Shown here: positions 1 to 64,000 of the stretch, piece by piece
How positions within the stretch are numbered: the first letter of the stretch is position 1
How the letters are laid out: every line of letters begins with the position of its first letter
Source of the DNA: Bacillota bacterium
GTDB taxonomy: Bacteria > Bacillota > Clostridia > Christensenellales > SZUA-584
Assembly: GCA_023391105.1 (NCBI GenBank)
Contig: JAEWBO010000013.1
Span: 10,433 to 74,432 of the forward strand
DNA length: 64,000 nucleotides
Direction of reading: 5' to 3'
Made by a program: the position numbers and the translations under genes
The notes under the pieces: model-generated
What the model was told of the DNA's origin: nothing
What the model saw: only the letters and a program-made list of their open reading frames with translations
Databases searched by the model: none

Positions 1-228
1 CACAATCTTTTCCTGTGCCTCAGCCACATCGTAGTTGATGTCGTCCATATGCTGTTTAAGCTCGGTGATTTGTTCATCGGTGATATCAAGCCCCATGGCT
101 TTCTCGCATTCAGCGAGCGCCACCCAAAGCCTTCGCCAGGTTTTAAATTTATTATCGTCAGAGAAAACCTCAGCCATATCCCTTGAGGCATATCGTGTAA
201 TCAACGGATTTTCATAAATATTTTTCAT
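1..228 (-). CDS. purB: adenylosuccinate lyase, 5' part only (76 codons; the rest lies left of the window)
   Basis: Reverse translation from the ATG at 226-228 gives MKNIYENPLITRYASRDMAEVFSDDNKFKTWRRLWVALAECEKAMGLDITDEQITELKQHM..., which I recognise as a PurB-type N-terminus. The ORF runs off the left edge, so it is absent from the supplied track. Confidence 0.75.
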   Translation of the reverse strand, partial: MKNIYENPLITRYASRDMAEVFSDDNKFKTWRRLWVALAECEKAMGLDITDEQITELKQHMDDINYDVAEAQEKIV

Positions 229-242
229 TTCTACGCACCTTG

Positions 243-1157
243 TTATTGTTTTAAAAATTTTAATATAAATCCGGCAAAATTGCCATAACTAATTTTCGAA
301 ATGAGGCTGTCGGGATATCGACGGCGCAGCATTGCCTCGGGTATCTTTTGAAGATCGGCTACTGAATCAATTCCTTCTGGCGTCAGCTCTATGCCACAAA
401 AATCAGAGCCAAAGCCGACAACCTCTTCCCCGCCACAATCGAGCACATATTCGATATGATCCAAAATATCATCAATAGTGGCATATCTGCCTCTCAAGAA
501 TTCCGTATAAAAATTGATGCCGATAAACCCATCGCGTTTAATTATTGCTTTGATTTGCTCTTTCTTTAAATTGCGGGATGAGGGATGTAATTCGTATACA
601 CAGGAATGCGTGGCGCATGGCGCATGATTGTAACACTCAAGCGCTTCCCAAAAGCCTTGTTCGTTGATATGCGATACATCAAGCGCGATACCCAGACTAT
701 TGAGCTGTTCTACGGCTTCTATTCCCTTCTTCTTAAGCCCACCCTCGCTGTGACAACCGCTCGCATAAGCGTTCTCACTGTTCCATGTGAGGCTGAATAT
801 CCGAACGCCTTTGTCGTAAGCTTTTGATATCTGATCATTGCGGCAGTCGATGCTTTCGCCGCTCTCGATGGCAAGAACAGCCTTGATTGGATGACTTGTC
901 TTGAAACATGTACCGCTTGTGCAATGAATGATATCATCTGCGTTTTTTTTGATATAAGAATGGAAATACTCGATCTGCTTAAAGCCGGCAGCGAGCTTGT
1001 TTTTTGTCTCAGGTGGCACCCAAACGGCAAATGTTTGCAGCGCGATACCGCCCCTTTTCATACGCTCAATGTCTGCATGGTTAAATAGACGGCCTTCACT
1101 GGCTTCAACCACATGGTAAGCAAGAAAATCCGAATGCGCATCCGCAATTTTGAACAT
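243..1157 (-). CDS. membrane dipeptidase (peptidase M19 family)
   Basis: 304-aa ORF. It has the N-terminal DAHSDF (H-x-D) and HSCVYELHPSSRNL blocks typical of renal-dipeptidase-type enzymes. A GGAGG SD lies just upstream of the ATG. Confidence 0.8.
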   Translation of the reverse strand: MFKIADAHSDFLAYHVVEASEGRLFNHADIERMKRGGIALQTFAVWVPPETKNKLAAGFKQIEYFHSYIKKNADDIIHCTSGTCFKTSHPIKAVLAIESGESIDCRNDQISKAYDKGVRIFSLTWNSENAYASGCHSEGGLKKKGIEAVEQLNSLGIALDVSHINEQGFWEALECYNHAPCATHSCVYELHPSSRNLKKEQIKAIIKRDGFIGINFYTEFLRGRYATIDDILDHIEYVLDCGGEEVVGFGSDFCGIELTPEGIDSVADLQKIPEAMLRRRYPDSLISKISYGNFAGFILKFLKQ

Positions 1158-1255
1158 ATCAAGGCCTCCAAACCAAGTTATCTATAAAAAACCACTCACA
1201 TTTATAGGAACCCAAACTGAAAGAAGAGCCGAAATTCTTCGACTCTTCTGTTTGT

Positions 1256-2809
1256 TTACTTTGCAAAATCGATTGATCTGGTTTCTCTGATTACATTGAC
1301 CTTGATTTGGCCCGGATAGTCCAGATCCTTTTCGATTTTCTTTACGATGTCCTTGGCCATTAAATGCATGCCAGCATCATCCACATCCTCAGGCTTAACC
1401 AATATGCGGACTTCACGTCCCGCCTGTATGGCGTAGCACTTGTCGACGCCCGAGAACGAATTCGCGATTTCTTCCAAAGCTTCTAAGCGTTTTATGTAGT
1501 TTTCGAGAGTTTCTCTTCTTGCACCGGGCCGCGCCGCCGAAATGGCGTCTGCCGACTGAACGAGAACCGCTTCCACGGTCTGCGCTTCGATGTCGCCATG
1601 ATGTGCCTGAATACAATGTATCACATCGTTTGCTTCCCGGTATTTCTTTGCCAGATCGGCACCAATCTGAATGTGAGGCCCTTCAACCTCGTGGTCAACT
1701 GCTTTACCGATGTCATGCAGAAGGCCGCCGCGTTTGGCAAGCTTGACATTGGCTCCAAGCTCTGCCGCCATGACTGCCGACAGATGTGCAACCTCCAACG
1801 AATGCTTAAGTACGTTCTGACCATAGCTCGTGCGGTATTTGAGCCTTCCAAGAAGCTTGACGATTTCGGGGTGCAGATTATGTATGCCGGTATCAAAAGC
1901 GGCCTGCTCTCCCGCGTCACGTATCTCCTTATCCACCTCTTTGCGCGCCTTTTTGACCATTTCTTCAATACGTGCCGGATGGATTCTGCCATCGATGATG
2001 AGCTTTTCCAGCGCGATCCGCGCTATTTCCCTCCTGATGGGGTCAAATCCTGACAGTATGACGGCCTCCGGCGTATCATCGATGATTAAGTCGATCCCTG
2101 TTGCCGTTTCAAGCGCACGGATGTTACGCCCTTCACGGCCAATGATTCTGCCCTTCATTTCATCGTTGGGCAAAGATACAACCGAAACTGTATTTTCCGC
2201 CACGTGGTCAGCCGCATATTTCTGAATGGCGTTGGCTATGATTTCACGGGATTTCTTGTCGGCCTCTTCTTTGGCCTTATACTCGATATCCCGGACATAA
2301 ACCGCCATGTCGCGTCTGGTTTCCTGCTCGACCTTTTCAAGCAGCAGCGATTTGGCTTCGTCGATCGTCATCCCGGAGATTTTCTCCAGCTGGGTGACCT
2401 GATCGGCAAACACCTGATCGATGTCTTCCTTGCGCTTGCTGACTTCCTTAAGCTTTTTGTTGATCTGTTCGTCTTTGGATTCCACGCTTGCCATTTTCTT
2501 ATCAAGCATTTCTTCCCTTTGGGCTAACCTTCTCTCGATTCTTTGGATCTCGCTTCGTCTTTCTTTGGATTCTCTATCGAATTCAGTTCTTAAGGTGTGG
2601 ACCTCTTCTTTGGCTTCCAGTATCGTTTCCTTTTTGACTGCTTCGGCTTTTCTCTGAGCATCAGCCACAAGCTTTTTAACTGATTCTTCTGCCCTGCCTA
2701 CTTTTGCTTCAGCCACGTTTCTTCTGTAAATATAACCAAAAAACGCACCGATGACAATTGTTACAAGAGGCAGAATGACATGCCAAATATCCACTTGAGT
2801 ATGTCGCAC
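1256..2809 (-). CDS. rny: ribonuclease Y
   Basis: N-terminal TM helix, long K/E-rich coiled region, KH motif [12 protein letters not shown] and HD motif LLHDIGK. The true start may be the GTG at 2794 ([10 protein letters not shown]...), downstream of AGAGGAGG. Confidence 0.95.
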
Positions 2810-3037
2810 CTCCTCTATTAAGTTTTTAAAGCAAATATACCCCCATAGCCAATTTCGCTTTGTATACTTGCCGCTTGTTAATGCACTTCAATTATAATCT
2901 TATAATTTGTGTTATAAAATTATACTCTCTGTGCGTATTAGATTGCTAATAAGGAATTATCTATAAAAAGAAAATAATAGTAATATCTCATATTAGAACC
3001 ATAGTCAATTTTATTATCTGCGTAGATTTTTGTCAAG

Positions 3038-3901
3038 TCAGGATATACCTATACCGTCACTTTCTTTGCTCGTATGGCTCTTCTTGAAGGCCAAAACAGC
3101 AAGAAGGAAGCATATTGCAGCGATAATAGGGTAATAAAACTTAAAACCAGCTATCAAAGGCCATAACAGCACGATTACACCGCAGATCACATAACGCTTG
3201 ATTTTGGCTTTACTTAAGGTGGACTGTTTTATTTCTTCAAGCGTCAAAATCGACGCGTTCATCTCGTTTTTTGCACGCTGTTCTGCGTCTTCTTCGTTCG
3301 GCAGCATATCATGCTTCGCTGCAAGCTTTAATACAGAAGACCCCGGTATCAATGTGATGTCTTCTGCCATGCTCTCGCAAAGCTTTCGGGCGTTCTCGCT
3401 GAATTCGCTCAGTGATATAAGAATCAATGGTTCAGTATTCCCGCGCAACACGTCCAGAATATCAGACACATCGATATTTGAACGAGGATGATTATGGAAT
3501 GCATATACTGTAACTGCATCTTTACAGGCTGTGAAGCCTTTATCCCACGGCGCAATATTTTCTATGCCATCCAAGAGCTTATCCATGTAATCTGAAAACT
3601 GGCCGATAGTCATAAACGTCAACGTTTCAAGCAAGTATTTTTCTTTAATACGGTTTAAATCTTCGCTAATAAACCGCTCTGTTCTTTTTCGATTTATCAA
3701 CAGTATCACAAGGCTTACGGCAATTGTGAGAAATATCGAAATGATTATCGAAATCATAAAGGAGCGGCTAAAGTAGAGCAGCACCCAGAACAACATAAAC
3801 GCGATGAGCAACCTGAACATGACAAGATCAATTGTTCGCGCTACGAGTGATCGCCCACCATGCATTTTCTTTCGATAGTATCGCAGCATTCTAGCATCCA
3901 T
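3038..3901 (-). CDS. membrane protein of unknown function with a cytoplasmic Mrr-cat-like (restriction-endonuclease-fold-like) middle domain
   Basis: The ORF track gives 3038..3958. I prefer the ATG at 3901 (MDARMLRYY...) because GAGGAGGAG lies 8 nt upstream. There are two N-terminal and two C-terminal TM helices. Domain similarity is judged only by spacing pattern, so the function is uncertain. Confidence 0.6.
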   Translation of the reverse strand: MDARMLRYYRKKMHGGRSLVARTIDLVMFRLLIAFMLFWVLLYFSRSFMISIIISIFLTIAVSLVILLINRKRTERFISEDLNRIKEKYLLETLTFMTIGQFSDYMDKLLDGIENIAPWDKGFTACKDAVTVYAFHNHPRSNIDVSDILDVLRGNTEPLILISLSEFSENARKLCESMAEDITLIPGSSVLKLAAKHDMLPNEEDAEQRAKNEMNASILTLEEIKQSTLSKAKIKRYVICGVIVLLWPLIAGFKFYYPIIAAICFLLAVLAFKKSHTSKESDGIGIS

Positions 3902-4012
3902 ATCCTTCTCCTCCTCTGTAAACATTGTTGCCACATGATATATATTGTATACTTGCACAACTTGTTATAAATTTTGCGCTAGTGTATAATACTAGATGTG
4001 AAAGGTGCCGGT

Positions 4013-4678
4013 ATGCGCGATTTAACGGAGTTTTCTCAACTTGAAACAGAATATCTGCGAATGAAGCCAAATAGAATCGGCATTTTGGGAGGCACGTTTA
4101 ATCCTATCCATAGCGGTCATCTCAAAATGGCTTATATCGCGTTGTATGAGTTTGGTCTTGGCGAGATTGTCTTTCTGCCGCTTGGTACTCCCCCGCATAA
4201 GCGTGATGATTTTGTTGCGAGTGCACACCATCGTCTCGAAATGATCAAGATTGCGATAGCTGATGAGAAAAGGTTTTCCTTAAGCACACTTGAGACGGAC
4301 AGAAAAGGGTACACATATACAGTTGATACATTGGAACTGCTTTCGTGCAGCCAAACACAAAAATCATATTATTATATTATCGGCGCGGATACGCTGTTTG
4401 AGTTGGAAAAATGGAAAAATTGCGAACGCGTTTTCTCATTGACAGATTTTATTTGTATCTTGCGCCCGGGTCAGGACTTTGCTAAAGTACGTCAATATGC
4501 GGACAGACTCAATGATCGCTTTGGGAATAAAATTCATTTGGCCGATGAATGCGGTCCCAACATCTCATCCTCGCAGATTAGGTCGCAAATGAACGCGAAT
4601 AAGCTTACAGACGGTCTGGTTCCAAGAAAAGTGGCGCAATATATCGTACAACACCGAGTATATAATCAAGAGGTTTAG
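4013..4678 (+). CDS. nadD: nicotinate-nucleotide adenylyltransferase
   Basis: GILGGTFNPIHSGHL nucleotidyltransferase motif. TATAAT at 3985-3990 and AAAGGTG before the ATG at 4013. The track ORF begins at GTG 3998. Confidence 0.9.
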   Translation: MRDLTEFSQLETEYLRMKPNRIGILGGTFNPIHSGHLKMAYIALYEFGLGEIVFLPLGTPPHKRDDFVASAHHRLEMIKIAIADEKRFSLSTLETDRKGYTYTVDTLELLSCSQTQKSYYYIIGADTLFELEKWKNCERVFSLTDFICILRPGQDFAKVRQYADRLNDRFGNKIHLADECGPNISSSQIRSQMNANKLTDGLVPRKVAQYIVQHRVYNQEV

Positions 4679-5254
4679 ATGCTGGACGATCCTACAATTA
4701 TTCGTTACCTAGAAGAGAATATAGACGAAAAGCGGCTCGCGCATTCTCTGGGCACTGCCAGTGAGGCTGTGAAGCTTGCGAAGATATACGGAGCTGATCC
4801 CGAAAAGGCCCGTGTGGCAGGTTTGCTCCATGATGTCGCAAAGGGCAAGTGTCAATATGGATATAAAGTATACGCAGACCAATATGACGTTGTTTTAGAT
4901 GAAATAGAAGCAAGAAACACCGAGCTGATTCATGGAAAGCTTGGGGCTGCCATGGTTAAAGAGCAGCTAGGTATAGATGATAAAGATATACTTTCCGCCA
5001 TACGCTGGCATACGACAGGCCGGGCCGGTATGTCTTTGCTGGAAAAAGTGATTTATCTCGCCGATCTTATAGAACCCGGTCGCGATTTCGAGGGTATTGA
5101 GGCCATCAGACAATTTGCTTATCAGGATATCGATAAGGCGATGCTTATAGCGCTGGATCAAGTCATGTGTTTCGTGCATAGCAAGGGTTTTGCTCTGCAC
5201 CCTAATAGCCTTGAGGCTTATAACTATTTTATTAATAAGGAGGAAAAGAATTAA
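4679..5254 (+). CDS. yqeK: HD-domain bis(5'-nucleosyl)-tetraphosphatase YqeK
   Basis: HSLGT...LLHDVAK HD motif. Its start abuts the nadD stop, matching the conserved nadD-yqeK-rsfS order of Firmicutes. Confidence 0.85.
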   Translation: MLDDPTIIRYLEENIDEKRLAHSLGTASEAVKLAKIYGADPEKARVAGLLHDVAKGKCQYGYKVYADQYDVVLDEIEARNTELIHGKLGAAMVKEQLGIDDKDILSAIRWHTTGRAGMSLLEKVIYLADLIEPGRDFEGIEAIRQFAYQDIDKAMLIALDQVMCFVHSKGFALHPNSLEAYNYFINKEEKN

Positions 5255-5258
5255 TTTG

Positions 5259-5630
5259 ATGCATCAATACAATGACGACGTTGTGGAAATCTCTAAACAA
5301 TTGTTTCTCAAAAAAGCTGAGGATGTGATAGTGCTGCACGTATCACATCTGACAATCGTGGCGGACTACTTTATACTCGCCAGCGGTCGTTCGGACGTTC
5401 ATGTCAGATCCCTCTGCGATGATGTAGAAAAGCTCATGATGGAGAAAGGAAAGCAACGGCTTCGAATAGAAGGCTATCGCGAAGGCCGATGGATCGTGCT
5501 TGATTACGGCGATATATTGATTCATGTTTTTCATAAGCATGAACGTGAATTTTACGGTCTTGAACGTCTTTGGGTGGACGGAGACAATTGTCTAAAAATT
5601 ACGGAGGATGATATCAAACCCAAGGGATAG
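5259..5630 (+). CDS. rsfS: ribosome silencing factor RsfS
   Basis: The ~123-aa product (ADYFILASGRS, WIVLDYGDILIHVF) fits the RsfS/iojap family. The ATG at 5259 follows AAGGAGG. The track ORF starts earlier at 5190, inside yqeK. Confidence 0.85.
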   Translation: MHQYNDDVVEISKQLFLKKAEDVIVLHVSHLTIVADYFILASGRSDVHVRSLCDDVEKLMMEKGKQRLRIEGYREGRWIVLDYGDILIHVFHKHEREFYGLERLWVDGDNCLKITEDDIKPKG

Positions 5631-5659
5631 TGACGTAATTATTCGGTTGATTAAAAGCT

Positions 5660-5693
5660 AAAGGCACAAAGTGTTGAACCGTGTGCCTTTTTA
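5660..5693. terminator. bidirectional rho-independent terminator between rsfS (+) and the NlpC/P60 gene (-)
   Basis: AAAGGCACA / TGTGCCTTT 9-bp stem, followed by T-run on the plus strand and preceded by A-run. Confidence 0.6.
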
Positions 5694-5717
5694 CAATTCC
5701 ATATTCAGTATTTCTTC

Positions 5718-7094
5718 TTAGAATACGCGCCTTGCACAGATGAAGTTTCTTGTCCAATACTTTGAACTCATGATGTTGGAACATATCCGTACCTGGTCGT
5801 CACTGGATCCTGCATCGATCATCTGACCGTCTCCCATATAGATACCCACATGGCCTTTAAAACAAATGATATCTCCTCTGACCATATCAGACATGCTCGT
5901 GACCTTTGGAAGGCTGCAATTTGCCCATCCTTTGGATGTCATATATTTAATGCCATAGCCTGCCGTATTGAGACAGTAATAAACAAAGCCGGAGCAGTCA
6001 AACTCATTGGGGCCCTTCCCCGCTCTTGTATAATTACAGCCTAGCTTAGACTTGGCAATTTCAATGAGCTTATCAACGGATGCCTCATCGGGATTACCCA
6101 CCGCGATGACGCTTCCGCCGCCGGATCCACCGCCGGAGCTGCTGGCGCTGCTGCTAGTCGTTTTGGCGGGTCTTGCATCCTCCGAATATAGTATCTCCCT
6201 TGTGTATTCACCGACATTGCCGTCGGCAGAAAGACCGTTACGGGTTTGAAAGCTCTTAACAGCAGCCTCTGTGTCGGTACCAAAATAGCCGGTATGGCCG
6301 GCCTTAAGGTAATTGAGCGACTGCAATCTCTCCTGCATGGCCACAACGTCGTTACCTCTGTCGCCAAGCTTCACCGTATAAGGGAGTGCTTCTTCCGAAA
6401 ATAAGGCGGTTATTGTTTGTTCGCCAAGCAGCCCGTCTACCTGCAGGTTGTTTTTTCGCTGAAAGAGCTGAAGCGCAAATTTTGTACCATTGCCGTAAAA
6501 GTCTGTCGGCTCATCTGGATCCATAAAATCAAGCTCCATCAGACGCTCCTGTACATCAATAATTCGCGGATCGTGAACACCGGGAACCAGATCGGCTTCA
6601 TCGGGTGCGGTTGTGGGTATGGGAGTCGGCTCCGGCGTTGCAACCGCTGCTGTTTCGGCACCCAAACCTTGGGTATCGACTTCCAAGAGCCCGATTTGTT
6701 GACCACCCTCTTGCGTATCAGCGGAAACATCCTCGCCGTTTTGTGAGACAAGTGTATTTCCGGCAAATGCAATGCCGTTATTCACAGATGCCAAAGCTTC
6801 ATTTTGAGATATGGGCAGCGCGATTGTCAAAACGATTGCAGCAATGATGACAAAGCTACAGCTTGCGATGATAATCTTCTTGTTTTGCCACCATATTTTT
6901 GGTTTTCTACGGGTTCTGCTCCGCATAACCGGCACAGCCACAGAACCACTTGTGGAATAACCCGCCTTTTTATCAGATAAGAATGAATGGGAAGACAATG
7001 CGCGGGTGCGCTTAAGAATTCGTCCAGAAGCCCGCTTCAGGTTGTATATCGTGTTTACGCAATATTCTTTTATATTGGCGAAAATACTCTTCAT
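5718..7094 (-). CDS. cell-wall hydrolase: N-terminal TM anchor, two PG_binding_1-like repeats, C-terminal NlpC/P60 (C40) domain
   Basis: Repeats LQLFQRKNNLQVDGLLGEQT and VKSFQTRNGLSADGNVGEYT. C-terminal FDCSGFVYY...GHVGIYMG catalytic Cys/His blocks. A Ser/Gly linker precedes the catalytic domain. Confidence 0.85.
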   Translation of the reverse strand: MKSIFANIKEYCVNTIYNLKRASGRILKRTRALSSHSFLSDKKAGYSTSGSVAVPVMRSRTRRKPKIWWQNKKIIIASCSFVIIAAIVLTIALPISQNEALASVNNGIAFAGNTLVSQNGEDVSADTQEGGQQIGLLEVDTQGLGAETAAVATPEPTPIPTTAPDEADLVPGVHDPRIIDVQERLMELDFMDPDEPTDFYGNGTKFALQLFQRKNNLQVDGLLGEQTITALFSEEALPYTVKLGDRGNDVVAMQERLQSLNYLKAGHTGYFGTDTEAAVKSFQTRNGLSADGNVGEYTREILYSEDARPAKTTSSSASSSGGGSGGGSVIAVGNPDEASVDKLIEIAKSKLGCNYTRAGKGPNEFDCSGFVYYCLNTAGYGIKYMTSKGWANCSLPKVTSMSDMVRGDIICFKGHVGIYMGDGQMIDAGSSDDQVRICSNIMSSKYWTRNFICARRVF

Positions 7095-7206
7095 AGAAAC
7101 CTCTTAAGCATGCAATATATGTAATGATAACGTAATGTTCCCGTAACTATTTAATAATATTATACGCAAGAATTTAAAATATGCAACCTCTTTTATATAG
7201 TTGTGG

Positions 7207-7872
7207 TTATATTTGGTCACGATATTTTTCCATGAGCTGCTTAAATATCTCAGCTGACGTCGGCGGTGTGTATGTTATGGCGTTTGCACCGGCTTCAATT
7301 GTCCTTTGTATGGACTCAACAGTCGGACCGCCCGTTGCGATGATAGGTACCTCAGGATACTTCTTGCGTATTGATTTGACAATGCTCGGTGATTTGGACG
7401 CACCTGATACGTTGATAATAGACGCACCGCATTTGAGCCTCTCTCCCACATCTTCGGCTTCAGATACCACTGTGATAACGATAGGGATATCGATACGGTC
7501 TTTGAGCTTGAGCAGAACCTCGTTAGAGGTTGGCGCATTGACGACGACGCCGATACCTCCCTGAAACTCAGCGTCCATAGCAAGGTTGACCACACGTTTT
7601 CCCGTAGTGGTTCCACCGCCCACTCCGCAAAATACCGGTATATCCGATACAGTGATGATTGCGTGTGTAATGAGCGGCTGGGGCGTAAACGGATAAACGG
7701 CGATTACCGCGTTGGCATTACAGTTCTTTATCAATGCTACATCAGTTGTAAAAATCAACGATTTAATTGTTTTGCCGAAAATCCGGATCCCACTGACCTC
7801 GTTAATAATTTCGGGTACGCGAACCATATGTTTTCTTAAATTTCCGTGAATCTCGGGAACAAATTGGCTCAT
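7207..7872 (-). CDS. uncharacterised protein, probably a (beta/alpha)8-barrel phosphate-binding-type enzyme
   Basis: 221-aa ORF with a good SD (AAAAGGAGA). Alternating beta/alpha pattern and Gly-rich loops VGGGTTTG and ATGGPT. No specific family recognised. Confidence 0.55.
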   Translation of the reverse strand: MSQFVPEIHGNLRKHMVRVPEIINEVSGIRIFGKTIKSLIFTTDVALIKNCNANAVIAVYPFTPQPLITHAIITVSDIPVFCGVGGGTTTGKRVVNLAMDAEFQGGIGVVVNAPTSNEVLLKLKDRIDIPIVITVVSEAEDVGERLKCGASIINVSGASKSPSIVKSIRKKYPEVPIIATGGPTVESIQRTIEAGANAITYTPPTSAEIFKQLMEKYRDQI

Positions 7873-8526
7873 AAAAAATCTCCTTTTTCAGGGTATACGC
7901 CGTAAAACCACTTGCAATGGTATGTACTTACGAATCATACCTAACTTCCGTTCTATTTATTCATTTGACTGCAGCCAAGACAAATCGTGAAACAGTGATG
8001 AAACAATAATGAATTATTTCCGCTATATGGGTAAGTTATAATTCGATATCTGTAACAATAACCCTTTTTTTATTAATAAAATTGCAAAATTATTTACAAG
8101 TATTGGTGGCTCGTTGATATTCAGCATACATAATCAAGCTATTGGAGGTGGAATCCGCATGAAATATTGTTTTACTTGCCTTTATAGCTTCAATACCATC
8201 ACTGTTGTCTTTCAGAGCTCAATACCAACGCTCAGGTCCGTTGCATTTCGGTAAGCGCTTGCATTATATTGAAAATAGATATATCTTCTGAGGGTAAACA
8301 ATGGTCTGCAACAACAAAATTTAATGTTTACGCACCTATACATCCTGCTCACATCATGGAAAGTGCTGCGAGTGCATCGACTATCACCGAAGGCTGGGTG
8401 AAGTGCCCGGCTGTCTTTACTCAAGACAAGGAGAAAAACATACGATCGCAGAATCGACATGCTCTACAAAGACAGACAAAGCGGTAAAAAATAATTCAAT
8501 AAATAAATATAGAGTATAAATCGAGT

Positions 8527-8560
8527 TGAAACTAAAAGACCGATCCGTACAAACCGGTCT
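8527..8560 (-). terminator. putative terminator of the 8604..8945 gene
   Basis: AGACCG...CGGTCT hairpin, followed on the minus strand by TTTTAGTTTC. Confidence 0.45.
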
Positions 8561-8603
8561 GAGCATGTCATTTGCTTTCTGTTTTTTCGGCAGTATATAT
8601 CTT

Positions 8604-8945
8604 TTAGTATAGCTGCTCCTCAGAGTATTTTTCTCGTGTCATTTTTATCAGCGCTTCGACATCCTGTTTGAACTCGCTGTCAGACTGATCCTCCTTTTTT
8701 ATCAACTCTTCAATCACTTCAAAAGCAAAGCTTGAGCCGTTTTTACCCCACTCACCGCGAAGCTTGGGATGTAAACACCCGCCCATCTGCTGCGCAAAAT
8801 TGAAGCGGTTTAGGCTGCCTGGCATATCTGTCGTGCTGAATAAAAGCCGCTTACCGTTTTGAGTGTTGTGAACGGCATATACACCACCAACAACGCGACG
8901 CGTGGCATATTGCTCTTTGAGCTTTTTTCTTTTTTCATTATCCAT
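8604..8945 (-). CDS. small GIY-YIG-like domain protein
   Basis: 113 aa. GVYAV..NGKRLLFSTT, then a conserved-looking R (LNRF) and E (FEVIEEL), spaced as in GIY-YIG nucleases. Its start overlaps the upstream stop (TAATG). Confidence 0.5.
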   Translation of the reverse strand: MDNEKRKKLKEQYATRRVVGGVYAVHNTQNGKRLLFSTTDMPGSLNRFNFAQQMGGCLHPKLRGEWGKNGSSFAFEVIEELIKKEDQSDSEFKQDVEALIKMTREKYSEEQLY

Positions 8946-9424
8946 TAATAACCCAGCTCCTTTAGCAACCGTGAAAGCGTCGCAAGACGCTCGCCGATCA
9001 ATTCGTCGTTAGTGCTCAATACGTCCGCAAAAAGCTTTATATCCTCTTCAATGAGAGGATTATCCGTGCATACTGATACGGTCATTGCGTCTCCCTGCAA
9101 GCCGATGCGATCGAGCTGTGTATTTTCCGGGTCATAAAGCTTATCGTAGCGGTACGCTTCTCTAAAATGCTGCTTTGCCCTGCAAACGAGAATCGCCAAA
9201 TCAATGACTCGGTGCAATGGCAGTTCTTCGCTCTGCCGTGACCATTTCTCTCCCGTATATCGCCAGACCTTTGCGGATATCTCCACCTTGCCACGATCAT
9301 TCCATTGCGCGAGGCCGAGCGACAGGCCTTTTGTGTCTGAATTGTACGCCCTGTATCCATCAATGTTTTCGTAATTTTCGGATACGATGACCGGTTTGTG
9401 CTTAAGCGTTGTGGGGATTCTCAT
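8945..9424 (-). CDS. hypothetical protein (159 aa), translationally coupled to the GIY-YIG-like gene
   Basis: GGAGG SD 6 nt before the ATG at 9424. No family confidently recognised. Confidence 0.65.
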   Translation of the reverse strand: MRIPTTLKHKPVIVSENYENIDGYRAYNSDTKGLSLGLAQWNDRGKVEISAKVWRYTGEKWSRQSEELPLHRVIDLAILVCRAKQHFREAYRYDKLYDPENTQLDRIGLQGDAMTVSVCTDNPLIEEDIKLFADVLSTNDELIGERLATLSRLLKELGY

Positions 9425-9438
9425 TCCCTGTCCTCCAA

Positions 9439-9463
9439 TTACTAGTTTACTAATTTACTAGTT
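9439..9463. promoter_or_regulatory. candidate operator: two TTACTAGTT direct repeats 16 bp apart, each containing palindromic ACTAGT
   Basis: The sequence ttactagtt-tactaat-ttactagtt lies 3 nt from the SD of the 8945..9424 gene. Confidence 0.3.
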
Positions 9464-9682
9464 ATATTATTAAGACTATAATTTATCTTTTATATAAAGT
9501 CAACAGCTTTTGGGATGATATTTTGAATATGATGATTGACAAAACAACGTTTATAACTTGAGATTACAAAACGGAAATAAAAGTTTTAAGATAATGCCTG
9601 TGAAATGGAACGTTCGTATTAGTGAAATCATTAAGCGAGATTTAATTTGCGACCTAAAAAAATTGCTCGCGGACTTATGGTC

Positions 9683-10903
9683 TCAGCCAACTTTCTGCGC
9701 AAGTCCGGCTTGTATTAGTGACTTACTGCCAAGAAGTATAGCGCTGACGGCCACCATCAATATTCCAGTTCCAACAAGCAGCCACTCAATGGCGACAGTA
9801 TCAGACAGTGGCCCAAAGACGAGCATACCAAGCGGCATCACAGCGCTTGTAATCATGCCAAATAAACCGAATACCCGTCCAAGATACGATTCCTCGACCT
9901 TCTCCTGCAGCAGCACAGTCGCGGGTGTGTGAAACAATGGAATGACAACCCCAGTCACGCCCATCACGGCCAGATAAATCCAAAATATCGGTATGACACC
10001 CATGGCAAACGTACAGATACCAAGTGCAAACCCTGAAAAAACCATTGTGTAGATTCTGTTCTTAAAGCCGCCCCATGCGGCCATCACCAAACCGCCCAGA
10101 ACCATGCCTAAGGAAAAAGCAATCTCAATGGCGCTTAAGTGCCAGACTCCCCCGCTGAAGCTTCTTGTCACCTGCAATGGCGTTAAAAACGCGGCGGGGG
10201 CGGCAAGAAAAAAGAAAATCGCACTAAAGCTCAAGAATTTTATCACAAAACCATGTGATTTGATATAGGACAGGCCGCTGCGAAAATCGGAAAAATATCC
10301 TTCTTGTCTTTTTTGCGTCGCCTTTTCATGCGGCGGCACATGCAGAAAAAAGCTTAGTATACCAATCGCAATCGCGGCGGTTACAACATCGATGAAAAAT
10401 ATAATGTCAAGTGTAGCCACAGCCATAAGAGCTCCGCTCGCCATAGGCGACACAAGTGTGATCACGCTTTGAATGGTGCTGTTTATGGCGTTGACTCGTG
10501 TCAGCTTTTCTTCGGGAACAATTTGCGGAATAAACGCACCCACGGCCGGCTGCTGTATGCCCGTACCCAACGAGCGTACAGCCGATATCAGGAAAAGAAG
10601 CCAGAGCTCATCGTATCCAAGCATAAAGACAATGGCAAGCACAAGCGTGACAGTCGCAATGCCAGCATCCGAGAGAATAATGAGCGTTTTTCTATTGTAA
10701 CGATCTGCCCAGACTCCTGCGAATGGTGACAGAAAAAAGTTCGGTAAAAAACCACAGACAATCGAAAGCGTCATCATCAGCCCCGATTGTGTGGATAGTG
10801 TAATGTGCCAGAGAATCGCATATTGCACAAGTGAGGAACCAAGCAGAGACACCGTCTGACTCGATATAAAAATGGCGGCTTTTTTCTTCCAATCCGAACT
10901 CAT
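9683..10903 (-). CDS. MFS transporter (drug/macrolide-efflux-like)
   Basis: 406 aa with ~12 predicted TM helices. The WADRYNRK loop motif after TM2 is typical of MFS. Confidence 0.85.
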   Translation of the reverse strand: MSSDWKKKAAIFISSQTVSLLGSSLVQYAILWHITLSTQSGLMMTLSIVCGFLPNFFLSPFAGVWADRYNRKTLIILSDAGIATVTLVLAIVFMLGYDELWLLFLISAVRSLGTGIQQPAVGAFIPQIVPEEKLTRVNAINSTIQSVITLVSPMASGALMAVATLDIIFFIDVVTAAIAIGILSFFLHVPPHEKATQKRQEGYFSDFRSGLSYIKSHGFVIKFLSFSAIFFFLAAPAAFLTPLQVTRSFSGGVWHLSAIEIAFSLGMVLGGLVMAAWGGFKNRIYTMVFSGFALGICTFAMGVIPIFWIYLAVMGVTGVVIPLFHTPATVLLQEKVEESYLGRVFGLFGMITSAVMPLGMLVFGPLSDTVAIEWLLVGTGILMVAVSAILLGSKSLIQAGLAQKVG

Positions 10904-10957
10904 ATGTTTCCTATCATCGGTAATATTCGCAGCTAGCTGTAAGACTGTAGCTTATCC

Positions 10958-11332
10958 TTAAACGCATGACGCTTTTAGATCGAATATCTCATTCTGCACC
11001 TTTTTGGTCAACGAGTGCAAAACAAGCTCATACGACTTATCAAGCATGTTTTTCATAACGTCATCAGGAACCGTGCCGCTTAAATCGACAGAGTTCCAAT
11101 GCTGTTTGTTCATATAATAGCCAGGCCTTATATCCTCATACTGGCTGCGCAAAAACTCGCCGAAAGGAGGCTCAAGCTTTACTGTCATGATCGACCGGCC
11201 ATCACTGTCCTGCCCCTGCATGACAAACATCTTGCCGCCAACCTTATACAACAGCGCACCCCATTCCGCCTTGTATTCCTTTTCTGCTCCTTTCTTTGCT
11301 AAGCAGTAATCTTCTATCCAGGCATATTTCAT
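10958..11332 (-). CDS. MmcQ/YjbR family DNA-binding protein
   Basis: 124 aa. The pattern (LEPPFGEFLRSQYEDIRPGYYMNKQHWNSV) matches the YjbR family. Confidence 0.75.
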   Translation of the reverse strand: MKYAWIEDYCLAKKGAEKEYKAEWGALLYKVGGKMFVMQGQDSDGRSIMTVKLEPPFGEFLRSQYEDIRPGYYMNKQHWNSVDLSGTVPDDVMKNMLDKSYELVLHSLTKKVQNEIFDLKASCV

Positions 11333-11347
11333 TCATTTTCCTCCTGC

Positions 11348-11731
11348 TTATTTATTTCTAAGCAGATCTCTGATCTCTGTCAGCAAAACCTCTTCTCCGG
11401 AAGGCTCGCGCGGAGCCAGTGGAGCGGCAGGCTTCTCTTCTTTTTTCTTCTTTAGCTTGTTAAAGATTTTAATAATGATAAAAATACTAACGGCAATAAT
11501 GAAAAAATCTATGATGCTCTGAATAAAGCTGCCATACGCGATCGTCGCATTCCCTACAGCATAGCTCATGTCCTTTAAATCAAGACCGCCGCTTATGATA
11601 CCAATACAAGGCATAATCACATCGTTCACAAGCGACGAAACGATTTTACCGAAAGCGCCGCCGATAATCACACCAACAGCCAAGTCTAAGACATTACCCT
11701 TTGAAATAAACTCCTTGAATTCTTTAATCAT
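11348..11731 (-). CDS. mscL: large-conductance mechanosensitive channel
   Basis: [41 protein letters not shown] is the canonical MscL N-terminus. Confidence 0.92.
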
Positions 11732-11837
11732 GTCGGCTCTCCTTTAATAAAATGCCACAATACAGACGGATGCATTGCGGCTGAAAATATTAAGTGCTAG
11801 TTATATTATCAGATATTCAGATTGATTTCAATTGATT

Positions 11838-13091
11838 TCAGACTGCGATGCTGAAAAAATTCTCATATATGGCAGCTTCTTTTTGCTGGCTTTCATGACA
11901 TAGCTCGATAAACTCATCAAGCCTGCCAATCATCGTATCTACAACTTTTTGGCATATGGCTTTTTCGTCTGCCATGTTTTTCAGAACCCTCACAATCTGC
12001 ATTTGAGACATACCGCTGCGGTAAGGTCTGTCTTCGGTGATGGATGTGAAAATATCCGCAACAGCCATAATGCGTGAGCCAAGAGGGATGCTTTCTTCAC
12101 TCAGCTGAAATGGATATCCTTTACCGTTAAGCTTTTCGTGGTGAAACGATGCCCACTTGTTGATCTCTTCAAAACCGCTAATTGTACTCAACAGCCGGTA
12201 TGTATGGAATGTATGACCTCGTATGATATTGAACTCCTGACGACTGAGTGCAGACGGTTTTTCAAGGACTGAATTCGGAACGGTCAGCTTTCCAAAGTCA
12301 TGAAGATATCCCGCTATGAGCAGCATTTTGCATTCGATTATAGAAAAGCCACTTAACTCGCCAAGCTTTTCGGCAACGGCGGCCACGCCTGCAGAATGTG
12401 TCGCTGTGAAATGGCTCCGAAAATCGATAATGAACGAAATCATCCGTGTCACATCGAGAAGCTCATCGATGTTAAGAGGCATCATCGCAAAAATACGCTG
12501 AGCCGGCAAATAGTCTAGCGGTGAGGATTCCAGCAAACTCAGCCATATATGGTCGGATTTTTTTAAGTTTTCGAGAGCCTTAACTGCCTCAGGCATAAAT
12601 ATGGTATCGGAATTCTGAGCGATGCTATTAATAACGACCGGTACCTGCTCAATAACGCTCTGCTTCGGGTTGAATTTTACACAGACACGGTCTGCAAGAT
12701 GAAGGATATGGCTGCTTATGGGGACTTCCTTTTGAAGAAAGTGTAAGCCTGATCCAAAAGCCCAAGAGACATGATGATGCCTGACAATGTCAGCAATAGT
12801 TGAAAAAGCAGCCGCCTCTTCCAAAAGTTTAGCACTTCGAAACGCATGGCTATTAACGGTGACAGATTCTTCTTCGATGAGCATCAATCTTTCATCGTTA
12901 GATAAAGCGCCGATATCATGAAGCATACCGGCCATCAGCAAATCACGGCAAGCGGCATCATCGAACCCCATTTGTTGACCAATATGGTATGATAAAAATG
13001 CAACCTGCTGATGATGGTTGGAGTATTCTGCCGAGATCAGGTCAACTGCATTGGATATACATAAAAGCATGTCGTATTGGTTAATTAACAA
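11838..13091 (-). CDS. tandem HD / HD-GYP domain protein (putative c-di-GMP phosphodiesterase)
   Basis: The first HD domain (MLHDIGAL, RHHHVSW) lacks GYP. The second is canonical (YLHDFGK, HHEKLNGKGYPF). The start is a TTG. Confidence 0.8.
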   Translation of the reverse strand: MLINQYDMLLCISNAVDLISAEYSNHHQQVAFLSYHIGQQMGFDDAACRDLLMAGMLHDIGALSNDERLMLIEEESVTVNSHAFRSAKLLEEAAAFSTIADIVRHHHVSWAFGSGLHFLQKEVPISSHILHLADRVCVKFNPKQSVIEQVPVVINSIAQNSDTIFMPEAVKALENLKKSDHIWLSLLESSPLDYLPAQRIFAMMPLNIDELLDVTRMISFIIDFRSHFTATHSAGVAAVAEKLGELSGFSIIECKMLLIAGYLHDFGKLTVPNSVLEKPSALSRQEFNIIRGHTFHTYRLLSTISGFEEINKWASFHHEKLNGKGYPFQLSEESIPLGSRIMAVADIFTSITEDRPYRSGMSQMQIVRVLKNMADEKAICQKVVDTMIGRLDEFIELCHESQQKEAAIYENFFSIAV

Positions 13092-13180
13092 ATCTGTTTT
13101 CTCCTCCTAGAAGCAATTCAAACCCTTTTTTATTTACCACGATATCATGAGTTTAATCAGAATATATGATAAATGAGCAA

Positions 13181-13224
13181 AATAAAAAAAGGCTCCCTGT
13201 CAATATCAAAAGACAAAGAGCCTT
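13181..13224 (-). terminator. putative terminator after the TM1266-like gene
   Basis: AAGGCTC...GAGCCTT imperfect hairpin, followed on the minus strand by a T8 run. Confidence 0.5.
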
Positions 13225-13233
13225 AAAATAGTA

Positions 13234-13482
13234 TCAGTCCAAAATCACCATTTGGGCTTTTACACTTGGCAATTCATTCAGCGCTTTTTCAAGCCCCAGC
13301 ATGTCATCCTTTTCACCTGTCAGTTGTAAAATGAGAATGCCTTCCTCGGAACAAACGTTATCTGTTTCATGCAGCCCAAGCCGAACCTTAATGGAACAGC
13401 CAAAATCCGACAGCACCTCCTGAACCTTTGGCGAGTGCTCTCTGCGCCCACCAATCTTAACGACCATAATATGACATGTCAT
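13234..13482 (-). CDS. small ACT-like protein, putative iron-only hydrogenase system regulator (TM1266 family)
   Basis: 82 aa. Its size and the pattern (IMVVK...VQEVLSDFGCSIKVRLGLH...ILILQLTGEKDDMLGLEKALNELPSVK) resemble the TM1266-type ferredoxin-like fold as I recall it. Confidence 0.6.
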   Translation of the reverse strand: MTCHIMVVKIGGRREHSPKVQEVLSDFGCSIKVRLGLHETDNVCSEEGILILQLTGEKDDMLGLEKALNELPSVKAQMVILD

Positions 13483-13554
13483 AGCTTCTTACTCCTTTCT
13501 GTACATAGCTTATTAATACCATGTTTCGTATTATATAATCAAAAAATAATATGC

Positions 13555-14211
13555 TCACGGCTTTTTTTCCAGGGATCTTTTCAAATGTTTAGACAACAGA
13601 GACAAAGATACTGCCATGTTTTCATTTTGGACAAGTATGTGTTCTGGCACCTTAAGATGAACGGGTGCAAAGTTCCAGATCGCTAAGATTTCGCTATTAA
13701 CAAGCCTATCGCATACCTCCTGCGCTGCTGAGTCCGGCACAGTGATAATGCCGATATGGATATGCATACGGTTGCAGAGGTCTTCAAGCTTGTCCATTGT
13801 TAAGACAGGTACTGAACCGATGGTTGAGGAAACAGGCAGTTTGTCAAACGCTGCCACGATTTTTATACCGTAGTCTTCAAACCCTTTGTATGATAACAGC
13901 GCTCTGCCAAGCTGCCCTGTGCCAACGAGCACAGCTTCTTTTGTGTTGTCGTAGCCGAGAAAAGACGAGATGCTTTTGATGAGCTCATTAATGAGAAAAC
14001 CCTTCTTTGGCTTTCCCCCGTTGGTGCTGACAGCCGCAAGGTCTTTGCGCACCTGTACTTCATTTAGCCGCATGGCTTTTGCAATAGTCGGCGACGAAAT
14101 ATAGATCATGTCGTCTTCCTGAAGTGTTTTTAGAAAGTTCAAATAATCAGGAAGTCTCTTAAGCGTCTGTTTTGAAATAACGGAGATTTGACTGGCTGAA
14201 CCGGCCATCAT
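13555..14211 (-). CDS. rex: redox-sensing transcriptional repressor Rex
   Basis: N-terminal winged helix (TLKRLPDYLNFLK..., EVQVRKDL) and Rossmann motif LVGTGQLGRALL. Confidence 0.9.
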   Translation of the reverse strand: MMAGSASQISVISKQTLKRLPDYLNFLKTLQEDDMIYISSPTIAKAMRLNEVQVRKDLAAVSTNGGKPKKGFLINELIKSISSFLGYDNTKEAVLVGTGQLGRALLSYKGFEDYGIKIVAAFDKLPVSSTIGSVPVLTMDKLEDLCNRMHIHIGIITVPDSAAQEVCDRLVNSEILAIWNFAPVHLKVPEHILVQNENMAVSLSLLSKHLKRSLEKKP

Positions 14212-14281
14212 TGCACCTCCACTTCGGTATGCTGATACCGATAATTCTATATTGATATCTAAGAAGTGTCAAGTTAAAGAA

Positions 14282-14317
14282 AAACACAGCAGCCCATAAA
14301 AAACAGCTGCTGTGTTT
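14282..14317 (-). terminator. rho-independent terminator of the chemoreceptor gene
   Basis: Perfect 12-bp stem AAACACAGCAGC/GCTGCTGTGTTT, followed by T-rich tract on the minus strand. Confidence 0.7.
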
Positions 14318-14344
14318 AAAAAATCAGTTTTCGTCCAGCTACGG

Positions 14345-16693
14345 TCAATCGAGATCATCGTGCTTCTGCACATCTGGCAGAGCAAGGATCTCATATCCGC
14401 AGGTAAGACCAGGCACAAGGTCATCACCATTGTTATCTGTTTTCAGTTTAAACTGATTCACTAAGTCTTTGAGTGTTTCTGCTTGGCTGTAAAGCTGTTC
14501 GGCTGCCGCCGCACTTTGTTGAGATGCAGCGGAATTGGTCTGGACAACACCAGACATCTTCTCAACGCCCTGATTAATCTGAGAAATGCCTGTGGCCTGT
14601 TCGATGGATGAAACGGCGATTTCCCCCACCAATGCCGCAGCCTTTTCAACACCTGCAACAATATCCGAAAGCGATGATGCTGTTTCCTCGGCAATTTTTG
14701 TTCCGGCGGCTGTCTCTCTGATTGAACCTTCGATGAGAACCGCGGTTTCCTTTGCCGCCTGCGCGCTTCTGGCGGCAAGATTTCTTACTTCCTCTGCAAC
14801 CACAGCAAAGCCTTTGCCATTTACACCTGCACGTGCAGCTTCCACAGCTGCGTTTAAAGCGAGTATATTGGTTTGAAACGCAATATCGTCAATCACCTTG
14901 ATAATCTTAGATATATTTGAAGCTGTATTGTTGATTTCCTGCATGGCCTTTCGCATATTGTGCATTTGTCCATCGCCGTTTGCTGCACTCCGTTTCGCTT
15001 CCATGACGAGCTCATTGGCTTTGTCGGCATTCTGAGCGTTCTGCTTTGCGGCTTCCGCGATCTGCAAAATCGAGGCTGTCAATTCCTGAATGGATGCGGC
15101 CTGCTCTGCAGCGCCCTGAGATATATTCTGGCTGCCATCTGAAACCTGCCGAGTACCCGAGGCCACCTGTTCCGCGGCGATATTGATTTCAGACAGCACA
15201 TCGCTTAAAGAAAAGGTGATATTATTAATGGAATCCTTAAGCGTTACGAAATTGCCCTTGTAATCCGTAGAGATACCGACATTCAGATTACCTTGCGCAA
15301 CACATTGAAGAAGCTCTGAGATTTCATCGATGTAACTTCTGATAGCGCTGATTGTTTGATTGAGCGCGTTCTTTATAATAGCATGGTCACCCTTATAATC
15401 GTTGATAAGCGTGACGTCAAGGTTGCCCTTTGCCATCTCTTTAAGCACTCCCGCTGCATCGCCAATGGGTATAGTCACCGCGTCGAGTGTATTGTTTATG
15501 CCGTCAATGATCTTTCTGAAGCCGCCCTGATGACGATATGCATCTGCTCTGGCGGACAGGTTTCCATTTAAGGCGGCTTGTGTGAGCATACCGGTATCTT
15601 CGGAAAGGGATTTGATTGATTGCATCATGCTGTCGAAAGATGTTGCCAAAACGCCAATCTCATCTTTTCGCCGATAATTGAAAGTGATATCCGTTTCGCC
15701 GGCAGCTATCTTTGTGGCTTTATCCGCGATAGTCAGCAACGGCTTTCTGATGTTTCGTCTGACAAAGAGAAAAATGGATAATACAGAAATCAGCACAATG
15801 GCGGCAGAAATAGAGACAGTCATGGTCAATGTCTGATAGCGGCTGCTTTCTATATTGGTAAGCGGCATTGCAGCTGCCAGAACTCCGATTGTATTGCCAT
15901 CGTTGTCATTAAGCGAGGCGTATTTAGATAGGTGTGGTATGTTAAATATACTGGTCGTATTCGAGAATTCCTGACCATTGTTGAGAACAACTTCTGCAAT
16001 GTCGGTATCTAGTTTTGTACCGATTGCACGCTGTCCATCTTTTTCAATCGTTGTGACATAACGCGAATCGCCCTGATACAGCGTAAATTCAAGGCCGTGA
16101 TTGCTCTTGAGTTCATCGAGCAGGTTTGTTTTATTGAGTTGAGTGATCGTTACAACGCCGCCTACGATTTCATCGTCTACATTATATGCGGGTACGGCTG
16201 AAGTGCAATATATGCCTAGATTTTCGTCTTGATAAATACCTGATGTTTGTGTCCCCTCCAACGCTTTTTGCAGCGCATTCATTGAATTATAGATGTTTGA
16301 GCCGAGAGCAATTTCTTCGGCGGATGAATAGATGACACTGCCTTTTATGTTGGTTATCACGATAGAATCAAATCCGGTATCCCGATAATCGCCAATAATT
16401 TCTGACACGACCGCAAAACTGCTTAGTTCAATCGCCTTGATTAAATCATAGTTGTCAGAATAAAAATCTGCGCCTTTTTCACAGCTTTGCGTGATACTGT
16501 CAAGATAAGAGCTCAAATTCAAAAAAGCTCTGTCTACTTGATCAGACAGCAAATCATCGGAAAACGCGCTGTTTTGGTACTGTGTGACAAAGACGCAAAT
16601 CGCTACAACCAAAACAAACATTGAGATTACGACAACGAGTATTTTGGCAGAAAGGCTTTTCAGTCCCCCAGCCTTCTTATCTTCTCTTTTCAT
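14345..16693 (-). CDS. methyl-accepting chemotaxis protein with periplasmic Cache-like sensor and repeated HAMP-like segments
   Basis: 782 aa. Two TM helices flank a ~270-aa sensor. The C-terminal part has the highly conserved MCP hairpin [20 protein letters not shown]. Confidence 0.9.
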
Positions 16694-17041
16694 ATTGACA
16701 CCCCTTCTTTTTTATAAAAAATCAAGAATGAAAAAAGGTAATAAATAATCTGCGATCTATTCAAAAAAGTTTTAACAAATTAATCTCCGTACGACTCTTT
16801 ATACATAAAGAGTGATTGTGCCGCTGTATAAAGTCTCTATATCATCTGTTGTGGTTCTGCGAATTATCATTAAATCTGTTCCTCTATCTTTGTTTAGAAA
16901 AGAAACAATAGCTGAGTATACTGTAGGTGTTAAATTGCCTAATTGAACATTAAATGGCTTTTGTCATAATGACAGTCTAGTTAAGTTGCTCTCTTTAGAT
17001 TGCTTTTAGTGCTCGCGTATGATGACGTCTTATTTCATGTC

Positions 17042-17956
17042 TTAAATCGTCCCATTCAATTTGGAAAACACATACCGACCGCTTTTAGAAAGCTGCTCCT
17101 GCGTCCAGTTTCCAAGCGGCGCTCCCGGAGACAGCGCCGCGCTTGTTTCATCCCGGTCGCCAAGGTTCCAGTTGCACCAGCTGATATCATACTGCGCGAG
17201 AAACCGAAGCCAAACATCGCTTTCGTTTAAGAACACCCCGCCGTTTCCATCGGCAGCGCTGGTGCCCCATTCACTTACAAAGATAGGCGCTCCCATCTCG
17301 AGTGCCTTTAGGCATTTGTTGCGGAGTTCAGCACCATGTGTCCCCGCATAAAAGTGCAGCGTATACATAATATTATCAAATTCAAGCGGGTCGGCCGCGC
17401 ATATATCTACGTCCTGACTCCATGTGGGGCATCCTGCGAGAATAACAGAATTTGGTGCATTTTTGCGAATGACTGGTATAACTTTTTGTGCGTAGGGTTT
17501 AACATTTTTTGCCCAAGTGACTTCGGCACCGTTGGGCTCGTTACAAATTTCGTAAAGGACGCCGGGTGCATCTTTGTAATATCTGCTTATGTAATCAAAG
17601 AAAGACTGCGCTTCTTCCACATGAACAAGCGGATCATTATCAAACATAATGTGCCAGTCAATAATAGCATACATGTCCAGCGCCAGCGTATCATCCACTG
17701 CACGGATGACATCCTTAGCAACGGCTCGGTTTGTCAAATATCCGCCTTCATCCGTATACATCGCAACGCGAAAAACATTGGCCCCCGCTTGCTTTGTGGT
17801 ACGGATGGATTCGGTGCGAGCAAACTGTGGATACCACTGCATACCGTGGCTGCTCATGCCGCGGAGCACGACTTTGCGTCCACCCCTGTCTAAAAGGTTA
17901 ATGCCGGAAACATTGAGCTTTCCATGATAAGACACACCATGCCATTCAACACTCAT
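17042..17956 (-). CDS. glycoside hydrolase family 5 endoglucanase-like enzyme, no signal peptide
   Basis: GMSSHGMQWYP, YEICNEPNG (catalytic acid/base NEP) and FVSEWG (nucleophile) blocks. I prefer the ATG at 17956 (MSVEWHG...). The track starts at TTG 18025. Confidence 0.85.
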   Translation of the reverse strand: MSVEWHGVSYHGKLNVSGINLLDRGGRKVVLRGMSSHGMQWYPQFARTESIRTTKQAGANVFRVAMYTDEGGYLTNRAVAKDVIRAVDDTLALDMYAIIDWHIMFDNDPLVHVEEAQSFFDYISRYYKDAPGVLYEICNEPNGAEVTWAKNVKPYAQKVIPVIRKNAPNSVILAGCPTWSQDVDICAADPLEFDNIMYTLHFYAGTHGAELRNKCLKALEMGAPIFVSEWGTSAADGNGGVFLNESDVWLRFLAQYDISWCNWNLGDRDETSAALSPGAPLGNWTQEQLSKSGRYVFSKLNGTI

Positions 17957-18198
17957 AGCAACACCGCCACTTAATCGTTTTCGTAATATATCTATATTAC
18001 CCCATATTGTTGTATAATGCAACAATTTATCATTTATTTATATAATAAATCAATACTATGCGTATATAAACTTACAACTTTTTGGCATATTGAATAATCC
18101 AGCATATTTTTTGCTAAAACGATTTCGCTTTCATTTTCATATATTTTCTCACAAAAAAAGCAGCCTTCATGGCCGCTTATGGAATTATTCATACGTTA

Positions 18199-18750
18199 TT
18201 ATTCTTGCACGGAAACAGATGGCTCGTTAAACTCTGTCTGAGCCAATTGTTCGTATTTTATATTTTCTTTCTGCCCCAGATCATTTGTGTTGATGGAGTT
18301 GCGGTAAACCACAAAACGCGTAAATAAAAATTCTGTCACAAAATTGATTATCATCGTTCCCGCAAGCACAATGTATTCATTCCAGCCAATATTGGTCAGC
18401 TCGTAGCCCCACCATGTGGACAACGGCGTAAACACGATGTAATAGCCAAAAACCTTCATCATAGCAAGAGGAATGTTGGCTGCCGATTTAAAGGTGAACC
18501 TTCTGTTCACGGTAAAATTATAGACAACAGAAAGAGTAAGCGCAAAAAGATAACAAGGCCAATAAGGCAAACCTGCCAATTCATTCAAAAGAGTAAAACT
18601 GCCAAACTGAATGATGCCCGCGGACGCTGAAAAAAGCGTAAATTTGATAAACTGAAGAAAGTTCTGCTTTCTGGATAATTCCATAAAGGATATCCCCCGC
18701 TTCATAGAATCAACACTGATCAATTCATTATATTCCATGCCTGTCCGCAT
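18199..18750 (-). CDS. GtrA-family membrane protein
   Basis: FIKFTLFSASAGIIQFGSF...NRRFTF motifs and 4 TM helices. The true start is possibly the ATG at 18684 (MELSRKQ...). Confidence 0.7.
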   Translation of the reverse strand: MRTGMEYNELISVDSMKRGISFMELSRKQNFLQFIKFTLFSASAGIIQFGSFTLLNELAGLPYWPCYLFALTLSVVYNFTVNRRFTFKSAANIPLAMMKVFGYYIVFTPLSTWWGYELTNIGWNEYIVLAGTMIINFVTEFLFTRFVVYRNSINTNDLGQKENIKYEQLAQTEFNEPSVSVQE

Positions 18751-18815
18751 GTAAACAGAAAGAACGCAGGACGATAGTATATCGAACCTGCGTTCTCGCT
18801 AAACGAATGATCCGG

Positions 18816-19874
18816 CTAGAATACGAGGTTTTCATTAAAAAACGGTATGATGTGTTCTTGCGCACTTTTCGGCGGCACTTCATGCCTGCCCTCAAAGACA
18901 AAGAGCGTGTGATCAATTTCGTTTTTCGAAAGAAGATCAGAAAAATACTGTGTACCTTTGGGTATCCATGTATATGCGTCGTTTGTTCCGTAGCTGAGTC
19001 CGATAGCTCGAAGCGGTATACCCAGCTCCAGATAGGCATCAAGTTTTTCCTTTACATTGCCGAAACCGTCCTCCCATTGTTCAACGATGATATCGTCTTC
19101 CTCGCTTCCATCAAGCTTGGGTATATGTCCAAGGAGCTCAGTATCTGGATCGGGCGAGAAAGCGCGTGCATAATCAGTTAGAAATGAACCGTCACGCCGC
19201 CAAGATTCCATAGCCTCTGTCATGCCGTCCTCCGTTAATAAACCAGGAGACATGGAATATACTGCCCCGAACACATCCGGGTGGCGCAGCGCGAGGTTTA
19301 GCGAACCAAAACCGCCCATTGAGAAACCACAGATTCCGCGGGATTCTGAGCTTTTCTTGGTCCTATAATTGTCATCAATCAGCGGAATAACCTCATCCAT
19401 GATATAATCCTCCCAGTTGCCGGTAACGGGCGAATTGACATAATAGTACAAGTCTCCTTGAACTTCCACAAATATAAATTCATTAGCGCCTGATTCGAAG
19501 GCTTCATCAAATCGGGTGTGATTGCTGCCCATGTAGCCCCCAACGCCTTCTCCATGCCCATGAAGATAATAGACGACAGGATATGCTTTATCACTCGCAT
19601 AATACGATGGCGGTAAATAGATACAAATGGTCTTCTTAGACGGGTTACCAATGATATTATTCTGCAGGCTGACAGAATCCAGCGTTAGTCGGATTTGCCT
19701 CAGTTCGAGGACTGTTGGCGTTGGTTCGGCGGTCGCGGATGGCGTGACGGTGGCCTCTTGAGACGCAGAGGGTGACGGAGATTCTTCCTTGATTACATCC
19801 GGCATAACCGGAGAACATGCAACCATTGCAAGTGTGAGTAAGATAAATACAATGCACAGGATACTTTTTCTCAT
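18816..19874 (-). CDS. lipoprotein alpha/beta-hydrolase (putative esterase family)
   Basis: Lipobox LAMVAC at the N-terminus. The nucleophile elbow GFSMGG and the YYLHGHGEG block also fit. Confidence 0.8.
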   Translation of the reverse strand: MRKSILCIVFILLTLAMVACSPVMPDVIKEESPSPSASQEATVTPSATAEPTPTVLELRQIRLTLDSVSLQNNIIGNPSKKTICIYLPPSYYASDKAYPVVYYLHGHGEGVGGYMGSNHTRFDEAFESGANEFIFVEVQGDLYYYVNSPVTGNWEDYIMDEVIPLIDDNYRTKKSSESRGICGFSMGGFGSLNLALRHPDVFGAVYSMSPGLLTEDGMTEAMESWRRDGSFLTDYARAFSPDPDTELLGHIPKLDGSEEDDIIVEQWEDGFGNVKEKLDAYLELGIPLRAIGLSYGTNDAYTWIPKGTQYFSDLLSKNEIDHTLFVFEGRHEVPPKSAQEHIIPFFNENLVF

Positions 19875-19999
19875 AGATTATCTTTTCCTTTCAGAATTTA
19901 CTAAGTGATTAAAATAGTATATAATACTAATAACAAACATAACGAACATTTATTGCTCATTTTACTAAAGATCAATTTGTAGAGTGGGGAGTTTGAACA

Positions 20000-20890
20000 A
20001 TGCGAAATACGTCGGTTGAGCTTGTGAAGCAAGTGGTGATGCTGATTGAAGATAGCCTCAATGAACCGCTATTGCTGGACAATATTGCATGCAGCGTGTT
20101 TGTTTCTAAGTACCATCTGCACCGCTTATTCAAAACACTGACCGGCAGAACGCTGATGTCTTACGTGAGAGGCCGGCGACTCAGCCGCAGCATCAATGAT
20201 CTTCTCAATACACAAGAAAAGCTTTCGTATATCGCTGAGATGTATGGTTTTAGCTATGAGCAGAGCTATGAACGCGCTTTCAAGAGTCAGTTTGGGATGA
20301 CGCCATCCGCATTCCGAAGTGCACCGATCGAATTGGAAATCGTTCATATGCTTGATACAAGTACGATACGTGATATTGCTAGTGGAATTTTTGTGGCGCC
20401 GCGCTTTCTTGTATTGCCCGATATGATGTTTGCAGGTATCCGTCATAATATCTCATTGCAGCCAAAGCAACCCACTGCCGCTAATGAAGCCGCGCTGCGG
20501 TTTTGTGATAGTGAACGCAAAAGCATACACCATCGAATTAACGAACATTTATATTATGGATTTACTTATGATGTGCATGAACAATCATATCGGTATATGT
20601 CTTGCGTCGAGACAAATCAAATATCTCAGTTGCCCACGCCTTTTGAAAGCTTTGTGCTTCCTTCTCATCTTTATGCAGTGTTCAGGTATGTGGGGTTTCA
20701 TGGCGCTGAGTATCTGTCAGAATACACGCTTGATGAGATATATAATTATATCTCCGTGGATTGGTGCGCAAAAACAGATTATCGAAGAGACAAAGACTAC
20801 ATGTTTGAGCGTGTTGACGCCACTGTATGCAAATCAACCTATTGTGAGATGGATATTTTTCTGCCAGTAGATAACAAACTGAATCAGTAA
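20000..20890 (+). CDS. AraC-family transcriptional regulator with GyrI-like effector domain
   Basis: N-terminal HTH (VSKYHLHRLFK..., YGFSYEQSYERAFKSQFGMTPS) and a C-terminal ~150-aa GyrI-like region. Confidence 0.85.
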   Translation: MRNTSVELVKQVVMLIEDSLNEPLLLDNIACSVFVSKYHLHRLFKTLTGRTLMSYVRGRRLSRSINDLLNTQEKLSYIAEMYGFSYEQSYERAFKSQFGMTPSAFRSAPIELEIVHMLDTSTIRDIASGIFVAPRFLVLPDMMFAGIRHNISLQPKQPTAANEAALRFCDSERKSIHHRINEHLYYGFTYDVHEQSYRYMSCVETNQISQLPTPFESFVLPSHLYAVFRYVGFHGAEYLSEYTLDEIYNYISVDWCAKTDYRRDKDYMFERVDATVCKSTYCEMDIFLPVDNKLNQ

Positions 20891-21011
20891 TCCTTGGTTT
20901 TATATGTTATTATGAATGCTTGGCAGCATTTCTCTTTCGTCGTCTGTTTAAACTTTCGCATATTTTTTATACTAATGGCAAAAGATTAAAAAATATGATG
21001 GGAGAAAAAAG

Positions 21012-21962
21012 ATGACTGTTGGAATACCTAAAGGTCTTTTGTATTCAAAATATCATGTTTTCGCCGAGTCTTTTTTTCGTGCTCTTGGAATGGATATCAT
21101 AACGTCACCGGATACAAATAAAGAAATACTCGATGAAGGTGTAAAATCGTGTGTGGATGACGCTTGCCTGCCGATAAAAGTTTTTCACGGACATGTACAA
21201 TGGCTAAAGGATAAATGCGATTATTTGCTGATGCCGCGTTTATTTAGTCTTGAGAAAAGGAAGTCCCTTTGCCCTATGTTCTGCGGTCTTGTGGAGATGG
21301 TAAAAAGCAGTGTGTCAGAACTTCCTTTGCTTATCGATTCCCCCGTGTATTCTCTTGATAAGAAAAGCTTGCTGGAATGGGCCATGCAATCGGGCAGTTT
21401 CTTGACAAGAGATAAAGAAGCCATTGCAGATGCTTTTGAATGTGCGCTCAAAAAGCAGAAAAATCATATAACAGCACTTAACGATAATGATTACGCACAT
21501 CGTATTGCTCTGATCGGACATACATATAATATCCACGATGCTTTCATTAACATGCATCTGATTAAAAAACTGCACGCGATGGATATTGGTGTGGTAACAG
21601 CGGATAGCGTTGATAAAAATGATATTGCGCTTCAAACAGGCATGCTATACAAAGCTCCGTTCTGGTATTTTGCGCGAGAATACTACGGTGCAGCCATCAG
21701 CCTTTATAAAAACAGACTTGTCGATGGCTTTATTTATGTATCCGCTTTCTCGTGTGGTGTCGATTCAGTCGTTATCGAGCTGATTAAACTGGAAATGGGT
21801 TCTTATCCCTTCATGGTTTTAAAAATTGATGAGCATACCGGAGAAGCCGCAATAGACACGCGCATAGAGGCTTATGCGGACATGCTTAAAAGGAGGGCTC
21901 AAATTGGTTATCACCGTCCCGCGTATGGGCAACATATGCCTTGCCGCCAAAGCGTTTTTTGA
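21012..21962 (+). CDS. acyl-CoA dehydratase activase-related protein (DUF2229-type)
   Basis: The IGIPKGLLYSKYHVFAESFF...CLPIKVFHGH pattern is typical of the uncharacterised CoA-enzyme-activase domain. Confidence 0.75.
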   Translation: MTVGIPKGLLYSKYHVFAESFFRALGMDIITSPDTNKEILDEGVKSCVDDACLPIKVFHGHVQWLKDKCDYLLMPRLFSLEKRKSLCPMFCGLVEMVKSSVSELPLLIDSPVYSLDKKSLLEWAMQSGSFLTRDKEAIADAFECALKKQKNHITALNDNDYAHRIALIGHTYNIHDAFINMHLIKKLHAMDIGVVTADSVDKNDIALQTGMLYKAPFWYFAREYYGAAISLYKNRLVDGFIYVSAFSCGVDSVVIELIKLEMGSYPFMVLKIDEHTGEAAIDTRIEAYADMLKRRAQIGYHRPAYGQHMPCRQSVF

Positions 21963-23001
21963 AGCTGCGCGCATTCCCTATGTGATGCCCGAAATAATTA
22001 ACAAGCAGACGCTGCAAAACGGCGTTGCGCTGTCGCCGGATGAAATATGTCTGCCGTTTAAGATTTTAATGGGCAGCTATACTGACTGTATAAAAAAGGG
22101 CGCGGATACCATACTGATTACAGGAAGCTGCGGCCCGTGCCGTTTTGGAGAATACTGTGAGCTGCAGATGAAGCTGCTTGAAAAGCTCGGCACTCAGGCC
22201 AAAACGATCGTTCTTGATGCCCCAAAAGAGATCGGCAGACAGGAGCTTCTCAGACGAATCGGCTTGATTTCCAAGGCCAGCCCTTTAAGCGCAAAGCAAA
22301 AGCTCCTTGCCCTGCGGCAAGCTTTTCACATATTGTCGCTTGCGGACAGCATTGATGAAAAGGCGCACATGCTGGCCGGATACGAATTGAACAGCGGTGA
22401 ATGCAAGCAATTGATTATGGCATGCCATGAGCAGACAGAGAATTGCCGCAACCCACATGAAATACAGGTTCTTTTGGAGCATTATCTTCAAAAGCTGGGT
22501 AATGTAAAAACGGTTATGAAAAAAAAGCCGCTGCGGGTCGCTCTGATCGGAGAAATATATTCGATGGTTGAGCCTTTTGCGAATCTGTATATCGAAGAAA
22601 AGCTGATGGGCTACGGAGTGAGTTCAAGTCGGCTTATCACACCCAGCTGGTGGCTTAAGGACCTCATTGCCAAACCGCTTAAGCTTAATTCCATAGATAT
22701 CCGGCGCGCTGCCCACGACTATCTGCCTTATAACGCGGGCGGTCATGCGAAGGAATCGATTGGCCATGCCGTGATATGCCAAAGGAATAATTTTGACGGT
22801 GCAATACAGATCTTCCCGCTTGGATGTATGCCTGAAATCGTCGTCAAGGCGATTATGCCTGTTGTTCAACAAGAAAAGGATTTTCCGGTGTTGACATTGG
22901 TCGTGGATGAAATGACGGGTGAAGCCGGATATATGACAAGAATTGAAGCTTTTCTTGATATGCTGGAAGCGAAACGAAGAAAAGGAGAGATATCGGCTTG
23001 A
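21904..23001 (+). CDS. acyl-CoA dehydratase activase-related protein (HgdB/2-hydroxyacyl-CoA-dehydratase-like fold)
   Basis: Start chosen at TTG 21904, after AAAGGAGGG. The alternative is ATG 21925. GSCGPCRFGEY and DEMTGEAGYMTRIEAF blocks. It overlaps the end of the upstream gene. Confidence 0.75.
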   Translation: MVITVPRMGNICLAAKAFFEAARIPYVMPEIINKQTLQNGVALSPDEICLPFKILMGSYTDCIKKGADTILITGSCGPCRFGEYCELQMKLLEKLGTQAKTIVLDAPKEIGRQELLRRIGLISKASPLSAKQKLLALRQAFHILSLADSIDEKAHMLAGYELNSGECKQLIMACHEQTENCRNPHEIQVLLEHYLQKLGNVKTVMKKKPLRVALIGEIYSMVEPFANLYIEEKLMGYGVSSSRLITPSWWLKDLIAKPLKLNSIDIRRAAHDYLPYNAGGHAKESIGHAVICQRNNFDGAIQIFPLGCMPEIVVKAIMPVVQQEKDFPVLTLVVDEMTGEAGYMTRIEAFLDMLEAKRRKGEISA

Positions 23002-24008
23002 ATAAAGAGTTTTGCCTTGGCATCGATGTCGGTTCAGTCAGCACAAACATTGTACTGATCGATACAGACGGCAAGGTGGTTGAGAAGCTGTACTTGCGAA
23101 CGAATGGACGCCCGATTGAGGCCATATGTAAAGGCCTTTCCCTACTTAAAGGCAAACCGGATGAAAGTGCAGTTATCATTGGTGCGGGCACTACGGGCAG
23201 CGGCAGGCAGTTAGCTGGTGCGATGGTGGGCGCAGATGTCATGAAAAACGAAATCACAGCGCATGCTGTGGCCGCTTGTCATGTTGTTCCGGATGTGCGG
23301 ACAATACTGGAAATCGGCGGTCAGGATTCAAAGATCATTCTTGTCAAAGATGGTGTTGTTTGTGATTTTGCTATGAATTCCGTCTGCGCTGCAGGAACAG
23401 GCTCATTTTTGGACAGGCAGGCCTCTCGCCTTGAAATTCCCATAGAAGAGTTTGGCGGTTATGCGCTGCGCTCCAAGTCCCCCGTGCGTATTGCGGGGCG
23501 TTGTGCCGTGTTTGCCGAGTCAGATATGATCAGCAAGCAACAAGCGGGTCACAGCGCTGAGGATATTATTGCGGGACTATGTGAGGCTCTCGTTCGCAAT
23601 TACTTAAACAATCTCGCAAAAGGCAAAGAGATCAGAGGTCCTATATTGTTTCAAGGAGGTGTGGCCGCCAATGTCGGAATCCTTTCGGCATTTGAAAAAG
23701 CACTTGGCAAAAAAGTCATTATTCCGCAGCAATACGATGTGATGGGTGCTTATGGCGCTGCTTTAATTGCCAAAGATGCAGTGCCTGATAAACAAACCTG
23801 TTTTAAGGGCTTTGAGAACTTGAACCGTGAATTCATCACTGAGAGCATCGCCTGCACTGACTGCGCCAATATGTGTGAGGTCGCCAGAGTTATGGCGGAT
23901 GGCGATTGTATTGCCCACTGGGGTGACCGGTGCGGCAAATGGGGCAATAGGATGAACTCATCCATGCAAAATAAAGAGGAAAAGAACAAAGAGTCGGAAG
24001 TATCGTAA
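22998..24008 (+). CDS. BadF/BadG/BcrA/BcrD-type ATPase (CoA-substrate-specific enzyme activase)
   Basis: LGIDVGSVSTN and GGQDSK ATPase motifs. The cluster-bridging Cys motifs are NSVCAAGTGSFLD and GRCAVFAESD. TTG start after GGAGAG. Confidence 0.85.
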   Translation: MNKEFCLGIDVGSVSTNIVLIDTDGKVVEKLYLRTNGRPIEAICKGLSLLKGKPDESAVIIGAGTTGSGRQLAGAMVGADVMKNEITAHAVAACHVVPDVRTILEIGGQDSKIILVKDGVVCDFAMNSVCAAGTGSFLDRQASRLEIPIEEFGGYALRSKSPVRIAGRCAVFAESDMISKQQAGHSAEDIIAGLCEALVRNYLNNLAKGKEIRGPILFQGGVAANVGILSAFEKALGKKVIIPQQYDVMGAYGAALIAKDAVPDKQTCFKGFENLNREFITESIACTDCANMCEVARVMADGDCIAHWGDRCGKWGNRMNSSMQNKEEKNKESEVS

Positions 24009-24108
24009 GCCAATTCTTTTCTTTTGTTAAAGAACAAATATTCAAAGAAACTCATAGTATACATCAGCAAACAATACATGTTTGTTCTCGATGAAAGGAG
24101 TTTTTTTC

Positions 24109-24543
24109 ATGCCAGATGGAATAAATACATCAAGTGATATGGAAATCGCGCAGCGCGGCGGACGTGGCGGTTTCCCGGGCGGTGGTCCGCGTGGCGGCTT
24201 CCCAGGCAGAGGATTCCCGCGCGGTGGTTTTCCCCGCAGGCGGTTTCCCCGGAGATTTCCGGTAAGACGCTTTCCCAGATTCTTTTTCTTCCCAATTGGC
24301 TTCCCGACCGGACGGTGCTTTTTTATAGATCAATTTGGCCGGTGCTGTGACCAATTTGGCCGGTGCTGTGACCGATTTGGCAGGTGTGTCTTCGATAACA
24401 GATTCGCAGATAACCGTGTCGCGTTTGGTCCGCAGTCAGACGGCTGGTTCGGCATACCGGGAAGTTGGGATATGATGCCGGATTATGATGACATGGCGGA
24501 TTATGACATGGACGATATGGACGATATGGACGACTTTAGCTAA
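24109..24543 (+). CDS. extreme low-complexity protein (144 aa): RGG/RFP-repeat basic N-half, DQFGRCC repeats, acidic D/M tail
   Basis: AAAGGAG SD 9 nt before the ATG at 24109, and a strong hairpin terminator 48 nt after the stop. No family recognised. Confidence 0.6.
   Translation: MPDGINTSSDMEIAQRGGRGGFPGGGPRGGFPGRGFPRGGFPRRRFPRRFPVRRFPRFFFFPIGFPTGRCFFIDQFGRCCDQFGRCCDRFGRCVFDNRFADNRVAFGPQSDGWFGIPGSWDMMPDYDDMADYDMDDMDDMDDFS
24328..24390 (+). repeat. three tandem 21-bp units inside the low-complexity gene (encode DQFGRCC / DQFGRCC / DRFGRCV)
   Basis: gatcaatttggccggtgctgt | gaccaatttggccggtgctgt | gaccgatttggcaggtgtgtc, read directly. Confidence 0.9.
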
Positions 24544-24590
24544 GATAGCAGAAATAATTCTCATGCAATATGTCGTATATCGTTTAAAAT

Positions 24591-24616
24591 GGTCACTGGT
24601 AAGTATTCCAGTGACC
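24591..24616. terminator. bidirectional terminator between convergent genes
   Basis: GGTCACTGG/CCAGTGACC 9-bp perfect stem with flanking A/T-rich tracts. Confidence 0.65.
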
Positions 24617-24656
24617 ATTATTCTTGACTCATAAAAGTGGAGCTTAAGGTGAGCGC

Positions 24657-25001
24657 TTAATAGGGTTTTATTGTTTGGTTGACGTCAAGCAATCCGTTTA
24701 AGTAGTCAATGCATTGTGTGACCATGTTGTGGTACCCCTGTGTGGCCTTCATATACGCCTTCACTTCGCTTGCTTCAAGAAAAGCCTTGTTTTCATGAAA
24801 TAGGTTGTTCAAGTGAGAGTTGACCTGATCCTCCGGAAAGTCATGATGCATGATCCTCGCATGTTCTTTCTCGAAGTTCATCATAGCTCTGCCGAGCCTT
24901 GGGTTTTTCATGATAAGCCTGCGCTGCTTGACCACTTCATTAAATTCCAACGTCGCCTTGAGAGCGTTTGCAAGATCCTGCAGTTCTTTTTTGGGTAACA
25001 T
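24657..25001 (-). CDS. YlbF/YmcA-like (UPF0342) helical regulator protein
   Basis: 114-aa all-helical protein whose pattern resembles the YlbF family. This is a weak call. Confidence 0.5.
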   Translation of the reverse strand: MLPKKELQDLANALKATLEFNEVVKQRRLIMKNPRLGRAMMNFEKEHARIMHHDFPEDQVNSHLNNLFHENKAFLEASEVKAYMKATQGYHNMVTQCIDYLNGLLDVNQTIKPY

Positions 25002-25162
25002 ATTATACCCCCTTTATGTTTATTTTATTAACTATTTTATTGATGCGATATTAAAACTGTGCAAATGCGCCATTTTACATGATCTGCAACCAAAAACTTA
25101 AGTTGACGTCTATGATAAGTCTTAAGTTCATATTTATGAATAGAACAAAAAGGAGCCCCTTT

Positions 25163-26287
25163 ATGTACTCTACGCAGGTATCACGGAATAAAATGATTGT
25201 GCTTTATGTGTCGCTGGTTTTTTTTATAATTACCGGCTTATTGCTTTTGACACTATGCCGCGATGAAGCAAGCCCGGCTGTTAATGCTGATAGCGAGGAC
25301 TGGCAAAGGATATTGAATGAGTTATTTGACTTACGTAATGACAGTATCTTAAAACAGGATAAAGAGACACTTGAAGATATTTTTCTCATAAATGAGAAAA
25401 ATGGAAGGTGGGCATATGAATTTGAGGTGCAGAGAGCAAAATATCTAAGCGCATGGTCGGCCAAACAGGGCGTTGAGATAACAAGTATTCACAGCGAAAT
25501 AAAAATAAAAAGCGTAAAACAAGTCGGGCGAGGCTATTCTTTTTATCTTATCTCATCAAATGAATACAAATATGCCTATGTGGATACGCCGAAAACTGAA
25601 AATATATTTCGTTTGGGAGCATATCATTCATTAGACCTGATTCCCAGTGAGGAGGTCGATAATAGCTGGATAATCAGCCGGGAATGGTATGATGATCCGC
25701 TGTTGGATTCAATCAATTTGGATAATGTGACCGAGGAGATGACTGATTATATCATGGCTCATCCTGCTATTGACATATCAGGCATTAGTGATCAGCGCGT
25801 CACGGCGGTCGAATATGCTGATATGTACTGCGGGGCGGCATCAGGCGGTCAAAATAATTATGAGTATAACAGCGAATATACCAATTACAACCCTTTGGGC
25901 GGAGACTGCGCTAATTTTGCGTCTCAGGTTTTACTCGCAGGCGGTTTTAAAAAGAATGGAACCTGGAATTATGCAGGCGGCAAAGGAAGCCGCGCATGGG
26001 TCAATGCGCAAGGTCTCAAGGATTACCTGCTATACAGCGGACGGGCCTCATTGTTGGCGGCAGGCAGCTACAAGGAAATCTATCAGTATGCTTACAGTCT
26101 GCGTCCCGGCGACATTGTGGCATATGTAAAAAAAGGAAAGGTGGCTCATGTGTCTGTGGTCACAGGCGCTGACTCCAAGGGATATCCGCTCGTGAGCTGT
26201 CACAATCTAGACCGTTACCGCGTGCCATGGGATATCGGCTGGAGCGGTGATAATGTGAGGTATTTTCTCCTGAACGTCAGCTATTAA
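25163..26287 (+). CDS. membrane-anchored putative amidase-domain protein (Amidase_6-like)
   Basis: ATG at 25163 after AAAAGGAG. N-terminal TM helix. C-terminal GGDCANFASQVLLAGGF...GDIVAY...HVSVV papain-like Cys/His blocks. Confidence 0.7.
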   Translation: MYSTQVSRNKMIVLYVSLVFFIITGLLLLTLCRDEASPAVNADSEDWQRILNELFDLRNDSILKQDKETLEDIFLINEKNGRWAYEFEVQRAKYLSAWSAKQGVEITSIHSEIKIKSVKQVGRGYSFYLISSNEYKYAYVDTPKTENIFRLGAYHSLDLIPSEEVDNSWIISREWYDDPLLDSINLDNVTEEMTDYIMAHPAIDISGISDQRVTAVEYADMYCGAASGGQNNYEYNSEYTNYNPLGGDCANFASQVLLAGGFKKNGTWNYAGGKGSRAWVNAQGLKDYLLYSGRASLLAAGSYKEIYQYAYSLRPGDIVAYVKKGKVAHVSVVTGADSKGYPLVSCHNLDRYRVPWDIGWSGDNVRYFLLNVSY

Positions 26288-26369
26288 AAATCATCTTTAC
26301 TTGGCATTCGCATATTTAGAGCCAGAATTGAAAAACTAAACCATGATATTATCATACAAGGAGACAGGC

Positions 26370-27314
26370 ATGAGCGAACAGGACAAGCAGTCAAAAGCGT
26401 TATCGGCCCGCTGCGCTTATCAACTCGCAGACGTGGAGAAAACAGCCCCTCAATATATATCCATCAGTCCCAGATGGCTGACAAGATTCCTGGAATGGAA
26501 ACCACTTGAGTCGGGCATATTCCGCCTTAATAAGGTGAGAAATGGTCAAGATCTGCTGGAGACACTGTGCACCCAGTCTAACGGAGAAGACATTCCGGAA
26601 GGCTATATTGATTATGAGCCAGAGCCCCGCGAATACATTCTTAGCTCCGTATCTTCTATTATAAAAATCGAAACACGCGTATCAGATATATACAGTAAGC
26701 CATATGATCAGATCAAGGAACAACTGCGACTTGGCATGGAGAGCATCAAAGAGAAACAGGAAAGCCTCATCATCAACAGCGATGATTATGGGCTGCTCAA
26801 AAACGTAGGCGATGCGCAAAGAATCAAAACGCGCAATGGTTCGCCCACGCCGGATGATCTCGACGATATGATCGCCAAGGTATGGAAGCAGCCGTCTTTC
26901 TTTCTTGCGCACCCCGCTGCCATCGCCGCGTTTGGCCGCGAATGCACACGCCGTGGCGTGCCGCCGGTGGCCGTTAACCTTCATGGCTCCCAGTTCATTA
27001 CATGGCGCGGTATTCCGCTTGTGCCTACGGACAAGCTTTTAATAGACGGACATAGAAAACCGCGCGACTCAAAGGGGAAAACGAATATTTTTCTGATACG
27101 CAGCGGCGAAGCCAATCAGGGTGTTATTGGCTTGTACCAGACAGGGCTGCCCGGAGAACAGTCTCGCGGCCTTTCCGTGCGGTTTATGGGCATCAACAAT
27201 CAGGGAATCGGTTATTACTTGCTGTCTATCTATTGCTCAACGGCCATTTTAACAGATGACGCGATTGCCGTTCTTGAGGACGTCGAAATCGGAAATTATT
27301 ATGATTATCAATAA
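26370..27314 (+). CDS. family 2A encapsulin nanocompartment shell protein (SrpI-like), no cNMP-binding insertion
   Basis: 314 aa from the ATG at 26370 (SD AAGGAG). I recognise these blocks from family 2A shells: ISPRWLTRFLEWKPLESGIFRLNKV, TRVSDIYSKPYDQIKEQLRLGMESIKEKQE, TPDDLDDMIAKVWKQPSFFLAHPAAIAAFGRECTRRGVPP, FITWRGIPLVPTDK, LTDDAIAVLEDVE. A desulfurase follows immediately. Confidence 0.85.
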   Translation: MSEQDKQSKALSARCAYQLADVEKTAPQYISISPRWLTRFLEWKPLESGIFRLNKVRNGQDLLETLCTQSNGEDIPEGYIDYEPEPREYILSSVSSIIKIETRVSDIYSKPYDQIKEQLRLGMESIKEKQESLIINSDDYGLLKNVGDAQRIKTRNGSPTPDDLDDMIAKVWKQPSFFLAHPAAIAAFGRECTRRGVPPVAVNLHGSQFITWRGIPLVPTDKLLIDGHRKPRDSKGKTNIFLIRSGEANQGVIGLYQTGLPGEQSRGLSVRFMGINNQGIGYYLLSIYCSTAILTDDAIAVLEDVEIGNYYDYQ

Positions 27315-28776
27315 TAATCTGTACGACATTGAAAGCGGTACGTTAAACCAGGATAAGCTCATAAAAGAATCGGTCGCTTCGCTGGCAAAAATGTATTTCC
27401 CCGAATTTAATCCGTTGTATTCTCAAACATCCGAACCGTCAATCGAAGCGGCGGATTTATTTGCCGAACGAATTCGCGTTGATTCCCTGCTTAAATTGGA
27501 CAAAGATGATACAGCATTGGATAGTGACGAAGGCTTAGACGGTACGCGAAAAGACTTTCCTATTCTTTCTGAAAAAGTGAACGGACATCCGCTTGTGTGG
27601 TTCGATAACGCCGCGACCACGCAAAAGCCGCAATGCGTGATCGATCGAATCAAGGCGTTTTACGAGCATGAAAACTCGAATGTGCACCGCGGCGCACATT
27701 CGCTTGCCAGAAGAACGACAGATGCTTATGAAGACGCACGCGCGAAAGCTGGCGCTTTTCTCAACGCGTCCACGACTCAAGAGATCGTTTTTGTTCGCGG
27801 CACCACGGAAGCCATCAACCTTGCGGCGCATTCGTATGGTCTCCCCCATCTTCATGATGGCGATGAGGTGCTAATCACACAGCTTGAACACCATGCAAAC
27901 ATCGTACCTTGGCAGATCGTCTGCGCCAAAACAGGCGCAAAGCTAAAGGCGTCGCCGGTTAACGAGTACGGGCAGGTTGATATGGCAGCGTTTGAAAAGT
28001 TGCTCAGCAATAAGACAAAGCTGGTGGCCATCACGCATGTGTCCAATGCCATCGGTACGGTGACACCAGTCGCACAAATGATTCAAATTGCACACCAGTA
28101 TGGCGCCAGAGTGTTTGTAGACGGCGCACAGGCGGTGGCGCATCAAGCTATAGATGTGCAGGTGCTCGATTGTGACTTTTACGCCTTCTCAGGTCATAAG
28201 GTGTTCGGGCCAACCGGTATTGGGGTTCTGTATGCAAAATCAGAGTTGCTTGAAGACATGCCGCCCTATCAGGGCGGCGGCAGTATGATCGAGGATGTCT
28301 CATTGGAGAGCACAAAATACAAAGCCCCTCCCCATCGTTTTGAAGCGGGAACGGGCAATATTGCGGGTGCAATCGGGCTTGGCGCGGCACTTGATTACGT
28401 CAGACACGTGGGGCTTAATCGTATTGAGCAATACGAAAAACGCTTGCTCTTACACGCTTGTGATTCTTTGAAAGGTGTCCCAGGTCTCAAAATAATAGGC
28501 AAGCCGCAAGCGGGAATTGTCTCGTTTTTGCTGAATGGCGTTTCCCCGGAAGAAGTCGGAAAGCATCTCGACCAGCAAGGCATCGCCGTCAGGGCCGGTC
28601 ATCATTGCGCTCAGCCGATCTTGCGGTATCTTGGCTATGAAAGCACCTTGCGCGTATCACTTGCACTTTACAACACACGATCTGAAATTGACCGTCTTGT
28701 AAACGCACTTAAGAATATCGGCAGAGCCACATCATATTGGTCTTTCCCGCCTATTCCTCAAGTAATGCCTGATTGA
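27301..28776 (+). CDS. SufS-type cysteine desulfurase with ~80-aa N-terminal extension (putative encapsulin cargo)
   Basis: The ATG at 27301 overlaps the shell gene end by 14 nt. The core begins at RKDFPIL...WFDNAATTQKP. PLP lysine in FSGHK and catalytic Cys in RAGHHCAQP. Confidence 0.9.
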   Translation: MIINNNLYDIESGTLNQDKLIKESVASLAKMYFPEFNPLYSQTSEPSIEAADLFAERIRVDSLLKLDKDDTALDSDEGLDGTRKDFPILSEKVNGHPLVWFDNAATTQKPQCVIDRIKAFYEHENSNVHRGAHSLARRTTDAYEDARAKAGAFLNASTTQEIVFVRGTTEAINLAAHSYGLPHLHDGDEVLITQLEHHANIVPWQIVCAKTGAKLKASPVNEYGQVDMAAFEKLLSNKTKLVAITHVSNAIGTVTPVAQMIQIAHQYGARVFVDGAQAVAHQAIDVQVLDCDFYAFSGHKVFGPTGIGVLYAKSELLEDMPPYQGGGSMIEDVSLESTKYKAPPHRFEAGTGNIAGAIGLGAALDYVRHVGLNRIEQYEKRLLLHACDSLKGVPGLKIIGKPQAGIVSFLLNGVSPEEVGKHLDQQGIAVRAGHHCAQPILRYLGYESTLRVSLALYNTRSEIDRLVNALKNIGRATSYWSFPPIPQVMPD

Positions 28777-29809
28777 TAAGCTCCGCAACCAGATACTTGG
28801 CTTTAGACCATATCAGCGACTCAAAATCCGCATCATCATGCGGCGCGCTGCCGTTGCCTGTGGGCGTGAGTTCTATGCAAAAGCCGGGGCGCGAGAAGTC
28901 CTGCCGGAACCAGTTTTCGAACCCGGCGGCATATACTGCCGGATCTTCGGATACAGGCATGAGCTCATAGCCTGTCACATCTGCCATTGTCTGCGCGATA
29001 GATGAGCCCGCCGCAATGCTGTCCTGCGTGCCGCTGTCCGCCCAGTAAATCACATCGCCCTTGGTGTGGAAAGAAGCGGTGAGCAAAAAGTCGTTATTCT
29101 TGCAGAGCGTCATTATGGCCTGAACCTCGGGTTCGGTGCCGGGCGCTGTGCCCTTATACATCTCTGAGCTTGGCATATCGGTATTGCTTTGCTTTTCGTC
29201 CCAGTGGCAGGGGTACTGGCGGTTTAAGTCCACGCCGTTTATGTTGGCCTTCCATTCCTCATAGCCAATCTGCAGCATACGCATAGATTTGACCCTCTCT
29301 GGATCCTTCACAGCCTCAACGCCGTTTTGTACGAGATTCACGCCATCAGGATTGACCATCGGCACAATATAAACCGTCACCTCATTAAGCAGCGCTTTTA
29401 TATCATACTCGCCGAAATCTTCTTTTGCGGCATAATGGCGTGCATATTCATCTGTCATCTCCATCAGAAACGTGGCGGTAATATATTCGCGTGCGTGGTG
29501 CGTTCCCGCAAGCATAATTTTCTGTTCACCCTTGCCAATCTTAATAAGCAAAAGCTCACGCCCTTCAACGGATTGTCCGATTGTGTCGGTGGCAATTAAA
29601 TCGGGATATGTGTCTGCCAGCATTTGAGCGTCGCTGAGCATTTGCTCATAACTGTAGGTTTGAGACGGGTTGACAACGTCTGCAAACTCATTGATTTCGT
29701 GTTGCGGAATATCTCCAATATCAACGATCTCAATATCTGGATTCGGTGCAGTGCATGCCGATATGCTTATAACCGCAATGATGATTAATATCAAGAGTGT
29801 TTTTTTCAT
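28751..29809 (-). CDS. lipoprotein M14-family zinc carboxypeptidase (gamma-D-glutamyl-meso-DAP peptidase-like)
   Basis: Lipobox ISISAC. Zinc motif GTHHAREYIT and IVPMVNPDG. Its 3' end overlaps the desulfurase 3' end by 26 bp. Confidence 0.85.
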   Translation of the reverse strand: MKKTLLILIIIAVISISACTAPNPDIEIVDIGDIPQHEINEFADVVNPSQTYSYEQMLSDAQMLADTYPDLIATDTIGQSVEGRELLLIKIGKGEQKIMLAGTHHAREYITATFLMEMTDEYARHYAAKEDFGEYDIKALLNEVTVYIVPMVNPDGVNLVQNGVEAVKDPERVKSMRMLQIGYEEWKANINGVDLNRQYPCHWDEKQSNTDMPSSEMYKGTAPGTEPEVQAIMTLCKNNDFLLTASFHTKGDVIYWADSGTQDSIAAGSSIAQTMADVTGYELMPVSEDPAVYAAGFENWFRQDFSRPGFCIELTPTGNGSAPHDDADFESLIWSKAKYLVAELINQALLEE

Positions 29810-29972
29810 GATATCCCTTTCTGTCTTTCCAAGCTGTTGTAATCAGTATAGCATTTATTATTTGCAATATAGCAAATAAACGTCATATTATATCGAAAGA
29901 TTTAACCTTTTTTATCCCAAAAATAAAAAAGCCTCCAAATTCTTAGATAGGGACTTTGTACAATGGTAAAAC

Positions 29973-30650
29973 TTATGTTTTAAAGATGTAGCCGTAGCCC
30001 CAAACAGTCTCTAAATACTTGTGATATGGTTTTATATTTTCACGGAGCGTCTTGATATGTGTATCCACTGTGCGATCGGTACCGAAGAAATCCTCTCCCC
30101 AGACCTCTCTTAATATCATATCCCGGGAAAAAGCGCGATTGTGGTTTTTGGCAAGAAAAACGAGCAGCTTGTATTCCTTGGGCGTTAATAGTATACCTTC
30201 CCCGTCCACATAGACAATATGTGACACGACATCAATGCACAAACCGTCGAAAATGAGCCGTCGCGGTGTATATTCCTCGTGATGGGCGCTGTGTCGCAGC
30301 AAAACGTGAATGCGGGCCATGAGCACCTTGCACGAATAGGGGCTGTTTAAAAAGTCATCTACGCCAAGCTCGAAGAAAAAAAGCTTTTGCTCTTCGCTTC
30401 CGTTCCTGGACAGTATGATGATTGGCGTTTGTGAGCTTTTCCGAATCTGCCGGCACACATGCCATGCGTCCAGCTCAGGAAGCTCCGCATTCATGACGAT
30501 AATATGATAGTCATGACGCCTGAACATTTTTAGTGCGGCGATACCGTCGGCGGCTTCGTCAACGACAAAGTTCTCAAGTGCTGCGTGTGTTTTTACCGTT
30601 GCTCTCAAATCTGCTGCCGGATCGACGACCAATAAGCAAATCTCACGCAT
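29973..30650 (-). CDS. OmpR-family response regulator with degenerate (pseudo-)receiver domain, no cognate kinase adjacent
   Basis: The winged-helix C-terminus is intact (LTPKEYKLLVFLAKN..., VWGYGYIF). The receiver has N54 where the phospho-Asp is expected (IIVMNAELP) and S where the conserved Lys is expected (FLNSPY). Confidence 0.85.
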   Translation of the reverse strand: MREICLLVVDPAADLRATVKTHAALENFVVDEAADGIAALKMFRRHDYHIIVMNAELPELDAWHVCRQIRKSSQTPIIILSRNGSEEQKLFFFELGVDDFLNSPYSCKVLMARIHVLLRHSAHHEEYTPRRLIFDGLCIDVVSHIVYVDGEGILLTPKEYKLLVFLAKNHNRAFSRDMILREVWGEDFFGTDRTVDTHIKTLRENIKPYHKYLETVWGYGYIFKT

Positions 30651-30962
30651 TTATCGGACCCTTTTTAAATCTGAATCGCTCACGTAGCTTATGAAAATAT
30701 CTCTAGATGTGTGAATGTAATAATTAATATTCTATATCAATCGTATGATAGAAGCAAGTGATGTCAGGTTTTTTATGGAAATGTGATGATTTTGTGAAGG
30801 ATGCGAAGGTTTAGCCAATAATTCAATGCTTTAAAACGGACTTAAAAGATTATAATTGTGAAGTTTCATCATTTTTTCATAACAATGCTTTGATATGATG
30901 CCACTATACCCTGAATACACTTTCACCATTCAGCCTAAATAAATGCGCTTGGAGGTAAAAAA

Positions 30963-31475
30963 ATGAGCACGAAACCTGTCGAAGCCACGTGTGGCTGCTG
31001 CAAGGAATGCAACGATGACAAATTCGCAGCCATTGCCAATGTGATTGATTTGTACAAGGATAAGGAAGGAAGCCTGATTCAGATACTCCATCTTGCGCAG
31101 CAGATTTATGGCTATCTGCCGCTTGATGTTCAGGTGTTCATTGCAGATTCGCTTCATATTCCTCTCTCAGAGATATCCGGTGTGATCACCTTCTACTCGT
31201 TTTTCTCCACAGAGCCAAGAGGACAGCACACCATCCGTGTCTGCCTTGGAACGGCTTGTTACGTAAGAGGCGGTAAAAAAATCGTTGAAAGCCTCAAGGA
31301 AAAGCTGGACGTGGACGTCGGCGGCACCACCATGGACGGCAAATTCACTTTCGAAGTTGCAAGATGCATCGGCGCATGCGGGCTTGCCCCGGCGATGATG
31401 ATAGACGACGTTGTCTACAAGCAGGTCAATGTCAACAAATTGAATGCGATATTGGCTAAATATGATAACGAATAA
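30963..31475 (+). CDS. hydC: [FeFe]-hydrogenase complex subunit, NuoE/HydC-like [2Fe-2S] protein
   Basis: VCLGTACYVRGG...CIGACGLAP thioredoxin-like 2Fe-2S motif. Cys-rich N-terminus CGCCKEC. Confidence 0.85.
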   Translation: MSTKPVEATCGCCKECNDDKFAAIANVIDLYKDKEGSLIQILHLAQQIYGYLPLDVQVFIADSLHIPLSEISGVITFYSFFSTEPRGQHTIRVCLGTACYVRGGKKIVESLKEKLDVDVGGTTMDGKFTFEVARCIGACGLAPAMMIDDVVYKQVNVNKLNAILAKYDNE

Positions 31476-31488
31476 GGAGGTGAACGAA

Positions 31489-34400
31489 ATGAAATCAGGC
31501 AAAATTGAATCAATTGACCAACTCAATGGGATTAAAGAGAAATATAATTCAGATCTGGAAACGTACAAATACAGGATATTCGTCTGTGCAGGCGCAGGCT
31601 GCGTATCATCAAACTGTGCTCTTGTTCGGGATGCTGTCATTAGCGAGATCATAAGCATCGGCATGCAGAATGAGGTTAAGGTGTTTGAAACTGGCTGTAT
31701 GGGAACCTGCGCGGTTGGCCCAGTGATGCTTGTGATGCCGGATAAGGTTTTCTACACCGATCTCAATGAAGAAAAAGCCAGGCAGATCGTCCGTACGCAT
31801 ATTAAAAACGGCCATACGATCGTCCCATATACGTTCTATGACTATTCGCTTGGTAAGCATGTTCCGTGCATCGACGATATTGCATTCTTTAAAAAGCAGG
31901 TTAAAATCGCGCTGCGGAACTGCGGCTCGATGGAATATGCGGATATCGAAGCATATATAGCCCGGGACGGCTATTATGCCGCTTATAAAGCGCTAAAGGA
32001 TATGACGCCGCAAACAATTGTGCAGGAGGTCAAGACATCAGGCATCAAGGGACGCGGCGGTGCGGGCTTCCCCACGGGCATCAAATGGGAAGCGGCTCAG
32101 AAACAGAAAAGTGACAAAAAATATATCGTCTGCAACGCCGACGAAGGCGACCCCGGTGCTTTCATGGACAGAAGCATTATCGAGGGTGATCCCCATACCG
32201 TCATCGAGGGTATGATGATTGGCGGATATGCCATAGGAGCCACGACGGGTTATATCTACGTGCGTGCTGAGTACCCCATCGCAGTAGACAGAATGACGGC
32301 GGCGCTTTATGAGGCAAGAAGCAGAGGTCTGCTCGGGAAAGACATATTCGGAAGCGGTTTTTCGTTTGATATCGAGCTCAGAATCGGTGCGGGCGCTTTT
32401 GTATGCGGCGAAGAAACATCGCTAATGGCATCAATTGAGGGTCATCGCGGAGAACCCAAGCAAAAACCGCCTTTCCCGTTCCAGAAAGGCCTCTTTGGGA
32501 AGCCAACAATCATCAATAATGTGGAGACATATGCCAGCATTGCGATGATCATACTCAACGGCGGCGAGTGGTACACGCAATTCGGGACAGAAAATAGCAA
32601 GGGCACAAAGGTTTTTGCACTTGCAGGTGACGTCATGAACACGGGCATCGTTGAGGTGCCCATCGGTATTCCGCTCGGAGACATAATATTTGAAATCGGC
32701 GGCGGAACCGCCAACAAGAAGAAGTTCAAATCCGCACAAATCGGCGGGCCTTCAGGCGGCTGCATTACGACAGATAACCTCAATGTACCGACGGACTATG
32801 AACCATTAAAAGAGCTTGGCGCGATCATGGGATCGGGAGGGCTTATCGTCATGAACGAGGATGCCTGTATGGTCGATACCGCGCGATTTTTTATGGATTT
32901 CATAAAGGATGAGTCCTGCGGCAAATGCACGGCCTGTCGTATCGGCACCAAGCGCATGCTTGAGATACTCGAGCGCATCACGCGGGGCGAAGGCGAAGAA
33001 GGTGATGTGGAGCTATTAATCGAGCTTGGTGAGACAATCCAGGAGACGGCTATGTGCGGCCTCGGACAGACGGCACCGAATCCTGTGCTCTCAACTATTA
33101 AGTATTTTCGCGAAGAATATGACGAGCATATTAGAAACAAGTATTGCCGCGCGGGTGTGTGCAGCGATCTGTTCATTTCGCCGTGTGAGAACACCTGTCC
33201 CGCTAATGTCAATGTTCCGGGATATATGTCGCTTATCGCCGCAGGGCGGTTCAACGATGCCTACAAATTGATCCGGCAGGAAAACCCCTTCCCTGCCGTT
33301 TGCGGTCGTATCTGCACACGGCCCTGTGAGAGCAAATGCCGCAGGCGCACGGTGGACGAAGCGCTGGCCATTTGCGATCTCAAGAGGTTTGTTGCTGACT
33401 ACGCGATGAATAACAGTAAGAATACGTATCAGACCGATGTTGTGTTCCCGAAAAACGGGAAAAACATCGCAGTCATCGGTGCGGGCGCGTCGGGGCTGAC
33501 ATGCGCATATTATCTCGCGCGTATCGGTTATGACGTGGACGTGTTCGAATCGCATAACACAGCGGGCGGTGTGCTGGCATATGGCATTCCGGAATACCGC
33601 CTCCCCAAGGATGTGCTTGATGATGAAGTCAAGCTTATCGAGCAAACGGGTGTCAAAATTCATCTGAATACTGAGGTGGGCCGTGACATTATGTTTAAAG
33701 AGCTCAAGGCCACATATGACGCGATTTACATCGCAACGGGTACACAACTGCCGCAAAAGATCAATGTGCCTGGAGAAAGCCTGCCAGGCGTTGTGCATGG
33801 CATCAAGTTCTTAAAAAAAGCCAACACGCACGCTCCGATCGAAATGGGTAAAAACGTGGTCGTTATCGGCGGCGGCAACACAGCGATAGACTCCGCAAGG
33901 ACAGCGCTTCGGCTGGGAGCGGATAAGGTCACGATACTCTACAGACGCACCTGCGATTCAATGCCGGCATACGAACAAGAAATACGCGAAGCCGTTGAAG
34001 AAGGCATTGAGCTCATACCGCTTGCTGCACCCGTGCGGTTCATTCCGGGCCCAGATGGTCGGGTGTCAAAAATCGAATGTGTCAGGATGTGCCTTGGAGA
34101 TTTTGATGCCTCTTGCCGCAGGCGCAGCGTTTATGTGGAGGATTCAAACTTCTTCATTGATGCCGACATGGTTATCCCTGCGGTCAGCCAGTTTGCGGAC
34201 TTTCCGTTCATCGGGAAAGACGAAATTGGACTCACACCCTGGGGCACGTTCATACTGCGAAGCGACACGCAGATGACCACGATGGATGGCGTATTTGCAG
34301 GCGGTGACGTCACCCGTGGGCCGGATGAGGTGATACGCGCGATTGCAGACGGCAAAAATGCCGCGATTTCGATCGACAAATATCTTGGCGGTAAAGGACA

Positions 34401-34593
34401 TCTCAATAAGGGTGAGCCAATAGATATTCCCGAAATCACAGATGAAGACGATATTGTGGCTCATGGCCGGTTTGATCTTGAAATACTTGATCCGAAGACG
34501 CGCAAATATTCGTTCGATGAAGTGATTAAGGGTTACCATAAGCTCAACGCGATGGCAGAAGCTATGCGCTGTCTGCATTGTGAAAGGAGGTAG
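31489..34593 (+). CDS. hydB: NuoF/HydB-like flavoprotein fused to a GltD/NfnB-like NADPH-dependent FAD oxidoreductase module
   Basis: ATG at 31489 after AAGGAGG. N-terminal 2Fe-2S domain, GRGGAGFPTG (FMN) and ESCGKCTACRIG (4Fe-4S). From ~33140: CENTCPANV...CGRICTRPCESKC, VIGAGASGLTCAYYL (FAD) and VVIGGGNTAIDSAR (NADPH). Confidence 0.85.
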   Translation: MKSGKIESIDQLNGIKEKYNSDLETYKYRIFVCAGAGCVSSNCALVRDAVISEIISIGMQNEVKVFETGCMGTCAVGPVMLVMPDKVFYTDLNEEKARQIVRTHIKNGHTIVPYTFYDYSLGKHVPCIDDIAFFKKQVKIALRNCGSMEYADIEAYIARDGYYAAYKALKDMTPQTIVQEVKTSGIKGRGGAGFPTGIKWEAAQKQKSDKKYIVCNADEGDPGAFMDRSIIEGDPHTVIEGMMIGGYAIGATTGYIYVRAEYPIAVDRMTAALYEARSRGLLGKDIFGSGFSFDIELRIGAGAFVCGEETSLMASIEGHRGEPKQKPPFPFQKGLFGKPTIINNVETYASIAMIILNGGEWYTQFGTENSKGTKVFALAGDVMNTGIVEVPIGIPLGDIIFEIGGGTANKKKFKSAQIGGPSGGCITTDNLNVPTDYEPLKELGAIMGSGGLIVMNEDACMVDTARFFMDFIKDESCGKCTACRIGTKRMLEILERITRGEGEEGDVELLIELGETIQETAMCGLGQTAPNPVLSTIKYFREEYDEHIRNKYCRAGVCSDLFISPCENTCPANVNVPGYMSLIAAGRFNDAYKLIRQENPFPAVCGRICTRPCESKCRRRTVDEALAICDLKRFVADYAMNNSKNTYQTDVVFPKNGKNIAVIGAGASGLTCAYYLARIGYDVDVFESHNTAGGVLAYGIPEYRLPKDVLDDEVKLIEQTGVKIHLNTEVGRDIMFKELKATYDAIYIATGTQLPQKINVPGESLPGVVHGIKFLKKANTHAPIEMGKNVVVIGGGNTAIDSARTALRLGADKVTILYRRTCDSMPAYEQEIREAVEEGIELIPLAAPVRFIPGPDGRVSKIECVRMCLGDFDASCRRRSVYVEDSNFFIDADMVIPAVSQFADFPFIGKDEIGLTPWGTFILRSDTQMTTMDGVFAGGDVTRGPDEVIRAIADGKNAAISIDKYLGGKGHLNKGEPIDIPEITDEDDIVAHGRFDLEILDPKTRKYSFDEVIKGYHKLNAMAEAMRCLHCERR

Positions 34594-34599
34594 TCATTG

Positions 34600-36624
34600 A
34601 TGATTAATTTGCAGATTAACGGCCGCTTAGTGACTGTTCCCAAGGATTATACCATCATGGATGCAGCCAAAACTGTGGGAATCAAAATACCTGGACTTTG
34701 CCAGATGGACGGTGTTCACCAGTTTGGTTCCTGCCGCATTTGTGTTGTGGAGGTCGAAGGTGCGAAAACCTTGCAGGCGTCTTGCCTGGCGAAGGTCGCC
34801 GAAGGTATGGTTGTGGAGACAAATACGGCAAAGGTGAGAAACGCGCGGCGTGTGCTCTATGAGCTGCTGCTTTCAGATCATGATAAGGACTGCTTAAGCT
34901 GTACGAGAAACCAGAGCTGTGAGCTTCAAGAGCTCGGCAAAATTCTCGGTGTAAGTGAATCGCGTTTCGACGGCGAACATTCGGAATTTAATCTTGACTC
35001 CTCCGTATCCATTACGCGAAATATGTCCAAATGCGTGCTGTGCAGGCGATGTGTCACTGTCTGCAACGAAATTCAGGGAACCGGCATACTCAATGCGCAA
35101 AACCGCGGTTTCCAGACTGTGATAGGCCCCGCGATGGATTTAAAGCTTGGCACCGTCAACTGCGTATTCTGCGGACAGTGTACGGTGGTGTGCCCGGTGG
35201 GTGCGCTTAAAGAAACAGATGCCATCCAACCTGTCTGGAAGGCGCTCAGCGATGAGAAAAAAAGATGTGTGGTACAGGTGGCTCCTGCGATTCGGGTAGC
35301 GATCGGAGAGGAGTTCGGGTATGAACCCGGTGCACGTGTGACGGGTAAGCTGGCGCAGGCTCTTTCTACGCTGGGGTTTGACGATATATTTGATACAAAT
35401 TTCGCCGCTGATCTCACGATTATGGAGGAAGGCACAGAATTTTTGACACGTGTGAAAAGAGCGCTGACCGGCGGTGAAGCCGCATTGCCGATGATTACAT
35501 CGTGCAGCCCCGGTTGGATTAAATACATAGAGCATTCCTACACTGATCTTCTCCCCCATCTCTCCACATGCAAATCGCCGCATACCATGCTGGGTGCGCT
35601 GGTCAAATCGTTCTATGCTGAAAAAATCGGCTATGATCCGAAGGACATGTACGTGGTGTCGGTGATGCCGTGTACCGCCAAGAAGTTTGAGATCAGCCGT
35701 CATGAGATGTGCAATAATGATGTTCCCAATGTGGATGCGGTGCTCACAACAAGAGAGCTTGGGCAAATGGTACGTGAAGCGGGTATTGACTTTGCTTTGC
35801 TGGAGGATCGTGAGTTTGATAATCCGCTTGGAATGTCGACGGGCGCTGCCGATATTTTCGGTGTGACAGGAGGCGTCATGGAAGCCGCATTGCGCACTGT
35901 ATACGAGCTTGTGACGGGGCGCGAACTACCGTTTGACAAGCTGCATGTCGCACCTATTGTGGGGTTAGAGCAAATAAAAACTGCTGAGATAAAGATTGAG
36001 GATACACTGCCGAATTATAAGTTCCTTGAAGGCATTGTCGTCAAGGTAGCCGTGACGAGCGGCCTTTCAGGCGCGAAGATACTCATGGATCAGATTAAAA
36101 ACGGTGAATCGCCCTATCACTTCATCGAAGTGATGGGCTGTCCCAGCGGATGTATCATGGGAGGCGGTCAACCGAGATCAAAAGATGTTGATGTGAGGAA
36201 AAAACGTCTCCAGGGTATTTACGACGAGGATGAAGCAAAGGTCATTCGGAAATCGCATGATAACCCATCCGTTATAAAGCTTTATGAAGAGTACCTTGAA
36301 CTTCCCAACAGCCATGTGTCACACAAGCTGCTGCATACGCATTATGTCAAACGCGGACGGTTTAATGAGTTCCTGGAGGACGAATATGTGAATGAAGAGG
36401 TGATTCCTATGACGCAAAAGAACAAAGCTTCGTCAAATCAGTCGCAAAAAAAAACCGCTCAGGAACGCGCATCCAGACGGGTTCATGAGGACTTAGAGTC
36501 GGTTAGGGTGATGTCTTTAGAGGCTGAGGTCACTCGGCTCAAACAGGAATTATCCGATTCTCAGGAGACTGTCGAGATACTAAAAGATGTGATGAGCGAT
36601 TACGCTAAGAAACCCAAACGATAA
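34600..36624 (+). CDS. hydA: [FeFe]-hydrogenase catalytic subunit (M3-type accessory clusters) with variant L1 motif and C-terminal extension
   Basis: 2Fe-2S N-domain, HDKDCLSCTRNQSC, two CxxCxxCxxxC ferredoxin motifs. H-cluster motifs are L1 TSCSPGW, L2 MPCTAKKFE, L3 EVMGCPSGCIMGGGQP. ATG at 34600 follows GAAAGGAGG. Confidence 0.9.
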   Translation: MINLQINGRLVTVPKDYTIMDAAKTVGIKIPGLCQMDGVHQFGSCRICVVEVEGAKTLQASCLAKVAEGMVVETNTAKVRNARRVLYELLLSDHDKDCLSCTRNQSCELQELGKILGVSESRFDGEHSEFNLDSSVSITRNMSKCVLCRRCVTVCNEIQGTGILNAQNRGFQTVIGPAMDLKLGTVNCVFCGQCTVVCPVGALKETDAIQPVWKALSDEKKRCVVQVAPAIRVAIGEEFGYEPGARVTGKLAQALSTLGFDDIFDTNFAADLTIMEEGTEFLTRVKRALTGGEAALPMITSCSPGWIKYIEHSYTDLLPHLSTCKSPHTMLGALVKSFYAEKIGYDPKDMYVVSVMPCTAKKFEISRHEMCNNDVPNVDAVLTTRELGQMVREAGIDFALLEDREFDNPLGMSTGAADIFGVTGGVMEAALRTVYELVTGRELPFDKLHVAPIVGLEQIKTAEIKIEDTLPNYKFLEGIVVKVAVTSGLSGAKILMDQIKNGESPYHFIEVMGCPSGCIMGGGQPRSKDVDVRKKRLQGIYDEDEAKVIRKSHDNPSVIKLYEEYLELPNSHVSHKLLHTHYVKRGRFNEFLEDEYVNEEVIPMTQKNKASSNQSQKKTAQERASRRVHEDLESVRVMSLEAEVTRLKQELSDSQETVEILKDVMSDYAKKPKR

Positions 36625-36771
36625 ATGAGGGCGGCAAAACTCCAAATGTTATTCAGATCGAGCAAAGCGATAGCGAAGGTTCTCATTCAGTCGAGTATTT
36701 CAAATGTCATACACACCGTCGCTTTGCTCCTCCACATGACGGGTTGGGTTTTTAGGCAAGCTAGAAAGATT

Positions 36772-36812
36772 GCGCCGGCTTTTTACTTGTGTTTCTTATT
36801 GGAAGCCGGCGC
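36772..36812. terminator. hairpin between hydA (+) and the convergent methyltransferase gene (-)
   Basis: GCGCCGGCTT / AAGCCGGCGC 10-bp GC-rich stem with ~21-nt loop. Confidence 0.5.
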
Positions 36813-36844
36813 GCGAGTATTGTCATTTTAGAATTAGTCACGAT

Positions 36845-37456
36845 TTAAACGATGAACGGAATAAACCTTTTTGAGTGCTTCATGTAATCGCGATATTCGT
36901 CCCCGAACTCGTCAAGCATGTCTTTCTCCTCCCGCTTCGCGAGCCGCACATACATAAAAACTATGACAGGAAACAGAATCAGCAAAGGAAGAGTGGCCCA
37001 TTCAATCAGCATCCCCAAAGAGAGCAGGAGCAAGCCGGCGTACTGTGGATGGCGTATGTATCTGTAAATACCTGATCTGACCAGTAGGCCTGTTCCCTTT
37101 TCTTTAGACCAGTAATGCTTATAAATATGATACCAGCCATTGATAATTAGAATCAAAGCAACAACAGCACAACCAATATTGATATACATGCCAAGATGCC
37201 CGACGGAATTAAACAATGTGTGTCCCCATAGCACGCCTTCCGGAAGCGTTTTGCCAACGATCCAAGAGATAATGTACATGCTGAAGGGTATGCCATGCAT
37301 CTCAATTGCAAATGCAATGACAAAGGCGATATAAGTACCGATGGGCTTTTTATCCATCCTCTTGTAAAACGGAATAAAGATAAGAACAATACTATAGACA
37401 ACGATGAAGAAGATGACCCCAAACCAGTTTAAAAAGTGACTTTCCGTGGTTTCCAT
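36845..37456 (-). CDS. isoprenylcysteine carboxyl methyltransferase (ICMT/PEMT)-family membrane methyltransferase
   Basis: RHPQYAGLLL...EEKDMLDEFGDEYRDY C-terminal signature and 5 TM helices. Start at the ATG at 37456 (METTESH). Confidence 0.8.
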   Translation of the reverse strand: METTESHFLNWFGVIFFIVVYSIVLIFIPFYKRMDKKPIGTYIAFVIAFAIEMHGIPFSMYIISWIVGKTLPEGVLWGHTLFNSVGHLGMYINIGCAVVALILIINGWYHIYKHYWSKEKGTGLLVRSGIYRYIRHPQYAGLLLLSLGMLIEWATLPLLILFPVIVFMYVRLAKREEKDMLDEFGDEYRDYMKHSKRFIPFIV

Positions 37457-37561
37457 TAGACTACACCTCACATAATTATGATATGCAGTACGATTTCGTA
37501 CTGCTGAGGTTATAATATCAGTGTAGTCTTAAACCACGATCATTCCCATCTTAAATTTACC

Positions 37562-38959
37562 TTAAATTTTAAGCGTGATGATAAACGAACATCCATTCTT
37601 TATATTATCAAGGCGAATGCTGCCGCCATGCGCTGCAACGATTTTATGAACAATAGCCAAACCAAGGCCGGTTCCTTGTGTGCTTCTTGCGTCATCGCCT
37701 CTGACAAACGGATCGAAAATGTGATCGGTGAGTTTATCGGGAATACCTCCCCCGTTGTCGTTATACGTGATTTGGATTTCATCATCCTGTCTTGATAAAC
37801 CGATAATAATATGTGTGCCCTTAGATGTGTGATGCAACGTATTTGCTGTGAGGTTTTGTATCACACGCTGCATATGCATCACGTCGATATCAGCAAAAAT
37901 TTCTTCTTCAGGAATATGGAACTCATACGTATATCCTGACTGCTCAAGCAGAGGAACAATCTCTCCGATCTGCTGGCGCAAAAACTCGCATACATCCACA
38001 TGTGACATACGAAGCATGAAATCAGGGCTGTCCATCTTGGAAAGCTCGAACATATCAATTATCAGATTGTTTGCTTTCACGCTATTTTGATATATCGTTT
38101 GCAAAAAGGCGCGTTGCTGCTCATTACTAATGTTATTTTCACGAGTCAAAAGCTCAGCATATCCCATTGTGTTGGCAAGCGGTATTTTTAAATCGTGTGA
38201 GATATCCGCAATAAGCTTCTTTCGATTGTTTTCAGACTGTTCCCTCATCGCTGTTTCTTCTTCGATCTGCTGGGCCATGTCGTTGAAAGCGTCTTGGATG
38301 TCTTTGAATTCGTTTTTCAAGTTTAAGTCAATACGCGTTGAATAATGACCGTCTCGGAAGAGCCGCACCCCTTCGCTCAGTTGATGCAAAGGCTTGATTA
38401 TGCCAATGGACGATAATTTTGAATAAATAAAGGTGACGATGATAAGCATCAGCAAGTACAAAAGCACAACAGCGACTATCGCGGTTGTCACACCTTCTGA
38501 ATCTTTGGAGGAATAGTCTGTGTTATGCGCGATTGCGATATCGATACGGACTGACGTTGGAAACGTAATAACCAACCAAAAGTTTTTATTTTCATTATAT
38601 GCGATGTTATAGCTATACGGAGTGCCGATCCGCTGACTTTCTGTGAGGAATTTGGTAAGTTCCGACATCGTTAATTGGTTCTGGTTAATCGTATCTAACC
38701 CTTCGGAATATACGATGTTCCCCTGCCTGTCAATCACCTGAGCGCCGCCCCCGTTCTCTATGACGGGCGTAAAATCGATACGCGCATAGTCGTCCTGCAT
38801 AAGACTTTGAGCCGTAAAATTATTCTTTTTCAGCGTCATCTCAAGCACATTGCCCGCGAACGACAGCAAAAGGAACGCACACAAAGAGAGAATGACAGAG
38901 ATGATAAACATGAGAAAGTAGTTTGCCAAAAATTGATTGGAGATTTTTCTTTTCATCAT
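37562..38959 (-). CDS. sensor histidine kinase (2 TM, HAMP, HisKA, HATPase_c)
   Basis: H-box ISHDLKIPL. N and G boxes NLTANTLHH and GTGLGLAIV. Confidence 0.9.
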   Translation of the reverse strand: MMKRKISNQFLANYFLMFIISVILSLCAFLLLSFAGNVLEMTLKKNNFTAQSLMQDDYARIDFTPVIENGGGAQVIDRQGNIVYSEGLDTINQNQLTMSELTKFLTESQRIGTPYSYNIAYNENKNFWLVITFPTSVRIDIAIAHNTDYSSKDSEGVTTAIVAVVLLYLLMLIIVTFIYSKLSSIGIIKPLHQLSEGVRLFRDGHYSTRIDLNLKNEFKDIQDAFNDMAQQIEEETAMREQSENNRKKLIADISHDLKIPLANTMGYAELLTRENNISNEQQRAFLQTIYQNSVKANNLIIDMFELSKMDSPDFMLRMSHVDVCEFLRQQIGEIVPLLEQSGYTYEFHIPEEEIFADIDVMHMQRVIQNLTANTLHHTSKGTHIIIGLSRQDDEIQITYNDNGGGIPDKLTDHIFDPFVRGDDARSTQGTGLGLAIVHKIVAAHGGSIRLDNIKNGCSFIITLKI

Positions 38960-38970
38960 CGCTCTCCATC

Positions 38971-39648
38971 TTATTGAAACTTATATCCGATACCTCTTAT
39001 TGTTTTGATGTATTGAGGTTTCTTGGGATCAAATTCGATTTTATTTCGAAGACGGCTGATGTGCACCATAATGGTGTTATCGTCATAAAAGACATCTTCC
39101 TCCCAAACAGCGCTGTAAAGCTGCTTCTTGGTATACACACGCCCCGGATTCTCCATCAATAGCTTGATAAGTTTATATTCTTTTGCACCAAGCTCGGCTG
39201 ACTTTCCATTAATGAATACGTCGCAGCTATTAGTGTCCAGCATCAAGGAGCCACAAGTGAGGCGGGATTCGGAATTGGAGCCATAGATGTGGCTGCGCCT
39301 CAATACTGCGCCGATTCTGGCAATCAATTCAATCATATTGAAGGGCTTAACGATGTAATCGTCTGCCCCCAGCCCCAGCCCCAGAACTTTATCCATGTCT
39401 TCCCCGCGGGCAGTCAGGAATATCACAGGCGTATTATTTTCTTCTTCCCGAAGCTTCCTCAATAGATTGAAGCCATCTAGATATGGCATCATCACGTCGA
39501 ATATGGCAAGATGAAACTGTTGAGATTTTAACAAACCCAATGCTTTCAGGCCATCACTTGCCGTGGCGCAGGCATAACCCTCTTGCTCAAGCTGAAACGC
39601 AATAAGTCTTTGAAGGTCTTTATCATCTTCTGCAATCAATATATCCAT
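38971..39648 (-). CDS. OmpR-family response regulator (canonical receiver)
   Basis: AEDD, FDVMMP (phospho-Asp), LTAR and VKPF motifs are all present. The winged helix ends in RGIGYKF. Confidence 0.9.
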   Translation of the reverse strand: MDILIAEDDKDLQRLIAFQLEQEGYACATASDGLKALGLLKSQQFHLAIFDVMMPYLDGFNLLRKLREEENNTPVIFLTARGEDMDKVLGLGLGADDYIVKPFNMIELIARIGAVLRRSHIYGSNSESRLTCGSLMLDTNSCDVFINGKSAELGAKEYKLIKLLMENPGRVYTKKQLYSAVWEEDVFYDDNTIMVHISRLRNKIEFDPKKPQYIKTIRGIGYKFQ

Positions 39649-39707
39649 AATGCCTCCAGTTACCTTATACCGTTGGCATCATTATAGCATAATAGTCATA
39701 AATATGG

Positions 39708-39737
39708 ATAAAAAAACATCTGCGGGTGGCAGATGCT
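39708..39737 (-). terminator. putative terminator after the small basic ORFs
   Basis: CATCTGCC/GGCAGATG hairpin, followed on the minus strand by T7. Confidence 0.5.
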
Positions 39738-39744
39738 TTGGTGA

Positions 39745-39879
39745 TTATTTTGTTTTGTTTACCCCGAAAACGGCTCTGGCGCTTTCGGCCTGCGGATCGT
39801 GCTTGATCTTTTTTGATCTGAACGTACCATCGTCCTTCTTGCCGTTACGCGTGCTTTTCATTTTATTGCTTTTTCCCAT
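39745..39879 (-). CDS. small basic hydrophilic ORF (44 aa), below the track cutoff; possibly a minor spore protein
   Basis: My own translation: MGKSNKMKSTRNGKKDDGTFRSKKIKHDPQAESARAVFGVNKTK. Weak SD (AAAGGGA), with a terminator just downstream. Confidence 0.3.
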   Translation of the reverse strand: MGKSNKMKSTRNGKKDDGTFRSKKIKHDPQAESARAVFGVNKTK

Positions 39880-39893
39880 CGATACACATCCCT

Positions 39894-40040
39894 TTATCTT
39901 TTTGTATTTGGCCCCTGTGCTTGCTTGACTGTATTGTGCTGTTGATTCTGATTCTGCTCAGAAACGCCGTCTTTTTTGCTCCTTAATTCGACCTTGCCGG
40001 CAGAAACCTTAAGAGAGTTCTTATCCTGATGCCTTGTCAA
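39894..40040 (-). CDS. small Q/K-rich ORF (48 aa) if started at TTG 40040
   Basis: GAGGTG SD 6 nt before the TTG. Product: (M)TRHQDKNSLKVSAGKVELRSKKDGVSEQNQNQQHNTVKQAQGPNTKR. The longer track ORF (to 40151) overlaps the upstream flavoprotein gene. Confidence 0.25.
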   Translation of the reverse strand: MTRHQDKNSLKVSAGKVELRSKKDGVSEQNQNQQHNTVKQAQGPNTKR

Positions 40041-40095
40041 TTCTATCACCTCAAGATTAGTATGGAGAATCGGAAGGATTGTATTCAAGTCATCA

Positions 40096-40806
40096 TTAGA
40101 AAGGCTTGTCTCCCGATAACCAACCCTGTGCTTCCCAGTGGTTTCGGTCATGTAAGTTCCATGTATTTTTCTTCATCATGGCTTTCATCGCACTAAATAA
40201 AAAACGTGTGAAAAGAGTTGGGTTTAAGGAATCCATTTTGTTTTTGGCTTTCACAATCTTTCTAGCAAGTATAGCGGTACCCTTTTGAATATCTCCTTTT
40301 TTGCGCTCTGAAATATCATCCCATTTCATAGCGGCTACGGTTTTTTTAAAGGTGAAAACCCGTTTTACTCCCCAACATTTTAAGCTGCTTGTCATTGTTT
40401 TTGTGGTGTGCCCAAGCCCTGTCCCAGCTGTCGTCGTCATTGTGACACCCACCTTAGTAAACATCTTGGGATTGGGACGGTGGCTGAGCCACATAAAACA
40501 AAGATGGTCCAGCAACGTTTTTAGCTGTCCGCTCACGTCAAGCGCGTAAACAGACGAAGTCAGAACAATTAAATCTGCATCCTCCATTGCCTTTACGATT
40601 GGATCGATATATTGTGCATGTGGACATTTATCTTCTCCGTGCAAAAAGCAAGAGAAACAGCCATTGCAAAAATGCGGCATATCCCTGGGTAAAACAAATT
40701 CAGTCGTTTCAACCTGTTCATGCTTTGAAACAGCTTCTAATAAGAGTTCTTTACAATGCCATGTGCTTCCGTGACGACTGGTACCGTTAATCACAACAAC
40801 TTTCAT
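40096..40806 (-). CDS. flavodoxin-fold NAD(P)H-dependent oxidoreductase, iron-sulfur-flavoprotein-like
   Basis: MKVVVINGTSRHGST N-terminus. Compact Cys motif CNGCFSCFLHGEDKC. LIVLTSSVY flavodoxin-like block. Confidence 0.8.
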   Translation of the reverse strand: MKVVVINGTSRHGSTWHCKELLLEAVSKHEQVETTEFVLPRDMPHFCNGCFSCFLHGEDKCPHAQYIDPIVKAMEDADLIVLTSSVYALDVSGQLKTLLDHLCFMWLSHRPNPKMFTKVGVTMTTTAGTGLGHTTKTMTSSLKCWGVKRVFTFKKTVAAMKWDDISERKKGDIQKGTAILARKIVKAKNKMDSLNPTLFTRFLFSAMKAMMKKNTWNLHDRNHWEAQGWLSGDKPF

Positions 40807-40824
40807 ATTATTTACCTCTATAAA

Positions 40825-41466
40825 TTAATGTCTCAGCTTTCTTGTGCTATATATTTGATTAAAATGCTGCACATGCTGAGCGATAAGCTTCTTGGCCTGA
40901 AGGAACCCTTTTTCATCATTGTCAAACTTATAAAAAATGAGAAAAACTGGCGCGAAGAATTCCAACGCAAGCACATAAGGATCTGCCTCGATAATCAAAC
41001 CTTCCTTGATCAAAACGGCGAAAAGCTGTGATTGATATTCCAAACTGCTGTCAAAGGAGATTTCTCGGTAGAGCTTTGCGAGTTCTTTACTGCGAAATTG
41101 CTCAATCGTCAGCATTTTGCGAAGCTTAACGATAATTTCATCACATAAAAAGTATTCGAGTATTTTTATGCTAATATCTTCAAATTGCTCGGGAGACATG
41201 TCCTTGTACATTTTGACTGTTCTTTCATCCACCGCAAAAGTCTTATTGTTATCAAGCATCCGAATTTTATAAAAGAACTCATTCCCTCTGTCGGAATACT
41301 CACGCAAGATATTATCGAAGATATCCTGTTTATTCTTATAATGATTATAGAGCGAGCTTTCCTTAATTCCAACCGCACTAGCTATGTCCCTCACCGATAC
41401 AGTATCGAAGCCTTTTTCAGAAAAAAGGTTTAATGCTTCATAACGTATTCTTTCTTTCGTCGTCAT
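40825..41466 (-). CDS. TetR/AcrR-family transcriptional regulator
   Basis: Start at the ATG at 41466 (MTTKERIRYEALNLFSEKGFDTVSVRDIASAVGIKESSLYNHY is a TetR HTH). The track ORF extends to 41523. Confidence 0.85.
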   Translation of the reverse strand: MTTKERIRYEALNLFSEKGFDTVSVRDIASAVGIKESSLYNHYKNKQDIFDNILREYSDRGNEFFYKIRMLDNNKTFAVDERTVKMYKDMSPEQFEDISIKILEYFLCDEIIVKLRKMLTIEQFRSKELAKLYREISFDSSLEYQSQLFAVLIKEGLIIEADPYVLALEFFAPVFLIFYKFDNDEKGFLQAKKLIAQHVQHFNQIYSTRKLRH

Positions 41467-41491
41467 AATAACCTCATAAGAAATATTAAAA

Positions 41492-41533
41492 ATACTAACA
41501 CTTGTTAGTATTTTAGCTAACAAGTGTTAGTAT
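41492..41533. promoter_or_regulatory. two tandem palindromic operator-like sites CTAACA-N2-TGTTAGTAT, 22 bp apart, upstream of the TetR gene
   Basis: atactaaca-ct-tgttagtat (41492-41511) and ctaaca-ag-tgttagtat (41517-41533), 26-67 bp upstream of the TetR start. Confidence 0.5.
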
Positions 41534-41670
41534 GTCAAGTTTGGATTAATAAATTTTTATGCAATTAATAATTGGTTATTTGGTTCAATAATAACTGTAC
41601 AGCATTTAATTACATGTGTATTTTCCTAAACACGCGGAGAAAATAATGATATAAAAAGGAGGTGAAAAAC

Positions 41671-41871
41671 ATGGCTAACAACAATTCGAATCAGACATTA
41701 GTTCCTCAGTCCAAACAGCTTCTTAACAACATGAAGTATGAAGTGGCAACAGAAGTTGGTGTCAGTCTGAAGCAGGGTTACAACGGCGACATCGCAGCCC
41801 GTGATGCTGGCAGAGTCGGCGGTAATATGGTTAAAAAGATGATCCAGTACGCTGAAAGCAATATGTCTTAA
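41671..41871 (+). CDS. small acid-soluble spore protein, alpha/beta type
   Basis: MANNNSNQTLVPQSKQLLNNMKYEVATEVGV...ARDAGRVGGNMVKKMI is a canonical SASP. AAAGGAGGTG SD. Confidence 0.9.
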   Translation: MANNNSNQTLVPQSKQLLNNMKYEVATEVGVSLKQGYNGDIAARDAGRVGGNMVKKMIQYAESNMS

Positions 41872-41898
41872 AGCCTAAGATCATTAAAGAGTTAATAA

Positions 41899-41930
41899 AA
41901 AAAGAAGGGTGAATCACTCTTCTTTTTTTG
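41899..41930. terminator. bidirectional terminator between SASP (+) and eno (-)
   Basis: AAAGAAGGGTGA/TCACTCTTCTTT stem (1 mismatch) flanked by an A-run and a T-run. Confidence 0.65.
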
Positions 41931-41933
41931 GGT

Positions 41934-43262
<1,329 letters not shown>

Positions 43263-43390
43263 TCAATAAGAGTATTACCCATCGTTTCATTTTAATTCTA
43301 CGATATTGTTGTGAAATAAAACAAGTGATATTCCAAAAAAGATTTATAAATAAAGGATCTCCCAAAGGAGACCCTCTGCTGAAATGGAGG

Positions 43391-43555
43391 TTATGTCCGT
43401 GACCTTTCGGCCATCTCGATTGCCTCACGAACAATGTTACCGCAATTCCTTGATGAAACACTGCCCCATCCTTCGCTTGCTACGATATCTTCAACACCCA
43501 GCCGCTTTGCAATATCATGTTTCAAGGCTTCTGACATTACCTTGTGTCTAGACAT
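43391..43555 (-). CDS. small acid-soluble spore protein, alpha/beta type (54 aa; missed by the 60-aa track cutoff)
   Basis: My translation: MSRHKVMSEALKHDIAKRLGVEDIVASEGWGSVSSRNCGNIVREAIEMAERSRT. GGAGG SD 8 nt upstream. Confidence 0.75.
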   Translation of the reverse strand: MSRHKVMSEALKHDIAKRLGVEDIVASEGWGSVSSRNCGNIVREAIEMAERSRT

Positions 43556-43701
43556 TTTAAATACCTCCCATCCATATTCACGGCAAATTCCGCCGTTAAG
43601 AATAGTATTCCCCGATTTTTTATCACTAAGCTAGCCAACATGAAGCAATAAAGTGCAAATTATTCTATAGAATATTGCCCGGGTACTTTATCTGCGCTTC
43701 T

Positions 43702-44250
43702 CTAAAGAATGAAGAAATAAGAAACAACCGAAGCAAAGACAGAACCGATCACATTAAAAATCATATCAAGGTCAGTATCCTTGAGATTTTTCTGCATTTT
43801 TGTATGCTTTATCTTGTCTAGCACGAACTCTATTATCTCAAATAATGCGCCGATGGCTATTCCAAGCACTAAAACAAATATCGCAGCGTACATTTTGGGA
43901 GTGACTTCTGGGAGCAAAATTTTATCAATCAAAGAGTAAAAGAAAAGCGCGAAAGAAAATGATCCAAATGCATGAAGATATCGGTCAAATTTCTTTGATT
44001 CCATAAACCGATTTTTGTAGTAACCAAAGAACGTCTGGATAAAAATCGAGGTCATCACCAAAACAAGTATCAGCATTGGCACATTGATTCCAAAAATAAG
44101 ATCTGCAAGAACGTAGAGAAAAAACAAAAGCGAACTCGTTAAAGTCGCCTGTAATTGAAGCTTGTTCTTTTGCTTTGCGAACATATATATGATAAAAGCT
44201 TCTATCAACGAATAAGCTATTAAAAAAATGATAAATAGCGTAAGACTCAT
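43702..44250 (-). CDS. polytopic membrane protein of unknown function
   Basis: ~5 TM helices. Start at the ATG at 44250 (MSLTLFII...). Confidence 0.65.
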   Translation of the reverse strand: MSLTLFIIFLIAYSLIEAFIIYMFAKQKNKLQLQATLTSSLLFFLYVLADLIFGINVPMLILVLVMTSIFIQTFFGYYKNRFMESKKFDRYLHAFGSFSFALFFYSLIDKILLPEVTPKMYAAIFVLVLGIAIGALFEIIEFVLDKIKHTKMQKNLKDTDLDMIFNVIGSVFASVVSYFFIL

Positions 44251-44354
44251 CTGCCTGCCTCTCAAAAATCACTATCTATCTATTATTATCATTATTAAGT
44301 AAATTTATAATTCGGTCATAACCATAGTTATAAAAAATGATAATTTAATGTATA

Positions 44355-44387
44355 TAAAAAAGCCGACTCAGTTATATGAAGCCGGCT
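44355..44387 (-). terminator. terminator of tlp
   Basis: AGCCGGCT...AGTCGGCT hairpin, followed on the minus strand by TTTTTT. Confidence 0.55.
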
Positions 44388-44397
44388 CGCAAAGCGT

Positions 44398-44634
44398 CTA
44401 TTCTCCTTTTTTGGCTTTGGCTTCATCGCGTATTTCTGAACGCATACCGTCAAGCGCCTGCCGTCTTCGTTCATTCTTGTCAGAGAGTGTCTTTTTCATT
44501 TTTTCATCAGTTGTTTCGGCGATCATTTCATCGGCCGCCTCCATATTTTGAATCGTATAGTTAATGTTTCTCTGTATGTTCTCCACATTATCTTCGCGAT
44601 TATCTGGGTTCGGACGATTATTGTGTTTTCTCAT
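44398..44634 (-). CDS. tlp: small acid-soluble spore protein Tlp
   Basis: MRKHNNRPNPDNREDNVENIQRNINYTIQNMEAADEMIA...KNERRRQALDGMRSEIRDE matches the Tlp pattern. Confidence 0.8.
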   Translation of the reverse strand: MRKHNNRPNPDNREDNVENIQRNINYTIQNMEAADEMIAETTDEKMKKTLSDKNERRRQALDGMRSEIRDEAKAKKGE

Positions 44635-44708
44635 TTGATTGCTCCTTTTGCACTTTCTTTTATGATTATTATGCAGCAAAGAGCATTTTTCTATGTAGAA
44701 AGCTTGTT

Positions 44709-45131
44709 TTAGGAAATCGACGAAGATAACAATTGCGATTTGTCATAATAAAATTGCATGATATCTCTGCGTGTGACAATGCCGATAAATAGCCCCCTAT
44801 CATCCGTGACGGGTATAAAGTTTTGATTCATGGCCATAAGCAACAGATCCTCAATCGCTGCGTTGACATTAACGGGTTCATTCTGCCGCCCTTTTAATAT
44901 ATCTTTAACAAATAATTGTTCTTTGGCATGGTTATCATAAGCTTTATTATTCAAAATCGCCCATAATAAATCACCTTCACTGAGCGTGCCAGCATAGCTG
45001 CCGTCTCGGTCTATAACAGGAATGGCAGCATAACAGTGGCATTTCATTTTTTCAAGAGCTTGGCGCAACGTGAAATGATCGTAGATATAAACAATATCGC
45101 CTTTTGGTTTCAGAAAAAACAGTATGTTCAT
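44709..45131 (-). CDS. CBS-pair domain protein
   Basis: 140 aa with two CBS repeats (IPVIDRDGSYAGTLSEGDLL and IPVTDDRGLFIGIVTRRDIM). Confidence 0.8.
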   Translation of the reverse strand: MNILFFLKPKGDIVYIYDHFTLRQALEKMKCHCYAAIPVIDRDGSYAGTLSEGDLLWAILNNKAYDNHAKEQLFVKDILKGRQNEPVNVNAAIEDLLLMAMNQNFIPVTDDRGLFIGIVTRRDIMQFYYDKSQLLSSSIS

Positions 45132-45267
45132 GATGCTCCGTTCTCAATTTTACATTAATTAATCTTCCCGTTTCGTTATATCATTTTAAATCACCGGCAT
45201 CAACCCAAATTCGCAATAACATATAAAAGTTCACATTTAAGTTGATTTCACATGGATATTCTAACAA

Positions 45268-45302
45268 CAAAAAACAGCCCGCTAGATTGCAGGCTGCTTT
45301 TG
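45268..45302. terminator. hairpin terminator downstream of the LCP gene
   Basis: CAGCCCGC/GCAGGCTG stem flanked by A7 and T4. Confidence 0.55.
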
Positions 45303-45307
45303 GCCGT

Positions 45308-46324
45308 CTATTGTTCCAAAAAGTTATGTAACTTCTTTATATCTGACTTAAAGTCTTTTGGCTGAACAATATCTTTGGATTTATATGAACCATACTCATA
45401 GTCATCCGGATAGCGAAACTTATCAATTTCGGAAGTTTTCAACCCCATGATAGTGGTGGCAATATCAATCATTTTGCTCGCAGGCTTAATATCTGTACGA
45501 ACATAGCTTGACATCGTATTGATGAGGCCGGGAAGCTGACCGATATTGATGTCTTTTGCCTTTGAAAACAGTTGAGATAAAACGTTCTGCTGGCGTTCAA
45601 TTCTTGCTATGTCTGTCCCAATTTTACGAATTCTCATATAGGCAACGGCTTGCCGTCCGTTTAAATGCTGCATACCCGAATCTTCTACAAGAGAAACACT
45701 GTTATCAGGGTCGTGTCCGTTGATTTCCTGTATGGAACCGTTCATATGTGCCACTTCTGCATTGCTTAATTCAATGTCTACACCGTCAAGCGCATCAATG
45801 ATATCCTCCATGCCGTAGAAATTCACCACAATATAGTAGTCAGGTATTAAACCCAAAGATGATCTCAGTGTTTTTTTTGTCAGGTCAATATTGCCATAGT
45901 TAAACGCAGTATTGATTTTATTGTAGTCATGTCCTTCTATGGGGACAAGCGTGTCTCTCATTATGGAGGCAAGCTTCAGTTTTCCGGTTTCCGTATCTAT
46001 GCGCAGGTACATTAAAACATCTGACAGCCCGGTGAACTTTGTAACATTTCGGTTGTCAACACCGATCAAGAGAATATCGATGTTTCCTTGAGATTTTATA
46101 AGATCATTCACTTCACCGCCGCCGTACGTGACTTCAGGAAATTCTCCCAAATCATCGTCATCTTCTTCGGCGATATCGTTAGGATCGAATCCTAAGTCAC
46201 CTGTTATCTTTTCATAATTTACCCACAAGTAAATCCCGCATCCAATCAACAGCGCTAACAATACACAGAAAATGCTAAGCAGTATCTTAAAAGCTTTTCT
46301 TTTACCCTTTGGCTTTTTATTCAT
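45308..46324 (-). CDS. LytR-CpsA-Psr (LCP) family cell-wall polymer transferase
   Basis: N-terminal TM anchor. NIDILLIGVDNR, SDVLMYLRID and RDTLV blocks. Confidence 0.9.
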   Translation of the reverse strand: MNKKPKGKRKAFKILLSIFCVLLALLIGCGIYLWVNYEKITGDLGFDPNDIAEEDDDDLGEFPEVTYGGGEVNDLIKSQGNIDILLIGVDNRNVTKFTGLSDVLMYLRIDTETGKLKLASIMRDTLVPIEGHDYNKINTAFNYGNIDLTKKTLRSSLGLIPDYYIVVNFYGMEDIIDALDGVDIELSNAEVAHMNGSIQEINGHDPDNSVSLVEDSGMQHLNGRQAVAYMRIRKIGTDIARIERQQNVLSQLFSKAKDINIGQLPGLINTMSSYVRTDIKPASKMIDIATTIMGLKTSEIDKFRYPDDYEYGSYKSKDIVQPKDFKSDIKKLHNFLEQ

Positions 46325-46571
46325 AGATCACACTCATCCTTTATTTTATTATTTCCCCCTCACCAATAATTTCTATACTAATAACTGTTTATAACATATA
46401 ACGATAGAATTCGTCTAGCTTTCCAAGTGTTTAAATTCGTTATCAATTAAAATTTACACTTGACGTTTGTAAGATTATCGTATAACCAAAAAAGTAATTA
46501 TCAAAAATATTTGAGGATGAGATATACATCATACGGGAATAATAAGTCAAAACAAATAGCGGAGGAAACGA

Positions 46572-46844
46572 ATGAAAAAATACCCTGAAGTTTTTAAGAA
46601 ACAAGAAAATAGCTTTGAAGACGACTATGTCTCGCTGGACATCGCTTCAATAACGGAATGCACCGGAATGATCCCAACGCCTCCACTCAATGATGACGAA
46701 GTTGACAATTATGCTGATATCTATTCTGTACCGCAACAAAGCGCTGTGAATGCGAATAATATCGAGACAACATCACAGCAGCGAAAAATAAGCTCTGTTA
46801 AAGGAGACAAAGAAAGTATTTTACCACAAAACAGGCAAGGCTGA
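46572..46844 (+). CDS. hypothetical acidic protein (90 aa)
   Basis: Good SD (GCGGAGGAAACGA-ATG). No family recognised. Confidence 0.5.
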   Translation: MKKYPEVFKKQENSFEDDYVSLDIASITECTGMIPTPPLNDDEVDNYADIYSVPQQSAVNANNIETTSQQRKISSVKGDKESILPQNRQG

Positions 46845-47831
46845 TTATTTCTCAAACCCGTTAGGATGACTGGTGTGCCACCGCCATGCCGACTCAATGA
46901 TCTTACCTATATCATCGTTCTTCGGACTCCAGCCGAGTATCTCTCGGGCCTTGCCGGAGTCGGCCACGAGTCGAGCGGGGTCTCCCTCGCGCCTTGGCGA
47001 CATATCCACTCTGAAATCCTTGCCGGTGATCTCCTTGACCTTGCTGATAACCTCCATCACGGAATAACCGTTACCGCTTCCGAGATTAAAGCTTCCCGAG
47101 TTGCCGCCGTTTTTCAAATAATCCAATGCCAGTATGTGCGCGTCGGCCAAATCGGACACATGAATGTAGTCACGGATACAGGTGCCGTCCGGCGTGTCAT
47201 AATCCTGCCCGAACACCATAATACTTTCCCTCTTGCCCATTGCAGCCTGCAGGATGATAGGAATCAGATGAGATTCGGGATCATGATCTTCTCCTATCAG
47301 CCCGGATTTGTGCGCCCCGGCCGCGTTGAAGTAACGCGGCGCTGCCCATTTTATTCCATAGGCTTCATCACACCATCTGAGCATCTTCTCCACAGTCAGC
47401 TTTGTCTCGCCGTATGGATTCACAGGCTTTTTCTCGCTGTCTTCCTTGATCGGTATTGCCTTGGGAAAACCGTAAACTGCCGCTGTCGAAGAAAAAACGA
47501 TGTTTTTGACATTATGCTTTTTCATACTTTCCAGCATGCAAATGACTGTGTAAACATTGTTGCGGTAGAACGCGAGCGGATCCTTCATGCTAAGACCCAC
47601 CTCAATGTCCGCAGCAAAATGGATGACCGAATCAATATCGCTCTCGGCAAAAACACGATCCATAAAATCAACGTCGCGGATATCGCCGATATACAGCTTG
47701 CCGCCCAGCACAGCCTGCTTGTGTCCTTTAACGAGGCTGTCTACCACGACGACCTCCTGTCCTCTTTGCAGCAGCTCCGCTACCGTATGGCTGCCGATAT
47801 ATCCTGCGCCGCCTGCGACCATTATCGCCAT
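46845..47831 (-). CDS. galE: UDP-glucose 4-epimerase
   Basis: GGAGYIGSH Rossmann motif and YGETK catalytic motif. Confidence 0.95.
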   Translation of the reverse strand: MAIMVAGGAGYIGSHTVAELLQRGQEVVVVDSLVKGHKQAVLGGKLYIGDIRDVDFMDRVFAESDIDSVIHFAADIEVGLSMKDPLAFYRNNVYTVICMLESMKKHNVKNIVFSSTAAVYGFPKAIPIKEDSEKKPVNPYGETKLTVEKMLRWCDEAYGIKWAAPRYFNAAGAHKSGLIGEDHDPESHLIPIILQAAMGKRESIMVFGQDYDTPDGTCIRDYIHVSDLADAHILALDYLKNGGNSGSFNLGSGNGYSVMEVISKVKEITGKDFRVDMSPRREGDPARLVADSGKAREILGWSPKNDDIGKIIESAWRWHTSHPNGFEK

Positions 47832-49000
47832 GCTTCTACCTCCATTGCACCTTGCCCCGCGTCCGATTGATAGAACGTCGGTTCATACCCAACTTGCTTT
47901 AAATACTCTTCTCTAACAATCTGTTTGAACGATTCGACCGAGTCCTTTTTCACAATGCTGATGTTGCAGCCTCCAAAGCCGCCACCGGTCATGCGCGATC
48001 CGATGACGCCGACTATCCTCGTTGCGATATCAAACAACGCATCGAGCTCTTTGCCTGTGGCTTCGTAGTCGTCCCTGATAGATACGTGCGCCTCTTTTAG
48101 CAGAGAACCAAAAGTCATAATATCACCTTGCTGAAGAGATATCAACGATTTAAGCGTCCTCTTTTCTTCGGTTACACAATGCCGCGCGCGCCTGTAAAGT
48201 GTTTCATTATCGAAAAAGCTTTTATATGTTTCCAGCTCCGTAATGCCGATCTCGCAAAGGTGCTTGTACTGGCCGCCGTGCTCATTGATAATCGCAAGCG
48301 CCTGATCGCATTCGCTGCGCCGTTGATTATATTGCGATTCCGTCAGCTTATGCGGCGCATTCGTGTTCGTGATGACAATCGTGTATTCGCCTAGCTCCAG
48401 CGGCACATATTGATAGTCCAATGTATCACAGTTTAAGAATATGGCATGTTTTCTTCTGCCGACCGCGGATATGAACTGGTCCATGATGCCGCAATTCATG
48501 CCCACATACTGATTCTCTGCCCTTTGACACAGCACGGCGATGTCTTCCATCACAGGCTGCTTGGTGCCGCCCAGTTTAGCAAGGCAAAGCGCCGTAGCCA
48601 CTTCGATAGAAGCAGACGATGAAAGCCCCGCTCCGTACGGAACGTTGCCGTGATACAACAGATCACATCCGATTAGCGGATACTCATCCTTCTGCAACAT
48701 GTAAGCCACACCGCACTGATAGTTGCCCCATTTCAGATCCTTGTAATTTAATAGATTGTCCAATCGGGCGGATACGCGATCCGGTAAATCTGTCACCGCC
48801 AAATTAAGCACATCTTGGCAGTTGGGCCGTGCCACAATGATATTCTTCAAATCCAGCGCGACGGGGAAAACGTGCCCGCCATTATAATCGATATGTTCAC
48901 CGATCAGGTTGATCCTGCCGGGCGCTTCGAATATTCGAATACCCTCTTCCGTGCCGCCATATATTTTAGTGAATTCACTTACCAGTTCAGTATATGTCAT
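47822..49000 (-). CDS. galK: galactokinase
   Basis: GRINLIGEHIDYNGG and GAGLSSSAS GHMP-kinase motifs. Confidence 0.95.
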   Translation of the reverse strand: MTYTELVSEFTKIYGGTEEGIRIFEAPGRINLIGEHIDYNGGHVFPVALDLKNIIVARPNCQDVLNLAVTDLPDRVSARLDNLLNYKDLKWGNYQCGVAYMLQKDEYPLIGCDLLYHGNVPYGAGLSSSASIEVATALCLAKLGGTKQPVMEDIAVLCQRAENQYVGMNCGIMDQFISAVGRRKHAIFLNCDTLDYQYVPLELGEYTIVITNTNAPHKLTESQYNQRRSECDQALAIINEHGGQYKHLCEIGITELETYKSFFDNETLYRRARHCVTEEKRTLKSLISLQQGDIMTFGSLLKEAHVSIRDDYEATGKELDALFDIATRIVGVIGSRMTGGGFGGCNISIVKKDSVESFKQIVREEYLKQVGYEPTFYQSDAGQGAMEVEAWR

Positions 49001-49971
49001 ATACCTGACCTCGTTATGTATTTTTGATACGCTTCTCTTAATTCAATCGCTTTTTCTTCAGGCGCTGTGGGGTTGCAGTGTGCGCCGGCTCCCGTTTCGC
49101 TGGAAGCGAGAAACTGCTGCTTGTCTTTAGAACGCATGGGCGGAAAGAACTCAATATGGAAATGAAAGCCCTCGATGTCATCCGTGTTGACAGGTGCGTT
49201 GTACATGCACATCATATACGGAAACGGCATATCAAAGAGATTGTCGTACATACCGACCGTGTTTCTCACAGTTGTTGCGAGAGAAGTTTTCTCCGCATCG
49301 CAGAAATCTGTAATGAACTTTTTATGTGTCTTGGATATGATTTGGGTGCCGTATGCGAACTCCGAAAAGTACGGGATGATAACGCTGAAATGCTCATCTT
49401 CAAATATGATGCGTTTTTGGAATTCTTGTTCGGCTTTTAGCCAATCACAGAAAAGACATTTACCCGTTTCCACGCGATATTTTTTCGCGCTGTCAAACTT
49501 CATCTCAACTTTTTTAGGCATAAAGGGGTAGGCGTAAACTTGGCCATGCGGATGGGGCATGGTGACGCCCACCACCTCTCCGCGATTTTCAAATATCATG
49601 ATGTATTTTGATTTTTCGTATTTTGAAAGCGCTTCAAAACGTTCGCACCAAAGATCGACCAATTTCCTCACATGCTCAATGGAAAGCTCCGGCAGCGTTG
49701 TATTATGCTCGGGCGAGTATAATATTACTTCGCATTTACCATATGACTTGTCCGCCTTGAAAAAATCGTTGGCCACATCATCAGGCTGCGGCGGATCGAT
49801 TGAAAGTGCAGGAAAGTCGTTATCGTACTTAAGCACATCAAATTCATCAGGTACCCTACCCGAGCCGGGACAAAAAGGGCACCAATCTTTTGGCATTTGC
49901 GGTCTGTTCTGCCTTGCTGATGCCACCATGACCCAGTCGTTCTTAAACGGGTTAAATCTAAGTTCTGCCAT
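48997..49971 (-). CDS. galT: galactose-1-phosphate uridylyltransferase (HxHxQ type)
   Basis: CPFCPG zinc motif and the HPHGQVYAYPF active site. It overlaps galK by 4 nt. Confidence 0.95.
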   Translation of the reverse strand: MAELRFNPFKNDWVMVASARQNRPQMPKDWCPFCPGSGRVPDEFDVLKYDNDFPALSIDPPQPDDVANDFFKADKSYGKCEVILYSPEHNTTLPELSIEHVRKLVDLWCERFEALSKYEKSKYIMIFENRGEVVGVTMPHPHGQVYAYPFMPKKVEMKFDSAKKYRVETGKCLFCDWLKAEQEFQKRIIFEDEHFSVIIPYFSEFAYGTQIISKTHKKFITDFCDAEKTSLATTVRNTVGMYDNLFDMPFPYMMCMYNAPVNTDDIEGFHFHIEFFPPMRSKDKQQFLASSETGAGAHCNPTAPEEKAIELREAYQKYITRSGI

Positions 49972-50100
49972 TTCCTGCCTCGTCTTATATAGTTAATGTA
50001 TATACTATCCTAATGGAAAAGATCGTTAAAATCAATATTAAATATTGAGGTTCGTTAAAATACGCAACGATACGTACATAAACAAAAATTGTTTAGAACT

Positions 50101-50589
50101 TCAGAAGTATACATGCTGTGCCTTTAATGTATAACCACATTCTATTATACCAAATGAGTATTGCTTATTACGCCGCTTATTTGTGGGAGAACCAGGATTA
50201 AACAGCAATATCTGATCATGATACGCACAATAAGGCATATGACTGTGGCCAAATATGATGCAATCTATAGATCTATCCTTGAAACACGATATTGCTCTTT
50301 CTAATGTATTACCTTTGCTGCCATGCCCATGAAAAACACCGATGCAAAAGCGGCCAAAGCTTACTGTTTTATTTTCGCCCAAAAGTTTTTTCAGCTCTGG
50401 CGGATCAACATTGCCTGCAACAGCCGTCACAGGAGCCAATGTTTCAAGCTGGCGAATGACGTCAAGGCTTACAATATCACCAGCGTGAATGATATGGTCT
50501 ACATCCTTGAACTTATCAATTAAAAACTCGGGGAGTTCTTTTGCTTTGCTTGGGATATGTGTGTCTGCCAGCACACCAATTTTAACCAT
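50101..50589 (-). CDS. YfcE/MJ0936-family metallophosphoesterase
   Basis: LADTH, GDIVS, GNVD, HGH and GHSH motifs in order. Confidence 0.85.
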   Translation of the reverse strand: MVKIGVLADTHIPSKAKELPEFLIDKFKDVDHIIHAGDIVSLDVIRQLETLAPVTAVAGNVDPPELKKLLGENKTVSFGRFCIGVFHGHGSKGNTLERAISCFKDRSIDCIIFGHSHMPYCAYHDQILLFNPGSPTNKRRNKQYSFGIIECGYTLKAQHVYF

Positions 50590-50591
50590 AA

Positions 50592-51431
50592 TTACAAGAG
50601 CAGGCGTTGAATCTCGTCTGCATCAAAGCCGTATATTTTTCCGCATTTGTTGCATCTCACTTCGATATTTTGATTCTCCTTAAGTGTCCACTGCAGATCG
50701 CTGGCGCCAAGACTAAGCAGCGTTTCCAGAATCATTTCCTTGCTGCAGGTGCACATCAGCCGGACAGGAAACCGTTCCACAACATCAGCATCGGAAAACA
50801 CCGTCTCTACAAGCTTATCTAAAGAAATGTGAGGATCAGTGAACGCCTGCGCGTCAGATTCAATGCGGTTTTCCCATTCGGTCATCAAAGTGCTTTCTGC
50901 AAAAGGCAGGGCTTGAATCAGCACACCGCGGCTAAGCGAAAGCATGGCATTCTGTATGTTTTGAAAATAACGGAATGTCGTCTTGGTTTGTTCACTTTGC
51001 GTGAAGTAGTGCGCCAGATTATTTGAGATGTTGTTGCACTGTATCTCGACAATTCCGGTAAAAATGGTGCCTTGTCCATTATCCCGGATAATTTTCAAAC
51101 ATCCGCTCGTGCCGATCATTGATTTTAAATCAGCAAAATCATTCTCGCGAAGAACATCTGAGGCATAGCCCTGTATGTTACCGTTCGCTTCCGCGCCGCA
51201 AATCAAAAATGCTGAAGCATCTGAAGTTTCAAGTTTTATAGTTATCCGTTTTGCATTTGTCATTATACCGCGCAAGATACAGCAAAACGTCATTACAGTA
51301 TAAAAGACCTCGGAAGCAACGTCACTCTTAAAATGATTGGCTTCAAGTTCATTTAGCAGGAAAGTGTTATCAACTAGATAGATGCGTGCCTGCTTATCTT
51401 TTGTCAGCAGCTTATACAAGAACGTTTCCAA
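50592..51431 (-). CDS. hslO: redox-regulated chaperone Hsp33
   Basis: C-terminal zinc centre CTCS...CNKCG and an Hsp33-type N-domain. Confidence 0.88.
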   Translation of the reverse strand: METFLYKLLTKDKQARIYLVDNTFLLNELEANHFKSDVASEVFYTVMTFCCILRGIMTNAKRITIKLETSDASAFLICGAEANGNIQGYASDVLRENDFADLKSMIGTSGCLKIIRDNGQGTIFTGIVEIQCNNISNNLAHYFTQSEQTKTTFRYFQNIQNAMLSLSRGVLIQALPFAESTLMTEWENRIESDAQAFTDPHISLDKLVETVFSDADVVERFPVRLMCTCSKEMILETLLSLGASDLQWTLKENQNIEVRCNKCGKIYGFDADEIQRLLL

Positions 51432-51465
51432 ACTGTAAATGCCTCCATTTTTATCAATTCACAAA

Positions 51466-52329
51466 TCACGGCTTTTGTTTTCGTATGTACTTTATAACCT
51501 CCATGCCTGCCACGGCTCCTTGATAAACCGCTTTTGCGATCTGCATCTTTCCGCCGGTGCAGTCCCCCGCAGCATAGAGTCCGGGAATATTGGTGGCCAT
51601 ATTTTCATCAACAACGATTTTAAGGCCTTCCGTCTCTGCGCCAAGCTTCTTAGCAAGATCGCTGCTGCCGGCCACACCGATAGCCACAAATACGCCGGCC
51701 ACATTAAGAGCGCTTCCATCTAAAAATTTCACACTGCATAAAGTTTCTTCACCTTCAAAGGATGCTATTTCTGACTCAATAATCTGAACTTCTTTTGGAA
51801 TCTCAGGAATTGCTCGTACTCCGTTTGTCAGCAGCGTCACAGATTTCACGATAGGAAGCAGTTCTATCGCCTCATGGAGTGCGTATTCACAGCATCCAAG
51901 CACAGCGACATCTTTGCCCTTATAGAAAAATGCATCACATGTCGCACAATAGCTGATCCCCTGCCCCTCAAACCGGGTAAACCCTTCGATTTTTGGCGCT
52001 GTTCGATTTGAGCCTGTGGCAATAATCACGCTTTGCCCCCGATATTCATTGTTATTGGTTTTGACAGTGAAGCCCTCCTCATAACCGATATTGACAACCT
52101 GATCGCTTAAGATTTGCGCGCCAAATCTCTGTGCTTGCAAAATGCCGTCAGCAATAAGCTTTTCACCCGAAACCGGTGTCGAAAAACCGTAGTAGTTTTC
52201 AATTTTGTCGGCTTTTGATAAAGCACCGCCGCTCTCACCGATAACCAACGTTTGAAGCCTTGCACGCGATGTATAGATACCGGCTGATATACCCGCCGGT
52301 CCTGTTCCGATAATGATCACATCATGCAT
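51466..52329 (-). CDS. thioredoxin-reductase-like flavoprotein lacking NADPH-binding signatures (FFTR-like candidate)
   Basis: GTGPAG FAD motif and a CATC redox disulfide. The NADPH-site GGGNxA is replaced by GCCEYA, and HRRxxxR is replaced by LTNGVRA. Confidence 0.8.
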   Translation of the reverse strand: MHDVIIIGTGPAGISAGIYTSRARLQTLVIGESGGALSKADKIENYYGFSTPVSGEKLIADGILQAQRFGAQILSDQVVNIGYEEGFTVKTNNNEYRGQSVIIATGSNRTAPKIEGFTRFEGQGISYCATCDAFFYKGKDVAVLGCCEYALHEAIELLPIVKSVTLLTNGVRAIPEIPKEVQIIESEIASFEGEETLCSVKFLDGSALNVAGVFVAIGVAGSSDLAKKLGAETEGLKIVVDENMATNIPGLYAAGDCTGGKMQIAKAVYQGAVAGMEVIKYIRKQKP

Positions 52330-52636
52330 AATTTTACCCCCTATTCGTTTTAGTATTTCCGCCTATTCAACAGTCATGCCTGTGAGATTATTTCTATGAT
52401 AACTCGAACCATGATAACAGACCACCGACTAGCTTAAAAATACAAACGTTTCTTCAAAGTATAGCTTTGTTAAAGGATGTATGCAACAATATGCGGATAT
52501 TTAACCTTCTGCAGATGAAAAAAGAACAGGTTGCTGAAAGTTACCGATATCAATGAACGATCATAAGTAAGACTGCCCCGTTAGCTATACCAACAGGGCG
52601 GCTAATAAATTATATATGATTTTTCTAGCGAAGTAG

Positions 52637-53353
52637 TTATTCTCCTTGAATGCGCTTCAAGTTGCTTATGGCCAGTTCGCCTGCCTGTTTGAGAGTTTCC
52701 GCTGTTTTAGCGGGGTCAGCACAGCTCATTAGAATGACTATACAATGCTCACCTGAAAGTATGCTTATCCCCTGCGCTGAAATGAAAATATCGTCTCCTA
52801 TACGACCCGTCAATGCGGTGTTTGGGTCGGAAAAAAGCTTCTTTAAACCTTCATACAGTGTTTTAGGCGACATTTCCCCGCCACCCTCGCCTCCCGAACT
52901 GCTTTGCTGCCCGGATTCGGAGCTGCCAGATTTTGAGCCGCTGGTTTCACTGGGCTCGCTTGATTGTCCTGATTGTTCTTCACCACCCTGCTTTAAAGCA
53001 CTGTTCTGTATTAAACAGACTTGCAGATAGCTCTTGGAATCTGACTTTTCAGGGGCATAAAAGCACGTGCTCAAGCCTAGCAAAGGATACTTTTCATTCA
53101 CTCCGGCTTTTACAGACTCACCGACAAGTTTGACGGCCTCCTCTTTGGATATCAGTTGCTCTGGTTTTATCTGTTGACTTTGAGAGCTTTCTGAGCCTGA
53201 AGCTTGCATACCTGCTGAGCTGCTGGCCCCGGGCGACTGCGATTTTTCAGGCTGAACTGTAGCGGATGCGCCTTCTGAATTCCCCTGGGAACAGCCCGGT
53301 ATTATTAAAACGAGAATTAAAAATGCTAATATCAGGCATATGGTTTTCTTCAT
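52637..53353 (-). CDS. lipoprotein of unknown function with S/G/Q/E-rich low-complexity linkers
   Basis: Start at the ATG at 53353 (MKKTICLILAFLILVLIIPGCS lipobox) after AAGAGGA. The track ORF extends to 53473. Confidence 0.7.
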   Translation of the reverse strand: MKKTICLILAFLILVLIIPGCSQGNSEGASATVQPEKSQSPGASSSAGMQASGSESSQSQQIKPEQLISKEEAVKLVGESVKAGVNEKYPLLGLSTCFYAPEKSDSKSYLQVCLIQNSALKQGGEEQSGQSSEPSETSGSKSGSSESGQQSSSGGEGGGEMSPKTLYEGLKKLFSDPNTALTGRIGDDIFISAQGISILSGEHCIVILMSCADPAKTAETLKQAGELAISNLKRIQGE

Positions 53354-53680
53354 GTTTTGATCCTCTTTCTTTGACAATCTTAGTCTTAAGTTTGTCACAA
53401 AACCTGAAAAATATACGTTTTCATCCAGTCTGCCGCCATTTACGATTACGACGCAGAACCCATATATTAGCAAACAACAGAGCTTTTGAAATTGGGAAAC
53501 ACAAAGGTAGAGTGCTCTCGTAAAAAAACACTTTTTCGGACAATTTACTAAGCAATTCGTTTCAGACCCTATCCATCCAGCATTTCAGCCACTGCTTAGG
53601 GCTGAGGTTTTTAGCGATGCTTGTTTGTACACGCTTCCGAAGTGCTTTTTTCTTGATTAACATAAGAGTCGTAAATAAAC

Positions 53681-54469
53681 CTAAATCATCCTATTTTTAC
53701 GAAAAACTGCAGTCATAAAACGCCATGATGCCTTTCTGTTTGTCAGCCAAGCGATATGAGCGTCGTTTTTGGTGTTATTGATTATCCTTGGTATGAAAAA
53801 TTTTGCGACCGTTTCAGGCTTATCTCCCAATATATTAAATATCCTTTTAAATTTCTCATCTGCGATGACCTCGGACTGCTCACCGTCCGGCGTTTTTGTG
53901 ATAAAGTCGGTCAGCATCATGCCGGGAGATAATCGTCCTGCTATTACACCAGTACCCTCCAGTTCCTTCGCAAGCCCTTTCATAAAATAGGTTAATGCAC
54001 GCTTGGTCGTACCGTATAATATTGTTTTAATCTGTATCAAGTTGTTAGAGCCCAGACCCTCCATGCTATATATCGCACCATGCCCTTGTTTGATCATCCC
54101 CGCTGCTGCGATCTGCGCACCATATATCAGGCCAGTAATATTAGTTTTAATAACGTCTTCGGTATAGATTTCGTCCGTTTCCCATGAAAACTTGTGCGGC
54201 GTGTTTTGCCCCGCATTATTAATCCAGATATCGATCCTCCCCCACTCTGCCAAAGATGCATCCCAGAGATTTTTCAAACTTGCTTTTTCCTGGACGTTGC
54301 AAGAAATATAGATGTACTTCCCCTCAAAAGGCGATAGTGCTGTGAGGGTCGTTTCCGCCAGCACTTCACCCCTGCCAGACAGCGTGACATTACATCCAGC
54401 CTGCAGAAACTCCCTTGCCATTGAAAAACCAATGCCGCGGGTACTGCCGGTTATCACCACATTTTTCAT
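53681..54469 (-). CDS. short-chain dehydrogenase/reductase (SDR)
   Basis: VVITGSTRGIG cofactor motif, NNAG and YGTTK catalytic motifs. Confidence 0.85.
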   Translation of the reverse strand: MKNVVITGSTRGIGFSMAREFLQAGCNVTLSGRGEVLAETTLTALSPFEGKYIYISCNVQEKASLKNLWDASLAEWGRIDIWINNAGQNTPHKFSWETDEIYTEDVIKTNITGLIYGAQIAAAGMIKQGHGAIYSMEGLGSNNLIQIKTILYGTTKRALTYFMKGLAKELEGTGVIAGRLSPGMMLTDFITKTPDGEQSEVIADEKFKRIFNILGDKPETVAKFFIPRIINNTKNDAHIAWLTNRKASWRFMTAVFRKNRMI

Positions 54470-54642
54470 AAATAGCACTCCTTATTTCATTTGCAAGATC
54501 AGTAACAAATTAATTTACCGTATTATACCACAAAGATCCATACTCCAGATGTTGCAATTGTAATATGCGGGCACGACCTCAATGAGCATTGCAACGTCAT
54601 AGTTTTTTGATAAGATAACTAATAATATTGCAGAGAACGAGC

Positions 54643-54670
54643 AAGGCACTCTAAATGTTTAGAGTGCCTT
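54643..54670. terminator. perfect 13-bp hairpin AAGGCACTCTAAA/TTTAGAGTGCCTT (member of the AAGGCAC hairpin family)
   Basis: Read directly. It lies 36 bp downstream of the PTPS-like gene. Confidence 0.6.
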
Positions 54671-54705
54671 CTTTGTTAAAACGAAGTTTAGAGTATCAAT
54701 TTATA

Positions 54706-55269
54706 CTATTTCTTGTATCCGCATTTGGGGCATACACCATTTTCGTTAAGCGTAATGCCGCATAACGGGCAGCGATCCATAGCCTTTTTGGGCTCGTATT
54801 CTTCTATAGCGCCATTTACTCCGCTTGTAAACGTGATCTTGACAATATTCAGTTTATCCTTAAGCAGATCGTAAACGATTTTAATCATGCCTTCAACGGT
54901 CATTGTTTCTTTCGTAACAACCAATCGGCATTCCGGATATGCTGTTGCAAGCTCCGTTTTGAAAGCCGGACCTTTTTGCTTATTGGTTGGTGCACCGTTC
55001 TTAATGCCTTGTGCTTCGTAAACGTCGAGAATCGCGGGAAGCAAGGGATCGTCTTCCCTTAAAACAAGAGCATGATCGAAGTTCTGCAAAACTTCCCAGG
55101 CGGTTTTTTGGATTTCATTACAGGGGAATACCATATTGACTCCCATGTTAACAGTATCTTCAACCTCAAGTGTCAATATTCCCGTATGCCCGTGCAGATA
55201 CTGTGCTTCGCCCTTGAACCCATAGAACCTGTGTGCATACTGTAAGTCTAGTGTGGTAAAACTCCTCAT
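54706..55269 (-). CDS. 6-pyruvoyl-tetrahydropterin synthase/QueD-family protein with C-terminal zinc-ribbon
   Basis: HRFYGFKGEAQYLHGHTG (HGH zinc site) and a C-terminal CPLCG...CPKCG. Confidence 0.7.
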   Translation of the reverse strand: MRSFTTLDLQYAHRFYGFKGEAQYLHGHTGILTLEVEDTVNMGVNMVFPCNEIQKTAWEVLQNFDHALVLREDDPLLPAILDVYEAQGIKNGAPTNKQKGPAFKTELATAYPECRLVVTKETMTVEGMIKIVYDLLKDKLNIVKITFTSGVNGAIEEYEPKKAMDRCPLCGITLNENGVCPKCGYKK

Positions 55270-55412
55270 ACTTATTCTCCTTGTGTTATATATTTACGGG
55301 TGTTTAATGCTCCCGCATGCGCATTTAGTTGAGCGGAAATAGCTTAGCGCGAGTGAAAAAGTAATGACAACAGCATTTATAATGCTTTGTATACGCTATA
55401 TCAGCCCCCGAA

Positions 55413-55853
55413 TTATTCTTTGTCCAGATTATCGTCACTTTCAGGTTTGCCAATTGATCCTCTCCTTAATGAATCATGTATACATTCATGGCAGGTACCC
55501 TTGAAAATTATATCATGGCCGATAAACTCAAACCCGTGAGTATCCTTAATGTTCTTTTCCAAATCCGCTATTAACTCCATTTCCACATCAAAGACTCGGC
55601 CGCACTTTACGCATATTGCGTGATAATGCTCGTGGCATAGATGGTCGAAACGGTCGGCTCCGCTTGGCATTTGCACTTTACGGATTTCGCCGATATCAGA
55701 CAGAAGGTTCAGATTCCGATATACCGTCCCTTTGCTGATATGGGGGTGTTTCTTCACGATCGTATTGTAGACCTCATCAGCGGTGACATGACACCGTAAC
55801 TCTTTTACCACTTCAAGAACCAAAGATCGCTGAGTGGTGTTGCGCTTATTCAT
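55413..55853 (-). CDS. Fur-family metalloregulator (PerR/Zur-like)
   Basis: TTQRSLVLEVV, HxH block HLCHEHYHAIC and the CxxC pairs CVKCG and CHEC. Start at the ATG at 55853. Confidence 0.85.
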   Translation of the reverse strand: MNKRNTTQRSLVLEVVKELRCHVTADEVYNTIVKKHPHISKGTVYRNLNLLSDIGEIRKVQMPSGADRFDHLCHEHYHAICVKCGRVFDVEMELIADLEKNIKDTHGFEFIGHDIIFKGTCHECIHDSLRRGSIGKPESDDNLDKE

Positions 55854-56000
55854 AATATAATCGCCCTTATTGATACGGAATGCTTTAATAGTATTATATC
55901 TCAATAAGCATATTTTAATCAATAGTACTACGAGAAAAATTTAAGATCCAATCTTTTACACTGCCGCCGACTTGGTAATCGTTTTGCTCTGTGTCCTTGC

Positions 56001-56118
56001 GAAGACCGACGATGTAACAGATTTACCGTGGAATTTAAATCTGGCGTAACGGTAGATGTAAATGTGTAAAGGTAAAAAAGAGAAAGGCACTCTTAGCGAA
56101 AATTACGTAGGGTGCCTT
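56001..56118 (+). repeat. repeat copy A: degenerate gene 3'-end fragment (..FTVEFKSGVTVDVNV*) plus AAGGCAC hairpin
   Basis: About 80% identical over the core to copies at 58111-58183 and 62641-62759. The hairpin at 56084-56118 also serves as a minus-strand terminator (T-run at 56074-56080). Confidence 0.7.
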
Positions 56119-56161
56119 GTTTCACTACATGAGAAATCACGATTTCACATGACCAAGCCTG

Positions 56162-57646
56162 TCAATTCAAAAACCACTTAAGTTTTTTATTAGCCTGCCT
56201 CTGGGTTTTATTGCTCAACTTACCGGTAATAAAGGTTTTTTCTGCAGCGCCCTTCATGCTTGTAAAGGTGACCGTTACAGTTCCGGTTGCCGCATCTAAT
56301 ACCCAATCGGTCTGCACATCCGTATAGGTTTTTCCACTAACGCTGTAGGAACCCACACCCTCTGCAACCGCTTTGCTGCCGCCGATGGTGACCATGTTGA
56401 ACGTAGCTGACATGGTACCTATTCCCTGCTCGTTCAAGGACGCGACCCAAAAGGCCGGGTTGCGCACGATTGCATCGTTACAGATCATATATAAATCACC
56501 ATAGCCCTCAGGTCCCCAAGTGTAAAACTTGATCCATATCTTTCCCTTAAAGAGATACTCTTCAGCACCGGTCTCCGGGTTTTTGGTTACAGGCTGCTCT
56601 ACAAGCTTTGCGCGCAGATGGAGTTGCAGCGGAAGACCCGCCGCGGAGGTAGTAAACAGAATCTCATCGAACTCGATGGTCTGAACGAAATTCTTTCCGG
56701 CACTTTGCTGCGTTCTTTCCCTCTCCATCTTTTCGCTGAGCTCTTTGGATTGCTTAATCAGCCGCTCGTGAGATTCCTTACTGATGACTCCTGCGTTTAT
56801 GTCTGGCGTGGGAATTGCCGCGCCGTACCCTACCGTGGAAAAATGCTCAACTGCGCCCGTAATCATGAAAATATCGCCCAACCTTGTTACCTCTGCCCAT
56901 GCGTATTCCATCTCGCCATTTTCCCCAAAGCTTTTGATAACAACGTCGTCGCCAGGATCATCCTTGGTCAGGAAAGTAATAATTGCATAGTCGTTGAGCG
57001 TAACATGTGTTTCGCCTCCAGATCCGAGCGAAAACCCGCCCTTGAAAAAAACTTCCGGCAAAACGGTCGTTTCTACCGGGGTGACCGTAAACGTCGTATC
57101 CGTATCCACACAGTACTCTGACACTTCGATGATAACCGTAGTTTCGCCGCTCGCAAGCTCCAGCCTGCCGCCCAATGAGGGCTGGTTGCTTCCCGAATTC
57201 CAGTCGGCGGGCAGTTCCGGCGTTTCTTGGGAACCCGAAGTACCTTGCTGCTCCTGCGCATCCTGTTGCGCCTGCGCAGCTGCCAACGCCTCCTCCAGCT
57301 GCCGCTCTAACTCATCCTCATCAATATTCCCGAGTTCATCTTCGGGCGTGACTCCGCTCTGCGCGGAAATATCGATGGCATCGTACTCTCCCCATGGATA
57401 TTCGTAAGTGTCTCCTTCATCCGGAATAGCCGCTTTCACTGTAAATTGCAAGGCGTTGGTCTCATCGTAAGTAAACAATCCCTCCCAGGCATTACCGGAA
57501 TGCGCGCTGTTTTGCTCTACCGGTGCCGTAACCGGCGCATCACTTTGTAGCGTTTGGACAGGGCTGCTTATGCTTTTTTCGGAGCAGCTCATCAGCGTTG
57601 TAATTAAAAAGGTAAGAACTAAGATGTATGCAACTGTTTTCTTCAT
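56162..57646 (-). CDS. lipoprotein of unknown function (494 aa)
   Basis: Lipobox LITTLMSC. An acidic E/D/Q-rich linker is followed by a beta-rich C-terminal region. Confidence 0.75.
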   Translation of the reverse strand: MKKTVAYILVLTFLITTLMSCSEKSISSPVQTLQSDAPVTAPVEQNSAHSGNAWEGLFTYDETNALQFTVKAAIPDEGDTYEYPWGEYDAIDISAQSGVTPEDELGNIDEDELERQLEEALAAAQAQQDAQEQQGTSGSQETPELPADWNSGSNQPSLGGRLELASGETTVIIEVSEYCVDTDTTFTVTPVETTVLPEVFFKGGFSLGSGGETHVTLNDYAIITFLTKDDPGDDVVIKSFGENGEMEYAWAEVTRLGDIFMITGAVEHFSTVGYGAAIPTPDINAGVISKESHERLIKQSKELSEKMERERTQQSAGKNFVQTIEFDEILFTTSAAGLPLQLHLRAKLVEQPVTKNPETGAEEYLFKGKIWIKFYTWGPEGYGDLYMICNDAIVRNPAFWVASLNEQGIGTMSATFNMVTIGGSKAVAEGVGSYSVSGKTYTDVQTDWVLDAATGTVTVTFTSMKGAAEKTFITGKLSNKTQRQANKKLKWFLN

Positions 57647-58110
57647 AAATAGCCTCCTTTAGAACGTTCTACCGTGTCCGGAGATGGCGAATGTTCAATT
57701 GTGTGCACCCTCAGCCTTGCTTATCTTACTTTATACTCTTAAGAGCGAGCCGAGACAACCTATCCCATCAGTAAAACCGCATAAATAACCCATCAATTGG
57801 TAGCTCGGTTAAAATATATCCTACGTCAGTTAGCATGTCAAGGATATCGAGCGATATAATAGGCCGTGCATAGAGTCACGGCCTAGGCTATTTCGCCATA
57901 GGTAAGCATCCCTTTATGTGCAATTATTGCGGGGACACATAAGGTGCGAATTTGGGTGCTCTGATTGAGTGGAGGGTGCAAGATGTTGCAAGAGTTTCAT
58001 GTTGAAATGCCAACCGTGATAAACTCAAAAAGCGCATGGCCGATTGCGCGCATTCCTAAAGAGTACCCCACCGCCCTCGCTGAATACATGAGCAACTTGT
58101 CCGGCGGCCG

Positions 58111-58183
58111 ATTGAAAAAGTCACCGTCTACGAAGACAAATTCAATGGAATTCAAGTCCGGCGTGACGGTGGATGTAGATGAA
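58111..58183 (+). pseudogene. repeat copy B: frameshifted fragment (IEKVTVYEDKF / MEFKSGVTVDVDE) of the same gene 3' end
   Basis: It aligns to copy C with a 1-nt deletion. It is embedded in the 57965..58279 track ORF, which has no SD and no recognisable domain. Confidence 0.55.
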
Positions 58184-58313
58184 CACAGGCAAAAGTATAT
58201 AAGGTTAGAGTTTTTACAGTATCCTGCGACAGGACGGCGCGAACAGCAACCACGCTGGGCGCATGACATTGACCGATAAATGAGCAAAGCGGTTTATATG
58301 AAAAGAGCTTAAA

Positions 58314-58799
58314 TTATAGGTCATCCAAACAAATAATTTTACTGCCTTTACTTTCATAATAGCGCAGCATTTCGTCAATTTTTCTTTTATCATAACTGGT
58401 TACGCAATCTGATAAGACACTAACGCCATAATTTACTTTGCATAAGTTGTAACAGGTTGATTTAACACAAGCAACAGCATCTGCTCCTGCTATGAAGAAA
58501 TCACATATTTCATTTTTACTAATAAAGTCTGTAAATTCTTCACTGCTTAATGCGTTTCCTTTGTATTTTGTAAAAACATTTTTTGATACTATTATCAAGT
58601 CTGAAGCTAATTCAGACCCATATGTATTGGGTTTAAGAGTCCTCGTGCCGGCTGACAAATTTTCATGCCTTATATAAATAACATGAATACTATTATTGAC
58701 TGCCCAATCAATAGCTTTATTGATATTGCCAATTATGTGTTTGTAATTCTTTGTTATGTCATTTTGAATATCGATTATTACTAAGGCTTTTTTCTGCAT
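58314..58799 (-). CDS. isochorismatase-family cysteine hydrolase
   Basis: ALVIIDIQND start. The catalytic Cys is in the GADAVACV context. ATG at 58799 after GGAGGA. Confidence 0.85.
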   Translation of the reverse strand: MQKKALVIIDIQNDITKNYKHIIGNINKAIDWAVNNSIHVIYIRHENLSAGTRTLKPNTYGSELASDLIIVSKNVFTKYKGNALSSEEFTDFISKNEICDFFIAGADAVACVKSTCYNLCKVNYGVSVLSDCVTSYDKRKIDEMLRYYESKGSKIICLDDL

Positions 58800-58919
58800 A
58801 GTGTTTCCTCCTAATAGGTAGATTGATTTGTTTGCCTTTTTACTATACTTTATAATTGTTGCCAACAGTATGGCAACAATCTATAATGATTACAAGGAAT
58901 TTTGGAAGGCCGCTATCAG

Positions 58920-59852
58920 ATGAAAGTTGACAGGCTTGTTAGTATTATTATGATACTCCTTGATAAAAAGCGTATAGGCGCACAGGAGTTAGCCGATATG
59001 TTTGAAGTTTCACCCCGCACAATCTACCGCGACATAGACACTATCAACATGGCGGGTATTCCTGTTCGCGGGGCGTCGGGAGTGGGCGGCGGCTTTGAAA
59101 TCATGCAGAAATACAAGATTGATAGAAAGGTTTTTTCGACTGCCGACCTTTCTGCTATCTTGATGGGGCTTTCCAGTCTTTCCAACATGATACGAGGTGA
59201 TGACCTGGTAAACGCCCTTGCGAAAGTCAAGAGCTTTATCCCCGCCGACAGGGCGAAAGACATTGAATTAAAAGCAAATCAAATACTTATAGATTTAAGT
59301 CCGTGGATGGGCAACAGGAACATACAACCATATTTAGAAATTATCAAAACAGCTTTACAGGAAAGCAAGCTGCTTTCGTTTGAATATGCAGACCGCTACG
59401 GTAATAGAACCGCGCGAACAGCCGAGCCGTATCAGCTTGTATTGAAAAGTAGTCATTGGTATTGGCAAGGGTATCGCCATAAAAGAAATGATTATCGCTT
59501 ATTCAAACTATCCCGCACATCAAACCTACAAATGCAAGAGGAATTTTTTACGCCACGAGATTATCAAAAACCGCAGTTAGATTTTACTGATATTTTGGAA
59601 ACTATGCAAACAAAAATCAAAATACGTATTCATAAATCCGTCATGGAAAGGGTACTTGATTATTGCACTTATGAACACTTTTCGCCAGACGGTGATGAGC
59701 ATTGCATTGTTAGTTTTCCTTTCATAGAGAACGAATACTACTATAATATTCTTTTCAGTTTTGGGGATAAATGCGAGTGTTTAGAGCCGTTACATATCCG
59801 CACGGAAATGAAGCGCAGAATACACGATATAGCAACCATATACGAAAGCTAA
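58920..59852 (+). CDS. YafY-family transcriptional regulator (HTH + WYL domain)
   Basis: MKVDRLVSIIMILLDKKRIGAQELADMFEVSPRTIYRDID is the HTH part. HWYWQGY marks the WYL domain. It is divergent from the isochorismatase gene. Confidence 0.85.
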   Translation: MKVDRLVSIIMILLDKKRIGAQELADMFEVSPRTIYRDIDTINMAGIPVRGASGVGGGFEIMQKYKIDRKVFSTADLSAILMGLSSLSNMIRGDDLVNALAKVKSFIPADRAKDIELKANQILIDLSPWMGNRNIQPYLEIIKTALQESKLLSFEYADRYGNRTARTAEPYQLVLKSSHWYWQGYRHKRNDYRLFKLSRTSNLQMQEEFFTPRDYQKPQLDFTDILETMQTKIKIRIHKSVMERVLDYCTYEHFSPDGDEHCIVSFPFIENEYYYNILFSFGDKCECLEPLHIRTEMKRRIHDIATIYES

Positions 59853-60110
59853 TACATGGAGTAAGACGAAACAGACTGCCCTACCTCTTTAATCCATAGA
59901 GACAGCGGCTGGTGGTATTATTTACATATGCTTATATTCTCTTAATGATACCGAGCACACGGACACCATCCCAGCGGAATATGTCATGCACCACTTGGCC
60001 TGCTCACCGTCAACTAAAAGTTCGCCATCTTTGTTCTTGGTATGGCCTAACCTTTAGCTTATATTATAAACATTATGGGAAGTTCGTATCATCGACTAAT
60101 CTGAACAAAA

Positions 60111-61106
60111 TCAGGACCTCATCCTAGCGCTTTCATCTCCACAAACAGCAAAGAATAGCGTTGCTGCGGCAAACAAAAACCCGACAGCCAAAAACCATGG
60201 ACAAGTGTGGTGCAGCCCCAACGCAACAACCGCAGCGATACAGTACGCATACATGGCTGTCCAGAAGATGAGCATCGGCAAATTCCACTTTGTTACCGGC
60301 GCCATTCTCAATTTTTTACGACAGGTTTGAATCGATATCACGATGACCATCGTTGACCAAAGTGCAATGAAGGCAATACAAGAGAACCAATCGTTTGTAA
60401 TGGCATTGAGGCCCAGCGCGGCAAGGCTGCCAAGCGAGGTAATGATGATGGCGCAAAAAGCGATCAGGAACATCCAGCCGGTCTGCCTGGCGAAATTGTT
60501 TTCATCAACCCGTTCATTTTTACGAAGAATCAGCCAGACCACCGCAGGTGTTTCAATCATATAGCCCAGGAAGTTTACCCATATTACGCTCATAAAAGTG
60601 CTTTGCGTGATTTGGGTGTTGATGGGTTTTCCCGCCCATGTCCAGAACCCTCCGCCAAGACGGATGGCTACCACATCGAGCAGAATGTCCATGGTGACAA
60701 TAAACATCCCGGCTGACAGTGCGGTCAGCACTTTACCGAACCCAAGCTTTTTCGCCAGTTTCATTCCATACACCGTAAGGCCGCCCCACATAAAACCGCC
60801 GAACAGCGGGAACTGCTTTGGCACATGGCCGAGATTCAGCCAGAACTCTGGATTGTAAAAATAAATGTCCGTAGCTGACACCGCCATCAATTCCATTGAA
60901 AAGCCCACCAGTGCTGCCGTGCCGAACGCAAAAATATAGTTATAGTCGTTTTTACGGAATAAATCTACAAGCATAGTTGCCACAATGATGTAGCACATCA
61001 GTTCAAATCCATTTAACCAGTTCAATGTTTTGATCCTTTCAAAACGGTTAATTTGGTATACACTCTTTACGGCATGGGTGTTATAAAACTTTCTTGTATG
61101 GTGCAA
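60111..61106 (-). CDS. polytopic membrane protein of unknown function (~9 TM)
   Basis: 331-aa ORF overlapping the upstream flavoprotein gene by 26 nt. The start is uncertain (alternative ATG at 60998). Confidence 0.65.
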   Translation of the reverse strand: MHHTRKFYNTHAVKSVYQINRFERIKTLNWLNGFELMCYIIVATMLVDLFRKNDYNYIFAFGTAALVGFSMELMAVSATDIYFYNPEFWLNLGHVPKQFPLFGGFMWGGLTVYGMKLAKKLGFGKVLTALSAGMFIVTMDILLDVVAIRLGGGFWTWAGKPINTQITQSTFMSVIWVNFLGYMIETPAVVWLILRKNERVDENNFARQTGWMFLIAFCAIIITSLGSLAALGLNAITNDWFSCIAFIALWSTMVIVISIQTCRKKLRMAPVTKWNLPMLIFWTAMYAYCIAAVVALGLHHTCPWFLAVGFLFAAATLFFAVCGDESARMRS

Positions 61107-62409
61107 TCATCCCTTCGTTCAATTTGTTACCCATTTTAGCTTTTATCTTTGGCGAAGATATAAGGGCACCTACAAGATACATCTTTAATGCGGTTCCGAG
61201 TTTCTTTTGCGGAAAGTCGTAAAGCCCATGTTTTTTATAGAACCGATGATCCGCTTTCATCATACCGCGCATCAGCCAAATCAGGTCCCTGAAAATTTTC
61301 ATTCCGCCAACACCATAGAAATTCTTCGGTTGTATGTACTTATGTGTTATTGCATAATCAAGCCTTTGGGCAAGCCTGTCTATTTCCGCATCCGGATCTG
61401 TTTCATCACTCGCAACCCCGGCAAGAAAATTCACTCCGACCTCACTTCTGCCTTCAATAATCATCTGCAGATTAGACTCTGACGGGTAATTTCCACTAAT
61501 CAGATATCCTGTCGGTTTTCCCATAGTCACTGCTCTATGACCATTACAGAACTGCCTGTCATCATACATCTTAAAAATAGAACCCATGGAATGATCCTTA
61601 ATGGAAAATGCGTAAATGATGGCATCCGCTGTCTGAATTTCGTTGCGCAGGAAATCATCAAAACCATCCTTATAAAAGCATTTACCTGTTGACGCACAAT
61701 TAAAGCAACCTAAACACCCTCCGCTAAAAGGATACTCTGCAATATTAACAATTCGGCTCTTATACTTAAGAACTGCTCTGAACCTGTTAATCATAGCATT
61801 AAGCTGTTTGTCACCCTTACCACAATCTGTAACTATAACTATGTCACCGCTCTTTTCTTCCAGAATGGACGCACATGAACGAACCGGAAGATGCTTTGGA
61901 GCCGCTTGACACTTTGGAAGGGTTTCATATACATCGTGCTCCATACTCCACAACACATATTCAAAAAACTCTTTAGCGGTTTTCTGTCCGTCTTCAGTCA
62001 AGAGATCATCCATATCTGCAGACAATCCCTTAATAAATTTCATCCCCATATCCTGGCAGTTTTCCTGAATATACTTGTGTGCAGTCACATCGTAAAAGTG
62101 CTTGGAAGTGGTAATCTGCGTAGCAAATTTTCCTGACAAATGAATGCCGGATTCTTTTAATAGCTCTATAAACCGATGCAATTGGCTCGGTGCAATAAAG
62201 GTATAAACAGGATAAGAAAAAATAATCATATCCGCACCTGATATTGCTTCAGCTGCAGCTGAAAAATCTTTTTCATAAGATTTAATGCGCTGACCAACAT
62301 TAACAAACTGAAATTTATGCTCAGGATACTTTTTTTCTAAATATATTGAGGTATGCAGCGTAATACTAAATTTACCTTTAGGGCTTCCGTTTAAGACTAG
62401 AACTTTCAT
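61081..62409 (-). CDS. tandem flavodoxin-fold NAD(P)H-oxidoreductase-like protein; second domain has an Isf-type Cys motif
   Basis: ATG at 62409 after GAGGAGG. MKVLVLNGSPKG starts domain 1. GCLGCFNCASTGKC (Cx2Cx2Cx5C) is in domain 2. Confidence 0.75.
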   Translation of the reverse strand: MKVLVLNGSPKGKFSITLHTSIYLEKKYPEHKFQFVNVGQRIKSYEKDFSAAAEAISGADMIIFSYPVYTFIAPSQLHRFIELLKESGIHLSGKFATQITTSKHFYDVTAHKYIQENCQDMGMKFIKGLSADMDDLLTEDGQKTAKEFFEYVLWSMEHDVYETLPKCQAAPKHLPVRSCASILEEKSGDIVIVTDCGKGDKQLNAMINRFRAVLKYKSRIVNIAEYPFSGGCLGCFNCASTGKCFYKDGFDDFLRNEIQTADAIIYAFSIKDHSMGSIFKMYDDRQFCNGHRAVTMGKPTGYLISGNYPSESNLQMIIEGRSEVGVNFLAGVASDETDPDAEIDRLAQRLDYAITHKYIQPKNFYGVGGMKIFRDLIWLMRGMMKADHRFYKKHGLYDFPQKKLGTALKMYLVGALISSPKIKAKMGNKLNEGMIAPYKKVL

Positions 62410-62640
62410 GCTTTTCCTCCTCATGCATCACCTGTTCATTTTATCTCAATAATTTCTTTTGATTAAACTATTTTTCTCTTTATATCATTTGAACATATCA
62501 GGCCCTTTTCATATGCTCACTCATTTAGCCGTGACATCAATACCATGCACCCCACGTGGTTCGAGTTGATGGAATTGATATCTGGGGGCTATTTTTATTA
62601 TATGTGCTCACGGGAACATATCAATAGTTTCTTGTTGTTT

Positions 62641-62759
62641 TGGTCACCGTCTATGAGGACAAATTCACCGTGAAATTCGAATCCTGGGTAACGGTGGATG
62701 TAATGAATAAGATTGAAAAGTAATCAAGGCACTCTATGAAATGATCGTAGGGTGCCTTG
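62641..62759 (+). repeat. repeat copy C: fragment VTVYEDKFTVKFESWVTVDVMNKIEK* plus AAGGCAC hairpin
   Basis: Same module as copy A, in direct orientation 6.6 kb away. The hairpin is at 62725-62759. Confidence 0.7.
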
Positions 62760-62816
62760 CCTCAATATGACTAAACTGAAATCCTTTCGCTTTGCGTTAT
62801 GCCAATTATGCAATAT

Positions 62817-63518
62817 TTAGCCTGCCGGATAATAAACGCCCCCGTGATAGCAGTAATAAGTTTTAGCTTTCATTAATAATACTTTCTCCATAGATCTTGT
62901 CGCCTGTTCAAGGTCCAACGTAAACTGCGGGTTTGCAATTACAGGCTTACCATCCTCCAGCGCAATCACATCACCCGTTATGATAATTGAATCTTTTTCT
63001 ATAAGAAGCGAAATATGGCCTGGGGTATGCCCTGGCGTCGCAAGAATACTGCATCCTTCACACCAATCCATACGATCTCCGTCACTCAAAAAAATGTCTA
63101 CCTCAACCGGCTCGACCCGACGCAGCATATCACAAAACGCCTTACCAAAATCCTGCTGCTCTGGTTGAAGTGTTTTCTGCATTTCTTCTGCTTGGCGCAG
63201 CCGCAACGGTTTTTCCTGAGCAGAAATAAACGGTGCTTCTACAGCAGAAGCATATATTTTTATATTTGGATTTATCCTTTTGAGGGCGGCTGCCGCCCCC
63301 ATATGGTCATGATCATGATGGGTCAGCACAAGGCCGGTTATTTGCTCTGCTGACATTCCGTGTCTTAGAAGCTCCTTTTGAAGGATGGAGAGTGACCCGA
63401 TAAAACCACAATCTACAAGAATTATGTTATGCTTATCCAAAAGCAAGGTTGGATAAACCGAATTTTCGGTATTTCCAAATGGCATAGTTATTGGAAAATT
63501 CAAGATCTTGTACTCCAT
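62817..63518 (-). CDS. MBL-fold metallo-hydrolase
   Basis: THHDHDHMG (HxHxDH) motif, and later TPGHTPGH. Confidence 0.85.
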   Translation of the reverse strand: MEYKILNFPITMPFGNTENSVYPTLLLDKHNIILVDCGFIGSLSILQKELLRHGMSAEQITGLVLTHHDHDHMGAAAALKRINPNIKIYASAVEAPFISAQEKPLRLRQAEEMQKTLQPEQQDFGKAFCDMLRRVEPVEVDIFLSDGDRMDWCEGCSILATPGHTPGHISLLIEKDSIIITGDVIALEDGKPVIANPQFTLDLEQATRSMEKVLLMKAKTYYCYHGGVYYPAG

Positions 63519-63676
63519 AATATTCGGTGTACTCCTCTCATTTTTGATAACAAATGATAAGTGGTCTAAATTGCTTTTAAGTGAATTTTAGGCCCACCAA
63601 GTCTCATATAAAAGGGGTTTATATTAACGTCATCCAACCTGCTCTCTCGCCCTCAGAAAATCAGAAAATTTATTTC

Positions 63677-64000
63677 TTATTGACTCTTCTCAGAGCTGCG
63701 CTTATCGCTAATAGTCTTCATGTGGCATTCATCTATCGTTGATATATCATTTTCCTTCGCCCAATTAACGCAGCCTTGCAATGCCGTTCGTAAAAATACC
63801 CTGGGAACTTTGACAAGCATTTGACACGCCTCTTTTGTAAATTGAACGGATGGATCAATTCGGTTTGCAGCAAACCAAACTGTATCAACGTTCGATTCTT
63901 TTCCTGCAGGGATAGGTTGCGCTATTGGACGTCGAAATTGCGAATACCAGAAATGAGTATTGTCACGATAGCCGTAATCTACAGGGACGTTCGGGAAGCT
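63677..64000 (-). CDS. 3' part of a gene running in from the right edge; the C-terminus resembles a PCP-reductase-like (protochlorophyllide reductase subunit C-terminal-type) domain
   Basis: My translation: ...PVDYGYRDNTHFWYSQFRRP...FTKEACQMLVKVPRVFLRTALQGCVNWAKENDISTIDECHM...*. Stop at 63677-63679. Confidence 0.5.
   Translation of the reverse strand, partial: SFPNVPVDYGYRDNTHFWYSQFRRPIAQPIPAGKESNVDTVWFAANRIDPSVQFTKEACQMLVKVPRVFLRTALQGCVNWAKENDISTIDECHMKTISDKRSSEKSQ

What the first reader, a model, noticed from the sequence alone, without database searches (positions are those of the whole stretch)
24109..24543. Tripartite extreme low-complexity protein: RGG/RFP repeats, DQFGRCC tandem repeats, poly-acidic D/M tail
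The sequence is MPDGINTSSDMEIAQRGGRGGFPGGGPRGGFPGRGFPRGGFPRRRFPRRFPVRRFPRFFFFPIGFPTGRCFFIDQFGRCCDQFGRCCDRFGRCVFDN...MMPDYDDMADYDMDDMDDMDDFS. The ORF has a proper SD and its own terminator, so it is unlikely to be noise. The strongly basic Arg/Gly/Phe/Pro half and the strongly acidic tail give built-in charge complementarity, of the kind seen in condensate- or coacervate-forming RGG proteins. Seven Cys residues lie in 21-bp DNA tandem repeats (24328-24390), which suggests cross-linking as in spore-coat proteins, or metal binding. I know of no bacterial family like it.
Basis: seen in the sequence. Interest (0 to 1): 0.6.

Follow-up and report, generated by a model that had tools for sequence, protein, structure and literature searches.

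The report
Repeat-built candidate spore-coat protein family
This odd 144-residue repeat protein is a real, conserved gene of uncultured spore-forming Christensenellales, and its conserved late-sporulation (sigma-K type) promoter points to an undescribed structural protein of the spore surface.

Summary
The ORF at 24109-24543 (+) is real. It has a Shine-Dalgarno site and a strong terminator hairpin. Its frame is under purifying selection: pN is 0.11-0.36 while pS is saturated at about 0.75. It belongs to a small unannotated family, with no Pfam, NCBIfam or PDB match, found only in uncultured Christensenellales/Clostridia MAGs.

The layout is conserved across the family:
- an MPDG..AQRG cap;
- a variable Arg/Gly/Phe/Pro repeat arm of about +10 charge, almost without Lys;
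- an aromatic RFPRFFFFP..GFP patch;
- a fixed Cys module, C-x8-CC-x5-CC-x5-C or C-x8-CC-x5-C;
- a WYGxPGxWDMMPD motif;
- an acidic tail of about -11 charge.

Arm and tail charges co-vary (r = -0.69), so net charge stays near zero.

New here: 26 of 29 family genes carry AC-N15-18-CATAnnnTA 42-59 nt upstream of the start codon. That is the sigma-K promoter type. The same type precedes cotJA in these genomes. The genome encodes SpoIVA and SigK.

Best reading (about 0.6): a late mother-cell, lineage-specific spore coat or exosporium building block. Self-association by charge and by Arg-aromatic contacts, and locking by its cysteines, are inferred, not shown. No expression data could be obtained.

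The parts
24032..24035 (+). -35 element GAAC (AC at 24034-24035) of a sigma-K-type promoter
   Evidence: AC-N17-CATAGTATA was read. The AC is conserved upstream of 26/29 distinct family genes. According to PMC3789822, -35 is AC for sigma-K and ATA for sigma-E.
24053..24061 (+). -10 element CATAGTATA of the sigma-K-type promoter
   Evidence: Background rate of the relaxed motif: 7/297 neighbouring ORFs and 0.36% of random 130-nt windows. The same motif type lies upstream of cotJA in 16/19 relatives and upstream of the dpaA-like gene of this genome.
24066..24086 (+). 5'-proximal hairpin of the leader (AGCAAACA / loop AUACA / UGUUUGUU). It may be an mRNA stabiliser or a palindromic operator.
   Evidence: -6.0 kcal/mol, z = -2.2. 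A hairpin at the same place occurs in 15/23 distinct leaders, with at least five unrelated stem sequences. It is absent in 8.
24094..24100 (+). Shine-Dalgarno AAAGGAG, 8 nt before the ATG
   Evidence: AAAGGAGTTTTTTT-ATG is conserved in the genus.
24109..24543 (+). CDS, 144 aa (P0001)
24109..24159 (+). Conserved N-terminal cap MPDG...AQRG (residues 1-17). It has no signal peptide.
   Evidence: Alignment A1: M1, P2, D3 and R16 are invariant or nearly invariant.
24154..24279 (+). Basic Arg/Gly/Phe/Pro repeat arm (residues 16-57, +13). The copy number varies between homologues.
24280..24312 (+). Aromatic patch FFFFPIGFPTG (residues 58-68)
   Evidence: P62 and P66 are conserved and RFPRFFFFP..GFP is the consensus.
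24313..24390 (+). Cys module RC-x8-CC-x5-CC-x5-C (residues 69-94). It is the only part with moderate structural confidence.
   Evidence: The pattern is fixed in 44/69 homologues, and a one-unit-shorter form occurs in 20/69. C70, C79, C80 and C86 are invariant. AF2 pLDDT is 76-81 over residues 70-90, with short strands.
24391..24462 (+). Variable linker ending in the conserved W[YF]GxPGxWD motif (residues 95-118; the motif continues to residue 121)
   Evidence: W120 and D121 nearly invariant.
24463..24540 (+). Acidic Asp/Met/Tyr tail (residues 119-144, -12)
   Evidence: The tail charge tracks the arm charge across the family.
24588..24619 (+). Intrinsic terminator hairpin shared with the convergent YlbF-like gene
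   Evidence: -20.4 kcal/mol, z = -5.26, followed by UUAUUCUU.

Best explanation
The gene encodes a lineage-specific structural protein of the outer spore layers (coat or exosporium) of sporulating Christensenellales.

**Proposed course**
1. Late in sporulation, sigma-K RNA polymerase in the mother cell transcribes a monocistronic mRNA from GAAC-N17-CATAGTATA. This is inferred from a conserved promoter. What is shown is its conservation and its co-occurrence with cotJA.
2. A strong SD site, often a 5' hairpin, and a terminator give abundant product. This is inferred.
3. The protein has no signal peptide, so it stays in the mother-cell cytoplasm, like coat proteins. The sequence shows this.
4. 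It is a disordered, nearly neutral block polyampholyte. Its Arg/Gly/Phe/Pro arm of about +11 is balanced by an Asp-rich tail of about -13. The balance is shown and co-varies across the family.
5. The tail either masks the arm in cis until deposition or pairs with arms of neighbouring molecules in trans. Arg-aromatic contacts add cohesion: the family has 1200 Arg against 13 Lys and is 18% Phe+Tyr+Trp. This is inferred.
6. The fixed 4- or 6-Cys module then locks the layer, by disulfide exchange on oxidation or by binding metal. This is inferred.
For: **Real gene under selection**
- pN is 0.11-0.36 against a saturated pS.
- The frame is open in 20 of 41 related genomes.
- The gene has an SD site and a terminator.

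**Sigma-K-type promoter**
- AC-N15-18-CATAnnnTA lies 42-59 nt upstream of the start codon in 26/29 distinct family genes, with diverged spacers.
- The three exceptions are a contig-cut locus and a tandem pair: the first copy is cut by the contig end and the second copy lies directly behind it (L038).
- Background is 2.4% of neighbouring ORFs and 0.36% of random windows.
[quoted passage not shown] The B. subtilis sigma-K promoter has a 5-nt -35 element, a gap of 15 +/- 1 nt and a 10-nt -10 element (PMC517825). GAACA-15-TCATAGTATA fits this.

**Positive controls in the same lineage**
- cotJA (PF11007) carries the same motif in 16/19 relatives and in this genome.
- The strict motif GAAC-N16/17-CATAnnATA has only 6 hits in the genome. 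Three precede SD-ORFs: cotJA, a LysM-LysM-GH18 protein, and this gene.
- The dpaA-like gene has AC-N17-CATAAGATA.
- The sigK gene itself has the sigma-E-type ATA-N15-CATAAGCT.

**Sporulation capacity**
- SpoIVA is present at 394 bits.
- SigK scores 331.8 bits, above the equivalog cut-off of 298.65.

**Protein properties that fit coat or exosporium proteins**
- There is no signal peptide.
- The AF2 model is disordered, with mean pLDDT 52.7.
- Cys is 4.2% against a 1.4% genome background.
- Repeat number varies between homologues.
- Taxonomic range is narrow: 2 of 19 genera sampled in the order and 32 clusters among 1.84 billion representatives.
- Known analogues are positively charged modular CotG-like proteins (PMC9765600) and the Cys-rich CdeC/CdeM (PMC6101409, PMC7677010).
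Against: - There is no expression, proteomic or localisation evidence.
- No cultured host was found. All sources are MAGs or metagenomes.
- Promoter assignment rests on a consensus taken from Bacillus and Clostridioides.
- A sigma-K regulon also holds non-structural genes.
- Four genomes of the same genus have SpoIVA but lack the family (G001, G006, G009, G012). It is therefore dispensable for sporulation.
- These are strict anaerobes, so disulfide locking would need oxygen exposure or another oxidant.
- YabG is absent, and the DpaA match is below its cut-off. The late sporulation programme of this lineage is therefore not textbook.
Confidence: 0.6

Rival explanations
1. The protein is expressed in the mother cell but is not structural. 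One form: a self-neutralised pro-peptide whose cationic Arg/Pro/Phe arm (with or without the Cys module) is released at mother-cell lysis as an antimicrobial or competitor-killing peptide, with the acidic tail acting as a masking pro-region. Another form: a Cys-based metal or redox buffer packed with the spore.
For: - The arm (RFPRRFPVRRFPRFFFFP) resembles proline/arginine-rich antimicrobial peptides in composition. This comparison rests on my own knowledge and was not tested.
- A charge-matched acidic region is typical of cationic peptide precursors, and arm and tail charges co-vary.
- The Cys number is even and the spacing is fixed.
- The sigma-K-type promoter fits release at lysis.
Against: - No protease, exporter or immunity gene is conserved nearby.
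- No processing site is evident.
- The whole length, including the tail motif WYGxPGxWDMMPD, is conserved, as expected for one functional unit.
- No known metal-binding fold was matched.
Confidence: 0.14
2. The upstream motif is not a sporulation promoter. It may serve another alternative sigma factor, or be an accidental conserved leader. In that case the protein is a vegetative or stress-induced disordered protein, for example an RGG-type nucleic-acid binder or chaperone.
For: - RGG-like repeats bind RNA in many systems (own knowledge).
- No direct expression data exist.
- Consensus matches alone are not proof of function (tool caveat).
Against: - The motif has both sigma-K hallmarks at fixed spacing in 26/29 genes.
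- It is rare in the background.
- It recurs upstream of cotJA across the lineage.
- The family is confined to genomes that carry sporulation genes.
Confidence: 0.12
3. The protein is a substrate or partner of the adjacent BcrAD/BadFG-activase plus DUF2229/HgdB-like system, for example a peptide modified by that radical-type enzyme.
For: The gene lies next to the 3' end of the activase gene in 16 of 28 loci, in two different orientations: co-directional and convergent.
Against: - It has its own promoter in both arrangements.
- Other ORFs intervene in some loci.
- Twelve loci, including the most distant ones, lack the neighbour.
- No RiPP-type enzyme is present.
- The adjacency is explained by genus-level synteny.
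Confidence: 0.05
4. It is a spurious ORF in repetitive DNA, or the real coding frame is on the opposite strand.
For: - The DNA is low-complexity.
- Antisense ORFs of 148-195 aa are open in a few homologous loci.
Against: - The sense frame is open at full length in all loci, with strong purifying selection.
- The start, SD site, promoter and terminator are conserved on the + strand.
- The antisense frames in the window are split into pieces of 41-74 aa.
Confidence: 0.02

Closest known systems
CotG and CotG-like modular spore coat proteins of Bacillus (Saggese et al. 2016; PMC9765600)
   Same: - It is a small, abundant-type, disordered protein built from tandem repeats of positively charged residues.
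- Repeat number and sequence differ between species.
- The positive charge has to be balanced.
- It has late mother-cell (sigma-K) expression. This is known for CotG (own knowledge) and predicted here.
   Different: - There is no sequence homology.
- The basic residues are almost only Arg, whereas CotG is Lys/Arg/Ser-rich.
- Charge is balanced by a built-in acidic tail, not by CotH phosphorylation.
- No cotH lies next door; CotH-domain genes are on other contigs.
- It carries a Cys module that CotG lacks.
- The host is clostridial, not Bacillus.
Cysteine-rich exosporium or crust morphogenetic proteins: CdeC and CdeM of Clostridioides difficile (PMC6101409, PMC7677010); CotY/CotZ/ExsY of Bacillus
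   Same: - It is a Cys-rich, lineage-restricted spore-surface protein of (in part) anaerobic Clostridia.
- Those proteins are sigma-K dependent and self-assemble into cross-linked layers.
   Different: - There is no detectable homology (no Pfam hit).
- It is much smaller.
- The cysteines are confined to one 25-residue module with fixed spacing.
- The rest of the protein is an Arg/Gly/Phe/Pro arm and an acidic tail, which those proteins lack.
Eukaryotic RGG/RG-motif phase-separating proteins (FUS family, LAF-1, Ddx4 N-terminus)
   Same: - It has Arg-Gly repeats mixed with aromatic residues.
- It shows strong preference for Arg over Lys.
- It is disordered.
- It has blocks of opposite charge.
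   Different: - It is bacterial and very short.
- It is Pro/Phe-rich (RGGFP, RRFP) rather than RGG/YGG.
- It has no RNA-binding domain.
- It has a Cys module.
- The likeness is compositional only, and phase separation is untested.
Proline/arginine-rich antimicrobial peptides with anionic pro-regions (Bac5, PR-39 type)
   Same: It has a similar Arg/Pro/Phe composition in the arm, paired with a charge-matching acidic region.
   Different: - It has no signal peptide.
- It has no processing or export genes.
- It is bacterial and cytoplasmic.
- The comparison is from memory and was not tested.

Membership tests
Any curated protein family (Pfam-A, NCBIfam) or solved structure | Significant profile or fold match | tested here: not met
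   - There were 0 Pfam and 0 NCBIfam families, the latter at E up to 1.
- A PDB profile search gave 0 hits at E up to 1.
- The best Foldseek PDB match had E = 3.3.
CotG-like modular coat proteins | Central tandem repeats rich in positively charged residues; disordered | tested here: met
   - There is a 15-nt period array at 24166-24251.
- Residues 16-57 carry +13 with no acidic residue.
- pLDDT is below 50 over most of the arm.
CotG-like modular coat proteins | Chromosomal organisation: adjacent and divergent to cotH | tested here: not met
   - The neighbours are a BcrAD activase and a YlbF-like gene.
- The three CotH-domain ORFs of the genome are on contigs C23, C5 and C26, whereas this gene is on C29.
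CotG-like modular coat proteins | Ser-rich repeats phosphorylated by CotH | tested here: not met
   The repeat arm contains no Ser or Thr, and family-wide Ser is 2.9%. Phosphorylation itself cannot be tested with these tools.
Sigma-K regulon (late mother-cell genes) | Promoter with -35 AC and -10 CATAnnnTA at about 16-17 nt spacing | tested here: met
   - The window has GAAC-N17-CATAGTATA at 24032-24061.
- 26/29 family genes carry the motif.
- The consensus is taken from PMC3789822 and PMC517825.
Sigma-K regulon (late mother-cell genes) | Transcription dependent on sigK during sporulation | not testable with these tools
Cys-rich exosporium/crust proteins (CdeC, CdeM, CotY/Z, ExsY) | Sequence homology to those families | tested here: not met
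   There was no Pfam hit of any kind, and no such names appear among the homologues.
Cys-rich exosporium/crust proteins (CdeC, CdeM, CotY/Z, ExsY) | Presence in spore surface layers and Cys-dependent multimerisation | not testable with these tools
   This needs spores or recombinant protein.
Endospore-forming host | Core sporulation genes present in the genome | tested here: met
   - Present: SpoIVA, the SigK equivalog above its cut-off and CotJA.
- Absent: YabG.
- Uncertain: the DpaA match is only sub-threshold.
RiPP or bacteriocin precursor | Conserved adjacent modification, export or immunity genes | tested here: not met
   Neighbourhoods of 28 loci show no such genes. Only the activase operon, the YlbF-like gene and the Amidase_6 gene recur.
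Encapsulin cargo | Consistent linkage to an encapsulin shell gene | tested here: not met
   The family 2A encapsulin module is within 6 kb in only 3 of 28 loci.

The most novel reading that the evidence does not exclude
The family is a self-contained 'one-component coacervate' building block of the spore surface. A cationic Arg/aromatic arm and a charge-matched acidic tail drive head-to-tail complex coacervation onto the forespore in the anoxic mother cell. The fixed CC-containing module then converts the liquid-like deposit into a solid, through disulfide exchange when the released spore first meets oxygen or through metal bridging. That would be a built-in, kinase-free alternative to the CotG/CotH charge-control system, and an oxygen-triggered hardening step for spores of strict anaerobes.
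Probability: 0.18. Interest if true: 0.7.

Novelty: new variant of a known kind. Interest (0 to 1): 0.45.

Why it matters
Spore coats of Clostridia outside a few pathogens are almost unknown. Christensenellales are usually treated as non-sporulating or of unknown sporulation status.

This family gives three things:
- a concrete, easily recognised marker gene for late sporulation in an uncultured lineage;
- a lineage-internal read-out of the sigma-K promoter type, shared with cotJA;
- a compact natural design for testing how disordered proteins assemble into a resistant shell. The design has an Arg/aromatic arm, a charge-matched acidic tail that co-varies with the arm, and a fixed Cys lock.

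If the charge-balanced design works as proposed, it is a kinase-independent counterpart of the CotG/CotH system, and it could serve as a module for protein materials. If it does not, this remains one more lineage-specific hypothetical coat protein.

Tried and rejected
- **Curated families and structures.** Pfam, NCBIfam, a PDB sequence profile and a Foldseek PDB search gave nothing. The AF2 model is too disordered for fold comparison: pLDDT 52.7, and only residues 70-95 score moderately.
- **Cultured host.** The one homologue with an old GenBank-style identifier (P0024) turned out to be from a JGI metagenome scaffold. All genome hits are MAGs.
- **Encapsulin cargo.** Rejected: the encapsulin is nearby in only 3 of 28 loci.
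- **Operon with the upstream activase genes.** Rejected as the main reading. The gene keeps its own promoter and occurs without them in 12 loci.
- **Opposite-strand coding.** Rejected.
- **Phyletic correlation with sporulation.** Not informative: SpoIVA is present in 37 of 41 relatives, whether or not they have the family.
- **Promoter of spoIVA as a sigma-E reference.** No clear -35 could be read. The sigK gene's own promoter served instead.
- **Distant hits.** P0068, P0071 and P0073 are long proteins matched only over low-complexity stretches. P0070 is a signal-peptide, Pro-rich protein with CDQFGNCC x3. None was taken as a family member.

Full report
**1. Observation**

The window holds an ORF from ATG 24109 to the stop codon at 24541-24543.

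Tandem Repeats Finder finds three DNA repeat arrays under the three protein blocks:
- a 15-nt period array at 24166-24251 (RGGFP units);
- a 21-nt unit, 2.7 copies, 94% matches, at 24331-24386 (DQFGRCC units);
- ATGGACGAT x2.9 at 24508-24533 (MDD units).

AAAGGAG lies 8 nt before the ATG. A 12-bp hairpin at 24588-24619 has -20.4 kcal/mol and z = -5.3, and is followed by UUAUUCUU. It serves as a terminator between this gene and the convergent gene at 24657-25001.

The composition is extreme: G 23, F 22, D 20, R 20, P 14, and no Lys, His or Leu. Residues 16-57 carry +13, residues 119-144 carry -12, and the net charge is -1. One correction: there are six cysteines (70, 79, 80, 86, 87, 93), not seven.

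**2. It is a real gene of a real family**

- The word-indexed search of 5.8 billion proteins found 50 homologues. None has a Pfam domain, and the only names are 'hypothetical protein' or 'predicted membrane protein'.
- An exhaustive profile search of 1.84 billion representatives found only 32 clusters.
- In whole genomes, the frame is open in 20 of 41 relatives. These are almost all from the window's own genus plus one sister genus, that is 2 of 19 genera sampled in the order.
- Named records are all MAGs labelled Christensenellales, Christensenellaceae, Clostridia or Bacillota, from digesters, sediments and similar sources. The one candidate for an isolate turned out to be a metagenome scaffold.
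- Codon-level comparison with the window's gene gives pN 0.11-0.36 against pS 0.49-0.97. Where dN/dS can be computed it is 0.05-0.14.
- The antisense frames in the window are broken into four pieces.

**3. Anatomy conserved across the family**

- The N-terminus is MPDG...[AV]QRG.
- An Arg/Gly/Phe/Pro (sometimes Met) repeat arm follows, and its copy number varies widely.
- Next comes RFPRFFFFP..GFP.
- Then comes a Cys module with fixed spacing: C-x8-CC-x5-CC-x5-C in 44 of 69 proteins and the one-unit-shorter C-x8-CC-x5-C in 20 of 69. The Cys count is therefore 4 or 6 in 65 of 69.
- A variable linker follows.
- Then comes W[YF]GxPGxWDMMPD.
- The protein ends in an acidic Asp/Met/Tyr tail of variable length.

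The family contains 1200 Arg but only 13 Lys. That is 0.1% Lys, against 5.8% in long ORFs of this genome.

The part before the Cys module averages +9.6 and the part after it averages -10.7. The two are anticorrelated (Pearson r = -0.69, n = 64). The spread of the net charge (sd 2.7) is far below what independent variation would give (4.5). These sequences are related, so the p-value is not a true probability. The pattern is still what selection for charge balance would produce.

AlphaFold2 with the family alignment predicts disorder, with mean pLDDT 52.7. The exception is the Cys module, with pLDDT 76-81 and short strands. Nothing in the PDB resembles it.

**4. The new evidence: a conserved sigma-K-type promoter**

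*The motif in the window.* Upstream of the gene lies GAAC (24032-24035), then 17 nt, then CATAGTATA (24053-24061). This ends 47 nt before the ATG.

*Across the family.* AC-N15-18-CATAnnnTA sits 42-59 nt before the start codon in 26 of 29 distinct genes. The spacer and flanks have diverged completely in the more distant members. The three exceptions are trivial. One locus (L041) is cut 66 nt upstream of the start. The other two are the tandem pair in L038: the first copy is cut by the contig end and the second copy lies directly behind it.

*Background.* The same pattern occurs upstream of 7 of 297 other ORFs in the same loci, and in 0.36% of random 130-nt windows of the genome.

*Literature.*
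- The B. subtilis sigma-K logo is a 5-nt -35 element, a gap of 15 +/- 1 nt and a 10-nt -10 element (PMC517825). GAACA-15-TCATAGTATA fits this.

*Controls within the lineage.*
- The genome encodes SpoIVA and a SigK above the NCBIfam equivalog cut-off.
- The strict motif GAAC-N16/17-CATAnnATA has six hits in 2.77 Mb. The three that precede SD-ORFs are cotJA (PF11007), a LysM-LysM-GH18 protein and this gene.
- cotJA carries the AC...CATAnnATA motif in 16 of 19 relatives examined.
- The dpaA-like gene has AC-N17-CATAAGATA.
- The sigK gene itself has an ATA-N15-CATAAGCT promoter, as expected for initial sigma-E-dependent transcription.

I therefore read the element as a late mother-cell promoter. 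This is an inference from consensus and conservation, not a measurement.

**5. Leader**

Just downstream of the -10 element, 15 of 23 distinct leaders can form a hairpin (z below -1.5). At least five unrelated stem sequences occur. In the window the stem is 24066-24073 paired with 24079-24086. This could be a 5' mRNA stabiliser or a palindromic operator. Eight leaders lack it, so it is a secondary feature.

**6. Neighbourhood**

- In 16 of 28 loci the gene lies at the 3' end of a BcrAD/BadFG activase gene, the last gene of a DUF2229/HgdB-like operon. In some loci it is co-directional with that gene and in others convergent.
- A convergent YlbF-like gene of about 110 aa is an even more widespread neighbour. 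In three distant lineages it has the same promoter type.
- The family 2A encapsulin and cysteine desulfurase pair at 26343-28776 is near in only 3 loci.
- No modification, export or immunity genes recur.

I take the activase adjacency as synteny.

**7. Mechanism**

*Shown:*
- the gene, its family and its signals;
- the block-charge design and its co-variation;
- the fixed Cys spacing and the Arg-only basic arm;
- predicted disorder and lack of a signal peptide;
- a sporulation-capable host and a sigma-K-type promoter shared with cotJA.

*Inferred:*
- The protein is made late in the mother cell and deposited on the forespore.
- The acidic tail neutralises the arm in cis, keeping the protein soluble, or in trans, polymerising it head to tail. 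Arg-aromatic contacts add cohesion.
- The Cys module cross-links the layer or binds metal.

The nearest functional precedents are the positively charged, repeat-built, disordered CotG-like proteins, whose charge is offset by CotH phosphorylation (PMC9765600). The others are the Cys-rich self-assembling CdeC and CdeM of C. difficile (PMC6101409, PMC7677010). The present family is not homologous to either. It has no adjacent cotH and no Ser in its repeats.

**8. Verdict**

I put 0.6 on a spore-surface structural role. The rivals are:
- a mother-cell product with a non-structural role (0.14);
- a mis-assigned promoter, so a non-sporulation role (0.12);
- a partner of the activase system (0.05);
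- an artefact (0.02).

It is a new variant of a known kind: lineage-specific, low-complexity, Cys-bearing spore coat proteins. Interest is moderate at 0.45, because the design is unusual and testable, but no expression data or cultured host exists.

Noticed in passing
window 26343-28776: A family 2A encapsulin shell gene (NF041162, 485.7 bits) overlaps a class-V aminotransferase/cysteine desulfurase that has an N-terminal extension of about 110 aa. It is linked to the studied gene in only 3 of 28 loci.
   Followed up: partly
window 21012-24008: A three-gene DUF2229 / HgdB-like / BcrAD-BadFG activase operon sits next to the studied gene in 16 of 28 loci, in two orientations. Its upstream region carries a conserved TTTCGCATATTTTT box of unknown meaning.
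   Followed up: partly
window 24657-25001 (-): A weak YlbF/YmcA-like 114-aa gene (PF06133, 24.9 bits) is convergent with the studied gene and shares its terminator. The pairing is conserved even in distant loci (L020, L036, L043). In L043, L014 and L013 the gene has an AC-N17-CATAnnATA motif of its own.
   Followed up: partly
G000 contig C7 about 10183-10550 (+) and contig C30 about 43551-43790 (+): Two other small Cys-rich ORFs lie behind the same AC-N16/17-CATAnn(A)TA motif. One is 109 aa with CC/CCC runs. The other is 59 aa, a hydrophobic repeat ending in CDQKCC. Neither has a Pfam hit. They may be further coat or sporulation proteins.
   Followed up: partly
L039 (JBLNCA010000015.1, labelled Burkholderiales MAG137): This contig carries a family member and the same neighbours as the Bacillota contigs L036 and L040. 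It is probably mis-binned into a Burkholderiales MAG.
   Followed up: no
L038 1-650; G013:C1 1261508-1261927 and 2361828-2362223: The family gene is duplicated in some genomes. L038 has tandem copies, with the second lacking its own promoter. The closed genome G013 has two dispersed copies.
   Followed up: no
G000 whole genome: The YabG protease (PF05582) is absent. The best DpaA match is far below its cut-off (131 against 320 bits), although SpoIVA, SigK and CotJA are present. The late sporulation gene set of this lineage may therefore be atypical.
   Followed up: partly
protein P0002 (cluster representative, 99% identical to the window's protein): A near-identical variant has Gly in place of Cys79 (GRGCDQ). 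This breaks the otherwise fixed CC pair, so strain-level variation touches the Cys module.
   Followed up: no
protein P0070 (164 aa, metagenomic): This unrelated-looking secreted, Pro-rich protein carries CDQFGNCC x3, the same 7-residue Cys unit. It may be convergence or a distant offshoot, and its source is unknown.
   Followed up: no

Follow-up and report, generated by a model that had tools for sequence, protein, structure and literature searches.

A predicted two-gene family 2A desulfurase encapsulin operon with a short cargo-loading region in an anaerobic Bacillota lineage

The 64,000-nucleotide stretch of Bacillota DNA analyzed here, referred to below as the window, contains two overlapping genes that very probably form a family 2A desulfurase encapsulin operon, encoding a shell protein and a SufS-type cysteine desulfurase that would be loaded through a short tag. 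This reading builds on the family identity of both proteins, the conservation of catalytic, pore and cargo-proximal residues, the conservation of the gene pair and of a loading motif, and the lack of accessory genes at the locus; for assembly, loading, sulfur storage and physiological role it leans on analogy with characterized homologues. To our knowledge, desulfurase encapsulins are the only protein-bounded stores of elemental sulfur, and all experimental work on them that we know of was carried out in aerobes or phototrophs (Synechococcus, Acinetobacter and Mycobacterium).

The two genes and their putative control elements are arranged as follows.

26301 to 26355, + strand: two overlapping sigma-70-like promoter candidates, from a consensus scan only
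26358 to 26363, + strand: ribosome-binding site AAGGAG, 6 nt 5' of the ATG at 26370, from direct sequence reading
26370 to 27314, + strand: shell gene, family 2A encapsulin, 314 aa, 35.3 kDa, from PF19307, NF041162 and PDB matches
27301 to 27314, + strand: overlap of shell stop and cargo start, 14 nt (ATGATTATCAATAA), from direct sequence reading; recurs in relatives
27301 to 28776, + strand: cargo gene, SufS-type (class II) cysteine desulfurase with a short N-terminal loading region, 491 aa, 53.7 kDa, from PF00266, TIGR01979 and PDB 8KG1

Direct reading confirmed both open reading frames and their 14-nt overlap at the positions given by the first-pass annotation. The longest reading of the shell frame opens at 26343 and ends at 27314, but the evidence supports ATG 26370 as the start, because AAGGAG lies 6 nt upstream of it and because gene calling on other contigs independently arrived at the same product of 314 aa. 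The consensus scan placed both promoter candidates (TTGGCA-16-CAGAAT at 26301 to 26328 and TTGAAA-16-TATCAT at 26328 to 26355) inside the 82-nt gap 3' of the upstream amidase gene; the upstream candidate is the more plausible, since transcription from the downstream one would start inside the ribosome-binding site. The cargo ATG lies inside the shell gene, 14 nt before its end, and the same overlap was found in 16 of 21 related loci, including the acidobacterial Granulicella locus L021, which suggests that translation of shell and cargo is coupled. Across the whole window, no Rfam family, riboswitches included, scored above threshold.

The first gene encodes, as judged from its sequence, a full-length family 2A encapsulin shell. 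The conserved blocks on which the first-pass annotation had based this assignment are all present (ISPRWL, TRVSDIYSKPYDQIKEQLRL, TPDDLD...FGRECTRRGVPP, FITWRGIPLVPTDK and LTDDAIAVLEDVE), and the profile searches it had proposed bore the assignment out. The protein matched the Pfam SrpI-like model PF19307 with an E value of 1.8e-95 (319 bits against a cutoff of 22.8) and the equivalog-level NCBIfam encapsulin model NF041162 (encap_f2a) with an E value of 3.5e-146 (485.9 bits against a cutoff of 380), with shell residues 11 to 313 aligned to the full profile (positions 1 to 295 of 295). The solved shells 8T6R, 6X8M and 8WOL matched at E values of 1e-102 to 1e-124; the match to 8T6R (E = 3e-124) covered residues 4 to 313, including the N-arm and the C terminus, and that to 6X8M reached 1.6e-116. 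Over its full length the protein is 61% identical to 8T6R from A. baumannii, and it is 57% identical to SrpI. Membership of family 2B, which the first-pass annotation had thought the poorer fit, is likewise not indicated: SrpI-like was the sole Pfam match, with no cNMP-binding domain found in the shell, the 2B model NF041163 scored 375.5, below its cutoff of 400, in two stretches of which the better covered profile positions 208 to 449, and the shell measures 314 aa versus 470 to 477 aa in solved 2B chains. An AlphaFold2 (AF2) model of the shell built from a 35-sequence alignment was unusable (mean pLDDT 41, pTM 0.36), probably because the alignment was shallow, with sequences 79% identical on average; the fold assignment therefore rests on identity to the solved shells.

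Residues with a described position in the SrpI shell are also retained. R192, G194 and P196 of SrpI belong to the 5-fold pore, and F262 and Y273 adjoin the cargo density (PMC8049743). These three pore residues are conserved in the shell alignment (CTRRGVPP at 192 to 199), as are the two cargo-proximal residues (VRFMG at 270 to 274 and GIGYYLL at 279 to 285). The pore residue R304 of SrpI is replaced by Q in the shell described here; it is reported to be poorly conserved (PMC8049743).

Encapsulins and phage capsids have the HK97 fold in common, and the local GC content (0.49) slightly exceeds the mean of the window (0.44), so we considered whether the first gene might encode the major capsid protein of a prophage or phage remnant. 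We regard this as scarcely credible and rejected it. The flanking genes encode an amidase, a YlbF-like protein, an M14 peptidase and a response regulator, and no portal, protease or terminase gene was found within 6 kb on either side or in the other sampled parts of the window. Furthermore, the shell passes the equivalog-level encapsulin model, is always paired with a desulfurase, and matches housekeeping genes of the window in composition. Composition gave no signal of horizontal transfer of the module either: its GC (0.49 to 0.50) and GC3 (0.51 to 0.54) are at the levels of hydA and eno in the same window.

The second gene encodes, by the same kind of evidence, a SufS-type cysteine desulfurase with a catalytic domain that most resembles the encapsulated desulfurase of M. 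smegmatis. The product is divided as follows.

27301 to 27549, + strand: putative N-terminal cargo-loading region, residues 1 to 83, acidic, pI 4.2, upstream of the SufS domain and without Pfam or NCBIfam coverage
27340 to 27408, + strand: predicted helix and conserved loading motif, residues 14 to 36 (...ESVASLAKMYFPEF), from AF2 and motif conservation
27550 to 28773, + strand: catalytic desulfurase domain with the PLP lysine K300 (28198 to 28200) and the persulfide cysteine C436 (28606 to 28608), from motifs, alignment A3 and AF2

The cargo matched the Pfam model Aminotran_5 (PF00266) with an E value of 6.9e-147 and TIGR01979 (sufS) with 575.5 bits against a cutoff of 475.1. Its best PDB match was 8KG1, the M. 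smegmatis encapsulated desulfurase (E = 2.5e-158); E. coli SufS matched at about 1e-139. FSGHK and RAGHHCAQP, both cited in the first-pass annotation, occupy residues 296 to 300 and 431 to 439. In alignment A3, H197, K300, C436 and R451 are invariant; their counterparts by offset in M. smegmatis Enc-CD are H276, K379, C517 and R532. The pLDDT of the catalytic domain was mostly above 85. Profiles, PDB matches and gene context thus agree with the proposal that a SufS-type desulfurase is the cargo partner of the shell. The score against the cargo model NF041166 (f2_encap_cargo1), at 719.6 bits, fell under the curated cutoff of 800, because the short N-terminal region leaves only profile positions 228 to 622 of 623 matched and the first ~225 positions without a counterpart.

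The extra N-terminal domain attributed to this enzyme is present and carries a recognizable variant of a loading motif, but it is only 83 aa long and the protein does not reach the cargo model's cutoff. The SufS domain opens at RKDFPIL, directly after residues 1 to 83, and neither Pfam nor NCBIfam covers any part of these residues. AF2 predicted a helix at residues 14 to 32 (pLDDT block means of ~54 to 74), residues 38 to 76 had pLDDT values below 50, and only ~45 aa are predicted to be disordered. At residues 27 to 36 lies the conserved motif SLAKMYFPEF, a variant of the published loading motif LARLANEFFS (motif 1; PMC8049743). Intermediates at the same position, such as LEAMANEYFPEF and LASMAGEFFTE, connect SLAKMYFPEF to LARMANEFFTA and LARLANEFFS. 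The pattern phi-x-x-S-phi-x-x-x-Y-F-P-E-F is conserved in the Firmicute cargos, and the motif recurs in the 21 relatives and in dozens of homologues from databases; within the N-terminal region, F33 alone is invariant in alignment A3. Read directly, the 83 residues contain nothing resembling the second published motif (motif 2, AASPYYFLDG), and the segment P-x-x-F-D-V, which lies just upstream of the catalytic domain in most relatives, is missing from the window's cargo. The loading region spans 82 to 155 aa in Firmicute relatives and 321 aa in L021, whose cargo contains three copies of F-x-F-L-[QE]-D-A-R-P, compared with 155 to 225 aa or more in characterized systems.

A tag this short might be a truncated remnant, in which case the shell would be a genuine encapsulin that is empty or filled with other cargo, and the desulfurase a free SufS-like enzyme that is encapsulated poorly or not at all. 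We consider this improbable. It would fit the score below the curated cutoff, with its ~225 missing N-terminal profile positions, and the fact that at least one such short protein (P0162) is named just "SufS family cysteine desulfurase" by NCBI. In M. smegmatis, moreover, single motifs are insufficient for loading (PMC11659603), and a one-motif tag may therefore load weakly or differently. However, packaging in M. smegmatis needs no more than the first 50 aa of the tag (PMC11659603), so that a short tag is plausible here, and in S. elongatus cargo is also loaded by the first 100 aa (PMC8049743). Housekeeping SufS has nothing equivalent to the 83-aa extension, PDB SufS alignments beginning at query residue ~79 to 82, and retention of the motif by every one of the 21 relatives and by dozens of database homologues points to selection rather than decay. 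The proximity of the catalytic domain to the encapsulated enzyme 8KG1 and the conserved overlap of shell and cargo genes likewise argue against a free enzyme. No other open reading frame of the window has a YFPEF-type motif near its N terminus; the sole other match is internal to a GalT-like frame, and a second motif-bearing cargo in the window was rejected for that reason.

Alignment of the shell to 6X8M and 8T6R exposed one further difference from the solved structures.

27048 to 27071, + strand: Lys/Arg-rich 8-residue shell insertion GHRKPRDS, residues 227 to 234, from alignment to 6X8M and 8T6R

The insertion (clade consensus DGxKKPKxxxG) is missing from SrpI (6X8M) and from the A. baumannii shell (8T6R) and was found in 115 of the 120 closest shell homologues. 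Coevolution of the insertion with the YFPEF-type cargo motif was rejected: loci L027 and L028 encode 307-aa shells without the insertion, yet their short cargos carry RRYFPELF/RRYFPELY, so the insertion is not needed for a motif of this type.

Shell and cargo are the only genes common to all 22 genome loci compared and the window. More than 100 close homologues were found, mostly in Bacillota/Clostridia metagenome-assembled genomes (MAGs). The uncharacterized Bacillota/Clostridia pairs (L001 to L020 and L022, e.g., Sporobacter termitidis, Pelotomaculum, Anaerosinus massiliensis and Marasmitruncus massiliensis) have shells 68 to 92% identical to the one described here with the same insertion, consist of two genes only, overlap by 14 nt in most loci, and carry the YFPEF-type motif. 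There is no essential difference between these pairs and the window, whose 83-aa region lies at the short end of their range; L001 and L022 also have flanking genes in common with it. Neither a rhodanese nor an L-serine O-acetyltransferase gene lies beside the pair in the window, and no rhodanese or hexapeptide family recurred among 65 scanned neighbors of the Firmicute loci (a count that leaves out the four neighbors of L022), nor was a conserved third gene of any kind found beside the Firmicute pairs. The control locus of Granulicella (L021) does have a rhodanese. The locus thus belongs to the "Enc + CD only" arrangement, shell plus desulfurase being among the four operon types that have been published (Benisch et al. 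2024, PMC10836720).

The first-pass annotation had called a Firmicute an underexplored context for such a module. This holds as far as experimental study is concerned; the family itself is already cataloged, with homologues in Anaerosinus, Marasmitruncus, Pelotomaculum and Sporobacter named family 2A encapsulin by NCBI/UniRef, and its operon type is published (PMC10836720). Published censuses count 11 to 12 phyla, and the word "Firmicutes" is missing from the main text of the census paper in Science Advances. The locus is a further family 2A desulfurase encapsulin from a short-tag subclade of anaerobes, and what sets it apart is the short loading region of the cargo.

Comparison with the three characterized systems brings out what is shared and what is reduced. 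The shell of A. baumannii 118362 (8T6R; Benisch et al. 2024, PMC10836720) is likewise a 2A protein without a cNMP domain, with the 5-fold pore residues kept and a SufS-type cargo gene immediately 3'. Its operon, however, has four genes (rhodanese, serine acetyltransferase, shell and desulfurase) rather than two, its shell lacks the 8-residue basic insertion, and its loading domain is ~225 aa long, rich in Pro, Gly and Ser and equipped with five partly conserved motifs, whereas the 83-aa region here is acidic, poor in Pro and Gly and has one motif. The Acinetobacter host is a strict aerobe and the present lineage anaerobic; storage of elemental sulfur in loaded shells was shown in Acinetobacter (PMC10836720). 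S. elongatus SrpI/CyD (6X8M; Nichols et al. 2021, PMC8049743) shares 57% shell identity, the five pore and cargo-proximal residues R192, G194, P196, F262 and Y273, and a homologous loading motif (LARLANEFFS), but the 225-aa N-terminal domain of its cargo carries AASPYYFLDG, which is missing here, and SrpI is plasmid-borne and induced by sulfur starvation, whereas the present locus is chromosomal. M. smegmatis Mmp1/Enc-CD (8WOL and 8KG1; Tang et al. 2024, PMC11659603) provides the best structural match to the catalytic domain, with all four active-site residues kept; its N-terminal region is 155 aa long with three or more motifs, against 83 aa and one motif.

By analogy with these systems, the 314-aa protein, with its predicted HK97 fold, would self-assemble into a ~24-nm T=1 icosahedral shell of 60 subunits, and the downstream gene, probably translationally coupled, would supply the PLP-dependent desulfurase. 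The cargo tag, a predicted amphipathic helix ending in YFPEF followed by a ~45-residue acidic disordered linker, would anchor dimers of the desulfurase to conserved hydrophobic patches on the luminal side of the shell. L-Cysteine would enter via the 5-fold pores, which are lined by conserved residues, and be converted to alanine inside the shell, with the sulfur kept there as persulfide, polysulfide or elemental sulfur, as in the Acinetobacter system.

The same particle could have another role in a strict anaerobe, such as cysteine buffering or detoxification, or service as a protected sulfur donor for a heavy Fe-S demand, for example that of the neighboring [FeFe] hydrogenase complex. This is possible, though on balance we doubt it. 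A group A6 [FeFe] hydrogenase operon lies 2 kb downstream of the pair, confirming the hydrogenase-bearing host described in the first-pass annotation, but its proximity is not kept across the 22 genome loci and the window. Anaerobic digesters, in which reduced sulfur is probably not in short supply, are the source of the related MAGs, and the pair occurs without rhodanese or serine acetyltransferase in the window and the Firmicute loci, in contrast to the rhodanese-bearing Granulicella locus. Benisch et al. propose cysteine detoxification in parallel and differing uses among bacteria (PMC10836720). On the other hand, both characterized systems, S. elongatus (PMC8049743) and Acinetobacter (PMC10836720), are induced by sulfur starvation, and the two-gene operon type occurs outside anaerobes too (PMC10836720).

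The locus does not overturn the current picture of desulfurase encapsulins. It shows that these systems, reduced to just two genes, are common among Clostridia of anaerobic digesters and that the cargo tag of this clade is much shorter and has a single conserved motif. Cargos with short tags of this kind can escape curated annotation rules and be labeled plain SufS. It also raises the physiological question of what encapsulated cysteine desulfuration does where sulfide is plentiful. Either the 83-aa region or just its ~25-aa motif could serve as a compact targeting peptide for family 2A shells. As a more speculative proposal, the Bacillota-centered anaerobe clade might represent a natural minimal-tag desulfurase encapsulin, in which a single ~25-residue helix-plus-YFPEF motif and a short acidic linker replace the multimotif domain of 155 to 225 aa, the Lys-rich shell loop might aid the handling of cargo or sulfur, and the role might differ from starvation storage in sulfide-rich anoxic habitats. 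If true, the tag would rank as the smallest natural targeting peptide of family 2A, of use in engineering, and the known range of encapsulated sulfur chemistry would come to include strict anaerobes.

Two overlapping genes on the forward strand make up the module, and a peptidase gene converges on them from the opposite strand:

26370-27314, + strand: shell ORF, ending at 27314 and encoding 314 aa
27301-28776, + strand: cargo gene, starting with the ATG at 27301 and encoding 491 aa
28751-29809, - strand: M14 carboxypeptidase gene, convergent with the cargo gene

When coordinates and ORFs were checked in the sequence, both genes were present as the first-pass annotation had described them, and every sequence block it quoted was found in the two products. 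The longest reading of the shell ORF opens at 26343, but an AAGGAG lies 6 nt upstream of the ATG at 26370; independent gene calls on other contigs with an identical shell protein also give the 314-aa product. The cargo ATG sits 14 nt within the shell gene (ATGATTATCAATAA). Two weak promoter-like sites were found in the 82-nt upstream gap, and a search for a riboswitch returned none. The 3' ends of the cargo and M14 carboxypeptidase genes overlap by 26 nt (28751-28776), with no terminator-like site between the two genes.

The shell protein belongs to encapsulin family 2A, and to 2A rather than 2B, as the initial reading had proposed. It matched the Pfam SrpI-like family (PF19307; E=1.8e-95) and passed the NCBIfam family 2A shell equivalog (485.9 bits; cut-off 380), aligning over all 295 profile positions. 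The family 2B model gave a sub-cut-off score over two stretches only, and Pfam and NCBIfam profile searches detected no cNMP-binding domain. In a PDB search, three solved shells aligned with it over the whole length: that of the desulfurase encapsulin from Acinetobacter baumannii (8T6R; E=3e-124, 61% identity), Synechococcus elongatus SrpI (6X8M; E=1.6e-116, 57% identity) and mycobacterial Mmp1 (8WOL). The AlphaFold2 shell model was unusable (mean pLDDT 41); we infer an HK97 fold because of the roughly 60% identity to solved structures. SrpI numbering was transferred through the PDB alignment. In SrpI, R192, G194 and P196 line the 5-fold pore, while F262 and Y273 adjoin cargo density (PMC8049743); all five residues are kept in the window shell, whereas R304, described as poorly conserved (PMC8049743), is replaced by Q.

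Compared with SrpI and 8T6R, the window shell carries an additional 8-residue basic insertion, GHRKPRDS, at residues 227-234 (consensus DGxKKPKxxxG), which is shared by 115 of the 120 nearest shell homologues. The idea that this insertion tracks the YFPEF-type cargo motif was refuted by two Papillibacter-like loci (L027 and L028), in which insertion-less shells are paired with short cargos bearing RRYFPELF or RRYFPELY.

Profile scores identify the cargo as a class II SufS-type desulfurase, complete as originally annotated (Aminotran_5, E=6.9e-147; TIGR01979, 575.5 bits, cut-off 475.1). Its best solved relative in the PDB was 8KG1 (E=2.5e-158), an N-terminally truncated encapsulated desulfurase from Mycobacterium smegmatis, with the housekeeping SufS enzymes of Escherichia coli and Bacillus subtilis ranking behind it. 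The active-site residues H276, K379, C517 and R532 of the M. smegmatis enzyme correspond to H197, K300, C436 and R451 of the window cargo, all invariant in a 36-sequence alignment.

The extra N-terminal domain noted in the first-pass annotation is present and carries a conserved motif, but it is short: only 83 residues precede the catalytic domain, compared with approximately 225 aa in S. elongatus and A. baumannii and 155 aa in M. smegmatis. The curated NCBIfam cargo model NF041166 scored 719.6 bits, under its cut-off of 800, and aligned from profile position 228 onward only; its ~225-residue N-terminal loading domain therefore has no counterpart in this cargo. Across 20 Bacillota loci the loading region spans 82-155 aa, and all 20 contain the motif phi-x-x-S-phi-x-x-x-Y-F-P-E-[FL] at about residues 20-45. 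At the equivalent place, the cargo of the acidobacterium Granulicella has LTRMANEFFT, within a 321-aa loading region. Because the 120 database homologues include a graded series running from LARMANEFFTA through LASMAGEFFTE and LEAMANEYFPEF to the window SLAKMYFPEF, this last motif is the counterpart of the published cargo loading motif LARLANEFFS (PMC8049743). F33 is the sole invariant residue of the N-terminal region in the 36-sequence alignment. The AlphaFold2 cargo model (mean pLDDT 78.8) predicted a helix at 14-32 running into YFPEF and, beyond a part of low confidence (38-76), a desulfurase fold of high confidence. The cargo linker is acidic (12 D/E versus 5 K/R) and contains little Pro or Gly, whereas previously described loading domains are Pro/Gly/Ser-rich, and the loading region lacks the other published motif, AASPYYFLDG. 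Mycobacterial motifs in isolation do not load cargo. Loading by a short tag is nevertheless plausible, since published truncations to the first 50 aa (mycobacterial) or the first 100 aa (cyanobacterial; PMC8049743) load cargo. The main structural rival, a free SufS beside an empty shell, is improbable, given how clearly the tag and its motif are conserved.

Shell homologues number in the thousands in the database, the best 120 at 65-99% identity. Those of Anaerosinus massiliensis, Marasmitruncus massiliensis and Pelotomaculum are already labelled family 2A encapsulin, and that of Sporobacter termitidis type 2A encapsulin shell. A genome scan returned 22 loci: a Granulicella one, and 21 from an unlabelled metagenome chromosome or from Bacillota, Clostridia, Oscillospiraceae or Papillibacter MAGs. 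The OH_ MAG series is described as deriving from anaerobic digesters (PMC13135261). All-against-all clustering of neighbouring ORFs left the shell and desulfurase as the only genes conserved across loci. Among 69 immediate neighbours in a batch Pfam scan, a rhodanese occurred in the Granulicella control only, and no recurrent sulfur gene was found beside the Firmicute pairs. Four operon types had already been distinguished in a set of 1,462 operons from 11 phyla, and the bare Enc+CD arrangement is among them (PMC10836720). Composition showed no sign of recent transfer at the module.

In the window, the genes flanking the module encode an Amidase_6 protein, a YlbF-like protein, the M14 carboxypeptidase and an OmpR-type regulator, a synteny shared by L001 and L022. 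The nearest relative in the genome collection is L022, at 92% identity and with full synteny; its shell frame (5953-6944) falls into two pieces of 106 and 252 aa, either through a frameshift introduced by MAG assembly or because it is a pseudogene. The region 3' of the cargo (~5380-6945 in L023, L025 and L026) varies among contigs with an identical shell protein: the window and L024 have an intact M14 peptidase and L023 a split one, while in L025 and L026 a truncated version of 195 aa precedes a PEMT/ICMT methyltransferase and a histidine kinase. In L027 (5910-6143) and L028 (5932-6156), the gene directly 3' of the pair encodes the small acid-soluble spore protein Tlp, and DUF4004 and bactofilin genes lie upstream, recurring in L012-L016. 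L029 (1249-6078) and L030 (1244-6256) represent a different family 2A clade, in which the shell has 318 aa and directly follows a ThiF-rhodanese fusion protein; the product encoded directly downstream in L030 gives a faint hexapeptide-repeat (Hexapep) match. The cargo N-terminal regions of this clade measure 131-190 aa and bear an ...AGEFFTEF motif.

Elsewhere in the window, an AraC/GyrI-like regulator, two DUF2229/HGD-D proteins and a BcrAD_BadFG-type activase ATPase (20000-24008, +) form a cluster resembling 2-hydroxyacyl-CoA dehydratase. A 153-aa low-complexity ORF (24082-24543, +), for which gene calls on the same-species contigs L023-L026 give 144 aa, has RGGFP/RRFP repeats, three DQFGRCC-type Cys repeats, an Asp/Met-rich acidic tail and no Pfam match. 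The description of the organism as hydrogenase-bearing is borne out by a three-gene operon (30963-36624, +) encoding a NuoE-like subunit, a 1049-aa fusion of NuoF-like and GltD-like modules (Fer4_20 + Pyr_redox_2) and a group A6 NADH-dependent [FeFe] hydrogenase (NF040763, 863 bits, cut-off 765).

The original identification of the module was correct. The most likely reading, and one we hold with considerable confidence for its three parts jointly, is a tethered-desulfurase T=1 shell that retains cysteine sulfur. Sixty copies of the 35-kDa shell protein would form the T=1 shell; the helix-YFPEF element would bind conserved hydrophobic luminal patches, tethering desulfurase dimers inside; and cysteine would enter via the 5-fold pores and be converted to alanine, with its sulfur kept in the lumen, as demonstrated for the Acinetobacter system (PMC10836720). 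The family assignments, the conserved residues and the pairing of the two genes come from the present analysis, whereas assembly, loading and storage are extrapolated from homologues. The pair is part of a sizeable anaerobe subclade that has in part been annotated before. What sets the system apart is a short loading region with essentially one motif, together with the basic shell insertion. The existence of the module will not surprise a specialist; its short natural tag and anaerobic setting are modestly interesting leads. In a strict anaerobe, such a compartment could hold a reserve against starvation, buffer cysteine or supply protected sulfur to Fe-S-rich enzymes.

Follow-up and report, generated by a model that had tools for sequence, protein, structure and literature searches.

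A SufS-like cysteine desulfurase encoded next to an encapsulin shell gene in a clostridial genome carries an N-terminal extension of 82 residues, and we think it probable (at roughly 78%, from sequence comparison) that residues 1–82 form a cargo-loading domain, shortened in nature, of the kind found in Family 2A (SrpI-type) cysteine-desulfurase encapsulins. The locus lies in the window, by which we mean the whole 64,000-nucleotide stretch of DNA that was analyzed; its features are listed in Table 1.

Table 1. Features of the encapsulin locus in the window, and the second locus in the same genome
Feature	Position	Strand	Details
Family 2A encapsulin shell gene	26370..27314	+	314 aa; without cNMP-binding insertion
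Overlap of desulfurase start (ATGATTATCAATAA) with last codons and stop of shell gene	27301..27314	+	14 nt, read directly
Cysteine desulfurase gene, presumed cargo	27301..28776	+	491 aa + stop; SufS-like
N-terminal extension, proposed cargo-loading domain	27301..27546	+	82 residues; presence conserved in orthologs
Block KLIKESVASLAKMYFPEF, proposed shell-binding anchor	27355..27408	+	Residues 19–36; amphipathic helix, then P-E-F
Acidic linker, predicted disordered, proposed tether	27409..27534	+	Residues 37–78
SufS-like class II catalytic domain	27535..28773	+	Residues 79–491; PDB alignments span residues 79–476
Second Family 2A locus, same genome	C16:16722-19095	-	Shell + overlapping desulfurase (MITNN start); 70-aa tail

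A Family 2A shell gene and an overlapping desulfurase gene

By its database matches the shell protein is a Family 2A encapsulin. It matches the SrpI-like family of Pfam (PF19307; 1.9e-95, 319.1 bits, cut-off 22.8) and scores 485.9 bits with the NCBIfam equivalog model NF041162, above its cut-off of 380. It also aligns end to end with the shell proteins of A. baumannii (PDB 8t6r, 310 aa; 3.1e-124) and S. elongatus (SrpI, PDB 6x8m, 314 aa; 1.7e-116), relative to which its sole insertion is 8 residues long, so that it has no cNMP-binding domain and belongs to Family 2A, not 2B. The SrpI residues F262 and Y273, reported to lie close to cargo density at the threefold axis, both have their equivalents in the window shell, and among the 19 shells of the window-type clade the F262 equivalent is kept in 18 and the Y273 equivalent in all.

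A Shine-Dalgarno sequence (AAGGAGA) lies 6–7 nt upstream of the shell ATG, and the overlap between the two genes makes translational coupling probable. The layout with an overlapping ATG recurs across phyla in most of 79 related loci, and also in the paralogous C16 locus of the same genome. Genes for a rhodanese and a serine acetyltransferase, which are the usual neighbors, are absent around the window locus.

The desulfurase matches Pfam Aminotran_5 (PF00266; 6.9e-147, residues 99–466) and the desulfurase model TIGR01979 (575.5 bits, cut-off 475.1). Its PLP lysine (K300) and catalytic cysteine (C436) are invariant in an alignment of 24 sequences, and the AlphaFold2 model of the catalytic domain has pLDDT values mostly above 90. 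This domain is nearest to those of known encapsulated desulfurases: its top PDB match is the encapsulated M. smegmatis enzyme (8KG1, 2.5e-158), and its top NCBIfam model is NF041166 (f2_encap_cargo1, Family 2A cargo), which gives 719.6 bits and so falls short of its cut-off of 800. The match is confined to positions 228–622 of the NF041166 profile; the first 227, which make up its loading-domain part, are not matched. At its other end the desulfurase has a window-specific tail of about 16 residues. We considered this C-terminal tail as a second loading element and rejected it, because the orthologs do not share it.

The N-terminal extension

An earlier note on this DNA had proposed an extension of about 80 residues ahead of a canonical SufS start near residue 83, and both statements hold: translation from the ATG at 27301 to 27546 gives the same 82 residues that it quoted, and R83 opens the sequence RKDFPIL. 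Alignments with solved SufS structures begin at query residues 79–83, equivalent to residue 5 of E. coli SufS, so about 74–78 residues lie beyond the canonical SufS N-terminus. The extension has no match in Pfam, NCBIfam or PDB. It was rightly called polar and acidic, since it has 17 Asp and Glu residues against 7 Lys and Arg. It is not Pro/Gly/Ser-rich: with 3 Pro and 3 Gly, these three amino acids account for 14 of the 82 residues (17%) and acidic residues for 21%, compared to 31% and 9%, respectively, in 65 Gram-negative tails. The description of the extension as disordered is correct for the most part: it fits residues 1–5 and 38–77, where the AlphaFold2 pLDDT is below 50, but not residues 17–32, where a helix is predicted (pLDDT ~64–72).

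Extensions are 77–135 aa long in the 13 closest clostridial loci, and 149–335 aa (median 246) in 65 loci from Bacteroidota and Pseudomonadota, including Acinetobacter. At 82 aa, the window tail is below every published 2A desulfurase example (155–225 aa).

A single conserved block

When the extensions of desulfurases beside 2A shells were aligned, the only conserved element in the clostridial orthologs was one block, which in the window reads KLIKESVASLAKMYFPEF; this was found in an alignment of 14 clostridial extensions. In 19 clostridial orthologs, whose extensions vary in sequence and in length (71–181 aa), the block is the only common part, and it is kept in 19 genomes from several families of the order. 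The linker that follows it varies in both length and sequence, with 29–148 residues after the block among orthologs. The motif SLAKMYFPEF, to which the earlier note had drawn attention, is exactly where it had been placed (S27–F36, 27379–27408). The highest helical hydrophobic moment of the extension is at residues 19–32.

Relative to the ortholog from the same genus (L102), dN/dS is 0.67 over the extension, 0.155 over the catalytic domain, and 0.26 over the block, the last value being based on few changes. By these values, the block is under stronger purifying selection than the rest of the extension.

From 17 orthologous blocks, those of the window and L102 being left out, we made a clade-specific profile and scanned the genome's 51,301 six-frame ORFs with it, also to look for a second cargo. 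The window ORF ranked first (E = 0.24), and the only other hits were spurious ORFs of 34–47 aa. A search of 5.8 billion proteins for words from residues 1–95 found three close relatives and no distant ones, and a full-text literature search found nothing relevant on YFPEF or on desulfurase encapsulins in Clostridia.

Relation to published loading motifs

Nichols et al. 2021 (PMC8049743) described two motifs, LARLANEFFS and AASPYYFLDG, in the N-terminal desulfurase-loading domain, so the LARLANEFF-type motif that the earlier note had named is a real one. The block and this motif 1 share the pattern [IVL]xx[LM]Axx[FY][FY] at the same position. The two forms are linked by four bridging sequences from loci that are basal within the shell clade of the window: L096 (LPDAATLEALAREYFPEF), L099 (ILEALASEFFPEF), L101 (LPSENELAGIAAGYFGEL) and L104 (LPDENEIFNVAEALFPTF). 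These hybrids combine a canonical N-terminal half (LPD...L..LA) with the C-terminal half typical of the clade (YFPEF) in one register, and the shells of their loci take a place in the tree between the crown clade and all others.

By profile search, on the other hand, the likeness is statistically undetectable. A profile of 65 Gram-negative motif-1 blocks gave no signal on the block when searched against the 51,301 six-frame ORFs and 14 clostridial tails, and it scored ~0 bits on the window block whether or not the four bridging sequences were included. With the bridging sequences, the YFPEF block became its best match in 12 of 14 crown-clade tails other than that of the window (13 loci and L102), though not in the window itself, again at ~0 bits; we do not count this as statistical support, and the procedure is also partly circular. 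Motif-1 profiles are weak, barely scoring even the LMSLANSYY sequence of the C16 paralog. Since the profiles score ~0 bits, the case for homology between block and motif 1 is one of position and intermediates, not of statistics. The comparison with orthologs and bridging sequences nevertheless supports the earlier proposal that the extension is a candidate cargo-loading domain.

Motif 2 (AASPYYFLDG type, [FY]YF[LIV]) is absent from the window tail and from 19 of the 20 tails of its clade, whereas it is present in all 65 Gram-negative and all 15 C16-type tails.

A second Family 2A locus in the same genome

Like the window locus, the C16 locus consists of a shell gene and an overlapping desulfurase gene with a short tail. 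Its shell is only 51% identical to the window shell, belongs to a separate, long-branched clade, and has Leu at the F262 position. Its desulfurase tail retains both canonical motifs (LMSLANSYY and ETPYYFM), unlike the window tail. One possible reading, which we regard as unlikely, is that the clostridial 2A motifs have been split between two paralogous lineages, each matched by shell changes near the F262/Y273 patch, and that genomes with both systems might thereby sort two desulfurases without cross-loading. In such a split the window type would be left with motif 1 alone, in a remodeled form (YFPEF), and motif 2 would never be missing from the C16 type. Both systems are present in this genome and in G166, G376 and G391, but 12 of 13 genomes with a window-type system have only one shell gene, which weakens the idea that the motifs became partitioned in order to keep cargo sorting orthogonal among shells of one genome. 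If the motifs are indeed split in this way, a helix of ~18 residues with a tether of at least 30 residues would be a complete natural loading tag.

Comparison with known systems

The S. elongatus PCC 7942 SrpI/CyD system (PMC8049743; PDB 6X8M/6X8T) resembles the window locus in having a 2A shell, a SufS-like desulfurase downstream, and a disordered N-terminal domain ahead of the catalytic fold; near the start of this domain lies LARLANEFFS, of which the window block is probably a diverged counterpart. The CyD tail is, however, Pro/Gly/Ser-rich and ~225 aa long, so the window tail, which is acidic, is much shorter than the cyanobacterial one, as had been noted earlier. Compared to motif 1 of S. 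elongatus, SLAKMYFPEF lacks the Asn and has gained P-E-F, and there is no motif of the AASPYYFLDG type. The host also differs, being an anaerobic clostridial genome, and the locus has no sulfur-starvation genes as neighbors.

The closest solved shell, with ~60% identity, is that of A. baumannii 118362 (Benisch et al. 2024, PMC10836720; 8T6R), which shares with the window the two-gene core and the overlapping start. Acinetobacter relatives carry FPDESTIARLANEFFSALP at residues ~30–50. The Acinetobacter tail is ~225–250 aa long; it has five motifs of partial conservation and touches the shell at discontiguous sites, compared to one conserved block and a 46-residue linker in the window.

The best solved match to the catalytic domain is from the M. 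smegmatis Mmp1/Enc-CD system (Tang et al. 2024, PMC11659603; 8WOL, 8KG1). In that system loading is directed by an N-terminal region of 155 aa, which is disordered, and residues 1–50 are enough by themselves; this supports the view that a short stretch at the N-terminus can do the task. None of its three MEME motifs loaded cargo in isolation, nor did motif 2, the only S. elongatus motif so assayed (PMC8049743), and because isolated motifs failed in these two published systems the single-motif tail in the window might load poorly.

Natural variation in tail length has a precedent in the Family 2B 2-methylisoborneol synthases of cluster 2, whose tails of 31 ± 12 residues have a divergent consensus and were proposed to be minimal binding motifs (Andreas et al. 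2024, 10.1101/2024.04.23.590730). They differ from the window in cargo enzyme, in motif (LPGPP or GPxGLGT), and in being loaded into Family 2B shells.

Alternative explanations

We considered three other accounts of the extension. It is hardly conceivable that there is no extension, with translation starting at M31 (27391) or later and the upstream frame open by chance. The Shine-Dalgarno sequence before the ATG at 27301 is weak (GGAAA) and there is an in-frame ATG at 27391, but the frame upstream of the catalytic domain is open to or near the shell stop in 78 of 79 related loci, the sole exception (L040) being apparently frameshifted. The conserved block lies upstream of and spans M31, which is not kept outside the genus; the overlapping ATG occurs in three clades; and the extension of L102 has the same length, with no indels over its 82 codons and no in-frame ATG before MIINN. 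On this comparative evidence the open frame of the extension is no accident. It is also very unlikely that the extension is a decaying remnant, on a desulfurase whose encapsulation has ceased or become weak since motif 2 and most of the linker were lost. Such decay would account for the missing motif 2 in 19 of 20 window-type tails, the dN/dS of 0.67 over the extension, and the missing rhodanese and serine acetyltransferase neighbors, and it would agree with the published finding that single motifs are insufficient for loading. Against it, the shell gene is intact and above its equivalog cut-off, the gene overlap is retained, the block persists in several families with a dN/dS of 0.26, and the frame is unbroken in a region free to drift, which argues for continued use.

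A third account, to which we give a small chance, accepts that the extension is real and takes the YFPEF block to be a clade-specific element unrelated to motif 1, with another shell site or another role (enzyme regulation, dimer contacts or recruitment of a sulfur acceptor), loading being left to something else or to diffuse contacts. In its favor, the canonical-motif profiles score ~0 bits, and in the crown clade the Asn that is otherwise invariant in LAN is missing, as are the LPD and ALP that flank it. Crown shells have fixed changes between the F262 and Y273 equivalents (A to G twice, with S variable), and the moderate pLDDT of the helix could come from packing against the enzyme itself. 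Yet the basal hybrids hold both halves in one register and their shells are intermediate in branching; the block occupies the same place as motif 1, being the first conserved element at 1–35 residues from the N-terminus, and both the gene and the shell beside it are orthologous; and published work found catalysis to be independent of the N-terminal domain (PMC8049743, PMC11659603).

Discussion

Among these explanations, the orthologs and bridging sequences make it most likely that the window tail is a known type of cargo-loading domain that nature has pared down to a single motif. The block would be the clostridial form of motif 1, in a lineage that would have lost motif 2 together with the greater part of the linker rich in Pro, Gly and Ser. 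We envisage the block as an amphipathic helix with a hydrophobic face formed by I21, V25, L28 and Y32/F33, followed by P-E-F36. This face would dock on a non-polar patch of the inner shell during shell assembly, perhaps near the conserved F262/Y273 equivalents at the threefold axis; in published systems, cargo density is seen on non-polar patches near this axis. The acidic, disordered stretch of roughly 45 residues would then tether the desulfurase dimer in the lumen, where the enzyme may convert cysteine to stored sulfur by analogy with the Acinetobacter system, in which this conversion was shown (Benisch et al. 2024, PMC10836720).

The packing of a desulfurase into a sulfur-storing shell is known biology, and the window locus is a useful variant of it and not a new system. 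Its moderate interest lies chiefly in the definition of a minimal tag. How cargo enters Family 2 encapsulins is so far poorly characterized, and we know of no structure that assigns any loading-domain residue to shell density. Published 2A tails are 155–225 residues long and have several redundant motifs (PMC8049743, PMC10836720, PMC11659603). A tail that has shrunk to one conserved helix and a short tether has few residues to mutate, and it is a small candidate tag with which foreign proteins might be brought into Family 2A shells. Because NF041166 misses these short-tailed enzymes, annotation pipelines are likely to call them ordinary SufS and so to miss the cargo of the compartment in anaerobic Bacillota.

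A Family 2A encapsulin locus with a short-tailed desulfurase

The product of the first gene of the pair matches the Pfam SrpI-like family (1.9e-95), scores 485.9 bits with the NCBIfam model encap_f2a (cut-off 380), and aligns over its full length to 8t6r (A. baumannii, 3.1e-124), 6x8m (S. elongatus SrpI, 1.7e-116) and mycobacterial MMP-I; we found no cNMP-binding insertion in it. In the product of the second gene, Pfam Aminotran_5 spans residues 99-466. Every member of a 24-sequence alignment has the PLP lysine (K300) and the catalytic cysteine (C436). The match to solved SufS structures begins at residue 79-83, in agreement with the earlier note, which had the SufS fold starting near residue 83. 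The top solved relative (2.5e-158) is 8KG1, the M. smegmatis encapsulated desulfurase without its tail. These sequence comparisons identify a Family 2A encapsulin shell in the first gene and a SufS-like class II cysteine desulfurase in the second; gene order, shell and enzyme together place the system among the known Family 2A desulfurase encapsulins.

Among NCBIfam models, the desulfurase (27301-28773) scores highest with NF041166 (f2_encap_cargo1), which describes Family 2A cargo. The match covers profile positions 228-622 only, with nothing in the loading-domain part. Its score is below the cut-off (719.6 bits vs 800), as is that of a second short-tailed desulfurase from the same genome (698.9 bits; L081:96-1493(-)). 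Both clear the cut-off of the SufS subfamily, so a pipeline applying these cut-offs would probably name the window's enzyme plain SufS.

The shell gene is preceded, at a distance of 82 nt, by the gene for an Amidase_6/CHAP-like protein with an N-terminal hydrophobic segment (Pfam 4.7e-47). Two genes upstream of the shell gene is a 153-aa ORF of extreme low complexity: one half is rich in Arg, Gly, Pro and Phe, and there are DQFGRCC repeats and an acidic tail rich in Asp and Met; it has no Pfam match. At the other end of the locus, the desulfurase ends in about 16 residues not shared by its orthologues (pLDDT 61-65), and the last 26 nt of its gene overlap the 3' end of a convergent gene.

Features of the locus and of the related locus on contig C16 of the same genome
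Feature	Position	Strand	Remarks
153-aa ORF	24082-24543	+	
Amidase_6/CHAP-like gene	25079-26287	+	
Promoter-like site	26328-26355		TTGAAA-16-TATCAT, between amidase and shell genes
Family 2A encapsulin shell gene	26370-27314	+	ATG 26370 with strong AAGGAGA ribosome-binding site upstream
Crown-clade shell changes	~27195-27227		Shell residues ~276-286; A-to-G fixed at two positions, Ser to variable residue
SufS-like cysteine desulfurase gene	27301-28776	+	ATG 27301 is 14 nt within the shell gene's end (ATGATTATCAATAA)
N-terminal extension, 82 codons	27301-27546	+	Translation read from sequence
Conserved 18-residue block	residues 19-36		KLIKESVASLAKMYFPEF; h-x-x-h-x-x-[SM]-[LMA]-x-x-x-[YF]-[FY]-P-E-[FL]
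SLAKMYFPEF	27379-27408		Residues 27-36
Third conserved element			Canonical SufS N-terminus, [FL]DV..IRxDFPIL
Desulfurase C-terminal tail	28726-28776		ATSYWSFPPIPQVMPD
M14-type peptidase gene	28751-29809	-	
Second Family 2A encapsulin locus (L081)	C16:16722-19095	-	Shell 321-328 aa and overlapping desulfurase 466 aa

The extension is probably translated from the overlapping ATG

Using the shell as query, we fetched 80 loci from species-representative genomes. A desulfurase gene comes after the shell gene in 79 of these loci, and in 78 of the 79 the frame upstream of the catalytic domain is open to the shell stop or nearly so, with overlap of the desulfurase ATG and the shell's last codons being the usual arrangement. 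The sole exception, in Methylobacillus glycogenes (L040), has only 20 codons open upstream of the desulfurase domain and 238 codons to the shell stop, an interruption that may stem from a frameshift or from faulty assembly of that record. The extension is 77-135 aa long in the 13 closest loci, all from Bacillota/Clostridia metagenome-assembled genomes, and 149-335 aa (median 246) in 65 loci from Bacteroidota and Pseudomonadota, the Acinetobacter calcoaceticus-baumannii group among them.

The 82 codons from ATG 27301 translate to exactly the peptide quoted in the earlier note, with SLAKMYFPEF where it was claimed to be. A true start further downstream, which would leave no extension, is argued against by the open frames and by the same-genus orthologue L102, in which the extension is equal in length without an indel and the MIINN ATG is the first in frame. 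The only plausible internal start, M31, lies within a conserved block and is not conserved beyond the genus. In the comparison with L102, dN/dS comes to 0.67 over the extension and 0.155 over the catalytic domain; the value for residues 19-37, 0.26, is indicative only because it rests on few changes.

Two loci from 1.7-1.9 Mb genomes of a different family of the same order, L105 (G137:C65) and L106 (G113:C127), have extensions shorter still (about 37 and 52 aa) and shells on long branches. Neither YFPEF nor a canonical motif is recognisable in these tails, which may have been further reduced or lost.

The conserved block as a probable diverged form of motif 1

An alignment of 14 clostridial extensions has three conserved elements: the N-terminal MI[TI]N[NS], the canonical SufS N-terminus, and between these two ends an 18-residue block, the one picked out in the earlier note. 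The conservation of MI[TI]N[NS] is ambiguous, because the same bases encode the shell's C-terminal YDYQ and stop. The remainder varies in sequence and length, with 0-33 residues ahead of the block and 29-148 behind it. The earlier note described the tail as polar and acidic, with a disordered look. It is acidic (17 acidic and 7 basic residues, with only 3 Pro and 3 Gly), and loading domains are described in the literature as Pro/Gly/Ser-rich (Benisch et al. 2024, PMC10836720; Andreas et al. 2024, bioRxiv 10.1101/2024.04.23.590730). Disorder is supported for residues 1-5 and 38-77 (AlphaFold2 pLDDT <50, 24-sequence alignment), but residues 17-32 are predicted to be helical (pLDDT ~64-72); confidence in the fold is high from about residue 78 onwards. 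The helical hydrophobic moment of the extension peaks at residues 19-32.

Nichols et al. (2021, PMC8049743) described LARLANEFFS (motif 1) and AASPYYFLDG (motif 2) as common to most SrpI-associated desulfurases. All 65 sampled Gram-negative tails contain LPD...L..LAN.[FL]F.ALP within their first 90 residues and, beyond it, one or more motifs of the [FY]YF[LIV] type. Motif 2 is absent from the window's tail and from 19 of the 20 tails of its clade. The resemblance of SLAKMYFPEF to LARLANEFF, proposed in the earlier note, is not statistically demonstrable by direct comparison, because a profile of the 65 Gram-negative motif-1 blocks gives the clostridial block ~0 bits, both genome-wide and on the 14 tails. 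This profile is weak, and gives hardly any score to the paralogue's LMSLANSYY, which is obviously canonical.

What tips the balance towards motif 1 is a set of intermediates. Of 401 genomes from this order searched with the shell model, 22 had a match (including 9 of the 12 sampled from the window's genus), and we fetched their loci. Four tails, L096 (GLPDAATLEALAREYFPEF), L099 (LDVSILEALASEFFPEF), L101 (GLPSENELAGIAAGYFGEL) and L104 (GLPDENEIFNVAEALFPTF), join a first half of canonical type to the second half typical of this clade, in a single register: canonical I-A-R-L-A-N-E-F-F-S-A-L, L096 L-E-A-L-A-R-E-Y-F-P-E-F, window V-A-S-L-A-K-M-Y-F-P-E-F. In the shell tree these four are basal branches of the window-type clade (19 rows; SH-aLRT support 99), within which the 13 members with the YFPE[FL] form make up a crown (support 97). 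On these intermediates the block is probably a diverged motif 1. An independent profile of 17 orthologous blocks, excluding the window and L102, put the window's desulfurase ORF at the top of the genome's 51,301 six-frame ORFs (E 0.24), with no second credible candidate among them.

A second Family 2A locus in the same genome

A search of the genome for class-V aminotransferases and with the shell model identified another locus, on contig C16. With 51% identity, the shell encoded there is further from the window's shell than Acinetobacter's is (60%). The C16 shell carries Leu where SrpI has F262 and falls in a separate clostridial clade, on a long branch. The C16 desulfurase begins with the same overlapping MITNN, and its 70-aa tail has both canonical motifs (LMSLANSYY and ETPYYFM). 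In this clade motif 2 is present in 15/15 tails and motif 1 is variable. The two types of system occur together in four or five sampled genomes; orthogonal sorting of the two desulfurases into two shells is possible but unsupported. Because 12 of the 13 genomes with a window-type system have a single shell gene, motif loss is not tied to co-residence. The C16 locus adjoins three divergently oriented genes, which we read, from sizes and sequence only, as GerA-type spore-germination genes.

Cargo loading and the shell surface

The tail would be captured on the inner shell surface while the shell assembles, by analogy with studied systems. The block is the likely anchor, as the sole conserved, structured and amphipathic element of the tail, and the acidic stretch behind it the likely tether. 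In M. smegmatis, residues 1-50 are enough for loading (Tang et al. 2024, PMC11659603), and density lies on non-polar inner-surface patches in Acinetobacter (PMC10836720) and a Family 2B shell (bioRxiv 10.1101/2024.04.23.590730). Motifs taken alone did not load cargo in S. elongatus, where only motif 2 was tried (PMC8049743), and in M. smegmatis, where none of three did (PMC11659603), so the window's tail may likewise need its flanks, or load inefficiently.

SrpI residues F262 and Y273 adjoin cargo density at the threefold axis (PMC8049743). Their equivalents are kept in the window's shell, and in its clade in 18/19 (F) and 19/19 (Y) shells. Within the ten residues between them, where the crown has fixed changes, the sequence is AIASYL[IV] in Gram-negatives, GIASYLL in the basal members with hybrid motifs and GIGxYLL in the crown. 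This stepwise co-change of shell and tail is suggestive of co-adaptation, and is not evidence of contact.

Discussion

Published surveys place the family in 11-12 phyla, and our full-text literature search found neither the YFPEF-type motif form nor clostridial Family 2 desulfurase systems. The Family 2A desulfurase encapsulin is known; its predicted loading domain here is a variant that departs from the described type. It is shorter, as the earlier note had claimed (82 aa vs 155-225 aa), has one diverged motif and has lost motif 2, is acidic and Pro/Gly-poor, and belongs to an enzyme below the curated cargo cut-off. The host is an anaerobic member of the Clostridia, and the neighbouring genes encode an amidase and an M14 peptidase in place of the usual rhodanese or serine acetyltransferase. 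Short-tailed desulfurases are probably annotated as plain SufS, their relationship to encapsulin cargo then being overlooked. The value of this tail is as a natural minimal tag, in which the loading contact would be easier to test.
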